Below are positions 1-64,000 of a stretch of 64,000 nt of DNA, piece after piece. Every line of letters starts with the position of its first letter. Position 1 is the first letter of the stretch. The DNA lies in NCBI GenBank assembly GCA_947631935.1, contig CANRNG010000001.1:5935-69934 (forward strand), read 5' to 3'. This DNA comes from an uncultured Erysipelothrix sp. (GTDB taxonomy: Bacteria > Bacillota_I > Bacilli_A > Erysipelotrichales > Erysipelotrichaceae). A program made the translations under genes and the position numbers. The notes under the pieces were generated by a model. The model was not told the DNA's origin. It was given only the letters and a program-made list of their open reading frames with translations, and did not search any database.

Positions 1-408
1 CCAAAAATTAAAGTCAGTGATAACATTGAGAAAATAACCAATCCCGGATATAAACGACTTTATCGTTTCTACGATCGCACAACCAATAAAGCAATTGCTG
101 ATTATATTGCACTTCATGACGAAGAAATACCTAAGGATAATCTCACAATTTTCGACCCCCAAGCCCCTTGGAAAAAACAAACCATTACCAATTATGACAT
201 TCGTGAATTACAAGTTCCAATCTTTAAAAATGGTGATTGTGTTTATGAATCATTCTCACTTTATGACATCTCAGTTTATGCACAAAAAGAACGAGAGTCA
301 TTCTGGGAAGAAGTTAAAAGGCTTCATTACCCACACAATTATTATGTGGACCTCTCGCAAGAACTCTATGATCTCAAATTAGAGCTTTTACATGAACATG
401 CTGAATAA
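1..408 (+). CDS. pncB: Nicotinate phosphoribosyltransferase, C-terminal part (5' end outside window)
   Basis: Frame 1 is open from base 1: PKIKVSDNIEKITNPGYKRLYRFYD...YYVDLSQELYDLK...HAE*. This matches the NAPRTase C-terminus. Not in the ORF track because it has no start in the window. Confidence 0.8.
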   Translation, partial: PKIKVSDNIEKITNPGYKRLYRFYDRTTNKAIADYIALHDEEIPKDNLTIFDPQAPWKKQTITNYDIRELQVPIFKNGDCVYESFSLYDISVYAQKERESFWEEVKRLHYPHNYYVDLSQELYDLKLELLHEHAE

Positions 409-422
409 AGTAAAAAAGAATC

Positions 423-1457
423 TCACTCGGGATTCTTTTTTAGTATCACTTCAAATACGGTCGCTTTTTCATCAGATTGTTTCACCATCACAGTGCTTTG
501 ATGTAAATCCAGTATACGTCTAACAAGCGGTAAACCCAAACCATTCCCTTCTGTCTTTCGTGAATCGTCAATTTGATAAAATTCTTCAAATATTTTCTGT
601 CTTTTGTGTACGGGAATCACATCACCTTGATTGGAAATCAAAACGCGTAAATTATCATACTCATCGATGATTTTAATACCCAATTCTTTATGATCATATG
701 AAAACTTAATGGCATTTGAGATAAGATTCACCCAAACCTGGTACATCATTTCTTCATTGGCTAAATAATCATAATCCGCTCCCTCAAAATTTAAGGACAA
801 ATTTTTATGGAGCCAATTGCCTTCCAATAAAACAACCACTTGTCTGAGTTGTTCAGTCACATTGAAAACCGTTTTATCACTCACATAGCGCTGTCTTTCA
901 ACCTTGGAAAGATTTAATACATTGGTAGATAGATCACTCAAGCGTTCAGTTTCACTGATAATAATATCCAAATATTCATGTTTTTCTGTATCAGATATCT
1001 GATCATCTTTTAATAACTTGGCAAATCCAGCAATAGAAGCAATGGGTGTTTTAAATTCGTGTGAATAATTATTAACAAAATCCCTTCTTAAAATTTCTGT
1101 GCTCTCAAGTTCACTGGCCATACGATTAAAACTTTTGGATAGTTTCTTAAAAATATCAGGTCCACTTAAATAAATACGAGCATTAAACTCACCGTTGGCC
1201 AATTGGTCAATCCCATTGATCAATATTTGAAACGGTTTTATCGGAACTTTACCAAAGATAAAAGAAATCACAGAGCCAATAACCAAACTCATAAGCATAA
1301 ACCAAGCAAGCGGTAAGTGTTGGCCTTCTTTTGTAACGCCTACAAAATCAGCAAAAAGATTTGAAAGCGCAAAAACCATCATCATCGTTAACGACATAAA
1401 AATAAAGTAACTGATTCCAAAGAACAACCTTAAGGATACTTTTTTCCAAAGTTTCAT
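423..1457 (-). CDS. Sensor histidine kinase (2 TM, HAMP, HisKA, HATPase), HssS-like
   Basis: H-box SHEFKTPIASI, N-box NLISNAIKF, G-box GNGLGL; overlaps the response regulator by 4 bp. Confidence 0.9.
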   Translation of the reverse strand: MKLWKKVSLRLFFGISYFIFMSLTMMMVFALSNLFADFVGVTKEGQHLPLAWFMLMSLVIGSVISFIFGKVPIKPFQILINGIDQLANGEFNARIYLSGPDIFKKLSKSFNRMASELESTEILRRDFVNNYSHEFKTPIASIAGFAKLLKDDQISDTEKHEYLDIIISETERLSDLSTNVLNLSKVERQRYVSDKTVFNVTEQLRQVVVLLEGNWLHKNLSLNFEGADYDYLANEEMMYQVWVNLISNAIKFSYDHKELGIKIIDEYDNLRVLISNQGDVIPVHKRQKIFEEFYQIDDSRKTEGNGLGLPLVRRILDLHQSTVMVKQSDEKATVFEVILKKNPE

Positions 1458-2128
1458 TTATGAATCACCGCCTTATACCCCAAGCCACGAATCGTTTCAA
1501 TACTAAAATCATCCACCTTTTCAAATCGTTTTCTTAAGCGTGTAATGTGAACATTGACCGTTGTATCTAATGAATTTGAACCCATTCCCCATATTTCATC
1601 CATGAGGTTTAAGCGCGTAAATATTTTATTGGGGTTGGACAAAAGTTTATAGAGTAAATAGAATTCTTTTTGAGGAAGTGTTTCAATTTTTCCATCCATT
1701 TCAACCGTCAACGTATCATAATTCAAGATAATATCACCAACTGTGAGTTGGTGTTCACTCACAATTTGAGCCCGTCTTAAAAGTGCTTTAATGCGCAGTA
1801 ATAATTCCTCTTCATTAAAGGGTTTTACCATATAATCATCAATGCCCAATCGAAAACCCTTGTTTCTATCTTCAGGTAATTGTTTTGCGGAAAGCATTAA
1901 GATTGGGATTTCAAACTCCGCTTCTCTCAGGTTTTGGGTAAATTCATAGCCATCCATATTGGGCATCATCACGTCCAAAACAATGAGGTCAATATGACTT
2001 TCATCCAAAACATCCATGGCCTCAAGACCATCATACGCAACATATACATCGAAATTGTGATTCTTTAAAATTGTCTGAATTAATTTAGACATATTATTAT
2101 CATCTTCAACCACCATGATTTTAAACAT
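1454..2128 (-). CDS. OmpR/PhoB-family response regulator, HssR-like
   Basis: Receiver VEDD...LDVMMP...KPF; winged helix ending IETIRGLGYK. Confidence 0.92.
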   Translation of the reverse strand: MFKIMVVEDDNNMSKLIQTILKNHNFDVYVAYDGLEAMDVLDESHIDLIVLDVMMPNMDGYEFTQNLREAEFEIPILMLSAKQLPEDRNKGFRLGIDDYMVKPFNEEELLLRIKALLRRAQIVSEHQLTVGDIILNYDTLTVEMDGKIETLPQKEFYLLYKLLSNPNKIFTRLNLMDEIWGMGSNSLDTTVNVHITRLRKRFEKVDDFSIETIRGLGYKAVIHK

Positions 2129-2253
2129 AGGAACACCCCTTTTTAATTCAGTCCTAGTATATCACGAAACAATAACTAAAGATTAACGAAGCATCACTTA
2201 ACAATGAGTTAATAAATTTGGTTTATACTGTAAATGTCAAAAAGGAGGACAAA

Positions 2254-4962
2254 ATGTTACAAATCAAAAATATAACCAAAACCTATGTAACGGGCGAATA
2301 TAAGCAAGTTGCATTAAATGGAATCAGTTTCAATTTAAGAGATAGTGAACTGGTCGCCATTTTAGGTCAATCTGGTTCTGGAAAAACAACCACATTAAAT
2401 ATTATTGGTGGCTTGGATCGTTATGATAGTGGCGATATCATTATCAATGATGTTTCAACCAAAAATTACTCTGACAGAGATTGGGACTCCTATCGTAACC
2501 ACACGATTGGATTTGTGTTTCAAAGTTACAACTTAATTCCACACCAATCTATCTTGTCAAATGTTGAACTGGCTTTAACAATCTCTGGTATCTCTTCTTC
2601 AGAAAGAAAAAGCCGTGCCATTAAAGCGTTAGAAGATGTGGGCTTGGCAGATCACATTCATAAAAAACCAAATCAAATGTCTGGTGGACAAATGCAACGT
2701 GTTGCGATCGCAAGAGCGCTTGTGAATGATCCAGATATCTTATTGGCTGATGAACCCACAGGAGCCCTTGACAGTGAAACCAGCTTAGTGGTCATGGAGC
2801 TTTTAAAAGAAATTGCCAAGGATCGATTGGTAGTCTTGGTAACCCATAACGAGGAATTGGCTGAATCCTATGCAACCCGTATTATTCGGTTACATGATGG
2901 AGAAATTATTTCCGATACAGATCCCTATGATCTAGATGAAAAACACGGAGAAAATGCCCAACATAAAAACTTGGGGAAAACATCCATGTCATTTTTAACG
3001 GCGTTAACACTCAGTTTTAACAATCTAAAAACAAAGAAAGCACGTACCTTTTTAACTTCTTTTGCTGGATCGATTGGAATTATTGGAATTGCTTTAATTT
3101 TGGCCCTTTCAACAGGTGTGAATCAATATATAGAAGACATCCAAAGAGATACCATGGCTTCCTATCCAATTGTGCTTCAATCACAATCCTTGGATCTTTC
3201 ATCCATCATTGATATGGGTGCACCCAACAGTTCAGATGTAGGTGAAGATAGAACCGCTGTTTATGCGAATACAACTATGCTAGAACGCGTTTCTCAAACA
3301 ACCCAAAGTATCAAAGAAAATAACTTAAGCGAATTCAAACATTACTTAGATAATGAGGATTCTGAAATTCACCAATATGTGGGCTCAAATGGGATAATCT
3401 ATAGCTATGATGTCGCTTTTAAAGCCTATGCAACAGATCCAAATGGTGAATTGATCAATACAGATGGTTCTACCTTTGAAGAAGACAGTTCATTCATGGG
3501 AATGGGTGGTGGTAGCCCAATTACCTCACTCATTTCCACAACCTCTACTTTTACTGAACTCTTGCACGGACAAAGCGATGACCTTATTTCTAATGTTCTC
3601 TTGGATAATTATGAAGTCGTAGAAGGCGCTTGGCCAACAAAAATGGATGAAGTCGTCTTAATTTTAGACCAAAACCAAGAAATATCGTTGGCAACACTTT
3701 ATGAATTGGGTGTATTACCAAAAGAAGATTATGATGAAATCTTAGAGAAAATCGATAAAGGTGAAACCATAACTTTTGATGAGATAACCTTGGATTATGA
3801 AACACTCCTAAATCATACCTTCCAAATGATTCCGGATGCAGCCTTTTATATAAAAAATGATGAAGGTTATTTTACTGAAATCATAGAAGGTGAAGAAGCC
3901 TTTAATAACCTACTTGATGAGAGTATGACGCTAAAAATTTCGGCCATCATCAAACCCATAGATTCAGATGCCTCACAACTAATGAGTGGCACAATTGGTT
4001 ATACCCGTTTATTGAGTAATCATATTATTGATATTACCAATAATTCCGAGGTGGTTTTATCTCAAATTGACAATCCCGATACCAATGTTTTAAATGGTCT
4101 GACCTTTGATCCAAAGGATGATGCTACAATCATTGAAGATACTAAAAATTACTTGGCATCAATGGGTGTCTCCGATAAAGCAACACTCTTAAAAAGTATG
4201 ATGCGTTCGATTTATGGCAATGATCCTGAAATGCTTGACCAAATGATGGCAATGAGTGAAATTCAACAAGCTACCGTTTTGGATCAATATCTAATGGATC
4301 CTGAAGACGATGTAATTTTATCAATCTATGATAACTATATATCTTCAGGTAGTTATGATGATAATATGGCTTCGTTTGGATGGATTTCACTCGATGCCCC
4401 AAGCAGCATCTCTATCTACACAGACAGTTTTGAAGCCAAAGACGGCATCACCAATAGTATCGCAAACTATAATGAAACAGCCGCTGACGAAAATTACATC
4501 ACATACACTGATTATGTTGGCTTGTTGATGTCTTCTATTACCACAATTATTAATGTAATCTCTTATGTACTCATTGCATTTGTTGCGGTATCCTTAGTTG
4601 TATCTTCAATCATGATTGGTATTATTACCTATATTTCAGTGCTTGAAAGAACCAAGGAAATTGGAATCTTGCGCGCCATTGGTGCTTCAAAAAGAAATAT
4701 CTCCAATGTCTTCAACGCTGAAACCTTTATTGTTGGATTACTCAGTGGCATCATTGGGATCGGTATTACTTTGATCTCACTCATCCCCATTAATGCTCTG
4801 ATTCATAAAATCGCAGGGACCACTGATGTGAGTGCTTCCTTACCAATACCCTATGCTTTGGTATTGATATTATTAAGTCTCGTCCTAACTGTTATTGCTG
4901 GACTCTTGCCCGCTTCTAAAGCAGCCAAACAAGATCCTGTAATTGCATTAAGATCTGAATAA
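2254..4962 (+). CDS. Fused ABC ATPase-FtsX-type permease (MacB-like)
   Basis: Walker A GQSGSGKT, signature MSGGQMQRV, DEPTG, C-terminal ERTKEIGILRAIGA. Start moved to ATG 2254, after SD AAGGAGG. Confidence 0.88.
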   Translation: MLQIKNITKTYVTGEYKQVALNGISFNLRDSELVAILGQSGSGKTTTLNIIGGLDRYDSGDIIINDVSTKNYSDRDWDSYRNHTIGFVFQSYNLIPHQSILSNVELALTISGISSSERKSRAIKALEDVGLADHIHKKPNQMSGGQMQRVAIARALVNDPDILLADEPTGALDSETSLVVMELLKEIAKDRLVVLVTHNEELAESYATRIIRLHDGEIISDTDPYDLDEKHGENAQHKNLGKTSMSFLTALTLSFNNLKTKKARTFLTSFAGSIGIIGIALILALSTGVNQYIEDIQRDTMASYPIVLQSQSLDLSSIIDMGAPNSSDVGEDRTAVYANTTMLERVSQTTQSIKENNLSEFKHYLDNEDSEIHQYVGSNGIIYSYDVAFKAYATDPNGELINTDGSTFEEDSSFMGMGGGSPITSLISTTSTFTELLHGQSDDLISNVLLDNYEVVEGAWPTKMDEVVLILDQNQEISLATLYELGVLPKEDYDEILEKIDKGETITFDEITLDYETLLNHTFQMIPDAAFYIKNDEGYFTEIIEGEEAFNNLLDESMTLKISAIIKPIDSDASQLMSGTIGYTRLLSNHIIDITNNSEVVLSQIDNPDTNVLNGLTFDPKDDATIIEDTKNYLASMGVSDKATLLKSMMRSIYGNDPEMLDQMMAMSEIQQATVLDQYLMDPEDDVILSIYDNYISSGSYDDNMASFGWISLDAPSSISIYTDSFEAKDGITNSIANYNETAADENYITYTDYVGLLMSSITTIINVISYVLIAFVAVSLVVSSIMIGIITYISVLERTKEIGILRAIGASKRNISNVFNAETFIVGLLSGIIGIGITLISLIPINALIHKIAGTTDVSASLPIPYALVLILLSLVLTVIAGLLPASKAAKQDPVIALRSE

Positions 4963-4969
4963 CATAAAT

Positions 4970-5008
4970 AAAAACTGTCTGAAACTTATAAGTTTCAGGC
5001 AGTTTTTT
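4970..5008. terminator. Bidirectional rho-independent terminator
   Basis: AAAACTGTCTGAAACTT-AT-AAGTTTCAGGCAGTTTT hairpin between convergent genes, with A and T tracts. Confidence 0.85.
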
Positions 5009-5009
5009 C

Positions 5010-5720
5010 TTAAGCACCTCCAAGGTACAATTCTTTAACTTTATCAGAGTTTCTTACTTCATTTGAAGGCCCCTCAAATTTAATAGAACCCCCTTCAATA
5101 ATATAAGCATAATCAGCAATCTCCAAAGCTTTATGTGCATTTTGTTCAATTAAAAGAATGGTCATGCCGTCATTATTTATTTCTCGAATGATTTCAAAAA
5201 TTTGCTTAACAATCAAAGGTGCAAGTCCCATACTGGGCTCATCCAACAAGAGTAAATCAGGTTTGGAGAGTAAGGCTCTAGAGATGGCTAGCATTTGTTG
5301 TTCCCCACCGGAAAGTGTATTGGCATCTTGGTTTTTACGCTCTTTTAAAATTTCAAACTTCTCATAGACCAAAGACAATTCTTTTTCAAGTTGGCTCTTA
5401 TCTTTTCGGGTATAGGCCCCCAATAATAGATTTTCTTCAACACTCATACCAGAAAAAATGCGCCTGCCTTCTGGAACATGAACAATCCCCTTTTTAACGA
5501 TATTGTGTGGTTGCATGTTTTTTAAAGGAACCTCGTTGAATAGGACTTCGCCTTCTTTTGGTTTCAACAACCCTGAAATTGCTTTTAAAAGTGTAGATTT
5601 ACCGGCACCGTTGGCACCAATTAAAGTCACGATTTTTCCCTTTTCAACATATAGCGATACATCCTTGAGTGCCTTAATTTCGCCATAGTTTACGGTAAGA
5701 TTATTTATTTTTAACATCAA
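5010..5720 (-). CDS. livF: Branched-chain amino acid ABC ATPase
   Basis: GANGAGKST, HVPEGRRIF, LSGGEQQML. Confidence 0.92.
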   Translation of the reverse strand: MMLKINNLTVNYGEIKALKDVSLYVEKGKIVTLIGANGAGKSTLLKAISGLLKPKEGEVLFNEVPLKNMQPHNIVKKGIVHVPEGRRIFSGMSVEENLLLGAYTRKDKSQLEKELSLVYEKFEILKERKNQDANTLSGGEQQMLAISRALLSKPDLLLLDEPSMGLAPLIVKQIFEIIREINNDGMTILLIEQNAHKALEIADYAYIIEGGSIKFEGPSNEVRNSDKVKELYLGGA

Positions 5721-6490
5721 TCATCACTTCCTAAATAGGCATCAATTACCAATTGATTATTTTTAATTTCACTGGGTGTGCCACTGGCAATCAGTTGTCC
5801 ATAATTTAGGACATGAATTGTATCACAAAGCGACATAACCAAGGACATATCGTGTTCAATTAATACGATCGTTAAATCAAACTTTTCATGAATTAAATTG
5901 ATAAAACCGATTAAATCTTGTGTTTCCTGTGGATTCATACCTGCTGCCGGTTCATCTAAAAATAAGGTTTTCGCTCCGGTTGCAAGGGCTCTGGCAATTT
6001 CCAAACGGCGTTGTTCACCATAGGACAACGAACTGGCCAATTGATGCCTTTTTTCAATTAAATCCGTAATGTCTAGAAATTGTTTGGCCTTTTCATGCAC
6101 AATGCGCTCTTCCCGGTAATAGGCTCTACTTCTAAATACAGCGCCTGCCTTCGAGTATTTAACACTTTCATTCATCGCAATTTTTATATTATCCAATAAA
6201 CTTAAATCCTTAAATAAACGTATATTTTGGAAAGTACGCGCAAAGCCCAACTTGGTTATTTCGTGTACTTTCTTTTTACTTAAGTTAATATCCTTGTCAC
6301 TGTGATAGGTAACACTGCCTTCAGTTGGACTATAAAATCCCGTTAAGCAATTAAAAAGGGTTGTTTTTCCAGCACCATTGGGTCCAATGATGCCAATTTT
6401 TTTTCCTTTTTCAACTTTAAAGTTAACATCTGAAATGGCGACAATTCCCCCAAAACGTTGGGTTAAATGATCAATCGTAAGTAGGGTCAT
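5717..6490 (-). CDS. livG: Branched-chain amino acid ABC ATPase
   Basis: GPNGAGKTT, RTFQNIRLF, LSYGEQRRLEIARAL. Confidence 0.92.
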   Translation of the reverse strand: MTLLTIDHLTQRFGGIVAISDVNFKVEKGKKIGIIGPNGAGKTTLFNCLTGFYSPTEGSVTYHSDKDINLSKKKVHEITKLGFARTFQNIRLFKDLSLLDNIKIAMNESVKYSKAGAVFRSRAYYREERIVHEKAKQFLDITDLIEKRHQLASSLSYGEQRRLEIARALATGAKTLFLDEPAAGMNPQETQDLIGFINLIHEKFDLTIVLIEHDMSLVMSLCDTIHVLNYGQLIASGTPSEIKNNQLVIDAYLGSDD

Positions 6491-7436
6491 TGTCTTTCCT
6501 CCTTTTCAGTAATTTTTTAAAGCTAAGTTCATATTTTCCCATCAAACCACTGGGTTTGAAAATCATCATTATGATTAATAAAATTGAGTAAATAATGACA
6601 CGTTCTTGTGCATACCTTTGAAATACCAGGTTAATAACACCCAATGTAATGGCTGAGATGACAGTCCCAGTAAAACTTCCCAATCCACCTAAAACTGCAA
6701 TAACCAATATATCTACTGATTTATTAAAATCAAAGAGTCCTGGCATAATAATCGTATAATAGGATGCATAAATGCTACCCGCAAGACTCGCAAAACAGGC
6801 ACCAATCAAGAAGGCTGAAACCTTATCTTTGGTGAGATTGATTCCCATGGCTCCTGAGGCAATTTCATCTTCTTTTATGCCATGCCAAGCCCTTCCAAAT
6901 CGTGAGTTTTTTAACGCTGATAAGATATAGAGGGTCAAGGCAGTGAATATGAATATCATTGTAAAGTTTGGAAATCTTGGGATATTAGAAATCCCAATGG
7001 CACCGCCCGTAAAGTCCCCCATATTGACCACAATAATACGAATCATTTCGGATATACCCAGGGTTGCGATCGCAAGATAATCCCCTTTTAAGCGTAGGGT
7101 TGGAATCGCAACAATAAGTGAGACAACGGTAGTGACAACAATTCCAACCAGAATACTCAAACCAAAACCCCAAATAGTGGGTACGGTTTTAAGTACTATG
7201 GCGGTACTATAGGCTCCAATTGACATAAAACCAGCATGACCCAGTGAAAATTGCCCCGCAACCCCTAAAATAAGATTTAAAGAGGCTGCTAAGATAATAT
7301 TAATTAAAATAGCGATAATGGCAATCTCTTGAGAACGTTTGATGATGCCTGCTTCAATCAACAAGCGAACTACCCCAAAGATGATAAGTGCAAAAAAGAT
7401 CCAGGCAAGGGTTCCTTTATTAAATCGTTTTTTCAT
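6471..7436 (-). CDS. livM: Branched-chain amino acid ABC permease
   Basis: GQFSLGHAGF, LRLKGDYLAIATLG. Confidence 0.9.
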   Translation of the reverse strand: MKKRFNKGTLAWIFFALIIFGVVRLLIEAGIIKRSQEIAIIAILINIILAASLNLILGVAGQFSLGHAGFMSIGAYSTAIVLKTVPTIWGFGLSILVGIVVTTVVSLIVAIPTLRLKGDYLAIATLGISEMIRIIVVNMGDFTGGAIGISNIPRFPNFTMIFIFTALTLYILSALKNSRFGRAWHGIKEDEIASGAMGINLTKDKVSAFLIGACFASLAGSIYASYYTIIMPGLFDFNKSVDILVIAVLGGLGSFTGTVISAITLGVINLVFQRYAQERVIIYSILLIIMMIFKPSGLMGKYELSFKKLLKRRKDNDPTYD

Positions 7437-8311
7437 ACCTTTTGATCCCCTTTCTTACCAAATAACCCGGTGGGTTTTATAATTAAGATGAGAATCAAAA
7501 TAAAATACACCACGGCGTCGCGCCACATTGTGAAAGGTGTAATGGCGATGGCTGTTTCAAGTGCACCAATAAAAAACCCCCCAAAAACAGCACCATGTAA
7601 TAGACCCACACCCCCAAATACGGCTGCAATAAAGGCTTTTAAACCTCTGGCAACACCCATCAGCGGCGTGATGTTATTATAGTAGTTTGCAACCAAAGTC
7701 CCTGCAGCAGCAGCCAAAACACTTCCGATAACAAAAGTGATGGTAATGGTTCTATTCACATTGATCCCCATTAAACTGGCGGCTTCAGAATCAGTTGAGA
7801 CAGCACGCATCGCGCGACCAAAATTGGTATGATAGACAATAAATTGTAATAGAATCAGCAAAATAATAGTGACTGTGAAAATAACAATCTGATTACCAGA
7901 AATCACAACATTACCAATTTTAATTGACTGAAACAACTCAACAGGAGGTAAAGCAATAATATCTGCCCCAAAATAGCGCATAACTAAGTTTTGTAGTAAT
8001 AGTGACATTCCAATTGCAGTGATTAAAGCAGAAATACGCGTAGAGTTTCTCAAAGGACGGTACGCAATTTTTTCAATTAAAAAGCCGATAAAACCACAGA
8101 CAACCATAGAAAAAATTAAAGCCATCACAAACGGCCATTTAAAACGAGCCATGGCAACATATGACATATAAGCCCCCAGCATAAAGATTTCACCATGGGC
8201 AAAATTAATCAATTTCATGATGCCATAAATCATGGTGTATCCCAGCGCAATAAGAGCATAGATGCTTCCAATTGTTAATCCATTTAAAATCTGCTGCATA
8301 ATTTGATCCAT
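7433..8311 (-). CDS. livH: Branched-chain amino acid ABC permease
   Basis: GSIYALIALGYTMIYG, INFAHGE. Confidence 0.92.
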   Translation of the reverse strand: MDQIMQQILNGLTIGSIYALIALGYTMIYGIMKLINFAHGEIFMLGAYMSYVAMARFKWPFVMALIFSMVVCGFIGFLIEKIAYRPLRNSTRISALITAIGMSLLLQNLVMRYFGADIIALPPVELFQSIKIGNVVISGNQIVIFTVTIILLILLQFIVYHTNFGRAMRAVSTDSEAASLMGINVNRTITITFVIGSVLAAAAGTLVANYYNNITPLMGVARGLKAFIAAVFGGVGLLHGAVFGGFFIGALETAIAITPFTMWRDAVVYFILILILIIKPTGLFGKKGDQKV

Positions 8312-8341
8312 AAAAAATCTCCTTTCTTAAAAATGGTAAAA

Positions 8342-8366
8342 ACGGGGTGGTAAATCCACCCCAAAC
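8342..8366 (-). terminator. Intra-operon stem-loop after the binding-protein gene
   Basis: Minus strand GGGGTGG-ATTTA-CCACCCC followed by GTTTTT. Confidence 0.65.
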
Positions 8367-8369
8367 TTT

Positions 8370-9524
8370 TTATGGTTCGACAATTGTTGCATTAACCTCA
8401 ACACCGTCTTTCAATTCGATAACATAGGTTGATTTTTCAGCATTGTGTAAATCATTGATGGAGATGGTTCCTGTAACAGCCACAAAACCTTTTGTGTTTT
8501 TGATTGCGTCATTCACCTTAATCGGATCAGGTTCACCCGCTCTCACCAAAGCATCTAAGGCCAAATTGGCAGCATCAAATGCTAAAGCCGCAAATCCAAT
8601 GGGTTCTTTTCCATATTCTGCTACAAAGGCATCCACAAATGCACTGTGTTCTTCAGAATTGATTAATTTGGAATAATGGTTTGAATAGAAAACATTGTTT
8701 AAAGCTTCAGCCCCCGCCAAATCAACAAAGTCAACCGAATCATAGCCATCCACACCTAAGATAGGCAAGTTAACATCCAATTGATGTGCTTGTCTTAAAA
8801 GCGGCCCAATTTCCGAATAATATCCTGGAATAAAGAGTGCTTCAACTTCTTGGTTGTTTTTAACTTTTGTTAAGATGCTTGAAAAATCACTTTCTCCTTG
8901 AGCATAGAATTCTTCAAAAATAACTTCTCCACCCAATTTTTCAACATATTCTTTATATATTTTCGATAGCCCTTGTGCGTATTCAGAAGTATTATCTGCG
9001 ATAATACCCACTTTTTTAAAGCCCTTGGTTTCTACAGTAAAATTAGCCATCGTAACTGCTTGGAACATATCTGAATAACAGACGCGATATCCAAATGGAT
9101 AGCCGACAGTACCATCATTGGTTACGGTGTCTGTTGTTGCAGATGGGGAAATGGTTGGCACTTGAGCCTCTCCAGATGCCTTAACAGCCTGAGCTGATGT
9201 ACCAGAAATGGTTGCACCAATAATGGCGAAAACCCCTTCTTCAGCCAAAGCCATTTGAACCAAATATGATTCTGATGGATCAGACTTACCATCGCGAGAA
9301 ACAATTTCAACTTCCCTGCCATTGAATCCACCTTTTTCGTTAAACAACTTAACAGCAAGCTCAACGCCTTCAAGTTCCGCAACACCATATTGCATTCCGG
9401 GACCGGTTAGATCAAAGTTTACACCCAATAATAACTTGCCATCTGCCCCGTTTGCGCTTCCCCCACAAGCGACCAAACTCAAGGTGATAAATGCCATCAC
9501 CATCAATCTCAAATACTTTTTCAT
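8370..9524 (-). CDS. livJ: Branched-chain amino acid ABC substrate-binding lipoprotein (LivJ/LivK-like)
   Basis: Lipobox LSLVAC, periplasmic binding protein type 1 pattern, first gene of the liv operon. Confidence 0.85.
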   Translation of the reverse strand: MKKYLRLMVMAFITLSLVACGGSANGADGKLLLGVNFDLTGPGMQYGVAELEGVELAVKLFNEKGGFNGREVEIVSRDGKSDPSESYLVQMALAEEGVFAIIGATISGTSAQAVKASGEAQVPTISPSATTDTVTNDGTVGYPFGYRVCYSDMFQAVTMANFTVETKGFKKVGIIADNTSEYAQGLSKIYKEYVEKLGGEVIFEEFYAQGESDFSSILTKVKNNQEVEALFIPGYYSEIGPLLRQAHQLDVNLPILGVDGYDSVDFVDLAGAEALNNVFYSNHYSKLINSEEHSAFVDAFVAEYGKEPIGFAALAFDAANLALDALVRAGEPDPIKVNDAIKNTKGFVAVTGTISINDLHNAEKSTYVIELKDGVEVNATIVEP

Positions 9525-9686
9525 ATCTCGTTCTCCTAACTCTTTTTATTAGTATACTCAAGTTTGACAGAGATTACAAGATGATTTTCACTCGATTATC
9601 ATTTTCTTTCATGTAGCTTACATTAAATTTACATCTTCAACAATCCATAACACATGGTATACTATGAATATAAGGAGGTACGACAA

Positions 9687-10121
9687 ATGGTTGAAAAATA
9701 TTTAAATGAACTCACCAGTTCATTGGGTGTACTTTATATTAAGCTACATCAACATCATTGGTATGTCACTGGACAGAAATTCTTTACCTTACATGAAAGG
9801 TTTGAAGCGTACTATGACGAAACCACAGAATATCTAGATGAAGTCGCAGAAAGAATGTTGGCGCTAAACTTAAACCCAGTCTCAACACTTCAAGAATTCT
9901 TGGAACATGCTTGGATAAAGGAAACCCCTTATATCCAAAAAGTAAGTGACCGTGATATGGTCTTGTCTGTAATGGATGACTTTAAAAAGATGGCTGCCAA
10001 ACTTCAAGAAGGCCTCGATATCACTGCAGATGCAGGTGATGATGTGACCAATGATATGTTTGTGGGAATGAAACAAGCCTACGAGAAACATATTTGGATG
10101 TTACGTGCTTATTTAGATTAA
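9687..10121 (+). CDS. dps: Dps ferritin-like DNA-protection protein
   Basis: KLHQHHWYVTGQKFFTLHERFE...DEVAER, and EKHIWML. Start after SD AAGGAGG; extended -10 TGGTATACT at 9655-9663. Confidence 0.93.
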   Translation: MVEKYLNELTSSLGVLYIKLHQHHWYVTGQKFFTLHERFEAYYDETTEYLDEVAERMLALNLNPVSTLQEFLEHAWIKETPYIQKVSDRDMVLSVMDDFKKMAAKLQEGLDITADAGDDVTNDMFVGMKQAYEKHIWMLRAYLD

Positions 10122-10130
10122 AGATGAACT

Positions 10131-10166
10131 AAAAAAGGATCTCCACTATTTGGAGATCCTTTTTTT
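10131..10166. terminator. Bidirectional terminator between dps and thrS
   Basis: AAAAAAGGATCTCCA-CTATT-TGGAGATCCTTTTTT. Confidence 0.9.
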
Positions 10167-11931
10167 AGTTGTCTTGTTTTTCTAAAACACGATTGACTTT
10201 ATTTTCAATTTCATCTAAGGCCAATTCCACAAAGGCATGCATGGATACAATATGTTGTGATTGTTCACCATAACGTCTGAGGTTTACAGTTTTGTTTTCT
10301 ACTTCTTTATCACCCAGGATCAATTGTAGTGGAATTTTTCCTTTTTGAGCTTCACGTAAACGATAACCCAGTTTTTCATTTCGATCGTCAATTTCACTGC
10401 GAATACCATGTTTATCAAGAAGGTCTTTGACTTCTTTGGCATATTCAGTATGATAAAGCGCGTTGACTGGAATAATTTGAACTTGAAGGGGCGCCAACCA
10501 AAGTGGGAATGCACCCGCAAAGTGCTCAATTAAAATTCCAATAAAGCGTTCGACTGAACCAAAGATTACGCGGTGTAAAAGGACGGGTTGTACTTTTGAA
10601 CCTGTGTCATCAATAAATGAAAGGTCAAAGCGTTCTGGTAAATTCATATCCAATTGGACAGTACCACATTGCCATGTACGATTGAGCGAATCCCTAACAA
10701 TAAAGTCCAATTTTGGACCATAGAATGCGCCATCCCCTTCATTAATTTTATAAGACTTTCCTGCTTTTTCACAAGCGTTTTTAAGGGCTTGTTCAGATTC
10801 ATCCCAAACAGAAATATCACCAATGTAGTTTTCTTCAGGTCTTGTGGAGAGTTCAATATCATACTCTAAACCAAAGACATGATACACTTCATCTAGAAAA
10901 TCAATGATTTCAAGAACTTCAGCTTCAATTTGTGAATGACTCACAAAGATATGCGCATCATCCTGTGTAAAAGCACGGACTCTAAATAAACCATTCAATG
11001 CACCACTGGCTTCATGTCTATGAACATGACCCAACTCTGCTAAACGAAGTGGTAAATCTCGATAGGAATACAAACCGTTTTTATAAATCAGAATGCTTCC
11101 AGGACAATTCATGGGTTTAACCGCAAATTTTCTTTCATCAATTTCTGAGATATACATATTGGATTGGTAATTATCCCAATGGCCCGATGTTTCCCAAAGC
11201 TCACGACTCAACAAGGCAGGTGTTTCTATAAATTCATAACCACGTTCAATATGAACCTTTCTCCAATAATCAAGGAGTAAGTTTTTTAAGATCACACCAT
11301 TGGGCAACCAAAATGGAAATCCTGGACCATATTCACTGAACATAAATAAACCCAGCTCTTTACCCAATTTTTTATGATCGCGTTGCTTGGCAGCTTCAAG
11401 CCATGCCAAATAAGCATCCAAGTCTTCTTTTTGGTCAAAACTAATACCATAGATTCTTTGGAGCATTTTATTGTTGGAGTCAGCCTTCCAATAAGCGCCT
11501 GAAACCTTAAGCAATTTAAAATATTTGACTTCTTTTGTTGAAGCAACATGTGGACCACGGCATAAGTCCACAAACTCACCTTGACGATAAGCTGTAATCA
11601 TAACATCATCATCTGATAAGTTATTTTCAATCAAATCAATTTTATAAGGATCGTCTTTGAACATCTCTAAAGCTTCTGCACGTGTTAATTCTTCACGTGT
11701 TATGTATTTCGCTTCTTTGGATATTTTTTTCATTTCTTTTTCAATTTTTTCAAAATCTGCTTCTGATAAAACTGTATCGCCCAAATCAACATCATAGTAA
11801 AAACCATCTTCAATGACAGGTCCTACCCAAAATTTGGCTTGAGGATAAATCCGTTTGATGGCTTGTGCCATCACGTGTGCACTGGAGTGATTTAATACAC
11901 TTAAGCGTGCATCTTCCTTAATATTTAACAT
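10165..11931 (-). CDS. thrS: Threonine--tRNA ligase (no N-terminal TGS domain)
   Basis: NHSSAHVMA, DLCRGPHV, KPMNCP, RVRAFTQDDAHIF, GAFYGPKLD. Start set at MLNIKE. Confidence 0.96.
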   Translation of the reverse strand: MLNIKEDARLSVLNHSSAHVMAQAIKRIYPQAKFWVGPVIEDGFYYDVDLGDTVLSEADFEKIEKEMKKISKEAKYITREELTRAEALEMFKDDPYKIDLIENNLSDDDVMITAYRQGEFVDLCRGPHVASTKEVKYFKLLKVSGAYWKADSNNKMLQRIYGISFDQKEDLDAYLAWLEAAKQRDHKKLGKELGLFMFSEYGPGFPFWLPNGVILKNLLLDYWRKVHIERGYEFIETPALLSRELWETSGHWDNYQSNMYISEIDERKFAVKPMNCPGSILIYKNGLYSYRDLPLRLAELGHVHRHEASGALNGLFRVRAFTQDDAHIFVSHSQIEAEVLEIIDFLDEVYHVFGLEYDIELSTRPEENYIGDISVWDESEQALKNACEKAGKSYKINEGDGAFYGPKLDFIVRDSLNRTWQCGTVQLDMNLPERFDLSFIDDTGSKVQPVLLHRVIFGSVERFIGILIEHFAGAFPLWLAPLQVQIIPVNALYHTEYAKEVKDLLDKHGIRSEIDDRNEKLGYRLREAQKGKIPLQLILGDKEVENKTVNLRRYGEQSQHIVSMHAFVELALDEIENKVNRVLEKQDN

Positions 11932-11954
11932 ACTATCATTTCCCTTCAAAAAAT

Positions 11955-12165
11955 AAAAAAATACCACGAAACTTAAGGACGAAAGATCGCGGTACCACCT
12001 TAATTCACAAGTCTATCTTGTGCGCTCTAATCCATAACGCGGAATAAACGGAAACTTTTCTAAGTTTCAACTCCAAGGTGGTAATCTATGACTGCATCCG
12101 AAGTTTTCACCAACCACTTCTTCTCTAAATTAGCACATCACAAATCATGTCCTTTTCTTCGTTTG
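11955..12165 (-). ncRNA. Threonine T-box riboswitch (thrS leader)
   Basis: Minus strand shows AGAGA and GGTGAA stem I motifs, specifier ACC (Thr) at 12080-12082, TTCCGTT, and T-box AAGGTGGTACCGCG (11988-12001) with antiterminator AAGG/CCTT and GCG/CGT, then a U tract. Confidence 0.92.
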
Positions 12166-12172
12166 TAAGTTA

Positions 12173-12201
12173 ATTATAATACGATGCGTCTGCAAATGCA
12201 A
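12173..12201 (-). promoter_or_regulatory. SigA-type promoter of the thrS leader
   Basis: TTGCAT-17 bp-TATAAT on the minus strand, just upstream of the T-box. Confidence 0.7.
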
Positions 12202-12230
12202 GCAAGTTAAAAAAGTAGATTTTAATTGCT

Positions 12231-13073
12231 TTATTTGCGATTTATTTTGCTCGTAAAATAAGATAATGCAAGAAATAATAACGCTGTAAAAACTAAATAC
12301 AGGATGGAATGAAGATGTGTCAGAGTGATATCGCCCACCTCATAGACAATCCCCAATTGTAGTTCAATCGGTTTTACGATTTCAATTGGAACACTGGACA
12401 ATACTTCACCCATCATCACTTGTTTGAATAGTAAAGCACTGTGAGAGGGTGGAAAGAGTTTGATTACCATTTGAACTGCCGATGGTAAACTACCAATCGG
12501 AACATAGATTCCAGTTAAAAACCCGGAAATGGTTCCTACAATAATACTCAGTGTGGTAAATGCATTGTTGGATTGTATGAAAGCAACAACAAAGAAAACC
12601 ATGGACGCACTGGATATAGTTGATAATACTAAAATACCCAGCATTTGAAACAGTTGCATGCCAGTTAATATATCCTTACCGTTAATGAGTAAATACCCTT
12701 CTGCCAATATCAAGGTCATCAAACTCATAAGCAATGAAACAAAGATTGCACTGAATAGATGCGATAAAATACGTTTCATATTAATTAAAGGAGAAATGAG
12801 AAAGTCTTTTTCGACCCCTGAAGTTTTATCCTCAACCATGATTCCCAAACCACCCAAGGCACTGGTCATCCCTGTAACAGCTAAGATTCCAGAAATCATC
12901 CATAAATCCGTGAAATACCGTCCATCTTCTAATCCCAGATTTTGGCCTTGTACATCCCCTAAAAATAAAATATAGAGGCCTAAAATAATAACTGCTGAAA
13001 GAAATGAAAAAAATACGGAAGTTTTATCTCTAAAAAAGAGTTTTAAATTGCGTTGGGTCAATGCGATCATCAT
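12231..13073 (-). CDS. ABC-2 type permease (drug/peptide efflux-like)
   Basis: About 6 TM segments, RNLKLFFRDK N-terminus, coupled to the upstream ATPase. Confidence 0.8.
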   Translation of the reverse strand: MMIALTQRNLKLFFRDKTSVFFSFLSAVIILGLYILFLGDVQGQNLGLEDGRYFTDLWMISGILAVTGMTSALGGLGIMVEDKTSGVEKDFLISPLINMKRILSHLFSAIFVSLLMSLMTLILAEGYLLINGKDILTGMQLFQMLGILVLSTISSASMVFFVVAFIQSNNAFTTLSIIVGTISGFLTGIYVPIGSLPSAVQMVIKLFPPSHSALLFKQVMMGEVLSSVPIEIVKPIELQLGIVYEVGDITLTHLHSILYLVFTALLFLALSYFTSKINRK

Positions 13074-13957
13074 CGAATCTCCTTTCCTGTAATCTCAATA
13101 AAAGCGTCATCTAAGGTTCCCTGAACTACTTCAAATCCTGAAATATAAGGTTTAACGGACTCAATAATGGCCAAAGCCTCCATTGTATGGTTCAACTTTA
13201 CATGAATCGATTTATCACTGTTAAGTTTGGAATCGTGTTTAAGATGTTGCATAATTTTTTCTGTATCGGTTGGATAGAGTTTTAACGTATCGAAGCTGTA
13301 TTGCGTTTTTAACGCATGTGCAGTCCCTTGCGCAACCAAATTTCCTTCATCAATCACAATAACGTAGTCCGCTTTGGCTGCTTCTTCCATATAATGTGTT
13401 GTAAGAAAAACGGTCATTCCTTTTTCTTTTCGGAGTGTTTCAATCACTTCCCATACTTTTTGTCGGGTTTGTGGGTCCAATCCAGTGGTGGGCTCATCCA
13501 ATACCAATAGTTTGGGATTATGAAGTAAGGCTCTGGCGATATCGACTCTTCGTCTTTGACCCCCTGAGAGTTGTTCATAATATCTATCAAGAAAGTCATG
13601 AAGATCGACCTGTTCGCTGACACGCATAATGGCTTCTTGAATATCGAGTTTATAAAAAGAGGCACGCACGGCCAAATTTTCTCTAACTGTGAGCTTTCCA
13701 TCCAAAACTGAGTTTTGAAAGACAACGCCCAAGGTATTTTTTATCTTGTCATCATCTTTACCCAGCTCGTAGCCATCGATTAAAACAGTCCCCTCGTCTT
13801 TTTTGAGTAAAGTTGTGATCATGTTAATGGTGGTTGACTTCCCAGCACCATTGGGTCCTAAGAAGGCAAATAAAGATCCTTTATCAACATTAAATGTGAT
13901 CCCCTTGACGGCATCCACATTTCCATAAGATTTTTTTAAGTTTTTGATTTGAATCAT
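13070..13957 (-). CDS. ABC ATPase (DrrA/CcmA-like efflux)
   Basis: GPNGAGKST, LSGGQRRRV, DEPTTGLD, TTHYMEEA. Confidence 0.9.
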   Translation of the reverse strand: MIQIKNLKKSYGNVDAVKGITFNVDKGSLFAFLGPNGAGKSTTINMITTLLKKDEGTVLIDGYELGKDDDKIKNTLGVVFQNSVLDGKLTVRENLAVRASFYKLDIQEAIMRVSEQVDLHDFLDRYYEQLSGGQRRRVDIARALLHNPKLLVLDEPTTGLDPQTRQKVWEVIETLRKEKGMTVFLTTHYMEEAAKADYVIVIDEGNLVAQGTAHALKTQYSFDTLKLYPTDTEKIMQHLKHDSKLNSDKSIHVKLNHTMEALAIIESVKPYISGFEVVQGTLDDAFIEITGKEIR

Positions 13958-14014
13958 AATAAAAGTCTCCCTATTTTGATATATTATACCACTATAAAGG
14001 GAGACTTGAATATT

Positions 14015-14758
14015 TTATTCGTTAATGTTTGTTAATGATTGTTTATGAATCAAAGTATCAAGAATTTCAGATTCTTCTTTTGTGAGCACACGCTTTTCAA
14101 GTAGATCCGGTCTATTCTTCAGTGTTTTCTTAATTGAAGATATGAGGCGGAACTTGCGGATATTTTCATGATGTCCGCTGAGTAAAACTTCAGGCACCTC
14201 TTTACCATCATATTCTCTGGGTCTTGTATAATGTGCATACTCAATTAAACCATCTGAAAATGAATCATCTTCATGAGATTCTTGGGTAATCACACCTTCC
14301 ACTAAGCGAATCACTGCATCAGAAATAACCATCGAAGCCAATTCTCCGCCCGTTAATACGTAGTCACCAATTGAGATTTCACCATCCACATAATCGCGGA
14401 TGCGTTCATCAAATCCTTCATAGTGTCCGCATACCAGCACAAGATGGTCTATATCTTCTGAGAATCTTTGGGCCATTTTTTGCGAGAAGGTTTGCCCTTG
14501 AGGACTCATCAGAAATACTTTCGACTTTTCAGTGCGAACATGCTTAATGGCATCTACAACTGGCTGACACATCAAAACCAAGCCAGCCCCACCCCCAAAA
14601 GGATAGTCATCAACACGATTGTGTTTGTCCTTTGTAAAAGCACGCATATCAATCACTTCTACTTTAACAATATTTTGTAGAATTGCCTTTTTGACAATAG
14701 ATGTATTGATGAAACCATCAAACATTTCTGGAAAAAGTGTGATAATAGATATTTTCAA
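14015..14758 (-). CDS. trmD: tRNA (guanine37-N1)-methyltransferase
   Basis: VDDYPFGGGAG, CGHYEGFDER, SIGDYVLTGGE. Confidence 0.97.
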   Translation of the reverse strand: MKISIITLFPEMFDGFINTSIVKKAILQNIVKVEVIDMRAFTKDKHNRVDDYPFGGGAGLVLMCQPVVDAIKHVRTEKSKVFLMSPQGQTFSQKMAQRFSEDIDHLVLVCGHYEGFDERIRDYVDGEISIGDYVLTGGELASMVISDAVIRLVEGVITQESHEDDSFSDGLIEYAHYTRPREYDGKEVPEVLLSGHHENIRKFRLISSIKKTLKNRPDLLEKRVLTKEESEILDTLIHKQSLTNINE

Positions 14759-15252
14759 AGCAAGCCCTCCATATGAATGACATCAATTCTCTTTGAATCT
14801 AAATCGACTTCTTCAACAAATGTCTCCACGAAAGGAATGAGTTTATCGTCCTCATCTGTTTTAACACGCAAAACAGGATGAGCAGGTAAATCCATAACCT
14901 CACTCACAACGCCAAGAAATTCACCATCTACGTAAACATTTAGGTCGATAAGATCTGTAAAGTAGAATTCATCGGATTCCAATTCATGTTGCGCTTCTTT
15001 TTCAATCTGTACCAAAGCACGATGATAAAATTCAACATCATTTAAAGAATCTAGGCCCTCTAATTTTAAAAGCACTGAACCCTTATGCATACGGGCATGT
15101 TCAATTTTGTGTTGTGTAATTTTTTGATTTAAATTAATGTAGATCACATTTCCTACATTAAAACGATCACTGACAAAGTCAGTTTCGGGTTTTACTTTTA
15201 GCTCACCTTTTATGCCAAAGGGCTTTTGTACAACACCAATTGTAATTTTCAT
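14755..15252 (-). CDS. rimM: Ribosome maturation factor RimM
   Basis: KPFGIKGE, EFYFTDLI, LIPFV; located between khpA and trmD. Confidence 0.95.
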   Translation of the reverse strand: MKITIGVVQKPFGIKGELKVKPETDFVSDRFNVGNVIYINLNQKITQHKIEHARMHKGSVLLKLEGLDSLNDVEFYHRALVQIEKEAQHELESDEFYFTDLIDLNVYVDGEFLGVVSEVMDLPAHPVLRVKTDEDDKLIPFVETFVEEVDLDSKRIDVIHMEGLL

Positions 15253-15291
15253 AAGAGACCTCCAAGTTAAAAAAAGGATGTAAGGTACATC

Positions 15292-15540
15292 CTAGTAAGA
15301 TTCAAAGTTAATTGAAATTTTCTTATCCAATACACGTGAACCAATGGTCATAGTTTGACGAATGGCTTGCGCCATCACGCCTTGACGCCCAATTAAACGT
15401 GCAATATCTGCATTGTCGGCATACACATTTAAAATGATTTCATTTTCATCAAGACTCTCCAAACGTTGAACGTTCAAATCATCTTTGTTTTCTACCATTG
15501 GATAGACTAAATCATAAAGAACTTTTTCAATATCTTTCAT
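15292..15540 (-). CDS. khpA: KH-domain RNA-binding protein KhpA (YlqC)
   Basis: DIARLIGRQG KH motif; sits in the rpsP operon. Confidence 0.85.
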   Translation of the reverse strand: MKDIEKVLYDLVYPMVENKDDLNVQRLESLDENEIILNVYADNADIARLIGRQGVMAQAIRQTMTIGSRVLDKKISINFESY

Positions 15541-15546
15541 CGTCTA

Positions 15547-15816
15547 TTACTTCAACTTTTCTTCGTGGAATTTTTTCATTAAGCCTTTGTCACTTAATAG
15601 ACCACGTACTGTATCAGATGGTTGTGCACCGACTCTTAACCATTTTAATGCAAGTTCTTCATCAATTGAAATTTCAACTGGTGTACTTAGCGGGTTATAG
15701 TGTCCAACAATTTCAATAAAGCGACCATCTCTAGGTGCGCGTGAATCTGCCGCAACAATACGGTAAAATGGACGTTTTTTGCTACCCATTCTTCTTAATC
15801 GTAATTTTACTGCCAT
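15547..15816 (-). CDS. rpsP: 30S ribosomal protein S16
   Basis: [35 protein letters not shown]. Confidence 0.98.
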
Positions 15817-15849
15817 TTAGGGTTCCTCCTTTAACTAATTTCCTTTAAA

Positions 15850-15877
15850 ATTATAGCACAAATAAAAAAGGTGTCAA
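15850..15877 (-). promoter_or_regulatory. SigA promoter of the rpsP operon
   Basis: TTGACA-16 bp-TATAAT with TG extension on the minus strand. Confidence 0.8.
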
Positions 15878-15904
15878 GTATTTTTACTTAACACCCTTTT
15901 AAAA

Positions 15905-17421
15905 TGTGGTTCAAAAGTGATAATGTCCTAGTATATCAAAAGGGATTATGTCCCAATGGTCTATAATGGTCCTAACAAGGAGGATCATTTATGAGAAAGG
16001 TCGCATTAAATATGAAAGAAGAATTTCAATACAAAATCATTAAAAAATTAGTTGAATCAAATGGCAATAAACAACGGGCTGCCATTAAACTTAATTGTAC
16101 GGTAAGGCACATAAACCGATTAATAAAGAAATTTAAAGAAGGAGGCAAAGAGTCTTTCGTTCATGGTAATAAAAACAAAGAACCGGTCAACAAAATTTCC
16201 CAGGAAGACAAGGTAAAGATATTAGATATTTATTGCACGAAACTTCATGATGCCAACCTACGTCATGCCACAGAGCTACTACAAGAAAATTTTGATATAT
16301 CCATCAGTGATACTACACTCAACTCAATTCTTAAAAGTCATTTTATTTTATCCCCTAAAGCGCAACGTAACACAAAGCGAAGGATGAAGAAAGAATTGAA
16401 GGCTCTACAGGAACAAGCATATTCAGTGAGTGAGTTTCGTAAGATTGAAGACAAGATCGAAAGCCTTGATTACTACGAAGCCCATCCTAGACGCCCACGT
16501 TGTGCCTACTTTGGAGAACTGATCCAAATGGATGCATCCATGCATCAGTGGTTTGGAGATATTAAGACGCACCTACACCTTGCGATTGATGATGCGACCG
16601 GAATGATTGTGGGAGGTTTCTTCGCTGAACAAGAGACTCTAGCGGGCTATTATCAAGTGTTAGGACAAATATTGACGACTTATGGAATACCCGTGAGATT
16701 CTTAACAGACAGAAGAACTGTATTTGAATATAAATTAAAAAACGCACCCTCCGACGAAGAAGATACGTTTACTCAATTCTCATATGCCTGCCACCAGTTA
16801 GGCATTGAGATTGATACAACTAGTATACCTCAAGCTAAAGGGCGCATCGAACGCCTCAACGGAAGCCTACAATCACGTATACCCGTTGAACTTAGACTTA
16901 AAGGAGTCCAGTCGATAGAACAAGCCAACCGCCAACTGCCCCTATTAATAAAGGCGTATAATGATCGATTCGCTCTACCTATACATCATAGTAAAACAGT
17001 CTTTGAAAAACAACCCACTAAGCATGAAATTAATATGACCCTAGCCGTATTATCCAATAGAGTAGTAGACTTTGGCCACTGTATCAAATTCCATGGGAAA
17101 CATTATATTCCCACAACCAGTAATGGACTCAAAGTATTTTATCCTGGTAAGACACCAACACTCGTCATACAATCTCTTGATGGACAACTGTTCGTTAATA
17201 TTAACGAAACGATTTACAGCCTAGAAGAAATTCCTCGACGACACGAACTTTCAAAAGAGTTTGATGATGTCCCAAAGGAAAATCTCAAGAAAAGATATAT
17301 TCCTTCGATGCATCATCCTTGGAGAATTGGAACATTCGCTGCTTACATACATGAACAAAAGCACCGCCAAAACGGTGCAAATGTTTAAGTATTTTTAGGA
17401 CATAGTCGCTTTCCCTTTACA
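15905..17421 (+). mobile_element. IS1202-like (ISNCY) insertion sequence, copy 1, 1517 bp
   Basis: TGT...ACA ends with imperfect IRs: left TGTGGTTCAAAAGTGATAATGTCCTA, right (reverse complement) TGTAAAGGGAAAGCGACTATGTCCTA. Contains a DDE transposase. Confidence 0.88.
15991..17388 (+). CDS. ISNCY/IS1202-family DDE transposase
   Basis: N-terminal HTH (NGNKQRAAIKLNCTVRHINRL), QMDAS, LAIDDATG, TDRR, AKGRIER; SD AAGGAGG. Confidence 0.9.
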   Translation: MRKVALNMKEEFQYKIIKKLVESNGNKQRAAIKLNCTVRHINRLIKKFKEGGKESFVHGNKNKEPVNKISQEDKVKILDIYCTKLHDANLRHATELLQENFDISISDTTLNSILKSHFILSPKAQRNTKRRMKKELKALQEQAYSVSEFRKIEDKIESLDYYEAHPRRPRCAYFGELIQMDASMHQWFGDIKTHLHLAIDDATGMIVGGFFAEQETLAGYYQVLGQILTTYGIPVRFLTDRRTVFEYKLKNAPSDEEDTFTQFSYACHQLGIEIDTTSIPQAKGRIERLNGSLQSRIPVELRLKGVQSIEQANRQLPLLIKAYNDRFALPIHHSKTVFEKQPTKHEINMTLAVLSNRVVDFGHCIKFHGKHYIPTTSNGLKVFYPGKTPTLVIQSLDGQLFVNINETIYSLEEIPRRHELSKEFDDVPKENLKKRYIPSMHHPWRIGTFAAYIHEQKHRQNGANV

Positions 17422-17448
17422 CGCAAACATAAAAAAAGAAGCGGCGAC
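17422..17448. repeat. 27-bp direct repeat, copy between the two IS
   Basis: CGCAAACATAAAAAAAGAAGCGGCGAC, identical to 18966-18992. Confidence 0.9.
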
Positions 17449-18965
17449 TGTGGTTCAAAAGTGATAATGTCCTAGTATATCAAAAGGGATTATGTCCCAA
17501 TGGTCTATAATGGTCCTAACAAGGAGGATCATTTATGAGAAAGGTCGCATTAAATATGAAAGAAGAATTTCAATACAAAATCATTAAAAAATTAGTTGAA
17601 TCAAATGGCAATAAACAACGGGCTGCCATTAAACTTAATTGTACGGTAAGGCACATAAACCGATTAATAAAGAAATTTAAAGAAGGAGGCAAAGAGTCTT
17701 TCGTTCATGGTAATAAAAACAAAGAACCGGTCAACAAAATTTCCCAGGAAGACAAGGTAAAGATATTAGATATTTATTGCACGAAACTTCATGATGCCAA
17801 CCTACGTCATGCCACAGAGCTACTACAAGAAAATTTTGATATATCCATCAGTGATACTACACTCAACTCAATTCTTAAAAGTCATTTTATTTTATCCCCT
17901 AAAGCGCAACGTAACACAAAGCGAAGGATGAAGAAAGAATTGAAGGCTCTACAGGAACAAGCATATTCAGTGAGTGAGTTTCGTAAGATTGAAGACAAGA
18001 TCGAAAGCCTTGATTACTACGAAGCCCATCCTAGACGCCCACGTTGTGCCTACTTTGGAGAACTGATCCAAATGGATGCATCCATGCATCAGTGGTTTGG
18101 AGATATTAAGACGCACCTACACCTTGCGATTGATGATGCGACCGGAATGATTGTGGGAGGTTTCTTCGCTGAACAAGAGACTCTAGCGGGCTATTATCAA
18201 GTGTTAGGACAAATATTGACGACTTATGGAATACCCGTGAGATTCTTAACAGACAGAAGAACTGTATTTGAATATAAATTAAAAAACGCACCCTCCGACG
18301 AAGAAGATACGTTTACTCAATTCTCATATGCCTGCCACCAGTTAGGCATTGAGATTGATACAACTAGTATACCTCAAGCTAAAGGGCGCATCGAACGCCT
18401 CAACGGAAGCCTACAATCACGTATACCCGTTGAACTTAGACTTAAAGGAGTCCAGTCGATAGAACAAGCCAACCGCCAACTGCCCCTATTAATAAAGGCG
18501 TATAATGATCGATTCGCTCTACCTATACATCATAGTAAAACAGTCTTTGAAAAACAACCCACTAAGCATGAAATTAATATGACCCTAGCCGTATTATCCA
18601 ATAGAGTAGTAGACTTTGGCCACTGTATCAAATTCCATGGGAAACATTATATTCCCACAACCAGTAATGGACTCAAAGTATTTTATCCTGGTAAGACACC
18701 AACACTCGTCATACAATCTCTTGATGGACAACTGTTCGTTAATATTAACGAAACGATTTACAGCCTAGAAGAAATTCCTCGACGACACGAACTTTCAAAA
18801 GAGTTTGATGATGTCCCAAAGGAAAATCTCAAGAAAAGATATATTCCTTCGATGCATCATCCTTGGAGAATTGGAACATTCGCTGCTTACATACATGAAC
18901 AAAAGCACCGCCAAAACGGTGCAAATGTTTAAGTATTTTTAGGACATAGTCGCTTTCCCTTTACA
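17449..18965 (+). mobile_element. IS1202-like insertion sequence, copy 2
   Basis: Offset 1544 bp from copy 1, same ends, identical translated transposase. Confidence 0.88.
17535..18932 (+). CDS. ISNCY/IS1202-family DDE transposase (second copy)
   Basis: Protein identical to 15991-17388 in the ORF track. Confidence 0.9.
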   Translation: MRKVALNMKEEFQYKIIKKLVESNGNKQRAAIKLNCTVRHINRLIKKFKEGGKESFVHGNKNKEPVNKISQEDKVKILDIYCTKLHDANLRHATELLQENFDISISDTTLNSILKSHFILSPKAQRNTKRRMKKELKALQEQAYSVSEFRKIEDKIESLDYYEAHPRRPRCAYFGELIQMDASMHQWFGDIKTHLHLAIDDATGMIVGGFFAEQETLAGYYQVLGQILTTYGIPVRFLTDRRTVFEYKLKNAPSDEEDTFTQFSYACHQLGIEIDTTSIPQAKGRIERLNGSLQSRIPVELRLKGVQSIEQANRQLPLLIKAYNDRFALPIHHSKTVFEKQPTKHEINMTLAVLSNRVVDFGHCIKFHGKHYIPTTSNGLKVFYPGKTPTLVIQSLDGQLFVNINETIYSLEEIPRRHELSKEFDDVPKENLKKRYIPSMHHPWRIGTFAAYIHEQKHRQNGANV

Positions 18966-18992
18966 CGCAAACATAAAAAAAGAAGCGGCGAC
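18966..18992. repeat. 27-bp direct repeat, right copy (target-site duplication)
   Basis: Identical to 17422-17448; identity with copy 1 stops at 18992. Confidence 0.9.
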
Positions 18993-19164
18993 AGCTCCTT
19001 TTTCTACGTATGTTATATTTGGAAGACATACTCTATGACTAAAATTATAATAACATAAATAACTTTATAAAACAACGATAGAATGAAAGCGATATCATAC
19101 CTTATTATTTTCTTTATAAAAATAATACAAAATGTTTGGTATAATAATTAAAAGAGGAACCGCC

Positions 19165-21576
19165 ATGACACAATACTATGTTGTAGACTCAAAAAGATCT
19201 ACCGAACTACAAAAACAATTACTCCAAAACTCAAACCTAAAAATGAACATCCATGTGATGCCTTTTGATGCTTTATTCTACAAAGAAAAAATTGAACGCA
19301 ACGTTGATAGATTGTTAATGTATGAGTCAGTTTTGAAGATGAAATTGGATTTACTGAGTGACATCATTGCCTACCCAGCTCAGTTTGAAAGTTTTGAGAA
19401 ATTTGCGAAAGAACTCCACCAATATGGCATCCCTTTAAATGACTTACCCGAAGAAAATGACTATGATAAAGAAATTAAAAGAGTGTTAAAGAGAATGGCG
19501 TTGAAGCTTGAAACTGTTGAAGGCACACTTCACTATGTTTCAGAATCGATGAATCACAGTCAAACCCATTATTTGAAAAACACGGATGCGCATGTTTACG
19601 AAGTAGCACCGGTAACTTTAAACCAAATATCATTCAAATCAGCGCTAAACTTTCGTCAAGAACTTGAGGGTGCCATTCAATATATCATTGAGCACAGACT
19701 TGAAGACATAACATTGGTGGTCCCATCAGTAGAAAATGCTTGGCCCTTTTTAAAGTCCATGTTTGATCGCTACGACATCCCCTATACTTCAAATAACCGT
19801 AACACCATCGCCAAGTACCAATACCTTGCTTATCTTAATTACCTCATGGATCCTTCGACTGAAACGATTTTAGAGTTAATTCGCAGTAACATCTTAAAAC
19901 TCAAAAACCAAGATGCCTTGCTACAATATATAGAACACTACCAACTTTCCATTTTTGATTTATTCAATCCATTTAATTACGCTGAAAAAAACGATGATTT
20001 ATGGGAAGTTCAAGAACTCATTGCAGTCCAAGATTTAATACAAGAAGATGCGGCAATTTTACACCAATTCTTAAACAAACTTGAAGTCTCCACTTTAGTT
20101 GAGAATGTGGTTTACGGTTTAAGTCTATTAGACCCTAAAAGCAGCACATCCTTACGAAATTACATTCAAACTGTGATTCACTACCTCAATGTGGATAACT
20201 TAAAACTCGTCTACCACACATTATCATCCATGAACGTGGGCACACAAATTAATGGATCCATAACATTATGCGACTACCACAACCTACCCATTCAACCCGT
20301 TGAATCTATGATTGTGCTGGGATTAACTGCCAAAAACTTTCCTGCCATTTCACCCAACACAGGCATACTCGATGAATCGTATCGTTCACGCATTGAAGGA
20401 TACCCTTCCCTTGAAACACGCAACCAATTTGAACTGGATAAGAAAAACCTTATTTTCAATAAATCCAAGAACTTAATCCTCTCTTACTATCACATTACCT
20501 ATGAAGGAAAAGCACAAGAATGTGCTTTTGAAGTACGCAATAGGGTGGATAAATATAATCTAAAAGAAATCCCTTGGACCATCATAGAATCCAACCCCTT
20601 TATGGCGGAAAGGAAAAAATTAGATCCTCCTGTCGCAAAAGCACTCTATCTCAAAGACGGTATTTTAAATACATCCGTATCTGCTTTAGAGAAATATGTT
20701 GCGGACCCTTATCTATATTTTGTTGAGAATGGATTGGGACTGCGTAAACCCTTTGATTTTAAACTCGATTCAAGAATTGTAGGAACCATCTCTCATGATG
20801 TGATAGAACGTTTCATGAATACGGATGGTGAAGATTTATATCGCTTATGGGATGCTTATAAACCCTATTTCCCACTCAACGATGCCTATCTACCCTACCT
20901 TATTGATATGAATAAAGAGATACTTCAAGAACACCTCAATTACTTGGCTGCCAACTATGAAGCATCACCCTTTGCATTATACCAACAAGAAATGCGCTTT
21001 GATAAAATCGAGATCGTGGAAAAAATGACCTTGAAAGGATTTGTGGACCGGGTTGATATAAATGAAGACGCCTTTATCATTATTGACTATAAGAGTAGCA
21101 ATCACAGTATGGGAACTTCTCAAGTTTTAGAAGGCTCACAATTACAACTACCCATCTACGTGATTGCGCTTAGAAAATTATTGAATAAACCCATTTTTGG
21201 TTTTTATTATTATAGTTTTAATAAAAAAACAACCGAAGGTAAAGACTGGTCTCATGCCCGCACAAAGGGCATCAACATGTACACTGATGCGGTTAAGGAC
21301 GATTACCTAAAAGAATTTCAATTCTCTGGTTGGACTTTCTTAGATCCAGAAGTATTTGACATTCCCATCACTTTTTATAAAGGACTCTACGAAGACAAAA
21401 ATGGTTTCCGTAAAGTTTTTGGGAAAGCATACGATATGGACCTGCTTCAAGAAATGACCCAACGCATTTTATCTCATCTTAAAGATAAGATTACAGAAGG
21501 GATCTTGGAAGTAGATGAAATTGAACTCCCCTTAGTAAAGGACTTTAATTTCAAGGAGGTGAAGCAAGATGACTAA
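19165..21576 (+). CDS. addB: AddB/RexB-like PD-(D/E)XK nuclease subunit, shortened
   Basis: SVSALEKY, KGFVDRVD, IIDYKSS, QLPIY; overlaps addA. Start at ATG 19165, after AAGAGG. Confidence 0.8.
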   Translation: MTQYYVVDSKRSTELQKQLLQNSNLKMNIHVMPFDALFYKEKIERNVDRLLMYESVLKMKLDLLSDIIAYPAQFESFEKFAKELHQYGIPLNDLPEENDYDKEIKRVLKRMALKLETVEGTLHYVSESMNHSQTHYLKNTDAHVYEVAPVTLNQISFKSALNFRQELEGAIQYIIEHRLEDITLVVPSVENAWPFLKSMFDRYDIPYTSNNRNTIAKYQYLAYLNYLMDPSTETILELIRSNILKLKNQDALLQYIEHYQLSIFDLFNPFNYAEKNDDLWEVQELIAVQDLIQEDAAILHQFLNKLEVSTLVENVVYGLSLLDPKSSTSLRNYIQTVIHYLNVDNLKLVYHTLSSMNVGTQINGSITLCDYHNLPIQPVESMIVLGLTAKNFPAISPNTGILDESYRSRIEGYPSLETRNQFELDKKNLIFNKSKNLILSYYHITYEGKAQECAFEVRNRVDKYNLKEIPWTIIESNPFMAERKKLDPPVAKALYLKDGILNTSVSALEKYVADPYLYFVENGLGLRKPFDFKLDSRIVGTISHDVIERFMNTDGEDLYRLWDAYKPYFPLNDAYLPYLIDMNKEILQEHLNYLAANYEASPFALYQQEMRFDKIEIVEKMTLKGFVDRVDINEDAFIIIDYKSSNHSMGTSQVLEGSQLQLPIYVIALRKLLNKPIFGFYYYSFNKKTTEGKDWSHARTKGINMYTDAVKDDYLKEFQFSGWTFLDPEVFDIPITFYKGLYEDKNGFRKVFGKAYDMDLLQEMTQRILSHLKDKITEGILEVDEIELPLVKDFNFKEVKQDD

Positions 21577-24500
21577 ACTCAACCCTGAACAACAAGAAGC
21601 GGTTATGTCTTTGGGGCAAAACATTGTCGTTTCAGCTTCAGCTGGGGCAGGTAAAACAGCCGTCCTCATCGAACGTTTGATGAAACGTATTTTAGTAGAT
21701 CACGTCGGTATTACAGAAATTACAGCCCTTACCTTTACCGATGCTGCTGCCAATGAGATGAAGATTCGACTCTTAGGCGCTTTAAATAAAGCCTATCAAG
21801 AAGAAAAAGATCTTGATGTTTTAAGATTCATTAAACAACAAATCACCTTGGTAGAAACAGCCAATATATCCACCATCCACAGCTATTGTTTAACTTTAAT
21901 TAAAAATTACGGCTACATTTTGGGCCTTGATCCAGCCCGTACCCAAAATATATTGGATCCAGCTATTGCGGACAACTACAAGGAAGTTGCGATGGATAAA
22001 ACTTTAAACAGATGGTTTAAAGACCACAAGGATGCCATGGATATCTTACTTAAAGCATTGGTAAGAAACCCCATTAATTTAAATCCGCTGAAAACATCCA
22101 TCCAAGCGGTCGCACAATACTTGGCTTCCAAACCCAATCGAAAAGAAGCCATTACATCAACTTTATCTCTTTATCAAGCCAAGGATTTTGAGGATTTACC
22201 CCTAAACATTCAAAAAGAAATCTTCAAACCCTATTACCTCCATATCCAAATTATCATAGAAAGTATGGACGCTTATTTAGAGGTATCCAGAAGTTTACTG
22301 CCTGACACAAAGTATCATGAAGATTTGAGTCATTTGATGCATCACTTTGATCAGTTATTGGAAATTAAGAAAATGATTGAAAAAGAGGACTTTGGTTTTT
22401 ATGACCGCTTGGTTGAAACTTTGGATATTGTGATGCCTTCTGTTCGTAAGAGCCAAAAACTCGACGAAACAATGGTCTTAAGATATAAGGAAACTTCTGA
22501 GACACTCAGTGATGCGATCAATGGCTTACTGAAGTTATACGAATCTAAGGAAGTGATTTTCGAGACTCTACATCTTCAATACGATTACCTCCACCACTTA
22601 TTTAACATTGCGATGGATTACCTTTCCCAATATGACCTTGAAAAAGAGAAAGCCAATGGCTTTGATTTTGATGATTTTGAATACTATGCACTGCAAATCT
22701 TAAGGGTTAATGACCAACACATCGCAAAGCTCATTCGCACAAAAACCAAAGAAATCATGGTGGATGAGTATCAAGATACCAACGAAATTCAAGATGAAAT
22801 CATTCGTTTGGTTTCTACAGGAAACAATATCTTTAGAGTGGGGGATGTGAAACAATCCATCTATCGATTCAGAGGCGCAAAACCCACCCTTATGCAAAGA
22901 CTTTTAGGTAAGCCAAACATAAATACCATCCACTTTATGTATAACTATCGTTCCAAACAAAATATTGTTGGCTACAACAATACTTTATTTAAGGAAATCA
23001 TGCACTATACTCAAAATTCAGAATATACTGATAAGGATTGGGTTAAAGCCGGTAACTTTAAAGCTGAAGAAAATGATGTCCCTGTGGAACTCAATCTGGT
23101 TTATATTAAGGAAGATGAAGAAGATGACACACGCCTACGTGCTTTAGACAGAAACAAACTTCACGCAAAAGAGATTGCGAATCGTATCATTGAACTTCAT
23201 GTAAACGATAAGATCGACTTCAAAGATATAACTGTTTTATCGCGTACCCATGTCAATAAGATTTATCTTAAAGAAGCTTTTGAAGCTGCCAATATCCCAC
23301 ACTTCATTGATGATCGCAGTGGTTTCTTTAGATCCAATGTCATCAATAAAATGATGGCCTGGCTAAACTATATGGTCTATCCCCACGATATCTATTTGTT
23401 AGAGATCCTTTCATCCCCTTTTATCGGACTCACCTTGGATGACGTGGCCATGTTGAAGGTAAACCATAAGTCCATCTCAAAAGGATTACAGGTAGATTAT
23501 CCACATATCTATCAATTCATTAAAGATAAAAATAATGATTGGCGTAACCTTGATATCGTCAATGTTTTAACTGAAATGATGAATATCAATGATGTCTATC
23601 ATAAACATCTTTCCATTCAAGTAAAATCTAATTTGGATTTCTTATTGGATAAAGCCATTACTTTTCAAGCATCCAACAACCCAAGTATTCAAGGTTTCAT
23701 TCACTATGTAAGAAATCTAAAAGACGAGAATAATTCTGAGTCCACCCCTTTATCACTTGATGAAGATGTGGTCCGGGTTACCACCATCCACCAATCTAAG
23801 GGACTTCAATATCCTGTTACCATTCTTTGGCCTATGGGCAAAAGATTGGTCCAAGACTTTAAACAAGATGTTTTAACCGATGATACCTTTGGCGTTTTAC
23901 CCAACGATGTCTTTGGTCCGTATAACCAACGTCGTAAAAATTATTTAAGAAAAATGGCGGAATTTAAACAAGACCAAGAAGACTTGGAAGAATACATTCG
24001 TTTACTATACGTTGCCTTAACCCGTGCAGAGAATCGCTTGATTATGATTGACGTGGTGGATAAAATAGAATTTCCAGAATCACTTTCCTATCACTTACTT
24101 CAAAACTTTAAACGAAGCACCGATTTAATTTTACCAATAAAGGCCGCTAAACACCTTGTGCGTTCTTATAAACATATAAGCGAAGTTAAAGCATTGAAAT
24201 TGGATGCTTCCATCAAGGTAGACCATAACCAAATCTTTACCCCTCGTTTGGATTTACCGAAAATGGATATCGTATCTGAAGATGTTAGTTTTGAGTTTTC
24301 ATTTAACGAAAACTTCATCCATGGGATTGCGTATGGGAATATCTTACATCAAGCTGTAGAAACCTTGCCCCATCGTAAATGGACCAAACAAGATTTAGTT
24401 CAAATTCCTCAAAACTTCCACAGTACACTTATCGCGTATAACACCCATCACTTAACACAAACGATTTATACAATGCCTAATTTATACCATGAAGTCCCTT

Positions 24501-24748
24501 TCTTATATTTAGAAAATGAAGTCCCCAAACAGGGTATTATTGACTTTTATGCGGTCAGTGAGAATAGACTTATCTTGGTAGATTTTAAAAGTGATGCGGT
24601 AGATAAGGAAACTTTATTACAAAGATATCATGCTCAGGTCATAAACTATAAAAAAGCCCTGGAACTTGAGTATCCAGGACTTGAATGTGAATGTTATATC
24701 TATAGTTTTAATTTAAAAGACTATATTGAGGTACCACCTGTTTGGTGA
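21569..24748 (+). CDS. addA: ATP-dependent helicase/nuclease AddA
   Basis: ASAGAGKT, DEYQDTN, VGDVKQSIYRFRGA, TIHQSKGLQY, LLYVALTRA, C-terminal GIID...VDFKSD. Confidence 0.92.
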   Translation: MTKLNPEQQEAVMSLGQNIVVSASAGAGKTAVLIERLMKRILVDHVGITEITALTFTDAAANEMKIRLLGALNKAYQEEKDLDVLRFIKQQITLVETANISTIHSYCLTLIKNYGYILGLDPARTQNILDPAIADNYKEVAMDKTLNRWFKDHKDAMDILLKALVRNPINLNPLKTSIQAVAQYLASKPNRKEAITSTLSLYQAKDFEDLPLNIQKEIFKPYYLHIQIIIESMDAYLEVSRSLLPDTKYHEDLSHLMHHFDQLLEIKKMIEKEDFGFYDRLVETLDIVMPSVRKSQKLDETMVLRYKETSETLSDAINGLLKLYESKEVIFETLHLQYDYLHHLFNIAMDYLSQYDLEKEKANGFDFDDFEYYALQILRVNDQHIAKLIRTKTKEIMVDEYQDTNEIQDEIIRLVSTGNNIFRVGDVKQSIYRFRGAKPTLMQRLLGKPNINTIHFMYNYRSKQNIVGYNNTLFKEIMHYTQNSEYTDKDWVKAGNFKAEENDVPVELNLVYIKEDEEDDTRLRALDRNKLHAKEIANRIIELHVNDKIDFKDITVLSRTHVNKIYLKEAFEAANIPHFIDDRSGFFRSNVINKMMAWLNYMVYPHDIYLLEILSSPFIGLTLDDVAMLKVNHKSISKGLQVDYPHIYQFIKDKNNDWRNLDIVNVLTEMMNINDVYHKHLSIQVKSNLDFLLDKAITFQASNNPSIQGFIHYVRNLKDENNSESTPLSLDEDVVRVTTIHQSKGLQYPVTILWPMGKRLVQDFKQDVLTDDTFGVLPNDVFGPYNQRRKNYLRKMAEFKQDQEDLEEYIRLLYVALTRAENRLIMIDVVDKIEFPESLSYHLLQNFKRSTDLILPIKAAKHLVRSYKHISEVKALKLDASIKVDHNQIFTPRLDLPKMDIVSEDVSFEFSFNENFIHGIAYGNILHQAVETLPHRKWTKQDLVQIPQNFHSTLIAYNTHHLTQTIYTMPNLYHEVPFLYLENEVPKQGIIDFYAVSENRLILVDFKSDAVDKETLLQRYHAQVINYKKALELEYPGLECECYIYSFNLKDYIEVPPVW

Positions 24749-25155
24749 ACGGTTGTATCGTTTCGATAAAATTCAATGCACTTTATCATGTGTTGAATGT
24801 TGCCATCACCTGCATATTGACCGTTTGAAAAATCAGTGTTGAAGTCAAACCATTGAAGTGGATTGACTTCTTCTTTTAAAATGACATCGTGCTTCAAAGT
24901 ACCGTAATACACTTGAAGTTCTAAACCATCAATGGGATATTGTGTTTTCATTAAAAGATTTATCTCAATATCTTTTTGGGTGATCCCTGATTCTTCTTGA
25001 AGTTCTCGATATGCAGCCTGTAAGTGATTTTCATGGGGTTCTACCTTCCCACCAACAAAATTGTAAAGACCCTTGTAGGGGTCTTTTTGTCGATAACACA
25101 TCAATACTTTTGTGTTATCAGGATTGAGTACAATGATTAAATTAACAATTTTCAT
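24721..25155 (-). CDS. NUDIX hydrolase (MutT-like)
   Basis: Nudix box GGKVEPHENHLQAAYRELQEESGI. Confidence 0.88.
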   Translation of the reverse strand: MKIVNLIIVLNPDNTKVLMCYRQKDPYKGLYNFVGGKVEPHENHLQAAYRELQEESGITQKDIEINLLMKTQYPIDGLELQVYYGTLKHDVILKEEVNPLQWFDFNTDFSNGQYAGDGNIQHMIKCIEFYRNDTTVHQTGGTSI

Positions 25156-26111
25156 TAATCGCTAAATAAATCAAACAAGACACTTACAGGGGTGTGTAGT
25201 TGAATGGCTTCAATGGCTTTTGAAAGCATGTATCCAACTGAAATTACTTTAATTTTAGGTTCTTGTTTGGCCATTTCAGATAATGGAATGGTATTGGTTA
25301 CCAAAAGTTCTTTAATGGTCGAGTTTGCGATTCTTTCAATCGCAGGTCCTGAAAGGATACCGTGTGTACAAGCACAGTATACTTCTTTAGCACCACGCTC
25401 ATAAAGTAAATCAATTCCACCCATGAGTGATCCGGCTGTATCCACCATGTCATCAATCACAATGGCGATTTTTCCATCTACATCACCAATTAAGTTCATG
25501 GCTTCAGCCACATTGGGTTTTACACGGCGCTTATCAATAATCGCAATGGTTGAATTTGGAATGGTATCTGAAAGTCTTCGGGCACGAGTTGCACCCCCAT
25601 GGTCAGGGGAAACCACAACGATTTCATCCGTAAATTGTTTTTTGCGGTAGTATTGTCCAATCATGGCTACAGCTGTAAGGTCATCAATGGGGATATCAAA
25701 GAAACCTTGAATTTGCGAAGCATGTAGGTCAATGGTCACAACACGATCCGCACCCGCTGTTTGTAGTAAATCTGCCATTAACTTAGCAGTAATGGGTTGA
25801 CGGGCTCTGGCTTTTCTATCTTGACGGGCATATCCATAATAGGGCATGACGACCGTAACACTATCGGCTGAAGCGCGTTTGAATGCATCCAATGCAATCA
25901 ACACTTCCATATAGCTATCGCTGACAGGATTTGAAGTTGACTGAATGAGGTATACATTCTTACCCCGTACTGTTTCTTCAGGTTCTACAAGAATTTCACC
26001 ATCAGCGAAATGTCTCACAGAAATTTTTCCCATGTCGATATTTAAATGTGTACAGATTTCCTTGGCAAGATCAACGTTTGTTGACAGCGCAAAAACAATA
26101 GTATTTTCCAT
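25155..26111 (-). CDS. prs: Ribose-phosphate pyrophosphokinase
   Basis: PYYGYARQDRK, VSPDHGG, DDMVDTAGS. Confidence 0.97.
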   Translation of the reverse strand: MENTIVFALSTNVDLAKEICTHLNIDMGKISVRHFADGEILVEPEETVRGKNVYLIQSTSNPVSDSYMEVLIALDAFKRASADSVTVVMPYYGYARQDRKARARQPITAKLMADLLQTAGADRVVTIDLHASQIQGFFDIPIDDLTAVAMIGQYYRKKQFTDEIVVVSPDHGGATRARRLSDTIPNSTIAIIDKRRVKPNVAEAMNLIGDVDGKIAIVIDDMVDTAGSLMGGIDLLYERGAKEVYCACTHGILSGPAIERIANSTIKELLVTNTIPLSEMAKQEPKIKVISVGYMLSKAIEAIQLHTPVSVLFDLFSD

Positions 26112-26114
26112 ATT

Positions 26115-27482
26115 TTAAATCTTTCCCTTTTTCTTCAAGTACTCTTTGCCATAACCTTTTTTAGCAGATTGACGGGCTCTGGCAATCGCGAAATCACCAT
26201 CATCAACATCATCTGTAATGATAGAACCAGCCGCAACTACCGCATTTTCTCCAACCACTACAGGGGCAATCAGTCCACTTTGACTTCCTATAAACGTGTG
26301 ATCTTTAATGATGGTTTTACTTTTGTTTTTTCCATCATAGTTAATGGTCACAACACCACATCCTATATTAACATATTTACCCACTTCTGTATCACCCAAA
26401 TAAGTTAAATGCGCTGAATTGGTGTGATCATCCACGATCGTATGCTTCATTTCCACGAAATTACCCACCCGAACATGATTTTTAATCTCTGTGTGCATTC
26501 TTAGGTGTGCATAAGGCCCTACTGTAGAATGATTGCCAATGGATGAGTCTGTAATTCTAGAACTTAAAATTGTCACATTTTCACCAATTTTAGAATCATC
26601 AACCCATGAGTTTGCACCAATGGTGGTCCCTGATTTAATTTCAGTCTTTCCATAAATATGGGTGCCTGGTTCAATGATGACATCTGCTTCAATTTTAACG
26701 TCTGGTCCAATAAAAGTATTCATTGGATCAAGAATTGATACGCCATTGGCCATATGTTCGCGATTAATCTTATCGCGCATCCAAAGATTCGCATCCGCCA
26801 ACTCCAAGCGATCGTTGATACCCATAAACTGACGTGAGTTATCTACTTTCAAGGTTTGAATATCGTGATCATTTTCTCTGAGCACGGAAACAAGTTCAAT
26901 AATATTGATTTCATCTTGTGTGTCTTCATGAATTTCTTTTAGATACTTGAATAAAAGTTCATTATTGAAGCAATAAATTCCCAAATTAATTTCATTGGAC
27001 GTTGCTTCAAGTTCAGTTGCATTTCTTGCTTCTACCACTCTTTTAACTTTCCCTTGATTATCACGAATGACCCGTGAATAGCGACCGGGGTCTTTGAGTG
27101 TGGCGGAAACAATGGTTAAATCATGATCCCCATGCGCATCAAAAATGGCCTGTAGGGTTTCTTTTTGAATTAAAGCAGAATCCCCATATACCAATAAGGT
27201 AGATCCTTTTTTCCCTTCAAGTTGCGCCACTTTTGAGACTGCATGTGCGGTCCCGTTTTGTTCGTCTTGGGTTGCATATAAAACACGATCCCCAAGATAG
27301 GATTCAATGCTTTCTTTTTCATACCCTGTAACCACAAAGATTTGGTCTACATTGATTTCCTCTAAGTTTTTAACCACATGACCAATCATGGGTTTGTTTA
27401 AAATGGTATGCATGACTTTATTTTTCTTGGAACGCATGCGTGTTCCCTCTCCTGCTGCCAGAATGATTGCATATCTATTCAT
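26115..27482 (-). CDS. glmU: Bifunctional GlmU
   Basis: ILAAGEGTRMRS, hexapeptide repeats, NIGCGVVTINYDG. Confidence 0.96.
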   Translation of the reverse strand: MNRYAIILAAGEGTRMRSKKNKVMHTILNKPMIGHVVKNLEEINVDQIFVVTGYEKESIESYLGDRVLYATQDEQNGTAHAVSKVAQLEGKKGSTLLVYGDSALIQKETLQAIFDAHGDHDLTIVSATLKDPGRYSRVIRDNQGKVKRVVEARNATELEATSNEINLGIYCFNNELLFKYLKEIHEDTQDEINIIELVSVLRENDHDIQTLKVDNSRQFMGINDRLELADANLWMRDKINREHMANGVSILDPMNTFIGPDVKIEADVIIEPGTHIYGKTEIKSGTTIGANSWVDDSKIGENVTILSSRITDSSIGNHSTVGPYAHLRMHTEIKNHVRVGNFVEMKHTIVDDHTNSAHLTYLGDTEVGKYVNIGCGVVTINYDGKNKSKTIIKDHTFIGSQSGLIAPVVVGENAVVAAGSIITDDVDDGDFAIARARQSAKKGYGKEYLKKKGKI

Positions 27483-27506
27483 AATTGCATTTCCTCCTTT
27501 ATTATT

Positions 27507-28355
27507 TTACCATGTTTTCATTGGATTGATAACGCCATACTTCGCAAATGGGTAGTCAAAGACCACCGATTCAAATAAATTCATGACCAATTCCTTATCT
27601 TGGGATAATCCCACGATACAAGAACCACTGCCAGTCATACAAACACCATCCAATCCCATCGCATCAAATTGATCAATCACATTTTGAAGGGGTTCATAAT
27701 GTGATTGAACTGTTTTTTGAAAGCTATTATAGCGATTGGCCACAATTTTTTCATAATCACTTGTCTCTACTGCTTCTCGCATTCGATTTGATATATTTTC
27801 AAAACGCGTATCCGTATCCTCAAATGCCTTCAAAAATCTTTTGGTTGATATCCCAAAGTTGGGTTTAATCAATAAGTAATAAAGCGGCATGTCCATTTGA
27901 ATGGGGGTGATGATTTCTCCAATCCCTTCCACAAGTGCGGGTTCATTTAAGATACAATAGGGCGTATCTTCATCAATCTTTTTGCCCAAGTCCATGCGTT
28001 CTTGAATACTCAAATTTAAGGCATACATATCATTGATCATATTGATAATCGTGGCCGCATTGGCAGAACCCCCGCCCAATCCCGATTGCGCTGGGATGTT
28101 TTTTACAATGTGGACTTTAAAATTATCTTCAATCTGATAGCGATCTTTCATCAACATGATGGCTTTATAAACCGTATTTCTTTTATCATTGGGTAAAAAT
28201 GATTTGTTGGTTGACATTGTCATGGTTTCATTTTTATCGACATAGACCACATCAAATAAGTCAATAGGCACAATCACGTTCTTAAACTTTAAAACACCTT
28301 CATCCCAATATGCATATAAGGAAAGGGTGACTTTCGCATAAGATTTTTTACGCAT
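27507..28355 (-). CDS. ispE: 4-(cytidine 5'-diphospho)-2-C-methyl-D-erythritol kinase-like GHMP kinase
   Basis: YAKVTL, KNIPAQSGLGGGSANA, MTGSGS; usual position after rsmA. Start at MRKKS with SD GAGG. Confidence 0.8.
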   Translation of the reverse strand: MRKKSYAKVTLSLYAYWDEGVLKFKNVIVPIDLFDVVYVDKNETMTMSTNKSFLPNDKRNTVYKAIMLMKDRYQIEDNFKVHIVKNIPAQSGLGGGSANAATIINMINDMYALNLSIQERMDLGKKIDEDTPYCILNEPALVEGIGEIITPIQMDMPLYYLLIKPNFGISTKRFLKAFEDTDTRFENISNRMREAVETSDYEKIVANRYNSFQKTVQSHYEPLQNVIDQFDAMGLDGVCMTGSGSCIVGLSQDKELVMNLFESVVFDYPFAKYGVINPMKTW

Positions 28356-29163
28356 GGTAAAATACCTCATAAATTTTAAGGTAGTCTTCAAACACCAAGG
28401 ACTCAGCTCTTGCTTGTGGGTCAATACCAATCGATATTAGTTTTTCTTGTATGTTTTCTAAATCCATATTTTTTAAATTATTGGATAGGGTCTTTCTTCT
28501 AAACTGGAAACAACCCCTCACAAACTCAAAAAATACTTTTTCATTATAGGGCATACTTTGGTTTTTGGGTGTAAGTTGAATCACAATTGAGGCCACATTG
28601 GGTCTTGGATGAAAGGACTCTTTTGATACCTGCATGACTTTCTTAACCTCGAAATAGTACTGTATTTGAATGGACAGTGCATTATAGTCTTTCGTATTGG
28701 GTACAGCGCCAAGGCGATCCCCAATTTCCTTTTGAACCATCAACGTCATGCGATTGACGTTTAAGTCCATCAATTTGAACAATAAGGGCGTTGTAATATA
28801 GTACGGCAAGTTTGCACAAACGTCCAAGGAAACCCCTTTAAAACCGCTTAAATCCGCTTTTAAGAAGTCTTCTAGATTCACAACCACATTATCGCTGTCT
28901 TTTAAGCTCTCTTTTAGGATTTCCACCATATAGGGATCAATCTCATACGCAATCACTTGTTCATAGTTAAATGAGAGTTGTTGGGTCAAAGCACCCAACC
29001 CAGGGCCAATCTCCAAAACCAAGGGACCACTACCACTATGCGCCGCAATACTTCTGACTACTGAAGGATCAATGATAAAGTTTTGACCAAACTTTTTACG
29101 CGCTTGTCTTTCATATTTTTGTAAAAGTGCCATACTGACACGTTTATTCGCGATTATCTCCAT
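28348..29163 (-). CDS. rsmA: 16S rRNA m6(2)A1518/1519 dimethyltransferase
   Basis: KKFGQNFI, LEIGPGLG, ANLPYYIT. Start after GAGGAGG. Confidence 0.96.
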   Translation of the reverse strand: MEIIANKRVSMALLQKYERQARKKFGQNFIIDPSVVRSIAAHSGSGPLVLEIGPGLGALTQQLSFNYEQVIAYEIDPYMVEILKESLKDSDNVVVNLEDFLKADLSGFKGVSLDVCANLPYYITTPLLFKLMDLNVNRMTLMVQKEIGDRLGAVPNTKDYNALSIQIQYYFEVKKVMQVSKESFHPRPNVASIVIQLTPKNQSMPYNEKVFFEFVRGCFQFRRKTLSNNLKNMDLENIQEKLISIGIDPQARAESLVFEDYLKIYEVFYHA

Positions 29164-29695
29164 TAAAGGCCTCCTCAATTACATCCCTTAATTCATCTAC
29201 AGATTTACCCATCATATTTAAGTATTGAAAACAACGCTTTCCATTGGTAACGGGCATATTATAATAAGTAGACAAATAATTTCTTCTATTTTGGGAGTCT
29301 TTTTGTCCAGTCAGTCCCAAACTCACAAAATCATACCACGATAGGCTTTTGCCTTCAATATCATAGGTCGCACTTTGCATCAAACTTTCAACAATGTCTT
29401 CACAACGCGCATGTTCAATGCCCACTTTTTCCTTATGCTTGGATTGCTTGGTAGCCAATGAGGCATGTTTACAAGTACCCACCACTTCAATAATACGACG
29501 CCGAATTTTTTCTCCAGGTCCATCGGGATCCGTAAAAACAATGACCCCTCTGGTTTCATTGAAATGTTTAATCTGGTCCAAGGTTTCTTTGGATAAATGG
29601 GTGCCCGAGGTATAAATTACGTCCGCATCCACACAAGCCTTAATTTTTTGCAGATCATGTTTTCCTTCTACAACGATTACTTCTCTTATTTTCAT
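29144..29695 (-). CDS. rnmV: Ribonuclease M5
   Basis: EVIVVEGKHD, FTDPDGPGEKIR TOPRIM motif; upstream of rsmA. Confidence 0.93.
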   Translation of the reverse strand: MKIREVIVVEGKHDLQKIKACVDADVIYTSGTHLSKETLDQIKHFNETRGVIVFTDPDGPGEKIRRRIIEVVGTCKHASLATKQSKHKEKVGIEHARCEDIVESLMQSATYDIEGKSLSWYDFVSLGLTGQKDSQNRRNYLSTYYNMPVTNGKRCFQYLNMMGKSVDELRDVIEEAFNGDNRE

Positions 29696-29712
29696 GGTTA
29701 AATTATAACATG

Positions 29713-29736
29713 AAAAAAACGACAATATGTCGTTTT
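29713..29736 (-). terminator. Terminator after the 3D-like lipoprotein gene
   Basis: Minus strand AAAACGAC-ATATT-GTCGTTTTTTT. Confidence 0.75.
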
Positions 29737-29740
29737 ATCA

Positions 29741-30574
29741 CTAAACATTACAATTAAATACACCGTTGGTACGGGTACGTTTGTTTAAACTGATAATCTC
29801 AACATCTAAAGTCTTCTTGCGACCCATTTTTACAGTTGGATCACTTTCCGAACCTATAAATAAGTCAACCTTAGATCCCGTGATTGCACCACCTCTATCC
29901 AATACGATGGCTTTAAATGGGACACCACTTTGGATACCATATCCACTGATGGTGTGATTTGAGATTTCTACAACCGTACAAAGCGGAATGGATTGTGAGG
30001 TTGCGATAATATAATATCCCTCATAGGTAATCCCTTCAGACCATGAACCGTCTTTTTGTCTCACTTCGTTATATCCAATTTGAATACCTGCTGATGTACC
30101 ACCACGTTGGGTGGTTGTATCATGATTACATCCATAGCAGTCATAACCATAACGCGTAACTCTGGAAGACGTATAATAGTTTCCAGAAACAACAGGTTGG
30201 TAATCTGCATAGATGGTGGGTGTTGTTTCAATCACCACTTCTTCATCTGGTAATTCTGTTTTACTTAAGAGCACGCCATGCATGTTATATGCAAGCGCAT
30301 ATTTCTTAATCACAGTTCCAGCTTCACCTTCTGATACAAGGCCGCTTACGAAACTCACACCATTTGGATGGTGATGTTGTCCGTTTTGAACCTCTACTGT
30401 GGGTGAGTCCAAAGGAATATATTCCTCTTCTATCTCTATAATATAGGGTTTTGATTCTAATGTTTCAATTTCAAAATCTACCGATGGGTAAACCACATCA
30501 ATACTTGAATCAGCGCTGGTTGCACATGCACTCAAGAAGCCCATCATGGCAAATGCCAAAATGAATTTTTTCAT
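29741..30574 (-). CDS. Lipoprotein with C-terminal 3D/RlpA-like domain (YabE position)
   Basis: Lipobox FLSAC; IATSQSIPLCT...LDRGGAITGSKVDLF; promoter TTGACC-17-TATCGT upstream. Confidence 0.7.
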   Translation of the reverse strand: MKKFILAFAMMGFLSACATSADSSIDVVYPSVDFEIETLESKPYIIEIEEEYIPLDSPTVEVQNGQHHHPNGVSFVSGLVSEGEAGTVIKKYALAYNMHGVLLSKTELPDEEVVIETTPTIYADYQPVVSGNYYTSSRVTRYGYDCYGCNHDTTTQRGGTSAGIQIGYNEVRQKDGSWSEGITYEGYYIIATSQSIPLCTVVEISNHTISGYGIQSGVPFKAIVLDRGGAITGSKVDLFIGSESDPTVKMGRKKTLDVEIISLNKRTRTNGVFNCNV

Positions 30575-30736
30575 GTAAATTTGTCTCCTCTCAAAAAGGC
30601 TTTAAAACGATAACACAAACTATTTTTAAGGTCAAATTTTCAACTTCAAATCGAGATTTACAAACTAAAAAACCGCCGAAAACCCACTAAATAGCGGCCT
30701 TAAGGCGATTCTTCAAAATTATGGGACATTGTGGGA

Positions 30737-31210
30737 TTAGCCAAAAATCTCCCGAATTGTTTCATTTTTCAAAATAAGGTTTCCAACCAATACCCAAGGC
30801 ACAAAGGTCACAATAACCTCCGATACAAAGACCGAACCCATGGTATACAAAATGGGTAACTCAAATAAAACCGTCAACATTATTCCAATAATAACACCAT
30901 TCGCAATGGCAGGTGAGAGATATGAAACCTCTTTAATCTTAATACGAATCATCATTTGAATCGCAACATAGGTCGCAAAAGTTCCGACCACAATATCAAT
31001 GGGACCCGCTGCTGAAAGCGTGTTGGCCAAAGCGGTTCCAACCAAAATACCCAAGGCATTTTTAGGGTGTACCAAGACTAAGATTAATAAAAATTCTGAT
31101 ATTCTAAATTGTTCAGCCATAAAAGATACCGACTGAAATGCAAAGGTCAGTGCCACATAAAGTCCAGCAATAAATGCCTGTAAAACCAATTCCTTTGTTG
31201 TTGTATTCAT
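30737..31210 (-). CDS. queT: QueT-family transporter
   Basis: IAGLYVALT, QFRISE, YLSPAIANGVIIG. Confidence 0.8.
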   Translation of the reverse strand: MNTTTKELVLQAFIAGLYVALTFAFQSVSFMAEQFRISEFLLILVLVHPKNALGILVGTALANTLSAAGPIDIVVGTFATYVAIQMMIRIKIKEVSYLSPAIANGVIIGIMLTVLFELPILYTMGSVFVSEVIVTFVPWVLVGNLILKNETIREIFG

Positions 31211-31314
31211 TTAAATCACTCCTACGTAATGAAAATTATACCATATTTTCAATACCATTTGACAATCTTTCAATAATACCCCATAATTTTAATAATTTAA
31301 GGAAGGTGACTGCA

Positions 31315-32331
31315 TTGATAACACTTAAAAATGTATCCAAAACATTCTACACCGACACCCATACCGTCAAGGCTGTAAGAGATGTTTCTATAAATATAAA
31401 GAAAGGCGAAATCTTTGGAATTATTGGCTATTCTGGGGCTGGAAAGAGTACACTTGTAAGACTCATTAACCTCTTAGAAAAGCCCGATAGTGGCGATGTC
31501 ATCGTCGACAACGAAAATCTCACCACACTTTCAGCCAAAGACCTACGCAATCGAAGAAAGAAGATTGGTATGATTTTCCAACAATTTAATTTATTTGCAT
31601 CACGGACAGTCTATGATAACGTTGCCTTTGCCCTTCCTAAAAACCATGATAAAGATCATGTGCTGAATCTATTGGAACTGGTGGGCATTTCTGATAAGAA
31701 GGATGCTTACCCTTCAGAACTCTCGGGGGGACAAAAACAAAGGGTTGCCATCGCAAGGGCCCTTGCCAACGATCCCAAAGTCTTGCTTTGTGATGAGGCG
31801 ACTTCAGCACTTGACCCCCAAACAACCCAATCCATTTTAAATCTACTTAAAAATTTAAATGAAAAACTGGGTATTACCATTGTGATTATCACCCACGAGA
31901 TGGCCGTCATCAAAGAAATATGTGACCACGTCGCTGTCATGGAAAATGGGGTTGTGGTCGAAGACAATACAGTTGAAGCGGTCTTCTCTAACCCACAATC
32001 AGAAATCACCAAAGAGTTCACTTCCTCAACTTCCAATATTGATAAAATAAAAGACATCTTAAAATCCAATCAAGAAATTTTAGACATCAAAGAAGGGGAG
32101 TATGTGATTAAACTGGACTTCCAAAGTCACCAAATTGCCAAACCCCTCATTTCAGATATTACCCAACGCTTTAACATTCAAGCCAGTATTGTTTATGGCA
32201 CCGTTGATATGATTAAAAACACTCCCTTGGGTTCTCTAATTGTGATTCTCAAAGGAGACTTGGATACGCAAAAAGAAGCCATAACGTATTTACAGAATTT
32301 TACGAAAGTAGAGGTGCTTGTTCATGCTTGA
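31315..32331 (+). CDS. metN: Methionine ABC ATPase with C-terminal NIL domain
   Basis: GYSGAGKST, LSGGQKQRV, CDEATSALDP. TTG start at 31315 after AAGGAAGG. Confidence 0.88.
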   Translation: MITLKNVSKTFYTDTHTVKAVRDVSINIKKGEIFGIIGYSGAGKSTLVRLINLLEKPDSGDVIVDNENLTTLSAKDLRNRRKKIGMIFQQFNLFASRTVYDNVAFALPKNHDKDHVLNLLELVGISDKKDAYPSELSGGQKQRVAIARALANDPKVLLCDEATSALDPQTTQSILNLLKNLNEKLGITIVIITHEMAVIKEICDHVAVMENGVVVEDNTVEAVFSNPQSEITKEFTSSTSNIDKIKDILKSNQEILDIKEGEYVIKLDFQSHQIAKPLISDITQRFNIQASIVYGTVDMIKNTPLGSLIVILKGDLDTQKEAITYLQNFTKVEVLVHA

Positions 32332-32998
32332 AAAATATTTTCCCAATCTCATCCAATACTATGATGAATTTATGCAAGCCATCAACGAAACAACACAGAT
32401 GATGTTGGTTTCAGGCACACTCATTATTGTCTTAGGCCTTATCATTGGGGTCATCATTACTGTTACCAAACCCAAAGGCATCCTTGAAAATAAAATACTC
32501 TATCGCATCACGGATGCACTCACCAATCTCACTTGGTCGATTCCCTTTATGATTTTATACATGATGTTATACCCCTTTGTTTCTTCCCTACTCAAACAAA
32601 ATGCCCTTCGCGTCCCTGGCGCATTCATTCCTTTAATTATTGGGGGTGTACCCTTCTTTATAAGACAAGTAGAAAGTGCCTTATCAGAAGTTGACCCAGG
32701 ATTAATAGAAGCGGCACAATCCATGGGAACCTCTAATTTCCATATTATTACCAGAGTCTACTTAAAAGAAAGTATTCCAGCCCTTGCAAGGGGTGCTTCC
32801 ATTACCTTGGTTGTCTTATTTGGATTGACCACCATTGCGGGTACATTTGGTCCAGGGGGTTTGGGAATCTTTGTGAAACGTTATGGTTATGATCGCAATA
32901 TGTTGGATATTTTATATGTATCCGTCATCATCATCATTGCCTTTGTTTCTTTAATACAAGGCGTCGGTGCTTATATTGCCAAGAAAACAACCCACTAA
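32324..32998 (+). CDS. metI: Methionine ABC permease
   Basis: SIPFMIL, EVDPGLIEAAQSMG, GGLG. Confidence 0.88.
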   Translation: MLEKYFPNLIQYYDEFMQAINETTQMMLVSGTLIIVLGLIIGVIITVTKPKGILENKILYRITDALTNLTWSIPFMILYMMLYPFVSSLLKQNALRVPGAFIPLIIGGVPFFIRQVESALSEVDPGLIEAAQSMGTSNFHIITRVYLKESIPALARGASITLVVLFGLTTIAGTFGPGGLGIFVKRYGYDRNMLDILYVSVIIIIAFVSLIQGVGAYIAKKTTH

Positions 32999-33001
32999 AT
33001 T

Positions 33002-33038
33002 AAAAAAAGGGAGTTATCATCACGATAACTTCCTTTTT
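33002..33038. terminator. Bidirectional terminator between the convergent met modules
   Basis: AAAAAAAGGGAGTTATC-ATCAC-GATAACTTCCTTTTT. Confidence 0.85.
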
Positions 33039-33041
33039 AGT

Positions 33042-33842
33042 TTAAAATGCAGGTTTGCTGGCCCAGTCATAATTTTCAATTAAGAAATCACGTACTTTAT
33101 CTGAATTCAAGACTTCCATCAGTTTTTGAATCTTATCAGCGTCTTTAAGGTCTGGACGTGAAACCAATGAAATTGCATAGCCTTCTGTAACTGCGTCTGT
33201 AATTTCTGTATAGAGGCGTTGTTCATCTCCTACTAACTCTAAATTACGTGCATAAGTTGGATACATTACACTCATCCCTGTTTCCACATATCTTTGAGAT
33301 AAACTTGTGAGGGGCACTTGGTCTGTTAGAACTAAGTTTTTGGGGTTTGAAATGACATCTTCTAGTGTAAGTGATGTTGTGTTTGTTTTATCAACCTCAA
33401 TTAAACCGGCTTGATCCAACAAATAAAGGGCACGGCTGAGGTTGGTGGCATCATCAGCAAGGGTAATGGTTGCACCATCAGGCACATCGTTTAAATCCGT
33501 AATATCCTTTGCGTATAGGGCATAAGTTGCATGGTAGATGGGCATGATGACTTCAAGATCAGCATCATTAGCCTTATTGAATGCTTGTAAGAAATATTGG
33601 TGCTGAATCATATTCGCATCTAACTCATTATCTTTTAATAGGTTATTGGGTGTTTGGTAATCAGAAAATTCATGAATGTTTAGGGTATAACCTGCTTCAT
33701 TTAAATCTGATTCAACCAGTTCCAAAATATCTTTCATGGGGTAAAATGAAACCCCAATATTTAATTCAGTGTCACTGGCAGTCTTTGTTTGACAGCCAAT
33801 AAGTACCAATAATAACAGTCCGATTGTAAAAAACTTCTTCAT
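33042..33842 (-). CDS. metQ: MetQ/NlpA-family lipoprotein
   Basis: Lipobox VLIGC, DYQTPN, DANMIQHQYFL, DATNLSRAL. Confidence 0.85.
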   Translation of the reverse strand: MKKFFTIGLLLLVLIGCQTKTASDTELNIGVSFYPMKDILELVESDLNEAGYTLNIHEFSDYQTPNNLLKDNELDANMIQHQYFLQAFNKANDADLEVIMPIYHATYALYAKDITDLNDVPDGATITLADDATNLSRALYLLDQAGLIEVDKTNTTSLTLEDVISNPKNLVLTDQVPLTSLSQRYVETGMSVMYPTYARNLELVGDEQRLYTEITDAVTEGYAISLVSRPDLKDADKIQKLMEVLNSDKVRDFLIENYDWASKPAF

Positions 33843-33861
33843 TTATATCTCTCCTTCTTTT

Positions 33862-34536
33862 TTAACGTTTATCAATGCTTCTGGAAATCATGTTTCCAAC
33901 CGTTTGTAAGACTTGGACAATTAAGATCATCATCATAATAATAATCCACATCAGTGGGTAGTTAAAGTTATGATAACCTTCAGCGATGGCCAAATAACCC
34001 AAACCACCGCCCCCGATAATACCCATTACGGTTGAATAGGATAACAGAGATATTGAAGCGGATGTGAAGCTTAACACAAGACTTGATCTTGCTTCTACCA
34101 GTAAAAAGTTATTATAGTATTGAAACTTACTGGCCCCAAGGGCATAGGCTGTTTCATACATTTCCTTATTTACATCCAATAAATCTTGCTCCACCAAGCG
34201 GGCATAGGTTGCGATTCCAATAATGGTTAAGGGAATCTTAGAAGCATTGACCCCAAAGCCGGTTCCAATCAACAAGCGGTTTATAGGTATCATTGCGATA
34301 ATAAATAAAATAAAGGGAATGGATCTAAAGATATTAATCAAGCCCGATAAAATAAAATAGATTGATTTATTTTCCGAGACACCCCCCGTTCTGGTAGAAA
34401 AAACCACAATACCCAAGATTAACCCCAAAACACAAGAAAGGACCATGGCCGTGGTCATCATATTCAAGGTGTCCAACAAGGCTTTGATTAAGTCTTCCTT
34501 AAAGTACGCAAGTACCTCCAAATAAGATTGAATCAT
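33862..34536 (-). CDS. metI: Methionine-type ABC permease (second copy)
   Basis: FRSIPFILF, GIIGGGGLG. Confidence 0.82.
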   Translation of the reverse strand: MIQSYLEVLAYFKEDLIKALLDTLNMMTTAMVLSCVLGLILGIVVFSTRTGGVSENKSIYFILSGLINIFRSIPFILFIIAMIPINRLLIGTGFGVNASKIPLTIIGIATYARLVEQDLLDVNKEMYETAYALGASKFQYYNNFLLVEARSSLVLSFTSASISLLSYSTVMGIIGGGGLGYLAIAEGYHNFNYPLMWIIIMMMILIVQVLQTVGNMISRSIDKR

Positions 34537-35246
34537 ACCAAAGCCTCCTTATAGGAGATGGCTTCAATCTCTTTTCGATCGATATCCACAATATCAGAGA
34601 TTGTACCATTTTCTAAGATTGCCACACGATGACACATCGTTTGAATCACCGAAATGTCATGAGAAACAATCACAATGGTCGTACCCATGGTTTCATTGAT
34701 TTCCCGCAACAACTTCAAAACTTCGATTCTCATATTGAAATCCAAAGCCGAAGTGGGCTCATCACAGAAAATAATATCCGGATCACTCATCAAGGTTCTC
34801 GCAATCGCCACACGCTGCTTCTGACCCCCTGATAAGGTCCTTGGATAAGACAATTCATACCCTTTCAGTCCCACAAATTCTAAGTACTGGTGCGCTTTCT
34901 CAACGCTTTTCTCTTTATCCATTTTTCTCAACTTATTGGGCAATAAAACATTATCCAATACAGTTAAGTTCGAAACCAGATTAAAGTGTTGAAAGATGGT
35001 AGCCGTCCTTTTTACCAATTCACTTTGAGAATTGCGATCCATTTTCTGATCCATCAAATAAACCACACCCTCAGTTGATTTAATAAAACCATTCATAATA
35101 CGCAGTAAAGTCGATTTACCACTCCCGGTATCTCCCACAAGCCCAAAGACTTCAGAAGCATTTATGGTTAAATTAATATCACTTAGAATGCGCCTTGGTT
35201 TATTCTGATGCATAAAATCATGTGAAACATGTTCAAGTTGAATCAT
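34533..35246 (-). CDS. metN: MetN-like ABC ATPase, short form (no NIL domain)
   Basis: GDTGSGKST, FQHFNL, LSGGQKQRV, CDEPTSALD; 237 aa. Confidence 0.75.
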   Translation of the reverse strand: MIQLEHVSHDFMHQNKPRRILSDINLTINASEVFGLVGDTGSGKSTLLRIMNGFIKSTEGVVYLMDQKMDRNSQSELVKRTATIFQHFNLVSNLTVLDNVLLPNKLRKMDKEKSVEKAHQYLEFVGLKGYELSYPRTLSGGQKQRVAIARTLMSDPDIIFCDEPTSALDFNMRIEVLKLLREINETMGTTIVIVSHDISVIQTMCHRVAILENGTISDIVDIDRKEIEAISYKEALV

Positions 35247-35328
35247 TCAAACCCTTCTTTCTATCGCAATCAATATTATAGCTAGTAAACCGGTTTCGAT
35301 ACAAACATTTGCCCAAGATAAGGGCAAA

Positions 35329-36060
35329 CTAAAGTTGGGTAAGCGCATTATGTTTACCTATCTTTGTTATTTTCCCATCGCGATAATAGTCTGCTTCCCC
35401 TGCTAAATAGAGCACATCTTTCTCTAAATAGAAGTAGACACCATCTTCAATCGCATAAAAATCAATCTGATGGGAATCTTTAAGTGCAATATCCACCATG
35501 ATATCCAAACCATCCAATGTTTGACCCACAAGTTCATTGACATGGGGCACCATTCTTTTATCAAATAAACCCAACCCTTTAAGAAGATTGGGTTTGTTGG
35601 AAGCGAGAGCTTCACCCACTTCTTCAGCCATTGCATAAACAATATCCGCTGCATTCATACTGCCAGCAGAAATACCCACAATGATACCTTGGTAAGGGTG
35701 GATGGTTTCTTTTAAGTTTATTTTTTTAAAATATTCATTTTGAGTGGGGACATGACCTCCTGCCAAAATCAAAACATCATAATCATGGATGTCATAATCT
35801 GTTCGTGCATCCAAGACATCAATAGCATGATAACTTAAATCACTCAGTTGAAAGGATACTTTATAGATATCTCTGTAATAATCGTTAATTTCATAGGCCA
35901 AAGGGGATGAGCTGATCATCAAAACGTTCGCTTGATGGGGCCAAACTGCTTGGAGTCTATCTAGAAATTGATTGGTGTTCGCAATACGCGTAGGGATACT
36001 TTCTTCATTCACATCTACAGTGGTCATCATACTGCTGGTGAAAAAACATGTTTTACTCAT
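35329..36060 (-). CDS. Peptidase S51 / type 1 glutamine amidotransferase-like protein
   Basis: LAGG, nucleophile elbow GISAGSM, MVPH. Confidence 0.7.
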   Translation of the reverse strand: MSKTCFFTSSMMTTVDVNEESIPTRIANTNQFLDRLQAVWPHQANVLMISSSPLAYEINDYYRDIYKVSFQLSDLSYHAIDVLDARTDYDIHDYDVLILAGGHVPTQNEYFKKINLKETIHPYQGIIVGISAGSMNAADIVYAMAEEVGEALASNKPNLLKGLGLFDKRMVPHVNELVGQTLDGLDIMVDIALKDSHQIDFYAIEDGVYFYLEKDVLYLAGEADYYRDGKITKIGKHNALTQL

Positions 36061-36814
36061 GGGTTAACCTCCGATAGTTTTCATAAATTAAAGCTTGAAC
36101 GGCTTCATCGTTCATGTCCTTTAACTTCGCAATTTCCTTACCTACATAAGAAACATAAGCCGGTTGATTTTTCTTACCCCGAAAAGGATGGGGGGTTAAA
36201 TAAGGCGAATCTGTTTCAGTTAGTAAAACTGTTTCAGGTAAGTTTGTTACAAGATTTTGTACGTTTTCACCATTTTTAAACGTCACAATACCCCCCACCC
36301 CAATGTAATAACCCATATCCACAAAACGTCTGGCACTCTTTACATCTTCAGTAAAACAATGCGCAATGCCTTTGCGATTGACGGGGTATTTCTTTAAAAT
36401 ATCATAGACGTCATCGGATGAATCCCGCATATGAATGGAAATGGGGAGGTTTAATTCATTGGCGACTTGAATTTGGTGGACAAAGATTTCTTTTTGAAGG
36501 TCTTTATAACTTTCATCCCAGTAGTAATCCAAGCCAATCTCACCTATAAATTTTACTTTGGGTGACTTCGCATAAGCCATCATTTCGTTTAATTCTTGCA
36601 TATCAATATGTTTAACTGATCCAGGGTGTACGCCAATCGCAAAATCAAAGAAATCATCATCCCCCGCAAGCTCAAAAGCAGCCTCCACTTCATTGAGTGA
36701 GCCCAATATCGCACAAATCTTGGTTACACCGTGCGCTATCGCATTTTTCTTAACCTCAACTATATCTTCTCTTTCAAAAATATGGGCATGGGTATCAATC
36801 CAACCTGTTTTCAT
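36053..36814 (-). CDS. tatD: TatD-family nuclease
   Basis: DTHAH, IGEIGLDYYW, IHMRD, HCF, ETDSPYL. Confidence 0.94.
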   Translation of the reverse strand: MKTGWIDTHAHIFEREDIVEVKKNAIAHGVTKICAILGSLNEVEAAFELAGDDDFFDFAIGVHPGSVKHIDMQELNEMMAYAKSPKVKFIGEIGLDYYWDESYKDLQKEIFVHQIQVANELNLPISIHMRDSSDDVYDILKKYPVNRKGIAHCFTEDVKSARRFVDMGYYIGVGGIVTFKNGENVQNLVTNLPETVLLTETDSPYLTPHPFRGKKNQPAYVSYVGKEIAKLKDMNDEAVQALIYENYRRLTHE

Positions 36815-36821
36815 ATACTTC

Positions 36822-38165
36822 CTACTTTCCTAAACAGAAACGACTGAATATTTCATCCAGTATATCTATATCTTGTTTCGGCATGATAACAGACGCCAAC
36901 TCACGATACGATTCATTGAGGTCCATGGTCACCAAATCCAGTTCAATTCCCATCTCTAAAGCTTCTATTGCGCGCTCCATGGATAAGTAACTGGATCTCA
37001 CAGCCGCAATATGACGTTCATTGGAGAGGGTGGGTGTTTTTAAGGCACGGGTATGTTCCGCAAACATCGCGTTTATTTTATCTGTTAAAAAAGAAACATC
37101 CCCTTCAAGTGCAGAAACATAGATACCCTCATCCGGCTTTTGAATTAAGTCGGCTTTATTATAGACAATAATTCGTTCCTTATCTTTTGTTTTTTCTAAA
37201 AGTTCTAAATCTTCTGCATCTCTTTTCTCTGATGCATCAAAAACAATAATCACCAAATCCGCTTCATCAAGGGCTTTGCGACTCTTTTCAATTCCAATTT
37301 GTTCAATCTTATCCCCAGTTTCCCTTAGACCAGCTGTATCGATGAGATGCAGCGCCACATTATCCAGTTTAATCCAACCTTCTACCAAATCTCGAGTCGT
37401 ACCTGCAATGTCAGTCACAATAGCCTTATCTTCATTTAAGAGCACATTTAAAATGCTGGATTTACCCACATTGGGTTTTCCCAAAATAACAGTCTTAACC
37501 CCCTCTTTCATGATGCGACCACTCTTTGATTCTTTTAAGATGATGCCCAAATCATGAAGTAGATCTATGGTTCTGGGCAATAAAGAGGCTTGCGTCAACA
37601 TTTCCACATCATCATACTCAGGGTAATCAATGTTCACTTCAATGGTCGCAAGTATTTCTAAAAGACGATCAAGATAGGGGGTAATGAGCTCTTTAATATT
37701 ACCTTGGACACCTGAAATCGCAAGTTCTCTGGCAAAATCATTTTCTGAACGGATTAGATCCATCACAGAATCTGCTTGGGTTAAATCAATCCGGCCATTT
37801 AAGAAGGCGCGTTGTGTAAATTCTCCATTGGTGGCCATACGTGCCCCTGCACTTAAAACCAGTTCCAATACTTTTTTAGTCACCAAAACCCCACCATGAC
37901 AACTGATCTCGACGATATCTTCACGAGTATAGGTTTTAGGGGCTCTATAGACCGTCAATAAAACTTCATCAATCACCGCTTTATCAACAGGATCAATGAT
38001 ATGGCCATAGGTTACAGTGTGGCTTTTTCTTTTTAATAAATCTTTTGAAAAGAGTTTATCTGCAATTTCAATCGCATCATCCCCACTCAATCGTATGACT
38101 GAGATGGCACTTTCAGAAAGTGCGGTAATGATGGCTGCGATGGTATCTTTTAAATGATAACTCAT
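36822..38165 (-). CDS. mnmE: tRNA modification GTPase
   Basis: GKPNVGKSS, IAGTTRD, DTAG, FSRFCLGK C-terminus. Confidence 0.97.
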   Translation of the reverse strand: MSYHLKDTIAAIITALSESAISVIRLSGDDAIEIADKLFSKDLLKRKSHTVTYGHIIDPVDKAVIDEVLLTVYRAPKTYTREDIVEISCHGGVLVTKKVLELVLSAGARMATNGEFTQRAFLNGRIDLTQADSVMDLIRSENDFARELAISGVQGNIKELITPYLDRLLEILATIEVNIDYPEYDDVEMLTQASLLPRTIDLLHDLGIILKESKSGRIMKEGVKTVILGKPNVGKSSILNVLLNEDKAIVTDIAGTTRDLVEGWIKLDNVALHLIDTAGLRETGDKIEQIGIEKSRKALDEADLVIIVFDASEKRDAEDLELLEKTKDKERIIVYNKADLIQKPDEGIYVSALEGDVSFLTDKINAMFAEHTRALKTPTLSNERHIAAVRSSYLSMERAIEALEMGIELDLVTMDLNESYRELASVIMPKQDIDILDEIFSRFCLGK

Positions 38166-38213
38166 GGATTCACCTCTTCTATATTCATTTAGTAAAAAAG
38201 TAAGACCTTGGCC

Positions 38214-38882
38214 CTACTTTTCGATTTTTTCTATCCCATTTTGGGTTGCTTTTATGACTAAATCACACATGTCAATAAACAATCCATGTTCCACAACCCC
38301 AACCATGGCTTTAAGTTCCTTGGCCAGTGCATGGACATCTGGAATCTTATGCATATTGAGATCCAAGATATAGTTGCCAGAATCTGTCTTATATTTTTCT
38401 TGGCCTTGCATACGCCATTCAGGACGGTATCCTTTAACTGCCAACTCAACATAGACGGCTTGGCTTCCAAAAGGAATGACTTCAACCGGAAGTGGAAATC
38501 CACCCAAATGTTCAACATGCTTTGAATCATCCACAATCCAGATGACTTTTTTAGACATGTTGGCGACCACTTTTTCAAATAAAAGTGCACCCCCACCGCC
38601 TTTAATACCATCCAAATCATCATTGAACTCATCTGCACCATCAATCACAATGTCCACATAAGGAATCTCATTGATGTCTTTCAGAGGAATATTCAAGGCA
38701 ATAGCTTGTTCTTTGGAACGGGTTGAAGTGGGAACTCCCACGATATCCAGTCCCTCTTCTTTAACTCTTCTACCCAATTCTTCAATCATGTAATAGGCAG
38801 TTGAGCCTGTTCCCAAACCCACAACCATGCCATCTTCAACATAGCTTGCAGCTTCAATCCCCACAATTTGTTTTAAATTCAT
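38214..38882 (-). CDS. rpiA: Ribose-5-phosphate isomerase A
   Basis: GLGTGSTA, DGADE, KGGGGAL, GVVEHGLF. Confidence 0.97.
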   Translation of the reverse strand: MNLKQIVGIEAASYVEDGMVVGLGTGSTAYYMIEELGRRVKEEGLDIVGVPTSTRSKEQAIALNIPLKDINEIPYVDIVIDGADEFNDDLDGIKGGGGALLFEKVVANMSKKVIWIVDDSKHVEHLGGFPLPVEVIPFGSQAVYVELAVKGYRPEWRMQGQEKYKTDSGNYILDLNMHKIPDVHALAKELKAMVGVVEHGLFIDMCDLVIKATQNGIEKIEK

Positions 38883-39439
38883 AGTCTACCTTCTAACTTT
38901 AATCTTTCTAGTGTTTTACGAACCTCAATTTTTGCGTGTGCTTGAATTTCAATGACTTCAGCACCCATGTAGGTTGCATAGTTGCGCAATTCAACCGCAA
39001 TCCCGGTATGAAAAGATGCGCCAATAACCAAGAAGATATCACCTTCTTTAAGTTTGGATACCTCTTGCATGGCCACTTGATAATTGGGTGCAGGATCACC
39101 ATAAAGAACAGGTTTACCCACCAATGTATCCGCAGTCGACATTTCAGCTTCATTTGGCATAACACCATGAAGTGTTAAGGGCTTACTTCCTGCTTTTTCA
39201 TGAAGACCATCAATATTCATGGTAATAACAGGAACCCCATACTCAAAGAGTGCCCGATGGGCATCATTGGGTTCTGCAATTTGAATGACCTGGTTTAAAT
39301 TTCTAAGTGTATTGATATAGGCTTTGGGGTGTTTCTTGGCGTAGCTTCTATAAAGACGCTCTCTAACTTCTGGTTGTTCCATAAAGGTTGCAATTCCAGA
39401 ATCACGAGAAATCCCAGCGCCTGTAAATGCTAAGATCAT
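38879..39439 (-). CDS. Short Sir2-family (sirtuin) protein
   Basis: FTGAGISRDSGIATF, TMNIDGLH, LHG, KPVLYGD, IGAS. Confidence 0.8.
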   Translation of the reverse strand: MILAFTGAGISRDSGIATFMEQPEVRERLYRSYAKKHPKAYINTLRNLNQVIQIAEPNDAHRALFEYGVPVITMNIDGLHEKAGSKPLTLHGVMPNEAEMSTADTLVGKPVLYGDPAPNYQVAMQEVSKLKEGDIFLVIGASFHTGIAVELRNYATYMGAEVIEIQAHAKIEVRKTLERLKLEGRL

Positions 39440-39449
39440 AATATGGCTC

Positions 39450-40319
39450 CTAATCTATGAGTGATAGTGCTTCTAATATACGATTCAAATCATCATCATC
39501 CTCGAATGATATCACAATACGTTTATCATCAATGGTGGTTCTTGTTTGGAGTTTATCCTCAAAAAGACGCTCTGCATACGCATACTCACGACGCTTAATA
39601 CGAGATTTTTTCGCGGATTGGGGTTGATCTTTATCTTTAATTAGCTTTTCTGTTTCACGCACATTGAGTTTACGATCATAAATTTTTTGTGCATACGATT
39701 CAATTTCCATAGGGTCTTCTAGACTTACCAAAGGTCTTACATGTCCCATGGTTAACTTATTTTCAAGCACCATTTCTTGGACTGAATCTGGCAATTTTAA
39801 TAAACGCAATAGGTTTGTGATGTGGCTACGGGACTTATTGACCCGTTTTGCCGCTTCTTCTTGGGTTAGTTTTAAGTTTTTAATTAAGGTTTGATACCCT
39901 TGTGCTTCTTCTAAAACGTTGAGGTCTTCACGTTGAATGTTTTCAACAATCGCAATTTCCATCATTTGTTCGTCATCAAAGGACACAATTATGACATCAA
40001 TTTCAGCAAATCCAGCAATTTTAGCTGCCCGTAAACGACGTTCACCTGCCACAAGTTCATAGCCTTTGACACTTTCTCTCACTAAGATTGGGGTAAATAA
40101 ACCATGTTGTTTCAGTGATTCTGCCAACTCATTGAGTTTTTCTTCATCAAAGATACGACGGGGTTGGTACGGGTTGGTACGGATATCATTTACAGATAGT
40201 TTGGTTTTTACACCACCATAAGCTTCATGGGATCCTTTTTGAATCTCTTCAAGAACATCCTCAACACCATCCCCAAAGATTGCGCCAAGGCCTTTTCCCA
40301 AACGATTACGATCTGCCAT
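39450..40319 (-). CDS. parB: Chromosome partitioning protein ParB/Spo0J
   Basis: LGKGLGAI, NPYQPR, VAGERRLRA, ENIQREDL, MGHVRPL. Confidence 0.95.
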   Translation of the reverse strand: MADRNRLGKGLGAIFGDGVEDVLEEIQKGSHEAYGGVKTKLSVNDIRTNPYQPRRIFDEEKLNELAESLKQHGLFTPILVRESVKGYELVAGERRLRAAKIAGFAEIDVIIVSFDDEQMMEIAIVENIQREDLNVLEEAQGYQTLIKNLKLTQEEAAKRVNKSRSHITNLLRLLKLPDSVQEMVLENKLTMGHVRPLVSLEDPMEIESYAQKIYDRKLNVRETEKLIKDKDQPQSAKKSRIKRREYAYAERLFEDKLQTRTTIDDKRIVISFEDDDDLNRILEALSLID

Positions 40320-41100
40320 CTAACTTCACCTCTTTCCCATTTCTCTTTAGTACTTCTTTTGAAAGTGACCAATATGCTTTTGCACCTTCAGATTTACGGT
40401 CATATTCAAAAATAGACTGACCACGAGAAGGTGCTTCTGATAATTTAACGTTTCTCGGTATATTACTCTTGTAAACACGTTCTTTAAAATATCGACGCAC
40501 TTCTTGTTGCACTTCAATTGAAAGCCTTGTGCGTAAGTCAAGCATGGTTAATAAGACACCTTCAATTTTTAAATCGGGATTGAACAACTTTTGAACCAAA
40601 CGAATGGTTGATAAGAGTTGTGTCAAACCTTCAAGCGCATAGTATTCACTTTGAACTGGAATAATCACTGAATCAGAAGCGGTCAATGCGTTGGTGTTTA
40701 AGAGTCCCAAAGAAGGGGGACAATCGATTAAAATAAAATCGTATTCATCTTTGATGGTTAAGAGTTTATTTTTCAACAAACGCTCTCGACCCACTTTGAA
40801 TTCAACCATTTCCAAATCGGCTCCTGCCAAATCAATACTCGCAGGAATTACATGTATCGGTGGGGTATTGCGTTTCAATGCAACGTCTTTGACTTGCACA
40901 TCATCCAACAACAAATTATAGGAACTGTATTTAAAATCTGATTTGTCAGCACCCACCCCTTGAGTCGCATTACCTTGAGGATCAAGGTCAATCAACAAAA
41001 CTTTTTGGCCCATATAAGCCAGCCCTGCTGCCAAATTGACACTGGTCGTAGTTTTACCTACGCCTCCTTTTTGATTCGCAATCGCAATAATTTTTCCCAC
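40306..41100 (-). CDS. parA: ParA/Soj ATPase (GTG start)
   Basis: NQKGGVGKTT, DLDPQGN, IDCPPSLG, IPRNVKLSEAPS. Confidence 0.96.
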   Translation of the reverse strand: MGKIIAIANQKGGVGKTTTSVNLAAGLAYMGQKVLLIDLDPQGNATQGVGADKSDFKYSSYNLLLDDVQVKDVALKRNTPPIHVIPASIDLAGADLEMVEFKVGRERLLKNKLLTIKDEYDFILIDCPPSLGLLNTNALTASDSVIIPVQSEYYALEGLTQLLSTIRLVQKLFNPDLKIEGVLLTMLDLRTRLSIEVQQEVRRYFKERVYKSNIPRNVKLSEAPSRGQSIFEYDRKSEGAKAYWSLSKEVLKRNGKEVKLDGRS

Positions 41101-41119
41101 GTGACGTCACTTCCTTTTT

Positions 41120-41875
41120 CTATTTTGGAAAACGAAGGGTCATCACCACGTCATCTTCCGTTTCTTCAATGGTTTGTTCTACTTTAATGCCGGTTTGTTC
41201 GATCATTAAAACAGACTCTTTAATGGTATTGATCCCAATTCGAATGTTTTGAGAAATACCTTTTATACTTGGTTTCTTTGTTTTCTTTGGTTTTTGAATC
41301 AAACGCTCTGTTTGACTCACATTTAATTTCTGATTTAATATTTTATCCAAGACCCCATCTACTTCATCTTTTTCGACTGTTAATAAGGCTCTTGCATGAC
41401 GCTCCGTAATTTTACCATTCGCCAAAGTCGAAAGCGCTCTTTCAGGTAATTCAAGCAAACGGATCTTATTGGCCACAAAAGACTGAGACTTCCCAATTTT
41501 TTGAGCCAACATTTTTTGCGTAATATTTTGATTTTCTAGAATTTGCCGATACGCATACGCCTCTTCCACCGTATTTAAATCTTCTCTTTGAATATTCTCA
41601 ATCAACGCAATGGAAGCACTGGCTTCATCTGATGCTTTGGTGACAATACAAGGTACATCAATATACCCAATCATCAACATTGCGCGATATCTACGCTCCC
41701 CCGCAATAATTTCATAAGTGTTTGTGTCCGTTTCGCGCACTACCACAGGTTGAATCAGTCCGTTTTCCTTAATGGATTGTGCCAATTCTAACAAACGACC
41801 CTCATCGAATTCTGTCCTGGGTTGATAAGGGTTCACAGAGATTTTTTCTATCGGTATTATTTTATGTTCAGACAT
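41120..41875 (-). CDS. noc: Nucleoid occlusion protein Noc-like (ParB family)
   Basis: Lies between rsmG and parA; GKSQSFVANKIRLL, ITERHARAL, Noc-type C-terminus RIGINTIKES...LRFPK. Confidence 0.8.
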   Translation of the reverse strand: MSEHKIIPIEKISVNPYQPRTEFDEGRLLELAQSIKENGLIQPVVVRETDTNTYEIIAGERRYRAMLMIGYIDVPCIVTKASDEASASIALIENIQREDLNTVEEAYAYRQILENQNITQKMLAQKIGKSQSFVANKIRLLELPERALSTLANGKITERHARALLTVEKDEVDGVLDKILNQKLNVSQTERLIQKPKKTKKPSIKGISQNIRIGINTIKESVLMIEQTGIKVEQTIEETEDDVVMTLRFPK

Positions 41876-42566
41876 TTTTCCTCCCTGATAATGGTGTCTT
41901 CTTTATTCTACCATAATTACGTGGATATTTAAGGGGTGTCTTCTTTGTTTTTTCGATTAATAGGTTTATGCGTTCGCCAAGTTCGTCTTCAACCAGCGTT
42001 TCAACTTCAACAATCACAGCACCCAGCTTTTCAATCGCAATTTTAGAAACTTCAAGTTCTTCCAATCCCTTGGCCCCTTTCATCGCAATGAAATAGCCAC
42101 CCATTTTTACAAAAGGAATACAAAGCTCGCTTAAAACATCCAAATAAGCCACAGCCCTTGCGGTTACAACATCAAAAGACTCCCTTAGATCAATAACCGC
42201 TTCCTCGGCACGCGCATTTAAAACAACCACATTCTTTAAACCCAACATCGCAATCACTTCATTTAAAAAATTACAACGTTTTAAAGTAGGTTCAATTAAG
42301 GTTACCGAAATATCGGGTCTTGCGATCGCAATCACCAGCCCAGGAAAACCAGCACCACTGCCTATATCGCAAAGCGTGCTGTCTTTCTTTAAGTATTTCT
42401 CGATCAGAAGCGAATCATAAAAATGCTTCAGATAAATGCCTTCTTCATCATCAATGGCTGTTAAATTTAACACTTTATTGATTTCTTGAATGTGGTTCTT
42501 GTAGATTTCGAATTGTTTTAAATTTAAATTAAGATTCAAACTCTTTAATTTATCAATGCCACTCAT
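41868..42566 (-). CDS. rsmG: 16S rRNA m7G methyltransferase (GidB)
   Basis: KHFYDSL, DIGSGAGFPG, ARAVA, TPLKYPR. Confidence 0.96.
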   Translation of the reverse strand: MSGIDKLKSLNLNLNLKQFEIYKNHIQEINKVLNLTAIDDEEGIYLKHFYDSLLIEKYLKKDSTLCDIGSGAGFPGLVIAIARPDISVTLIEPTLKRCNFLNEVIAMLGLKNVVVLNARAEEAVIDLRESFDVVTARAVAYLDVLSELCIPFVKMGGYFIAMKGAKGLEELEVSKIAIEKLGAVIVEVETLVEDELGERINLLIEKTKKTPLKYPRNYGRIKKTPLSGRKNV

Positions 42567-43537
42567 TAATACTCAAAATCCAATCCAACTTGTTTAAGCG
42601 CGGTTTTCGCAACTTTAACCACGTTCAAACTGTGATCTAAGAATTTATCGCGAAGCGCAAAGTCATGATTATCCACCATTGCTTTAAAGACTTCCACTTG
42701 ATAGTAAAGTCTGGGTTTGTCTTGTTCAACCACTTCTTTTTTAGTACCCTCACTGACCAAGGTCACAGATTCAATACTTGCCACGCCGTTGGGGATGGTA
42801 ATATGACCTGTTTCTCCTTGGATTTGACCCACATTATAAGAAGCAGAATCTTTAGCAGCACTTAAGGTTGCCTTAAATTTACCATAATCCAAAATTAAGA
42901 TACCCGAAGTATCAATACCATTGGTATGTAAATTCGCAAAGTAGTGAATTTCCTTAGGTACCCCAAATAGATAAACGGTAAAATGAATGTTATAGATATT
43001 TAAATCCGCCAAGGCCCCTCCTGAAAATTCAGGATTGAAGACATTGGGGGTTTCTCCAGCCAAAAGCGCATCATAGCGACTTGAATATTGACTGTAGTTA
43101 CATTGAATCAAGCGCAATTGACCCAACTCTTGGATGCGACGTTTAATGTATTCCATATGGGGCATATGGATATTACAAATGGTCTCAAACAAGAAAAGGC
43201 CTTTTTCTTTTGAAAGTGCAATTAATTCTTCAGCACGTTCTACATTCCCTGAAAAAGGTTTCTCGAGTAATACATGTTTTCCTGCATTTAATGCAGCCTT
43301 TGCGTGCGCAAAGTGTAGGCTATTGGGAGAAGCCACATAAATGGTATCCAACGATGAATCTTGAAGCAACAAATCTATATCTGTATAAACTTTCTCAATT
43401 CTATTTGCGCTCGCAAATTTATCCCCAGTTTCTTGTCTTCTAGAATAAACCGCCTCAAACGATACACCCTCAACCAATCTTGCGCTTTCAATAAACGCAA
43501 ACACAATACTTCCTGTACCAATAACTCCAATTCGCAT
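42566..43537 (-). CDS. Gfo/Idh/MocA-family oxidoreductase
   Basis: IGVIGTGSI, YVASPNSLH, GKHVLLEKP, GGALADL. Confidence 0.88.
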   Translation of the reverse strand: MRIGVIGTGSIVFAFIESARLVEGVSFEAVYSRRQETGDKFASANRIEKVYTDIDLLLQDSSLDTIYVASPNSLHFAHAKAALNAGKHVLLEKPFSGNVERAEELIALSKEKGLFLFETICNIHMPHMEYIKRRIQELGQLRLIQCNYSQYSSRYDALLAGETPNVFNPEFSGGALADLNIYNIHFTVYLFGVPKEIHYFANLHTNGIDTSGILILDYGKFKATLSAAKDSASYNVGQIQGETGHITIPNGVASIESVTLVSEGTKKEVVEQDKPRLYYQVEVFKAMVDNHDFALRDKFLDHSLNVVKVAKTALKQVGLDFEY

Positions 43538-43539
43538 GC

Positions 43540-45393
43540 CTAGGCCTCCTTAGTTTTCAATACCATTGCCAAAATAGAAATATCTGAAGGATAAACTCCT
43601 GAAATTCTTGAAGCTTGTCCCATTGTTTGGGGTCTAATTTGACCCAGCTTTTGTCTACCTTCTAATGAAAGGTTTGGGATATTTTCATAATCAATGTTTT
43701 CTGGCAACTTAATTTTATCCATAGATTGCAACTTTTCAGCTTCACGAATGGCTTTTTGAATATAGCCTTCATATTTGATTTCAACTTCTGTTTGGTAAAC
43801 CAAGTGATCATCTAAGTCTAAATCCATCAAGTCAATCATCTCTTGTAAAGTGACTTTAGGACGCTTTACAGCATCGTAGACCGTGATATCATGGGCCTCA
43901 AAAGGTGAGTTCTTAGACGCGAAGAACACTTTCATAGCCTCTGTATGAGGTACCTTGATTGTTTTAATGTGTTCAATGAAGTTATCAATCTTTTGGATAT
44001 CTGCTTCTATTATCTCATAATCTGCATCAGAAATTAAGCCCATTTCATGTGCATATCCAGATAATCTACGATAAGCATTGTCATGTCTCAATAAAAGACG
44101 GTATTCTGCACGTGATGTCAACAAACGATAGGGCTCTTGAGTTCCCTTGGTTACAAGGTCATCAAGCATAACCCCAATATAAGCTTCTTCTCTTCCCAAC
44201 ACAAAGGGATCCTTGCCCATTGCTTTTAAAGAAGCATTGATGCCTGCCATAATGCCTTGGCCTGCTGCCTCTTCATAGCCTGAGGTCCCATTAATTTGAC
44301 CGGCTGTAAAAAGATGTGGAATCTTCATGACTTCCAAGCTTGGATGTAATTGAATGGGATCTACCGCATCATATTCAATCGCATAACCATACTTTTGAAC
44401 CACACAATCTTTTAAACCAGGAATTGTACGTAAAATTTGATCCTGAACATCTTCGGGTAAAGAAGAAGATAAACCTTGAACATAGGTTGTGTCTAAGTGG
44501 GCAGATTCCGGCTCCAAGAAGATTTGGTGACGTTCCTTATCAGAGAAACGTACAATCTTATCTTCAATTGAAGGACAATAACGTGCCCCAACACCTTCTA
44601 CCTTACCTGCATACATGGCCGATAGATTTAAATTCTCAATAATAATATTATGTGTTATCGCATTGGTGTGGGTTAAATAACACGAATACTGGTCTTTTAT
44701 AATTTCACTTCTGGGTGTATTGTTGCTGAATAAATAAGGATTGTCATCTCCAGGTTGAATTTCAGTTTTAGAAAAATCAATGGAATTTGTATAAACACGC
44801 GCAGGTGTTCCTGTTTTAAGTCTCATCGTCTTTAGTCCATATTGACGCAACGAATCTGACAGGGTATTGGTGGTTGGATCCCCATCGGGACCTTCATTTT
44901 TTACACTGTCTGATACTAAAATTTTCGAACTCATATAGGTTCCTGAAGTAATGATGACAGTCTTAGACGCAATAAACGCACCATCCATCGTATGGATTCC
45001 AATACAAACACCATCTTCAACTACAATTTCTTTTACCATTTTTTGAACAATCTCAACGCCTGGTTCATTGACCACAGCATCGCGCATTGCTTTTGAATAC
45101 TCTATTTTGTCGGATTGCACTCTTAAAGAACGGACACCCGGTCCCTTTGAAGAGTTTAACATTCTAAACTGAAGGGCTGTTTTATCCGCAATTTTTCCCA
45201 TTACGCCACCCAGGGCCTCAATCTCTCTTACCACGATTCCCTTAGCAGGGCCGCCAATGGATGGATTACAAGGCATGGTCGCGATACGGTCTATATTCAT
45301 CGTAAAAAGCGCTGTTTTCTGCTTCATTCTTGCTGCAGCAAGGGCCGCTTCTACTCCGGCGTGACCGCCACCGACTATTAATACATCATACAT
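43540..45393 (-). CDS. mnmG: tRNA uridine 5-carboxymethylaminomethyl modification enzyme (GidA)
   Basis: VGGGHAG, CNPSIGGPAKG, RLKTGTP, GQINGTSGYEEAAGQG. Confidence 0.98.
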   Translation of the reverse strand: MYDVLIVGGGHAGVEAALAAARMKQKTALFTMNIDRIATMPCNPSIGGPAKGIVVREIEALGGVMGKIADKTALQFRMLNSSKGPGVRSLRVQSDKIEYSKAMRDAVVNEPGVEIVQKMVKEIVVEDGVCIGIHTMDGAFIASKTVIITSGTYMSSKILVSDSVKNEGPDGDPTTNTLSDSLRQYGLKTMRLKTGTPARVYTNSIDFSKTEIQPGDDNPYLFSNNTPRSEIIKDQYSCYLTHTNAITHNIIIENLNLSAMYAGKVEGVGARYCPSIEDKIVRFSDKERHQIFLEPESAHLDTTYVQGLSSSLPEDVQDQILRTIPGLKDCVVQKYGYAIEYDAVDPIQLHPSLEVMKIPHLFTAGQINGTSGYEEAAGQGIMAGINASLKAMGKDPFVLGREEAYIGVMLDDLVTKGTQEPYRLLTSRAEYRLLLRHDNAYRRLSGYAHEMGLISDADYEIIEADIQKIDNFIEHIKTIKVPHTEAMKVFFASKNSPFEAHDITVYDAVKRPKVTLQEMIDLMDLDLDDHLVYQTEVEIKYEGYIQKAIREAEKLQSMDKIKLPENIDYENIPNLSLEGRQKLGQIRPQTMGQASRISGVYPSDISILAMVLKTKEA

Positions 45394-45524
45394 ATGATCG
45401 CCTCCGTTAGCATTCTATCATATTTCAGGCATCTTCTCTTGCACTTTGCTAAAAAAAATCAAGTATTTTCCACATAATTAAATACACCCCCAAAGACCAA
45501 AGATTATAATATAAATTATAATTG

Positions 45525-45573
45525 TTGACGTAGATAGTACGGTCGTGTTACTGTATTAGTGTAGATAGTACAG
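45525..45573 (+). promoter_or_regulatory. Promoter and YtrA-type GntR operator
   Basis: TTGACG-18-(TG)TACTGT; inverted repeat CTGTATTA-N7-TAGTACAG at 45551-45573; GTAGATAGTAC repeated at 45530 and 45561. Confidence 0.7.
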
Positions 45574-45586
45574 AAAGGGTGGTAAT

Positions 45587-45946
45587 ATGATCCATATCAG
45601 TAGTAATAGCGCACTCCCAATATTTGAACAAATTGTTCAGGAGATTGGACGACTCATCGCTTATGAGATCTTGGAACCCCATGATCAACTCCCTTCCGTT
45701 AGAAGCCTTGCCAAGGATTTGGGAATCAATCCCAATACTGTGGTGAAAGCCTATGATGTATGTGAGAAGCAAAACTTAATTTATTCGAAAAAAGGGCTTG
45801 GTTTCTTTGTGAAAGCCGAACAAAAAGGCCTAAATAGCTTATTAGACAACGCATATCAGGAGCTGAATCAATCCGTTGACAGCATTATGCAACTGGGTGA
45901 TACTGTAGAAGACATTACCCACTACATTAAGGAGGCATTCAAATGA
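45587..45946 (+). CDS. GntR-family regulator, YtrA subfamily
   Basis: PIFEQI, LPSVRSLAKDLGINPNTVVKAY; 119 aa, upstream of an ABC pair. Confidence 0.9.
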   Translation: MIHISSNSALPIFEQIVQEIGRLIAYEILEPHDQLPSVRSLAKDLGINPNTVVKAYDVCEKQNLIYSKKGLGFFVKAEQKGLNSLLDNAYQELNQSVDSIMQLGDTVEDITHYIKEAFK

Positions 45947-46824
45947 TTTCATTCAATAGCGTCAAAAAGAGTTTTGGGGATAAGGTAGTTTTGGATAATA
46001 TTAACTGGAAACTCACCCCCAATCACTGCTATGGTTTGGTTGGACCCAATGGTTCAGGTAAATCAACCCTCTTAAGACTCATCTCAGGTGTCTTAGAAGC
46101 CGATGCGGGGACAGTCTTTGTGGACAAAGAAAATGTCTTTGATAACCCTGTGGCCAAAGAGAAAATCTTCTTTTTGGGAGATGATCCATTCTTCTTCCCC
46201 CAATCAACCATTGAAGACATGCGTAAGTTTTATCAACGCTTTTACCCCAACTTCGATCTTCAAACCTACCACAGCTTGCTGGAAGATTTTGAGCTTGATC
46301 ACCATGCCAAAATCAATGCATTCTCAAAAGGGATGAAACGGCAGGTTATGTTGATTTTAGCCTTGTCATGTAAACCAGAAATTTTACTTTTAGATGAAGC
46401 CTTTGATGGTTTAGATCCAAGAATGCGCTTCAAATTGAGACAATATATTGCCCAGGAAATATCTGAACAGGAGACCATTGTGGTCATCTCTTCACATAAC
46501 TTAAGAGAATTGGAAGATATTTGTGATCACATCGTTTTAATCAACAATAACACCCTACAAATGGATGCAACAACCTATGATATGCAAGATACCTATCATA
46601 AGTTCCAAATGGTATTTAAAGAAGCGTTCGATATCAACAGGATTAATGATTTAAATCCCCTTCATATTGCGGGTGAACAACGTATCTTTACAGTCATTAC
46701 CAAAGGAAACGCAGAAGAAATTGAAGCGAGTCTGAAAGCACTGAACCCCACGGTACTTGAAAAAGGATCTGTATCTTTAGAAGAAATCTTCATTTATGAA
46801 ACGGAGGAAAAGGAACATGCTTAG
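45943..46824 (+). CDS. ABC ATPase (YtrB-like)
   Basis: GPNGSGKST, FSKGMKRQ, LDEAFDGLD, SSHNL. Confidence 0.9.
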   Translation: MISFNSVKKSFGDKVVLDNINWKLTPNHCYGLVGPNGSGKSTLLRLISGVLEADAGTVFVDKENVFDNPVAKEKIFFLGDDPFFFPQSTIEDMRKFYQRFYPNFDLQTYHSLLEDFELDHHAKINAFSKGMKRQVMLILALSCKPEILLLDEAFDGLDPRMRFKLRQYIAQEISEQETIVVISSHNLRELEDICDHIVLINNNTLQMDATTYDMQDTYHKFQMVFKEAFDINRINDLNPLHIAGEQRIFTVITKGNAEEIEASLKALNPTVLEKGSVSLEEIFIYETEEKEHA

Positions 46825-48901
46825 AAATTTACTAGACATCAAATTTTTAAAATATAACTTAAGAAAAAACAATCTCTATTTCTTAATCTTTGGATTGTTG
46901 ATGTTTGCAGTCTTTCCATTACCTGTCATCATTGAAAAAATTAACCATACAGGTTATGACCCTTCCTATGGTATTCTTTATCGTAATCCAAGCTTTTACT
47001 ATAATACAGCCTATGGAACCATGGTTGTCTTTATTTCAATTTTGACCCCTTTTATTCTCTTTAATTATTTAAATTCCAAGAAATCCGTGGATGTGTTTCA
47101 TGCACTCCCTGTTAAAAGAAGTGCACTCTTCTTAACCCATGTATTGACTGGCATTATTTTGATAGCCATACCCATGATTGTAAATTATGTTTTGGGTCAC
47201 TTACTCTATAGCTCGTTTTTTGGCTCTGAAGTCAATTACTATGTGAGTTTACCGATCGATATGTTATCCGGTATCACCATACTATTTGTCTTCTCAATCA
47301 TGATTCAAGCTTTATCCACTTTTGTTATTTTAAATACAGGAACACTTATTGATGGTTTCATACATTTGGGTATCTTCTTGGCATTGCCTTTCTTCATTTA
47401 CTTAACCATCACCGCCTTTTCTTCCAGTTTCTTATTTGGGTCAAGTTTTTTATCCTTTGATACTCTGAAAGGGATGACACCCCTTTATGCCATTTATCAT
47501 GCCTTAATTCAAGAAACATTCCCAACACAACTGATCTTGTATTGGATTGCAGTTTACATCATCTTTATGATTATTCAAACGAATATATATGTGAAGCTAA
47601 AATCAGAATCTTCTGAAGAACCTTTCACCAATAAATACTACTTCCCAATCATAACAGTCATATTTACAGCACTGCTCTTTATTTTAATTAATACTGCCTT
47701 CAGTGCAATTCGGATGAGAACTGGATATTCGATCCAATCATTCTTCGCACTGGATTCAATATTACTGGCCGTGATTTTAAGTTTTGTAGGATACACCATT
47801 CTCAGCATCTTTAAAAATAGATCCACGAAGTACTTCCTCAAAACCATTCGTAACTTTACCTTAATTGTGGTTACCACCACTTTAATGTCTGTGACCTTGA
47901 TTCAAACCCAGGCTTTTGGGATGGTATGGAAAGTGCCTAAGGCAAATGCGATTCAATCCATTGAAATGAATGATTCTGCAATGTTTAATATTCATCCTTT
48001 CATCAATTTCACGGACTACATGTATGGTTATAATAACGTTAAAATTGAAGACCCTGAATTTATTGAGACTTTTGTGAAGGTACACAAATCCATTAACGAA
48101 AAAGTTAAAAGAGAAAAAACCTTCTTAAGAACGGGTGATATGAGTGGTCTTTTGATTGAAAACAATCCTTGTTTAATCCAATCATCTCCAAAACTCTTAT
48201 CCTTCACCTATAACTTAAAAAATGGGCAGTCTCGTGATTATGAAATCTCAGTTCCACATGAACTTTTGATAGACTTCAAAGTCTTGCTCTTAACACAAGG
48301 TTACCAGGAATATATTAACCCCGTTGTCAATCAAGAAATTTCATTATCAAATTTATCCATCTTCAATGACGTGATGGATCAAAAACAAAGACTGACGGAT
48401 GTAGAAAAAATACGTGAAACATTGATAACCCACTACTTCAACGATTTAGCCAAGCTTACAATTGATGATCTTACTTCAAATCCAAAACCTTTGAAATATG
48501 TTCTTGAGTTCAAGCTTGTGAATAACACGGTTCCTTTCATAACACGTCCTGATGGTTATTATGGAGACAGCTATGAATATAACACTCAAAATTATATGTT
48601 CATTGATGAAAGATTTGAAGAAACCGTTGCATACTTGGATACACTTTACACCAATCCTCAAGCCGATACCACGGTAACCTATGCCCTTCAAACCACCAAG
48701 AAACAAAACGATCTCTGTGGTGCCATTGCTGTAGGTCACTATTATGGTGGCTATGAAGATATGGATAATGAATATGAGAACTATACCAATCTAGATAGTG
48801 TTGATGTGTATCGTGGTAAATTATTGGGATCCCATTTCTTACCCAACGAATCCCAATATCTCATTATTAATGATTCGATTTTCGTACCCATTGGAAATTA
48901 G
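46817..48901 (+). CDS. Large ABC permease (multi-TM N-half, soluble C-half)
   Basis: VDVFHALPVKRSALF permease motif, about 10 hydrophobic segments. Start at MLRNLL after SD GGAGG/AAGG. Confidence 0.75.
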   Translation: MLRNLLDIKFLKYNLRKNNLYFLIFGLLMFAVFPLPVIIEKINHTGYDPSYGILYRNPSFYYNTAYGTMVVFISILTPFILFNYLNSKKSVDVFHALPVKRSALFLTHVLTGIILIAIPMIVNYVLGHLLYSSFFGSEVNYYVSLPIDMLSGITILFVFSIMIQALSTFVILNTGTLIDGFIHLGIFLALPFFIYLTITAFSSSFLFGSSFLSFDTLKGMTPLYAIYHALIQETFPTQLILYWIAVYIIFMIIQTNIYVKLKSESSEEPFTNKYYFPIITVIFTALLFILINTAFSAIRMRTGYSIQSFFALDSILLAVILSFVGYTILSIFKNRSTKYFLKTIRNFTLIVVTTTLMSVTLIQTQAFGMVWKVPKANAIQSIEMNDSAMFNIHPFINFTDYMYGYNNVKIEDPEFIETFVKVHKSINEKVKREKTFLRTGDMSGLLIENNPCLIQSSPKLLSFTYNLKNGQSRDYEISVPHELLIDFKVLLLTQGYQEYINPVVNQEISLSNLSIFNDVMDQKQRLTDVEKIRETLITHYFNDLAKLTIDDLTSNPKPLKYVLEFKLVNNTVPFITRPDGYYGDSYEYNTQNYMFIDERFEETVAYLDTLYTNPQADTTVTYALQTTKKQNDLCGAIAVGHYYGGYEDMDNEYENYTNLDSVDVYRGKLLGSHFLPNESQYLIINDSIFVPIGN

Positions 48902-48974
48902 CATCGCTTCAGTGTCTTTTCCTTTTAAAAGAATTTAAAAAGCGTATAATATATTTATAAAGGAGGATCTTTAA

Positions 48975-49193
48975 ATGAAAGATTTACTAAATAAAGCCAA
49001 AGATAAAGCCGAAGATTTGGTTGAAGAAGGCAAGGACAAATTTGAAGATGTCAAAGACAAAACTGAAGACATCATCGAAGAAGGCGTAGAAAAAGCCAAA
49101 GACATTGCCGGTAAAGTCAAAGACAAGGCCGAAGACCTCTATGAAGAAGGTAGCGACAAGGCTAAAGATTTGTTGCATAAAATTAAAAAATAA
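48975..49193 (+). CDS. Small charged repeat protein (LEA/CsbD/YtxH-like)
   Basis: Own TATAAT, SD AAGGAGG and terminator; KDK(A/T)ED..EEG repeated three times. Confidence 0.7.
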   Translation: MKDLLNKAKDKAEDLVEEGKDKFEDVKDKTEDIIEEGVEKAKDIAGKVKDKAEDLYEEGSDKAKDLLHKIKK

Positions 49194-49198
49194 TATAG

Positions 49199-49227
49199 GA
49201 AAAGGGAGTCAATCTCCCTTTTCTTTT
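49199..49227. terminator. Bidirectional terminator
   Basis: GAAAAGGGAG-TCAAT-CTCCCTTTTC. Confidence 0.8.
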
Positions 49228-49235
49228 GCTATAAA

Positions 49236-51152
49236 TTAACTTAATTTCGTACCTGATTTAACATTGGGTGCACTGATAAGATCCATGGTCTCATCATCTT
49301 TTGCAGCCACAATCATACCTTGAGACTCAACCCCTCTGAGGTTGGCTGGTTTAAGATTAGCCACCACCACGACAGAACGGCCGATCAAATCTTCAAGCGT
49401 GAAATGACCCACCAAACCACTCACAATTTGACGTGTTACTGATCCAATTTGAACTTGTAAGACATAGAGCTTATCTGCTTTGGGATGTTTCTCACCACTT
49501 AGCACAACTCCTGTTCTCATGTCTACTTTTGAAAAGTCTTCAATAGAAATCATGTCTTCTTCTTTAATGAAAGGTGCTTCCTTTTTAACGAATTGTTCCA
49601 AAGTCTCTTCTACATCCAAACGTTTGAATAGCACTTCTGGTTTTTCAATTACTTTTTGGTTCAACTCAAATAAACCAAAGTTTTTAGAATCCTCAAATGA
49701 AGTATGACTGGTTTGAAGTTGGTTCAATATTTTTTCTGAAGTTTCTGGAATAAAGGACGCCAATAAGATACCCCCAATACGAATACTTTCCAATAAGTTG
49801 TAGAGTACTGTTTGAAGTCGGTCTTGTTGGTTTTCATCCTTCGCCAAATTCCAAGGTTCTGTTTCATCAATGTATTTATTACATCTTCTAAATAGTGTAA
49901 TAATATGATTGATCGCATCTTGAACTCTGAGTTTATCCATTGAAGCACTGACCTTATCATTTAAAGTTGAAGCCATCTCAATTAGCTCTTGGTCCATAGC
50001 ATCATTTACATCTTTGACAGATAAACTGCCACCGAAGTACTTATTGGTCATCGCGATGGTACGATTCACCAAGTTACCTGTGATATTGGCCAAATCTGTA
50101 TTAATCCGTTCAATCATCAATTCATGGGTAATGTGCCCATCTCTTTCAAAAGGCATTTCATGAAGCATGATATAACGCACCGCATCCACCCCAAAGACGG
50201 GCACGAGTTGGTCTGTATAAACCACATTTCCTTTGGATTTACTCATCTTGCCATCACCAATTAAAAGCCATGGGTGACCAAAGATTTGTTGGGGAAGTTC
50301 AACATCTAAAGCCATTAATAAAATAGGCCAATAGATGGTATGGAATCTTAAAATATCTTTTCCGATGATATGAACATTGGCGGGCCAAAATTCATGGAAT
50401 TTCTCACCATGTTCACCATCCGCATCATAACCCAAACCTGTAATATAGTTAATGAGCGCATCAATCCAAACATACACTACGTGTTCAGGATCGAAATCTA
50501 CTGGAATCCCCCAAGAAAACGAGGTTCTTGAAACCGCCAAATCATGGAGTGGTTCCTTCAAGAAGTTTTGAATCATTTCATTTTTACGAGATTCAGGTTG
50601 AATAAATTGTGGATTGTCTTGGATATGTTTCACAAGACGCTCTTGGTAAGTGGATAACTTAAAGAAGTAACAGACTTCTTCTTGTTTAATTAATTTAGCC
50701 CCACATACAGGACAGATGCCTTCTTCATGGAGTTGACTTTCGGTATAATAAGCCTCACAAGATTGACAATAAAGACCTTCGTAGGTTCCCTTATATAAAT
50801 CACCCTTGTCATAGAGTTTCTTAAATACCTTTTGAACTTGTTTTTGGTGATAATCATCGGTTGTACGAATAAAGTGATCATAACTTACATTCATATCATC
50901 AAAGATATTACGGATGATACCCGCAATCTCATCTACGTGTTCTTTTGGTTTTCTATTTGCTTTATTTGCGTATTCTTCAATTTTTTGGCCATGCTCATCG
51001 GTTCCTGTTTGGAAATAAACATTGTATCCTTGAGCACGTTTGAAGCGTGCAATACTATCAGTTAATACAATTTCATAAACATTACCAATATGGGGTTTGG
51101 CTGAAGTATACGCAATCGCGGTTGTTATATAGTAATTATTTTCTGGTTTCAT
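49236..51152 (-). CDS. metG: Methionine--tRNA ligase, long form
   Basis: PHIGN, GTDEHG, KMSKS, C-terminal tRNA-binding OB fold. Start at MKPEN after GGAGG. Confidence 0.97.
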   Translation of the reverse strand: MKPENNYYITTAIAYTSAKPHIGNVYEIVLTDSIARFKRAQGYNVYFQTGTDEHGQKIEEYANKANRKPKEHVDEIAGIIRNIFDDMNVSYDHFIRTTDDYHQKQVQKVFKKLYDKGDLYKGTYEGLYCQSCEAYYTESQLHEEGICPVCGAKLIKQEEVCYFFKLSTYQERLVKHIQDNPQFIQPESRKNEMIQNFLKEPLHDLAVSRTSFSWGIPVDFDPEHVVYVWIDALINYITGLGYDADGEHGEKFHEFWPANVHIIGKDILRFHTIYWPILLMALDVELPQQIFGHPWLLIGDGKMSKSKGNVVYTDQLVPVFGVDAVRYIMLHEMPFERDGHITHELMIERINTDLANITGNLVNRTIAMTNKYFGGSLSVKDVNDAMDQELIEMASTLNDKVSASMDKLRVQDAINHIITLFRRCNKYIDETEPWNLAKDENQQDRLQTVLYNLLESIRIGGILLASFIPETSEKILNQLQTSHTSFEDSKNFGLFELNQKVIEKPEVLFKRLDVEETLEQFVKKEAPFIKEEDMISIEDFSKVDMRTGVVLSGEKHPKADKLYVLQVQIGSVTRQIVSGLVGHFTLEDLIGRSVVVVANLKPANLRGVESQGMIVAAKDDETMDLISAPNVKSGTKLS

Positions 51153-51533
51153 CAATTTCAGCCTCCTTTTTAACATATACTATTATACCCTATAAGTTGT
51201 CATTATACCAAGGAATTGTGGTCGTAAAAAACCGCTTTATTAAGAGCCGCTTCCAATCTTGATTGCCCTCCTTCTTTACTTAAGAGATGATGATACTATG
51301 TCAGGTAAATAGAGATGTAAACTTTAAGGTTCAACCCGAATCGGATAATCTATATTGTTTTTCATAATTATTGGTCGATTCCTAATTTCTAGAATACATT
51401 GGAGTCAATGCTCCACCACAAACTCCTAAATATTTTTTATGTATAGTTTGACCCACGATTACTATGAATAATTTGCTTTTTCTATAATCAAAACGAAAAC
51501 TTACTGACCAAGCAAGAGAATAATACTTCAATG

Positions 51534-51559
51534 AAAAAAGTCCCATCCTAAGATGAGAC
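51534..51559 (-). terminator. Terminator closing the island operon
   Basis: Minus strand GTCTCATC-TTAG-GATGGGAC-TTTTTT. Confidence 0.75.
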
Positions 51560-51605
51560 CTATTGTAAATGCACGATTAGCACTTACAAGTACTCAAATT
51601 TCTAT

Positions 51606-51872
51606 TCAAGAAGTTTTCTCTGTCTTAGTAAGTTTATAAATCGTAACTAAAGACGGTATACCCACTACTAAAAGTGACAGGATGGTTAATATCAGTTTTC
51701 TTTTTAATGTATCGTTATACATATCAATAACTTCATTTATATCAAGCTGTTCAGTCCCATCGAAGAATTTCATAACAAAACCAAAAGATGTTAAAAAGTT
51801 TAGATATAAATTTACAAAAATAACAGCGGCCAACAACAACGACAAAAGAATAATTTTTTTATTTTTTTTCAT
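51606..51872 (-). CDS. Small 2-TM membrane protein (candidate immunity protein)
   Basis: 88 aa, two hydrophobic helices around an acidic loop; directly downstream of the secreted DUF6973-like gene. Confidence 0.6.
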   Translation of the reverse strand: MKKNKKIILLSLLLAAVIFVNLYLNFLTSFGFVMKFFDGTEQLDINEVIDMYNDTLKRKLILTILSLLVVGIPSLVTIYKLTKTEKTS

Positions 51873-51922
51873 AGATAATACTTCTTTCTTTTTTATTAAG
51901 CCAAATCCCTAGAAAAACAACA

Positions 51923-52630
51923 CTATTTTACTGAATTAGTGGCAACTATTTTCCCATTAACAATTCTACGAAGTGATCCATTTTTTGTCAAACTTAAACT
52001 TCTTTGAACCGCTAGTTCTGGAAGAAGCATTATTGGGTAACTAGTATAAACATCCTGTGGTGTTGGCGTATTCAGTCTACCGATTCTATTATTGTATAAA
52101 TCCATAGTCTTTTCAAGTGAATTGCTAGAATTATATTCATGTGCAGTAGCCCACTTTTCTGCTGCTACTGCCCCAATATCAATTGTCATAAACATATTCC
52201 ATATACAGTGTCTAAATGCATCACTATTGTCATTAAGTCCGTTTCTTCCCCAATGCTTTTTGGTTTCTGATTCCGCCTTCTGACTAGCATTATACACTTT
52301 TGCAGCTTGAAGCGGATGTGCTACAGCTAGTTTCTTCTCTTCACTATTTAATGCCTGATATTTTTGAGGAAGATAAGAAAACGTTACTAAACCACTATAG
52401 TACTTGTCTTGCACAAACTCTTCAGACTTTAAATACACAATAAGTAATTCATTCAATCTTTCATCGTCAATCTCAGGGTTTTCATTTAATAGTTCATTCA
52501 TTTTATTCTCAATAAAAATAATATCTTCCCAATACTCTACTTCAACTTCATCAGCCTTAACCATCATTAATGGTGAGAGCATTGTTATTACCATAGTCAA
52601 AACAGCAATTCTAATCAAATTCTTTTTCAT
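51923..52630 (-). CDS. Secreted DUF6973 / minimal-Wnt-like (Lipocone) protein
   Basis: Signal peptide MKKNLIRIAVLTMVITMLSPLMMVKA; motifs SDAFRHCIWN, KWATAHE, MDLYNNRIGR; SD AGAGG. Confidence 0.7.
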   Translation of the reverse strand: MKKNLIRIAVLTMVITMLSPLMMVKADEVEVEYWEDIIFIENKMNELLNENPEIDDERLNELLIVYLKSEEFVQDKYYSGLVTFSYLPQKYQALNSEEKKLAVAHPLQAAKVYNASQKAESETKKHWGRNGLNDNSDAFRHCIWNMFMTIDIGAVAAEKWATAHEYNSSNSLEKTMDLYNNRIGRLNTPTPQDVYTSYPIMLLPELAVQRSLSLTKNGSLRRIVNGKIVATNSVK

Positions 52631-52809
52631 TTTATATTCCTCTTTTCTAATATACACTCATGATAGTTTTAAAGCATCTTCAACATCATATACTACTTCC
52701 TTCAAAATAGTGATTTTGCTCTATTACTTCTCACAATAATTTTTTTCCAAATATTTTAATGTTATCATTTCTGATCCGCTCACTTATTCAATGTAGTTTA
52801 TAGAAAATA

Positions 52810-53007
52810 TTATTTAATATTAGCACAACCGTCATCTTCAGGTAAATGATAACCGCTAATTTGAATAATGCATTGCTCAGTAAAGGATTTATTAATGTTA
52901 CTAAATATTAAAAACATACAAAGAACTCCAAAAGCAATTAAAGATATTGTTGATATGTTAATTAATTTTACAACTTCATCCATCTCGCATTTTTGTTGTT
53001 TATCCAT
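52810..53007 (-). CDS. Small single-TM protein or gene remnant
   Basis: SD GGGAGG 9 nt before ATG 53007; one hydrophobic segment (ISTISLIAFGVLCMFLIF). Confidence 0.35.
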   Translation of the reverse strand: MDKQQKCEMDEVVKLINISTISLIAFGVLCMFLIFSNINKSFTEQCIIQISGYHLPEDDGCANIK

Positions 53008-53105
53008 TAACAAAATCCTCCCTAAAGAGATTAAAGAAACTATAGGACAAAGAAAAGCTAAAAAATTTAGAAAACTACGAAAATTTAAGTGTCCAATCCT
53101 CTATC

Positions 53106-53173
53106 AACCCTATGTAAGTTCATCATTTCCCTTATTCTAATTCAACATAATTCAACGGTAATACTAATTCCAT
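53106..53173 (-). pseudogene. Decayed double-glycine-leader peptide gene (MELVLPxNYV...EEMMYLDGG type)
   Basis: SD AAGGAGG, then MELVLPLNYVELE-stop, a 1-nt frameshift, then EMMNLHRV. Confidence 0.6.
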
Positions 53174-53301
53174 TTCGAAATCCTCCTTCCATTTACCGAA
53201 AAGTAGTGTTTTTATATTTCACTACAATCATTGGGGCGCATCTTTATCAGTGAGCCTCCGAGTTATTATAAAGCACAATTTTATTTTTTGAGTAAATATT
53301 G

Positions 53302-53353
53302 ATTAAATTGTATGTTTTTTGATTAAATGGTAAGTTTTCTTCGTTTAAATGGT
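53302..53353 (-). promoter_or_regulatory. LytTR-like direct repeats upstream of the island
   Basis: ACCATTTAAA-12-ACCATTTAAT-10-ACAATTTAAT, then 31 bp to TATAAT (53265-53270). Confidence 0.4.
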
Positions 53354-53365
53354 GTTGATACAAAC

Positions 53366-53394
53366 AAAAAGAGACATTGCTTAAGCAACGCCTC
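53366..53394 (-). terminator. pflA terminator overlapping the stop codon
   Basis: GAGGCGTTGC-TTAA-GCAATGTCTC-TTTTT. Confidence 0.8.
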
Positions 53395-54133
53395 TAATTT
53401 CTTCAACTTTATTTTTTAAATAGTTTTGGAAGTCCATGGTCAAATCCTTATTCATGGCAGGAACACCTGCTAAAGGATATTCCATATCAATCACATCGTA
53501 CTTATTGACACCCATCGTATGATAAGGTAAGAGTTCAATCCGTTCAATGTTTTTTAAAGGTGCAATGTATGCTGCAAGTTCATCCATATATTCATAAGAA
53601 TCATGGAAACCTGGCACAATTACAATACGAATCCAAATGGTGACATCCATTGCTTGGGCTTTGTCCAAGAATGTTTGGGTAACCTTAATTGGAACACCAG
53701 TCATGGCACGATATTTTTCATCCACCAACCCTTTAATATCATATAGAATTAGGTCAGTTACGGATAAAATCTTTTCAAAACTATCTGGTCTACCAAATCC
53801 TGAGGTATCTAGGACTGTTGAAATCCCTTCTTCATGACATGCCTTCATGGCTTCATAAAGAAATTCAGGTTGGTTAAGTGGTTCGCCTCCACAGAAAGTG
53901 ACGCCACCCGTATCTTTATAATAGGGTTTGAATCGCTTTAACTTGGCGACGAGTTCTTCTACCGTAGTTTGGTCTTCGGGAACATGCCCCCACATATCTG
54001 GGTTATGGCAGAATTTACAACGGAGTGGACATCCGGAAAGAAACGCGATGGTTCTAATTCCCGGACCGTCCACCATACCCATTGATTCTAGTTTTCTAAC
54101 ATACCCAACTTGATCACGATTAGATAGTGTCAT
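53381..54133 (-). CDS. pflA: Pyruvate formate-lyase activating enzyme
   Basis: VDGPGIR, radical SAM motif [22 protein letters not shown]. Confidence 0.96.
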
Positions 54134-56345
54134 GGAATGTTCTACTGATAACTTCTTTTTGTTGTTCTTCTGAAAGACGTATAAAGTTTACGGCATATCC
54201 AGACACACGAATGGTGAGTTGTGGATATTTTTCTGGATGCTTCATTGCATCAATTAATTTTTCACGGTTTAAAACGTTAACGTTTAAGTGGTGTGCATCT
54301 TGTGTGAAGTATCCATCCATAACACCGACCAAGTTATTCACTTGTTCTTCTTCACTCTTACCAAGTACGCCTGGTACGATACTGAATGTATTTGAAACAC
54401 CATCTTCACATGTTCCGCAATAAGGAATCTTAGCCACTGAGTTCAATGACGCAAGCGCACCTGATTTATCACGTCCATGCATTGGGTTTGCTCCAGGAGC
54501 AAAGGCTTCACCTTTAATACGACCATCAGGTGTTGAACCTGTCTTCTTACCATAAACAACATTAGATGTAATGGTTAAGATTGAGAGTGTATGTTTTGCA
54601 TTTCTGATAATTGGATTACTTTGGATATAACGGAAGAAACGTTCAACAAGATCAACCGCAATACTGTCAACACGGTCATCATCATTTCCATATTGAGGAT
54701 ATTCACCATTGATTTCAAAATCAACCGCAATACCATTTTCATTTCGAATTGGTTTAACTTCTGCATATTTAATTGCGGATAATGAGTCTGCAGCTACTGA
54801 AAGTCCTGCAATACCAAAGGCCATCAATCTTTCAACATGTGTATCATGAAGGGCCATTTGACTCTTTTCATAAGCATATTTATCATGCATAAAGTGGATG
54901 ATATTCATGGAATCTACATAGACTTCTGCAAGATCTTTTAAGACTAAATCAAATGCATTCATGACTTTATCGTAGTCCAAGACTGCATCAGTCATGATTT
55001 CATAACCTTCTAGTACTTTCATTTCACGCATTTCATCAATACCACCATTAATGGCATAGAGCAATGCTTTCGCCACGTTTGCACGGGCTCCGAAGTATTG
55101 CATTTGTTTACCAATGGTCATGGCACTTACACAACAAGCAATACCATAGTCATCTCCAAATGAAGGACGCATAACGTCATCATTTTCATATTGAAGTGCA
55201 CCGGTCTCAATGGACATCTTGGCAGCATATTGTTTAAATCCAAGTGGTAAATCTTCTGACCATAGTACCGTCATGTTTGGTTCAGGTGCAGGTCCTAAGT
55301 TTGTGAGTGTATGTAAGTATCTGAATGAGTTCTTTGTTACAAGTGGACGACCATCTTGTCCCATACCACCCATTGATTCTGTAACCCATGTTGGGTCTCC
55401 AGCAAAGAGGTCATCATATTCAGGTGTACGTAAGTGACGTACCAAACGCAATTTCATAATAAATTGATCAATATAAGCTTGTGCTTGTTTTTCATCAATT
55501 AAGCCGCTTTCCAAATCTCTTTGAATATAAATATCCAAGAATGTGGATGTACGACCCAAACTCATTGCAGCACCATTGTTTTCCTTAACAGCAGCTAAGT
55601 ATCCAAAGTATAACCATTGGATGGCTTCTTGTGCATTCATTGCAGGTACAGAAATATCGAATCCATATCCTTTTGCCATGGCTTTAATTTCACCTAAGGC
55701 ATGAATTTGGTCACTGACTTCTTCTCTTAATTGAATGGTTTCAGCTGTGATAGGTCTGAGTGTTTCTAAGTCTTTTTTCTTTTCTTCAATTAGGTAATCG
55801 ACACCATAAAGTGCAATACGACGGTAGTCACCAATAATACGACCACGACCATAAGCATCTGGTAATCCTGTAATTAAACCGGTACTTCTCGCACGTCTAA
55901 TTTCAGGTGTATAAGCATCGAACACACCTTGGTTATGTGTTTTTGTGTATTTATGGAAGAACTCACTGGTTTTTGGATCCAATTTACGATTATAAATATC
56001 CAAAATTGAGTCAACCAAACGAATACCACCATAAGGGTTGATGATACGTTTCAATGGCGCATCAGTTTGAAGCCCTACAATTTCTTCGTGTTCTTTATCG
56101 ATATATCCAGGCGCAAAATTATTAATACCAGAAATTGCGTCCATTTCAATATCCAATACGCGAACTTTAACTTCCTCTTTTAAAAGATCCAAACATTTAT
56201 CCCAAAGTAGCTTCGTATTATCACTGATGCCCTCTAAGAAACTGTCGTCTCCTTCATAAGGTGTATAGTTATGTTGAATGAAGTCTCTAACATTGATTTC
56301 GTCTTGCCAAACGCCAGACTTAAATCCTTCCCAATGTTTTGCCAT
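54120..56345 (-). CDS. pflB: Formate C-acetyltransferase (pyruvate formate-lyase)
   Basis: IACCVS, glycyl radical motif IRVSGYAV. Start at MAKHW, 9 nt after AAGGAG. Confidence 0.97.
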
Positions 56346-56443
56346 AGTATCCATCTCCTTTTGTACAGTTATATGTTAACATAAACCGGTTTCGTTCAAA
56401 CTTTAAATTATTTTATGAAAGGGCATACAGATTGCTTTAATAC

Positions 56444-56502
56444 AAAAAAAAGAAGAAATCACATACTTTTAACGGAATTCTGTTAAATTTGTAGATTTCT
56501 TC
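56444..56502 (-). terminator. Long hairpin terminator after murA
   Basis: GAAGAAATC...TTAAC-AGAATTCC-GTTAA...GATTTCTTC followed by a T run. Confidence 0.6.
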
Positions 56503-56510
56503 ACAAAGTT

Positions 56511-57782
56511 TTAATAAGAGGCTTTGGGCTCTCTCCATATCTTGGCACCCAATGCATTCAGTTTTTCATCCAACTTATCATACCCACGATCAATGTGATA
56601 AATCTCATCAATCTCAGTGACACCTTGCGCAATCAAACCCGCGACCACTAAAGCAGCACCACATCTTAAATCCGTTGCGGTTACTTTGGTTCCCACTAAA
56701 GGCGTTGGACCATCAATGATGGCAGTTGGAGAATTGCTTTCCAGTTTGCCACCCATTTTCTTTAGCTCATGAATGTGTTTAAATCGTTCTGTATAAATGG
56801 TTTCACGAATTGAAGATCTCCCTTTGGCTTGTGTTAATAAAGTTGTCAAAGGTTGTTGTAGATCTGTGGCAAATCCTGGATAAGGCAACGTTTGAATATC
56901 AATGGCTTTCAAGGGGTTACCACCGCGCACAATCGCAAAATCAGTTCCCATTTCAATATCCACACCCATCTCAATGAGCTTAGAAGTTAAAGCCTCTAAG
57001 TGAAGGGGGATGATATTGTTAATTCTAACGACTTCACCCATGGCAGCTGCCATCACAATATAAGTTCCAGCTTCAATTCTATCTGGAATAATTTCATGGG
57101 TAGATCCTTGTAAAGTATCCACACCATCAATGGTTATGACAGAAGTCCCTGCACCCCTGATCACAGCACCCATTTTATTTAAAAATGTTGCAATATCAAT
57201 GATTTCAGGTTCTTTCGCTGCGTTTTCAATAACGGTTCTACCTTCTGCTTTGGTAGCAGCCATCATGATATTGATGGTTGCTCCTACTGAGGCAATGTCT
57301 AAATATACCTTAGAACCCACCAACTTATCGGCTTTAATATCATAATAACCTTGCGTATAATTCACAGTCGCACCTAAGGCTTCAAACCCCTTTAAGTGAA
57401 GGTCAATGGGACGGGGACCCAAGTTACAGCCACCAGGCATCTGCATTTTAACTTCTTTATATTTACCCAAGAGTGCACCCATAAAATAATATGATGCTCT
57501 AAGATTTGACACCTCTTCATGGTCTAAAACGATATTCTTCATATGCGTTGTATCCAATACAAGATGGTCTTCAGTTTCAAAATTGGCTTTAACACCCAAT
57601 TCCTTTAATAATACTTTTAATGATTTTACATCTTTAATGCGGGGTACACCATAGATATCTACTACACTTTTATCCGCTAAAATTGCAGCTGGTATCAATG
57701 CAACGGTCGCATTTTTGGCGCTACTGATGGTTACTTCACCATTCAATTTATGTCCGCCTTCGATTTTGATGACGTTTGTCAT
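56511..57782 (-). CDS. murA: UDP-N-acetylglucosamine 1-carboxyvinyltransferase (MurAB type)
   Basis: SAKNA, RASYY, GGCNLGPRPIDLH (active-site Cys retained), PDRIEAGT. Start at MTNVIK. Confidence 0.96.
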   Translation of the reverse strand: MTNVIKIEGGHKLNGEVTISSAKNATVALIPAAILADKSVVDIYGVPRIKDVKSLKVLLKELGVKANFETEDHLVLDTTHMKNIVLDHEEVSNLRASYYFMGALLGKYKEVKMQMPGGCNLGPRPIDLHLKGFEALGATVNYTQGYYDIKADKLVGSKVYLDIASVGATINIMMAATKAEGRTVIENAAKEPEIIDIATFLNKMGAVIRGAGTSVITIDGVDTLQGSTHEIIPDRIEAGTYIVMAAAMGEVVRINNIIPLHLEALTSKLIEMGVDIEMGTDFAIVRGGNPLKAIDIQTLPYPGFATDLQQPLTTLLTQAKGRSSIRETIYTERFKHIHELKKMGGKLESNSPTAIIDGPTPLVGTKVTATDLRCGAALVVAGLIAQGVTEIDEIYHIDRGYDKLDEKLNALGAKIWREPKASY

Positions 57783-57840
57783 AGATCCACTCCTTTTTGT
57801 CCCCATCTATTATAGCGAAAAAACTTAAAAGTTCATAGTC

Positions 57841-58563
57841 TTAAACTTGTGAAGTCGTGGTATTGAACAATCCCACAAAAATCACGCCTCCAAAAATATT
57901 ACCCAAAGTAACCATACCGACATTGAGCAGTACAGATTTAAGAAGCACAGTTTTCAGCAACAATGGCAAAACAAAAATTGCCAAATTGGCCACACAGTGT
58001 TGAAAACCAATGACCACAAAAATAGCTACAGAAAGGTAAATCCCTAAAAACTGAACAACACCTTCCTTGTATTTGTAGAAAAACAACACACCCAAACCCA
58101 CAAACCAGTTACATCCAATGCCTGAAAGCAGTGCTTGGAGTGGGGTTGTTGATAGCTTTCCTTGGGCCATGGTTTCAAGGGTAGGGATTAAACTGGTCAA
58201 TATACCCGATCCATAACCCAAGACCACAACCGCAAAAATAACCCCCAGTGTATTTCCTATAAAAATATCAATCCAGTTTTTAATCATCTCTAAGAAAGTG
58301 ACTTCTTTTTTTAAGAAACCAATCCCAACAACGGTCATATTACCTGAGACCAATTCCCCACCCATGTATAAAACCAAGATCAATCCTATTGGAAAAAACA
58401 AAGCGCCCATTAGGGTTCCAACATGACTCCCAAACATATCAATGAATTTGATCATGGGTATGTATGCCAGCGCAATCATGGCTCCGGCCATAAAGCCCAT
58501 GACCAATTTTTGTTTTCTTGTACGCTTTACTTTTTCAATGCTCTTTTTAACAACTAAATTCAT
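57841..58563 (-). CDS. Formate/nitrite transporter (FNT) family channel
   Basis: GALFFPIGLI, GGELVSGN, GIGCNW, FQHCVAN. Confidence 0.88.
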   Translation of the reverse strand: MNLVVKKSIEKVKRTRKQKLVMGFMAGAMIALAYIPMIKFIDMFGSHVGTLMGALFFPIGLILVLYMGGELVSGNMTVVGIGFLKKEVTFLEMIKNWIDIFIGNTLGVIFAVVVLGYGSGILTSLIPTLETMAQGKLSTTPLQALLSGIGCNWFVGLGVLFFYKYKEGVVQFLGIYLSVAIFVVIGFQHCVANLAIFVLPLLLKTVLLKSVLLNVGMVTLGNIFGGVIFVGLFNTTTSQV

Positions 58564-58588
58564 GCTATCTCTCCATATTAATCCACTT

Positions 58589-58618
58589 AAAAAAAACCAC
58601 CGCTAGTAGTGGTTTTTT
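58589..58618. terminator. Terminator after fba
   Basis: AAAAAACCAC-CGCTAGTA-GTGGTTTTTT. Confidence 0.8.
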
Positions 58619-58628
58619 GAATTTTCAA

Positions 58629-59495
58629 TTAAGCTTTATTGGCACTTCCGAAAAGTTCAATCTTTTCTTTAACACCATTTTTAATTCCTTGTTTACCAGG
58701 TGCAAGCAGTTTACGAGGATCAAATCCTTTACCTTCTAAGTCTTTACCTGCTTCAATGTATTTACGTGTTTCTTCAGCAAACAACAATTGAAGTTCAGTA
58801 TTAACATTAATTTTTGCAACACCCAATGAAACTGCACGTTTGATTTGGTCTTCAGGAATTCCTGAACCACCGTGTAATACGAGTGGAATTTGTCCTGTAA
58901 CGTCTTGGATTTGTCCCAATACACCAAAATCAAGTCCTGCCCAGTTTTCTGGATATTTACCGTGGATATTACCAATTCCAGCAGCTAAGAAATCAATACC
59001 TGTTTCTGTAAGTGTTTTACATTCTTGTGGATCTGCAAGTTCACCAGAACCGATGATACCATCTTCTTCTCCACCAATTGAACCCACTTCAGCTTCTACT
59101 GAAATACCGCGTTCATGTGCGTAAGCAACCACTTCTTTTGTTTTTTCTAGGTTCTCTTCAAAATCATAGTGTGAACCATCAAACATGACCGATGTAAATC
59201 CAGCATCGATTGCTTTAAATGAGCCATCATAGCTACCGTGGTCCAAGTGAAGTGCCACATCCACAGTGATGTTCATGTCTTCAACAAGTGCACGTACGAT
59301 CGCTACAACTGTTTTAAATCCACCCATATATTTAACAGCACCTTCTGATACACCCAATAGAACAGGTGATTTCATTTCCTCTGCTGTTTCCAAGATTGCT
59401 TGTGTCCATTCAAGGTTGTTGATGTTAAATGCACCAACTGCATAACCTTCTGCACGCGCTTTTTCTAGGATACCTTTTGCTGATACTAAAGCCAT
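58629..59495 (-). CDS. fba: Class II fructose-bisphosphate aldolase
   Basis: ALHLDHG, GNIHG, LVLHGGSG, KINVNTE. Confidence 0.97.
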   Translation of the reverse strand: MALVSAKGILEKARAEGYAVGAFNINNLEWTQAILETAEEMKSPVLLGVSEGAVKYMGGFKTVVAIVRALVEDMNITVDVALHLDHGSYDGSFKAIDAGFTSVMFDGSHYDFEENLEKTKEVVAYAHERGISVEAEVGSIGGEEDGIIGSGELADPQECKTLTETGIDFLAAGIGNIHGKYPENWAGLDFGVLGQIQDVTGQIPLVLHGGSGIPEDQIKRAVSLGVAKINVNTELQLLFAEETRKYIEAGKDLEGKGFDPRKLLAPGKQGIKNGVKEKIELFGSANKA

Positions 59496-59527
59496 AGAAT
59501 AATTCCTCCTTATATATTTCTACACTA

Positions 59528-61144
59528 TCATTTTACTCTTTTTTTATGAAAAATCAAAGCCGCATTTATAAACCCGTAAAATAAAGGGTGAGAACGGTTG
59601 GGTCTTGACTTAAATTCAGGCTGAAATTGGGTCGCAATATAGAAATCATGCCCCTTTAATTCAACCGCTTCAACCACTTGTCCATTGGGGCTAAAGCCAC
59701 TAATGACCAAGCCATTTTCCTCAATTATCTTACGATACTGATTGTTAAACTCATAACGATGACGGTGTCTTTCAAAAATCGAATCTTGATTATAAAGTTT
59801 TTGTATTAAACTGTTTTTTTCTAATTGAATTGGATGATTCCCAAGACGCATGGATCCCCCAAGAGACTGTATTTTAAGCTCTGGTTCAATCATGGTAATG
59901 ATGGAGGTATTTGTTTTTTCATCAAATTCAGTTGAATTCGCATCCTTCAATCCACAAAGATGCATCGCAATATCCAACAGTGCTGCATGCATCCCCATAC
60001 CAATCCCAAAATAAGGAATTTGGTGTTCACGTGCATACTTTGATGCCAAGATCATGCCTTGGGTACCGCGCTTTCCAAATCCTGTAGGAACGATGATCCC
60101 ATCCAGATCGTCTAATAAGTTATCCACATTTTGAACATTTAAATCCTCGGAATTAATCCATATTATTTCCGTGTCAGTGGCTTGTTGGTGAGAGGCATGT
60201 TGGATGGCTTCTGCAACGGAAAGATACGCATCTTTCAATTGAACATACTTTCCAACCAACCCCACTTTAATGCGATGTTCTAAGTTTTTAGAACGCTCAA
60301 TCATTTCAACCCATTCACGCATATCAGCTTCAGGTGCATCGTCAATCCCAAACTTATGTAGAATATAGGCATCCAAACCCTGATCTTGAAAGCGTAATGG
60401 CAGTTCGTATAAATTCGTTGCATTTCTAGATTCAATAATCGCATTGATATTCACATCACAAAAAAGGGCGATTTTCTCTTTCATTTCTTGTGTGAGGGGT
60501 TCCTCACAACGGGTCACAATAATGTTTGTTTTAATACCCAATGACATCAATTCTTTAAAACTGTGTTGGGTGGGTTTTGTTTTGAGTTCATTGGAGGCAG
60601 GTACTTTTGGGATGAGTGTTGTATGAATGAACAACACATTATCCCGTGGTTGTTCAGAATGAACTTGTCTGATTGCCTCTAAAAAGGGCAGGGATTCAAT
60701 GTCGCCTACGGTTCCTCCAATTTCGGTAATGATAATATCAGCACCTGAGTCCTTGGCGACGGTATATATTTTGTTTTTAATTTCATCGGTAATATGAGGA
60801 ATGACTTGAACTGTAGCGCCTTTATAGGCGCCTTGACGCTCTTTATCAATCACGCTTTGATATACCCTACCTGTAGTAATGCTTGCGTTTTTGGTGAGTT
60901 CCACATCAATAAAGCGCTCATAATGTCCCAGGTCTAAATCTGTTTCTGCCCCATCTTTGGTCACAAAAACTTCGCCATGTTGGTAAGGTGACATGGTGCC
61001 TGGATCCACGTTGATATAGGGGTCAAACTTCTGCATAAAGACAGAGAACCCACGATTCTTCATCAAGCGTCCGATTGAGGATGCAATTAAACCTTTGCCA
61101 ATGCCTGAAACCACGCCACCGGTCACAAATATATATTTTGCCAT
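59528..61144 (-). CDS. pyrG: CTP synthase with a degenerate glutaminase domain
   Basis: YIFVTGGVVSGIGKG, DPYINVDPGTMSP, KTKPTQHS; GAT domain reads GIGMGMH and QFQPEF. Start at MAKYIF. Confidence 0.95.
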   Translation of the reverse strand: MAKYIFVTGGVVSGIGKGLIASSIGRLMKNRGFSVFMQKFDPYINVDPGTMSPYQHGEVFVTKDGAETDLDLGHYERFIDVELTKNASITTGRVYQSVIDKERQGAYKGATVQVIPHITDEIKNKIYTVAKDSGADIIITEIGGTVGDIESLPFLEAIRQVHSEQPRDNVLFIHTTLIPKVPASNELKTKPTQHSFKELMSLGIKTNIIVTRCEEPLTQEMKEKIALFCDVNINAIIESRNATNLYELPLRFQDQGLDAYILHKFGIDDAPEADMREWVEMIERSKNLEHRIKVGLVGKYVQLKDAYLSVAEAIQHASHQQATDTEIIWINSEDLNVQNVDNLLDDLDGIIVPTGFGKRGTQGMILASKYAREHQIPYFGIGMGMHAALLDIAMHLCGLKDANSTEFDEKTNTSIITMIEPELKIQSLGGSMRLGNHPIQLEKNSLIQKLYNQDSIFERHRHRYEFNNQYRKIIEENGLVISGFSPNGQVVEAVELKGHDFYIATQFQPEFKSRPNRSHPLFYGFINAALIFHKKRVK

Positions 61145-61168
61145 AGACTCTATTTCCTCTCCAATTAT

Positions 61169-61220
61169 AAAAAAAATGACGCCCCATTTTGGAAGCGCCA
61201 TGCCCTTTTTTAGTTTATCA
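61169..61220 (-). promoter_or_regulatory. pyrG promoter and GGGC reiterative-transcription attenuator
   Basis: TGa-TAAACT, 6 nt, GGGC (61205-61202), hairpin ATGGCGCTTCC-AAAAT-GGGGCGTCAT, then T8. Confidence 0.85.
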
Positions 61221-61232
61221 AAAATCTAGAAT

Positions 61233-61559
61233 CTAATCAATGTCGATTTCAATCGGAGTATCATAGTCCTCCGCATACGCTTCTTGATCATAATCATCAT
61301 AATCATCCGCCAATTCAGGGTCGATTTTCAATGTATCTTCTGCGTAACGTTCGCGAAGATCCCAATTGTTTTTCTCAAGTGAGATGAAGCGGGAATCTAG
61401 CATCAATGCATTGTAGAATGACGCAATTTTTCGTTTCGCCATATCTTCTGTGAATCCAATTTCTGAACACACTTCTTTCCACAATATATTAAATGCAACC
61501 ACTTCTGTTTTATTTTTTAAATTTTCATAAGCTATATTGGTTAGTGAATTTCTAGCCAT
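61233..61559 (-). CDS. rpoE: RNA polymerase delta subunit
   Basis: FYNALMLDSRFISLEKNNWDLRERY plus acidic tail; upstream of pyrG. Confidence 0.9.
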   Translation of the reverse strand: MARNSLTNIAYENLKNKTEVVAFNILWKEVCSEIGFTEDMAKRKIASFYNALMLDSRFISLEKNNWDLRERYAEDTLKIDPELADDYDDYDQEAYAEDYDTPIEIDID

Positions 61560-61951
61560 GCTTCTTCCTCCTTTGTCCACACACATTTGAAAGTATGTAC
61601 ATCAATCAATTCCTCCCCTTGGAGTAAGTTATAAACAATTTTAATTGATGTGTCCAACACTTCCAATTCAACTACTTGAATGTCAAAGCGTAGTTCACCT
61701 TCTACTGAAATAATTCTGGCAATATTCTTGGCATTCAGTTCAAATTCCGCAAGTGTAACCCACTCATTCTCCCTTTTTAAAAGTACACGATCTTTACTAA
61801 AATCCAAGGTAGTGTAAGCGCCACATCCTTCTTGGTAAACCAAACGACGCATCGTTTTGAGGTCGTGTAAAGTCGCATAGCCATCCACATCCTTTATATC
61901 AACGGAGTTGGATTTTTGGGTTGCAGTAACTTTAACCTTAATGTCAATCAC
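61541..61951 (-). CDS. DUF1934 (YwiB-like) protein, GTG start
   Basis: Beta-rich 136-aa protein upstream of rpoE; promoter TTGACT-16-TATAAT at 61969-61996. Confidence 0.6.
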   Translation of the reverse strand: MIDIKVKVTATQKSNSVDIKDVDGYATLHDLKTMRRLVYQEGCGAYTTLDFSKDRVLLKRENEWVTLAEFELNAKNIARIISVEGELRFDIQVVELEVLDTSIKIVYNLLQGEELIDVHTFKCVWTKEEEAWLEIH

Positions 61952-62023
61952 CTCTTTATTTCCCCTTGATTATAGCCAACATGCATATAAAGTCAAGTCT
62001 TTTCACTCAAAAAACTCAGTCTC

Positions 62024-62048
62024 AAAAAAAAAGACCTCTTAGAGGTCT
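62024..62048 (-). terminator. pgm terminator
   Basis: AGACCTC-TAA-GAGGTCT-TTTTTTTT on the minus strand. Confidence 0.8.
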
Positions 62049-63705
62049 AAATTGTTTCAATGATATTGTGCAATTCTTTAGAATAGGCCTGATATTTTTT
62101 CTTTGCGTTATCCAAGCTGTCTGCTTTAACGTTGTAGTAAAATTTACACTTAGGCTCCGTACCGGAAGGGCGAATCGCAATCCATGATCCATCTTCTAAC
62201 AAGTATTTAAGGACATTGGATTTGGGGAAATCCAGGACATTCCCTTTAGAATCTACTTGTTTGAGGTAGTCTTCTTTATTGATTACTTTTACACCATCAA
62301 TAGATTTAAGCGCGTTATCTCTAAAGTGATTTAAAATTCTTTGGATACGTGCAAGCCCTGCTTCGCCGCTAAGCGCCAAAGATTCCAAATGGTCATAGTA
62401 AGCCCCGTGGCGTTCAAATAACCCGTGTAGGACATCTATGAGCGTCATGCCTCTGTTTAAATAGAAGTTGGCCGCTTCACTGACCATCAAGCATGCTTGA
62501 AGTGCATCTTTGTCACGGACAAAGTCTTGGATTAAATATCCATAACTTTCTTCATATCCAAAAACAAATGTCTTGTCTTGTTTTTGGTTGTGTCCTTCAA
62601 TTTTTTCACCAATGTATTTAAAACCCGTGAGTGTTTTCTCAACATCCACGTTATAAAAATGCGCAATTTTTTCTCCCAAATCAGAGGTAACGACGGTATT
62701 AAACATCACCGGATGCTTGGGCATCTTATCCTGTTCAATCAAGGTGCTGTAAATATATTCTTGTAGGATGGCACCACCATCATTTCCAGTAAGATAGACA
62801 TACTCACCCGCATGCTTCAGTGCAATCCCCATTCTATCCGCATCAGGATCAGACACCAAAATTAAATCCGCATCATGTTCATTTGCGTACTTTAAAGGCA
62901 GTTCATAGGCTGCTTTATCTTCAGGGTTAGGTGATTTTGTGTTAGAAAAGTCTGGATCATAGGCTTTTTGTTCCTGTACCACAATAACATGGTAGCCCAA
63001 ATCTGCTAATATATTTGGCATGAGGGGATAGGCTGTTCCATGTTGCGAAGAAAAGACAATCTTAATATTTTTAGGTTCATCATTTCTTAAAAGAATGCCT
63101 TTGAGTCTTGCAACATACTTTTCATCAAAAGTACGGTCCAAATCCACCAATTTATCTTTCGCATCCACACTCAAGTCTAAGACCGTTTCATCTTCAATTT
63201 CATTCACGTATTGAATGACCTCAGCAATCTTATGATCCACAAGCTGACAGCCCGTCTCATCATAAACTTTATAGCCATTATATTCTTTTGGATTGTGGCT
63301 GGCTGTAATCACAACACCCCCGACACAACCCAACTCACGTACCGCAAAAGACAGCTCCGGTGTTGGACGCGGGTCTAAAAAGACATAAGAAGTAATGCCA
63401 AAGATTGATAAGATATTCGCACTGACTTCTGCAAATTCACGGGATTGATGACGGTTATCATACGCAATCGCCACCTTTAAATCGCCACTAAAATTATTTA
63501 CAAGATACTTGCCATATCCCATATTGGCTTTCGCGACAGTATATACGTTCATTCGATTGGGACCCACGCCCAATAAACCACGCATACCCGCAGTACCAAA
63601 TTCCAATGACTTATAAAATGCATCATGTTTCTCTGCTTCAGTTAATGCAGCCATTTCTTTTTGAATCCATAATTCATTTTCGGCAAGCTTCAACCAACTG
63701 TTCAT
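62047..63705 (-). CDS. pgm: Phosphoglucomutase / phospho-sugar mutase
   Basis: FGTAGMRG, TASHNP, DPDADR, GYEESYG, RPSGTEPK. Start at MNSWL after GGGAGG. Confidence 0.93.
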   Translation of the reverse strand: MNSWLKLAENELWIQKEMAALTEAEKHDAFYKSLEFGTAGMRGLLGVGPNRMNVYTVAKANMGYGKYLVNNFSGDLKVAIAYDNRHQSREFAEVSANILSIFGITSYVFLDPRPTPELSFAVRELGCVGGVVITASHNPKEYNGYKVYDETGCQLVDHKIAEVIQYVNEIEDETVLDLSVDAKDKLVDLDRTFDEKYVARLKGILLRNDEPKNIKIVFSSQHGTAYPLMPNILADLGYHVIVVQEQKAYDPDFSNTKSPNPEDKAAYELPLKYANEHDADLILVSDPDADRMGIALKHAGEYVYLTGNDGGAILQEYIYSTLIEQDKMPKHPVMFNTVVTSDLGEKIAHFYNVDVEKTLTGFKYIGEKIEGHNQKQDKTFVFGYEESYGYLIQDFVRDKDALQACLMVSEAANFYLNRGMTLIDVLHGLFERHGAYYDHLESLALSGEAGLARIQRILNHFRDNALKSIDGVKVINKEDYLKQVDSKGNVLDFPKSNVLKYLLEDGSWIAIRPSGTEPKCKFYYNVKADSLDNAKKKYQAYSKELHNIIETI

Positions 63706-63726
63706 AAAAATTTCCTCCCAATAATA

Positions 63727-63759
63727 AAAAATAGAAGGACTCAAATGGCCTTCTATTTT
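63727..63759. terminator. ptsH terminator
   Basis: AAAATAGAAGG...CCTTCTATTTT hairpin. Confidence 0.75.
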
Positions 63760-63770
63760 CAACTCATAAA

Positions 63771-64000
63771 TTACCCAATCACTTTTTGAGTTCTTAGTAC
63801 TTCTTCGATTGTAGCGATAGCTGCATCTTCGTCTTCACCTTCGGCGGAAACTGAGATATCTGATTGAGTAGGAATTCCAAGTGACATAACACCCATAATT
63901 GATTTCATGTTAACACTTCTACCTTTATAACTCAATTTGATTTCGCTCTTAAATTTGCTAGCTGCATTGACCGCTACAGTTGCTGGACGTGCGTGTAGTC
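63771..64000 (-). CDS. ptsH: HPr phosphocarrier protein (5' end outside window)
   Basis: Manual translation: [16 protein letters not shown]...[12 protein letters not shown]...RTQKVIG*; His15 and Ser46 motifs present. Confidence 0.95.

Follow-up and report, generated by a model that had tools for sequence, protein, structure and literature searches.

Glutamine is taken as the physiological nitrogen donor of CTP synthase, and the pyrG locus of an uncultured Erysipelothrix sp. raises the question of how CTP is made when the glutaminase half of this enzyme has lost its catalytic residues. The locus lies in a 64,000-nucleotide stretch of contig CANRNG010000001.1, which as a whole is called the window below. 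A first-pass annotation of this DNA had offered two answers, either a naturally ammonia-only CTP synthase or one needing a separate glutaminase. Our comparison of the gene with its relatives, and of its genome with theirs, suggests that it probably encodes a working CTP synthase that has lost glutamine hydrolysis and takes free ammonia for the amination of UTP.

The pyrG gene and its product

The gene occupies an open reading frame that is uninterrupted from 59528 to 61201 on the minus strand, as the first-pass annotation had described, and translation likely begins at the ATG at 61144, which is preceded by the ribosome binding site GGAGAGG. The coding sequence and its domains are:

59528 to 61144, minus strand: pyrG coding sequence, 538 amino acids plus stop; the sole CTP synthase gene in the genome
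60347 to 61138, minus strand: synthetase (amidoligase) domain, residues 3–266
59564 to 60238, minus strand: class-I glutamine amidotransferase (GATase) domain, residues 303–527; fold kept, catalytic residues gone

Family membership is clear from the profile matches, with scores of 793.5 bits to NF003792 (cut-off 308) and 766.5 bits to TIGR00337 (cut-off 462.75), both NCBIfam PyrG equivalogs, and Pfam matches to CTP_synth_N (residues 3–266, E 4.5e-125) and to the class I triad domain profile GATase (PF00117, residues 303–527, E 1.4e-29). The predicted structure is a CTP synthase fold (TM 0.87 against both the E. coli and T. thermophilus enzymes), with pLDDT mostly 85–97 in the GATase domain. 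In two-domain architecture and length the protein thus matches canonical PyrG (EC 6.3.4.2; TIGR00337 / NF003792; E. coli 1S1M, T. thermophilus 1VCO), and it shares about 48% identity and all synthase-site and ammonia-gate residues with the E. coli enzyme. The genomic position, beside fba, is also the canonical one, and the flanking genes are housekeeping genes. A weaker match to NF004836, the 'CTP synthase C-terminal region-related (seleno)protein' (residues 292–529, 148 bits, below the 260-bit cut-off), reflects the shared fold; membership is ruled out, that family being a stand-alone domain with a Cys or Sec nucleophile.

Full-length or tiled contigs carrying the gene were found in four independent public runs (DNA from wastewater, a bioreactor and food production, and the metatranscriptome of a sludge). 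They differ from the window at 3–8 positions in the DNA contigs and about a dozen in the RNA contigs, and none differs in the three key codons described below, which bears out the earlier case against a sequencing error. The metatranscriptome contigs span pyrG, which suggests that the gene is transcribed.

Loss of the glutaminase residues

The three motifs singled out in the first-pass annotation, PTGFG, GIGMGMH and QFQPEF, read exactly so, with codons ACA, GGT and CAG at the substituted positions. By alignment to E. coli PyrG, whose numbering is used for residues unless stated otherwise, the replacements, each given first with its residue number in this protein, are:

60083 to 60085, minus strand: Thr354 (ACA) replacing oxyanion-strand Gly351, in PTGFG
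59996 to 60001, minus strand: Gly382 (GGT, 59999–60001) replacing the nucleophile Cys379, and Met383 replacing Leu380
59987 to 59989, minus strand: His386 replacing Gln383
59615 to 59623, minus strand: Gln508 (CAG, 59621–59623) replacing His515 of the triad; next come Pro509 and Glu510, the triad glutamate, which is kept
60821 to 60829, minus strand: Ala106-Tyr107-Lys108 of the L4 loop replacing E. coli Asp107-Tyr108-Leu109

The nucleophile elbow therefore reads G-I-G-M-G instead of G-x-C-x-G, and from the Cys-His-Glu triad (C379, H515, E517) only the glutamate, Glu510 of this protein, is left. These substitutions are not random, since Gly351, Cys379, Gln383 and His515 are present in 105 of 105 Cys-bearing relatives, in which the Cys-His-Glu triad as a whole never varies, and Leu380 in 102 of 105. 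The earlier claim of a changed oxyanion strand holds in that a glycine is replaced; the residue is Gly351 and not its neighbour Gly352, which is mutated in the published G352P enzyme.

The L4 loop is changed as well. Its Asp107 and Leu109 link the hydrolysis of glutamine to the synthase site (PMC9138612), and the leucine is kept by no Cys-less clade. With Cys379, His515, Gly351, Leu380, Gln383, Leu109 and Asp107 all replaced, both glutamine hydrolysis and its coupling to CTP formation are predicted to be lost.

Lineage fixation and repeated loss

The first-pass annotation asked whether the Cys and His replacements are fixed in a lineage, and they are. The window's PyrG belongs to a clade of 16 sequences (clade A, support 100) in which the nucleophile is Gly in 16/16, Gly351 has become Ser or Thr in 16/16, Leu380 has become Met in 16/16 and His515 has become Gln in 15/16. 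At the Gly351 position the window's protein has Thr and the rest of the clade Ser (AGT/AGC). The codons vary synonymously within the clade (Gly as GGT, GGA, GGG and GGC; Gln as CAG and CAA; Ser as AGT and AGC), indicating that the substitutions are old and have been maintained. Changes private to the window's protein are Q383H, R394M and T438S, the first found in no other member of clade A.

The loss is also not peculiar to this genome. A tree of 142 sequences requires at least four separate losses of the nucleophile Cys, to Gly or to Ser, among PyrGs of the Erysipelothrix group, and that in clade A is one of them. A single origin for all Cys-less sequences was considered and is rejected by the AU test (p = 0.0002). 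The sister clades B and C have Ser at the nucleophile with the His and Glu intact, and the Ser codons differ by clade (AGT versus TCT). In a separate lineage (P0090/P0109) the replacement of Cys by Gly and then of His by Gln has occurred again, in the same gene order. A named species, Erysipelothrix urinaevulpis, has the Ser variant together with a short GuaA. Our literature search, for natural Cys-less or ammonia-only CTP synthases and for Erysipelothrix pyrG, found no description of such an enzyme.

Conservation of the synthase domain and the pyrG leader

The synthetase domain was described in the first-pass annotation as intact, and every residue examined agrees. The ATP/UTP/CTP site residues K18, K40, D72, E140, D147, E149, K187 and K189 are all present and do not vary within clades A, B and C, and the ammonia gate Pro54/His57/Val60 (P53, H56 and V59 of this protein) is invariant in all clades. 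Upstream of the gene lies a leader with the following elements:

61168 to 61220, minus strand: pyrG leader, a candidate CTP-sensing reiterative-transcription attenuator
61220 to 61212, minus strand: extended -10-like element, TGATAAACT
61205 to 61202, minus strand: putative initially transcribed GGGC
61201 to 61176, minus strand: terminator hairpin with a pyrimidine-rich 5' arm, followed by a T-run

The CTP-sensitive attenuation of B. subtilis pyrG depends on two cis elements, a GGGC and a terminator hairpin whose 5' arm is rich in pyrimidines (PMC7039003), and the leader found here is of that type. The layout of GGGC and hairpin is shared by 19 leaders, in which compensatory pairs occur, and Cys-less lineages keep both elements wherever the leader is readable (11 of 12 loci), again with compensatory changes in the stem.

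Estimates of omega indicate that the gene is under purifying selection. They are about 0.02–0.07 for the synthase domain, as in normal relatives, and about 0.08–0.28 for the GATase domain, which evolves faster than the synthase domain yet is still constrained; since dS is saturated (>1) in all pairs with DNA, these values are only rough bounds. The ratio of GATase to synthase branch length is 3.1 in the Cys-less clades against 1.75 on the remaining Cys-bearing branches, and reaches 4.8 on the terminal branch of the window's protein. Within clade A the glutamine-binding Gly352, Phe353, Glu403 and Arg470 and the GTP-binding Arg356, Gly357, Arg440 and Arg468 are invariant. From the GTP-activation set (R356, G357, G360, T438, R440, R468 and R470) the window's protein keeps R359, G360, G363, R433, R461 and R463 in its own numbering, with T438 changed to Ser; E359 is changed to Gln.

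The accelerated GATase domain, the private changes and the high terminal-branch ratio would also be expected if pyrG were a decaying remnant, lost glutaminase half first, in cells that obtain CTP from cytidine salvage (udk, cmk). Salvage is at hand, as udk is encoded by 27 of the 28 genomes of the genus, this one included, and pyrG is missing from two relatives (G009 and G012) and five more; given a supply of cytidine, cells may therefore be able to do without pyrG. Decay is nevertheless improbable here, because no recovered Cys-less gene, at 64–79% identity to that of the window, contains a frameshift or stop, the synthase domain is as constrained as in normal relatives with its catalytic and gate residues invariant, the CTP-responsive leader is conserved through compensatory changes, and the gene is covered by metatranscriptome contigs.

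Glutaminases and nitrogen metabolism in the rest of the genome

If glutamine were still the donor, ammonia would have to be passed to PyrG by a separate glutaminase, or the GATase domain itself would have to hydrolyse glutamine at a rebuilt site. The retained glutamine-binding residues, the Ser with intact His and Glu in clades B and C, and the GatA-like amidase, which is universal in the genus and encoded here too, are compatible with such a route; a rebuilt site in the Ser variants of the sister clades would be a Ser-His-Glu triad. In the window's protein, however, the nucleophile position holds Gly and not Ser and the His is missing as well, and the coupling residues L109 and D107 are replaced in every Cys-less clade. 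Nor does the genome contain a stand-alone PF00117 protein or a glsA-type glutaminase (PF04960), and the neighbours of pyrG are housekeeping genes. We know of no CTP synthase to which a partner glutaminase has been assigned.

Apart from PyrG, the one class-I GATase match in the genome is the GMP synthase GuaA, encoded at 42965–44242 of contig C5. The catalytic half of its GATase domain is missing, about 90 residues that include the nucleophile, His and Glu, leaving a vestigial 78-residue stub. The GuaA nucleophile motif is intact in none of the 11 genomes that have a Cys-less PyrG and in 12 of the 14 that have a normal one. The separate glutaminase proposed as the second answer of the first-pass annotation is thus unsupported, and continued use of glutamine by either route appears very unlikely. 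Nor is there a second enzyme to take over, since the search for another pyrG, suggested at the same time, left a single gene in this genome and at most one per genome in 60 relatives.

Glutamine itself is evidently made and used by this organism, given its type III glutamine synthetase, a GlmS with intact Cys1 and the GatA-like amidase. In the first two respects it is unlike the other Cys-less-PyrG genomes searched, most of which are without glnA and glmS, and glutamine scarcity, considered as a general driver of the loss, was for this reason not adopted for the genome of the window. None of the 28 genomes of the genus encodes the Amt ammonium transporter (PF00909), which makes it uninformative as a correlate, and ammonia must come by diffusion or internal deamination. 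The sequencing runs that contain the gene are mostly from wastewater, manure, compost and sludge, habitats presumed to be ammonia-rich.

A CTP synthase probably supplied by free ammonia

The repeated losses in related lineages, with the matching loss in GuaA, make it most likely that the cell produces CTP from free ammonia, and the reading of PyrG as a natural ammonia-only enzyme, the main proposal of the first-pass annotation, fits everything computed here: fixation, recurrence, the conserved synthase site and gate, selection, the leader and the single gene copy. In the mechanism we propose, the N-terminal domain, judging from its invariant residues, would bind ATP and UTP and form 4-phospho-UTP, and cytoplasmic ammonia would reach the synthase site through the conserved Pro54/His57/Val60 gate. 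Exogenous ammonia can be used by CTP synthases (PMC9138612), and it would most likely enter here through the vestibule at the interface of the GATase and synthase domains, the route it takes in the E. coli enzyme. The C-terminal domain would be a folded pseudo-glutaminase that lacks the nucleophile (Cys to Gly), the general base (His to Gln), one oxyanion-strand glycine (Gly to Thr) and the L4 coupling leucine; it has probably been kept for its part in the ammonia path and in the architecture of the enzyme.

A purely structural role would leave the invariant glutamine- and GTP-binding residues of clade A unexplained. We consider it possible, though rather unlikely, that the dead domain acts as a sensor or gate that binds glutamine and/or GTP without hydrolysis and opens or plugs the ammonia entry, which would account for the conservation of these residues despite the loss of the catalytic ones. 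In E. coli CTP synthase, GTP inhibits the use of exogenous ammonia, while in the V60F gate mutant ammonia use is restored by GTP and more so when the glutamine site is occupied by DON (PMC9138612). Ammonia-dependent CTP synthesis would then be tied to nitrogen and purine status.

Conservation of a GATase domain without any catalytic function might also point to a new main role, as a non-catalytic filament or scaffold or in another amidoligase reaction, with CTP synthesis abandoned; catalysis-independent CTP synthase filaments are described from several organisms. The invariant UTP, ATP and CTP site residues, the CTP-sensing elements of the leader and the usual position beside fba make this highly improbable. 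The remaining explanation, a sequencing or assembly artefact, is refuted by the identical codons in contigs of four independent studies and by several species-level genomes in which these substitutions are present and their codons vary synonymously. An enzyme using free ammonia stays the preferred reading.

Known systems and significance

The closest precedents for such an enzyme were made in the laboratory. E. coli G352P has lost its glutamine activity and is almost fully active with NH4Cl, and D107A and L109A retain ammonia-dependent activity at the wild-type level; in these mutants and in DON-modified CTP synthase glutamine-dependent CTP formation is lost while ammonia-dependent activity stays at or near that of the wild type (PMC9138612). 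The elements hit are the same as those replaced here, namely the oxyanion strand and lid L11, the L4 loop and the nucleophile. The state found in the window differs from these in being natural, in combining several changes, and in being lineage-fixed and repeatedly arisen. For the shortened GuaA of this genome the nearest known form is the ATP-PPase subunit of the archaeal two-subunit GMP synthetase, which in vitro needs no glutaminase and can draw on external ammonia (PMC10526850). In archaea the GATase subunit is encoded separately; the window's genome lacks such a subunit, and what is left of the domain in its GuaA is the 78-residue stub.

A natural parallel from another family is the animal mitochondrial carbamoyl-phosphate synthetase I, which uses free ammonia and has kept a glutaminase-like domain with the catalytic Cys replaced. 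This dead domain has been taken into an allosteric system, that of activation by N-acetylglutamate, and a sensor or gate function of the PyrG domain would parallel it.

Cys-less PyrGs are currently annotated as glutamine-hydrolysing CTP synthases. They are predicted not to be hit by the glutamine analogues DON and acivicin, and E. urinaevulpis, a cultured species with the Ser variant, offers a handle that can be tested at the bench. Such proteins allow one to ask whether the glutaminase domain has a further function, as entry or gate for ammonia, as GTP site or in assembly. If our reading is correct, CTP synthesis can run on free ammonia in living cells, and the loss in PyrG would be one part of a broader change among environmental Erysipelothrix lineages of wastewater, manure, compost and sludge, in which the glutaminase domains of both PyrG and GuaA have been inactivated. 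This parallel inactivation points to a habitat-driven replacement of glutamine by ammonia in the making of nucleotides.

A CTP synthase without the glutaminase nucleophile

An uninterrupted ORF at 59528-61201 (minus strand) encodes the CTP synthase PyrG, its likeliest start being the ATG at 61144, with GGAGAGG eleven bases ahead. The 538-residue product, P0001, contains the Pfam domains CTP_synth_N (3-266, E 4.5e-125) and GATase (303-527, E 1.4e-29), the latter being the class-I (triad) glutamine amidotransferase or glutaminase domain, and scores 793 and 766 bits against the NCBIfam PyrG equivalogs. The motifs PTGFG, GIGMGMH and QFQPEF, read by the first-pass annotation as an altered oxyanion strand and two replaced catalytic residues, appear exactly so in the translation, and alignment to E. 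coli PyrG gives the equivalences listed below.

Residues of P0001 and their E. coli PyrG equivalents
Thr354: E. coli Gly351; codon ACA, 60083-60085, minus strand
Gly382: E. coli Cys379; codon GGT, 59999-60001, minus strand
Met383: E. coli Leu380
His386: E. coli Gln383
Gln508: E. coli His515; codon CAG, 59621-59623, minus strand
Glu510: E. coli Glu517, retained

E. coli positions 351, 379, 383 and 515 show no variation in an alignment of 105 Cys-bearing relatives. P0001 also differs in L4, a loop of its synthase domain, with Ala106 for E. coli Asp107 and Lys108 for Leu109. Near-identical pyrG genes occur in public runs of many separate studies (wastewater, bioreactor, food production, compost, manure, sludge, gut and faeces). 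We aligned contigs of four runs to the window gene: two DNA runs carry all of pyrG on a single contig (6 and 8 differences), a third carries it minus the first 146 coding bases (3 differences), and sludge metatranscriptome contigs tile it almost completely. The three key codons show no difference in any of the four, and the substitutions are not an artefact.

Repeated loss of the nucleophile

Close homologues bear names that put the own genome in the genus Erysipelothrix. Among the 120 best matches (query excluded), the nucleophile position is Gly in 23 and Ser in 4, and PyrG lacking this Cys (Cys-less PyrG) is found in 12/26 pyrG-bearing species-representative genomes of the genus Erysipelothrix. 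An 87-sequence PyrG tree resolves three Cys-less groups. Clade A (16 sequences including that of the window, support 100) has Gly at the nucleophile, Ser/Thr at E. coli Gly351 and Met at Leu380; clade B (4 sequences, Ser) adjoins a normal, Cys-bearing sequence; and clade C (11 sequences) has Ser or Gly, with a deletion in the L13 wing in some members. The first-pass annotation had proposed checking lineage fixation by alignment: Cys>Gly is fixed in clade A, and His515>Gln is present in all of its members but one. That exception, P0005, is surrounded by Gln-bearing sisters and alone has His at the triad position (GCLFHPEF); it may have reverted or recombined with a normal allele, or His>Gln may have happened independently several times.

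A fourth Cys-less lineage, the PyrG sequences P0090 and P0109, is nested within a normal group, with Cys>Gly in both and also His>Gln in P0109; it shares the same gene order (argS, small ORF, pyrG, fba, murA). The Cys was lost at least four times on a 142-sequence PyrG tree, and a single origin of the Cys-less state is rejected by the AU test (p = 0.0002, the group having been named after the tree was seen). Clade A Gly codons vary synonymously (GGT, GGA, GGG, GGC), which makes the replacement an old one that has been maintained. Ser is encoded by AGT in clade B but by TCT in genome G014, so these two Ser changes arose separately. A single mutation turns TGT into a codon for no small residue other than Gly and Ser, and this, we infer, explains why they alone occur in the tight nucleophile elbow. 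Our literature search found no paper on a CTP synthase that lacks the catalytic Cys in nature; laboratory CTPS mutants and carbamoyl-phosphate synthetase I come closest as precedents.

An ammonia-dependent enzyme or a decaying gene

E. coli CTP synthase accepts exogenous NH3; its G352P mutant loses glutamine use with NH4Cl activity almost intact, and D107A and L109A keep NH3-dependent activity but are uncoupled from glutamine-derived NH3 (PMC9138612). P0001 combines natural changes in the same elements as these laboratory mutants. In all Cys-less clades the E. coli residues K18, K40, D72, E140, D147, E149, K187 and K189 and the ammonia gate P54/H57/V60 are unchanged, and changes at otherwise conserved positions fall almost entirely within the glutaminase domain. 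P0001 keeps all that the NH3 route requires, and is likely to be a CTP synthase that depends on ammonia and whose glutaminase domain is now a pseudo-glutaminase.

The leading alternative, that pyrG is dispensable and slowly decaying, seems improbable to us. No pyrG was found in G009 and G012, of the same genus, or in G029, G032, G034, G039 and G053, of the same family or order, lineages that probably depend wholly on cytidine salvage; udk is near-universal in the genus and present in both G009 and G012, suggesting salvage can replace PyrG when cytidine is available. On a fixed topology, the glutaminase/synthase domain rate ratio is 3.1 in Cys-less lineages versus 1.75 on the remaining, Cys-bearing branches. 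Pairwise omega, rough because dS is saturated, is ~0.02-0.07 in the synthase domain; the glutaminase domain gives 0.08-0.28 in Cys-less pairs and 0.05-0.25 in normal pairs. Constraint on the glutaminase domain is relaxed yet far from absent. An AlphaFold model of P0001, whose TM to solved CTP synthases is 0.87, is confident over this domain.

The upstream region also bears on this question.

Features around pyrG
61168-61220, minus strand: pyrG leader, with an extended -10-like box, GGGC, a terminator hairpin with pyrimidine-rich 5' arm, and a T-run
61233-61951, minus strand: two small ORFs of 117 and 136 aa, with a 46-base overlap, upstream of pyrG
57841-58563, minus strand: formate/nitrite transporter family gene (PF01226, E 2e-52), between fba and murA

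The GGGC lies at the presumed transcript start. This layout is kept in 19 distinct leaders (the genus and one close relative), serving both normal and Cys-less PyrG, with compensatory changes in outer stem pairs of the hairpin. In B. subtilis, a CTP-sensitive attenuator of pyrG that acts through reiterative transcription has two cis elements, GGGC and a hairpin whose 5' arm is rich in pyrimidines (PMC7039003); the pyrG leader of the window resembles it in having both, with GGGC at a presumed start. Expression therefore seems still tied to CTP shortage, and the conserved leader speaks for a functional PyrG; Cys-less PyrG is still under selection and probably a working enzyme. A new role outside CTP synthesis is less likely still than slow decay, the synthase residues listed above being unchanged.

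In every leader examined, the coding strand just upstream of GGGC is A-rich. Neither of the two small ORFs matches Pfam at 1e-5. The first has a very acidic C-terminus, and a small unannotated ORF occupies its place in L062 and L063, two related loci. At both loci the next gene (murA in L062) comes straight after fba.

As for the dead domain, glutamine- and GTP-binding residues are unchanged across clade A, an invariance that a purely structural role does not explain. A regulatory role of the domain is conceivable, if on balance unlikely, and would be part of the ammonia-dependent reading and no rival to it.

Glutamine use and the GMP synthase

The first-pass annotation had left open an ammonia-only enzyme or one served by a separate glutaminase; the former is favoured. 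The own genome (1.56 Mb, 103 contigs, 98% complete) holds one pyrG only, the suggested search for a second copy having found none. No glsA-type glutaminase (PF04960) was found in it or in any of 28 genus genomes, and its sole other class-I GATase match, a 426-residue protein at C5:42965-44242 (plus strand, outside the window), has lost the catalytic residues of that domain. A hidden glutamine route still feeding PyrG is accordingly very doubtful. Complicating the ammonia-dependent reading, no Amt-type ammonium transporter (PF00909) was found in any of the 28 genus genomes.

The C5 protein is a GMP synthase (GuaA; TIGR00884, 447 bits, cut-off 339) with intact PP-loop (SGGVDSS) and C-terminal domains, in which only the first 78/190 GATase positions are left, the deletion having removed the nucleophile as well as the triad His and Glu; the same gene is locus L033:1501-2781. 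No separate GATase subunit for GuaA was found in the own genome, and in vitro the ATP-PPase modules of GMP synthetase work with ammonia supplied from outside (PMC10526850). Almost all genus genomes with Cys-less PyrG have no GuaA other than this short form, which accompanies full GuaA in G017 and G025. In G004, whose PyrG nucleophile is Ser, a full-length 517-residue GuaA (L053, G004:C84:112-1110 and upstream) reads LTVGYGTQ where relatives read LG(I/V)CYGMQ and retains FHPE; here a second amidotransferase has independently undergone Cys>Gly. An intact GuaA nucleophile motif is present in 0/11 Cys-less-PyrG genomes versus 12/14 normal-PyrG genomes (Fisher's test, p = 2e-5, which ignores phylogeny and includes many incomplete MAGs). 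Two normal-PyrG genomes, G021 and G001, have GuaA in short form only, suggesting GuaA changed first.

GlnA and full glmS were not seen in the other 11 Cys-less-PyrG genomes, a result to be read with genome incompleteness in mind. The own genome retains a type III glutamine synthetase and a GlmS with Cys1, whose gene is split over contig ends (C49:6-158, with the N-terminus MCGIVAY..., and C68:7198-7431, with the C-terminus, directly upstream of the synthetase), which looks like an assembly gap, not a broken gene. Together with a GatA-like amidase, present in all genomes of the genus, these mean that glutamine is made and used in the organism, and the loss is confined to the triad glutaminase domains of two nucleotide amidotransferases, PyrG and GuaA.
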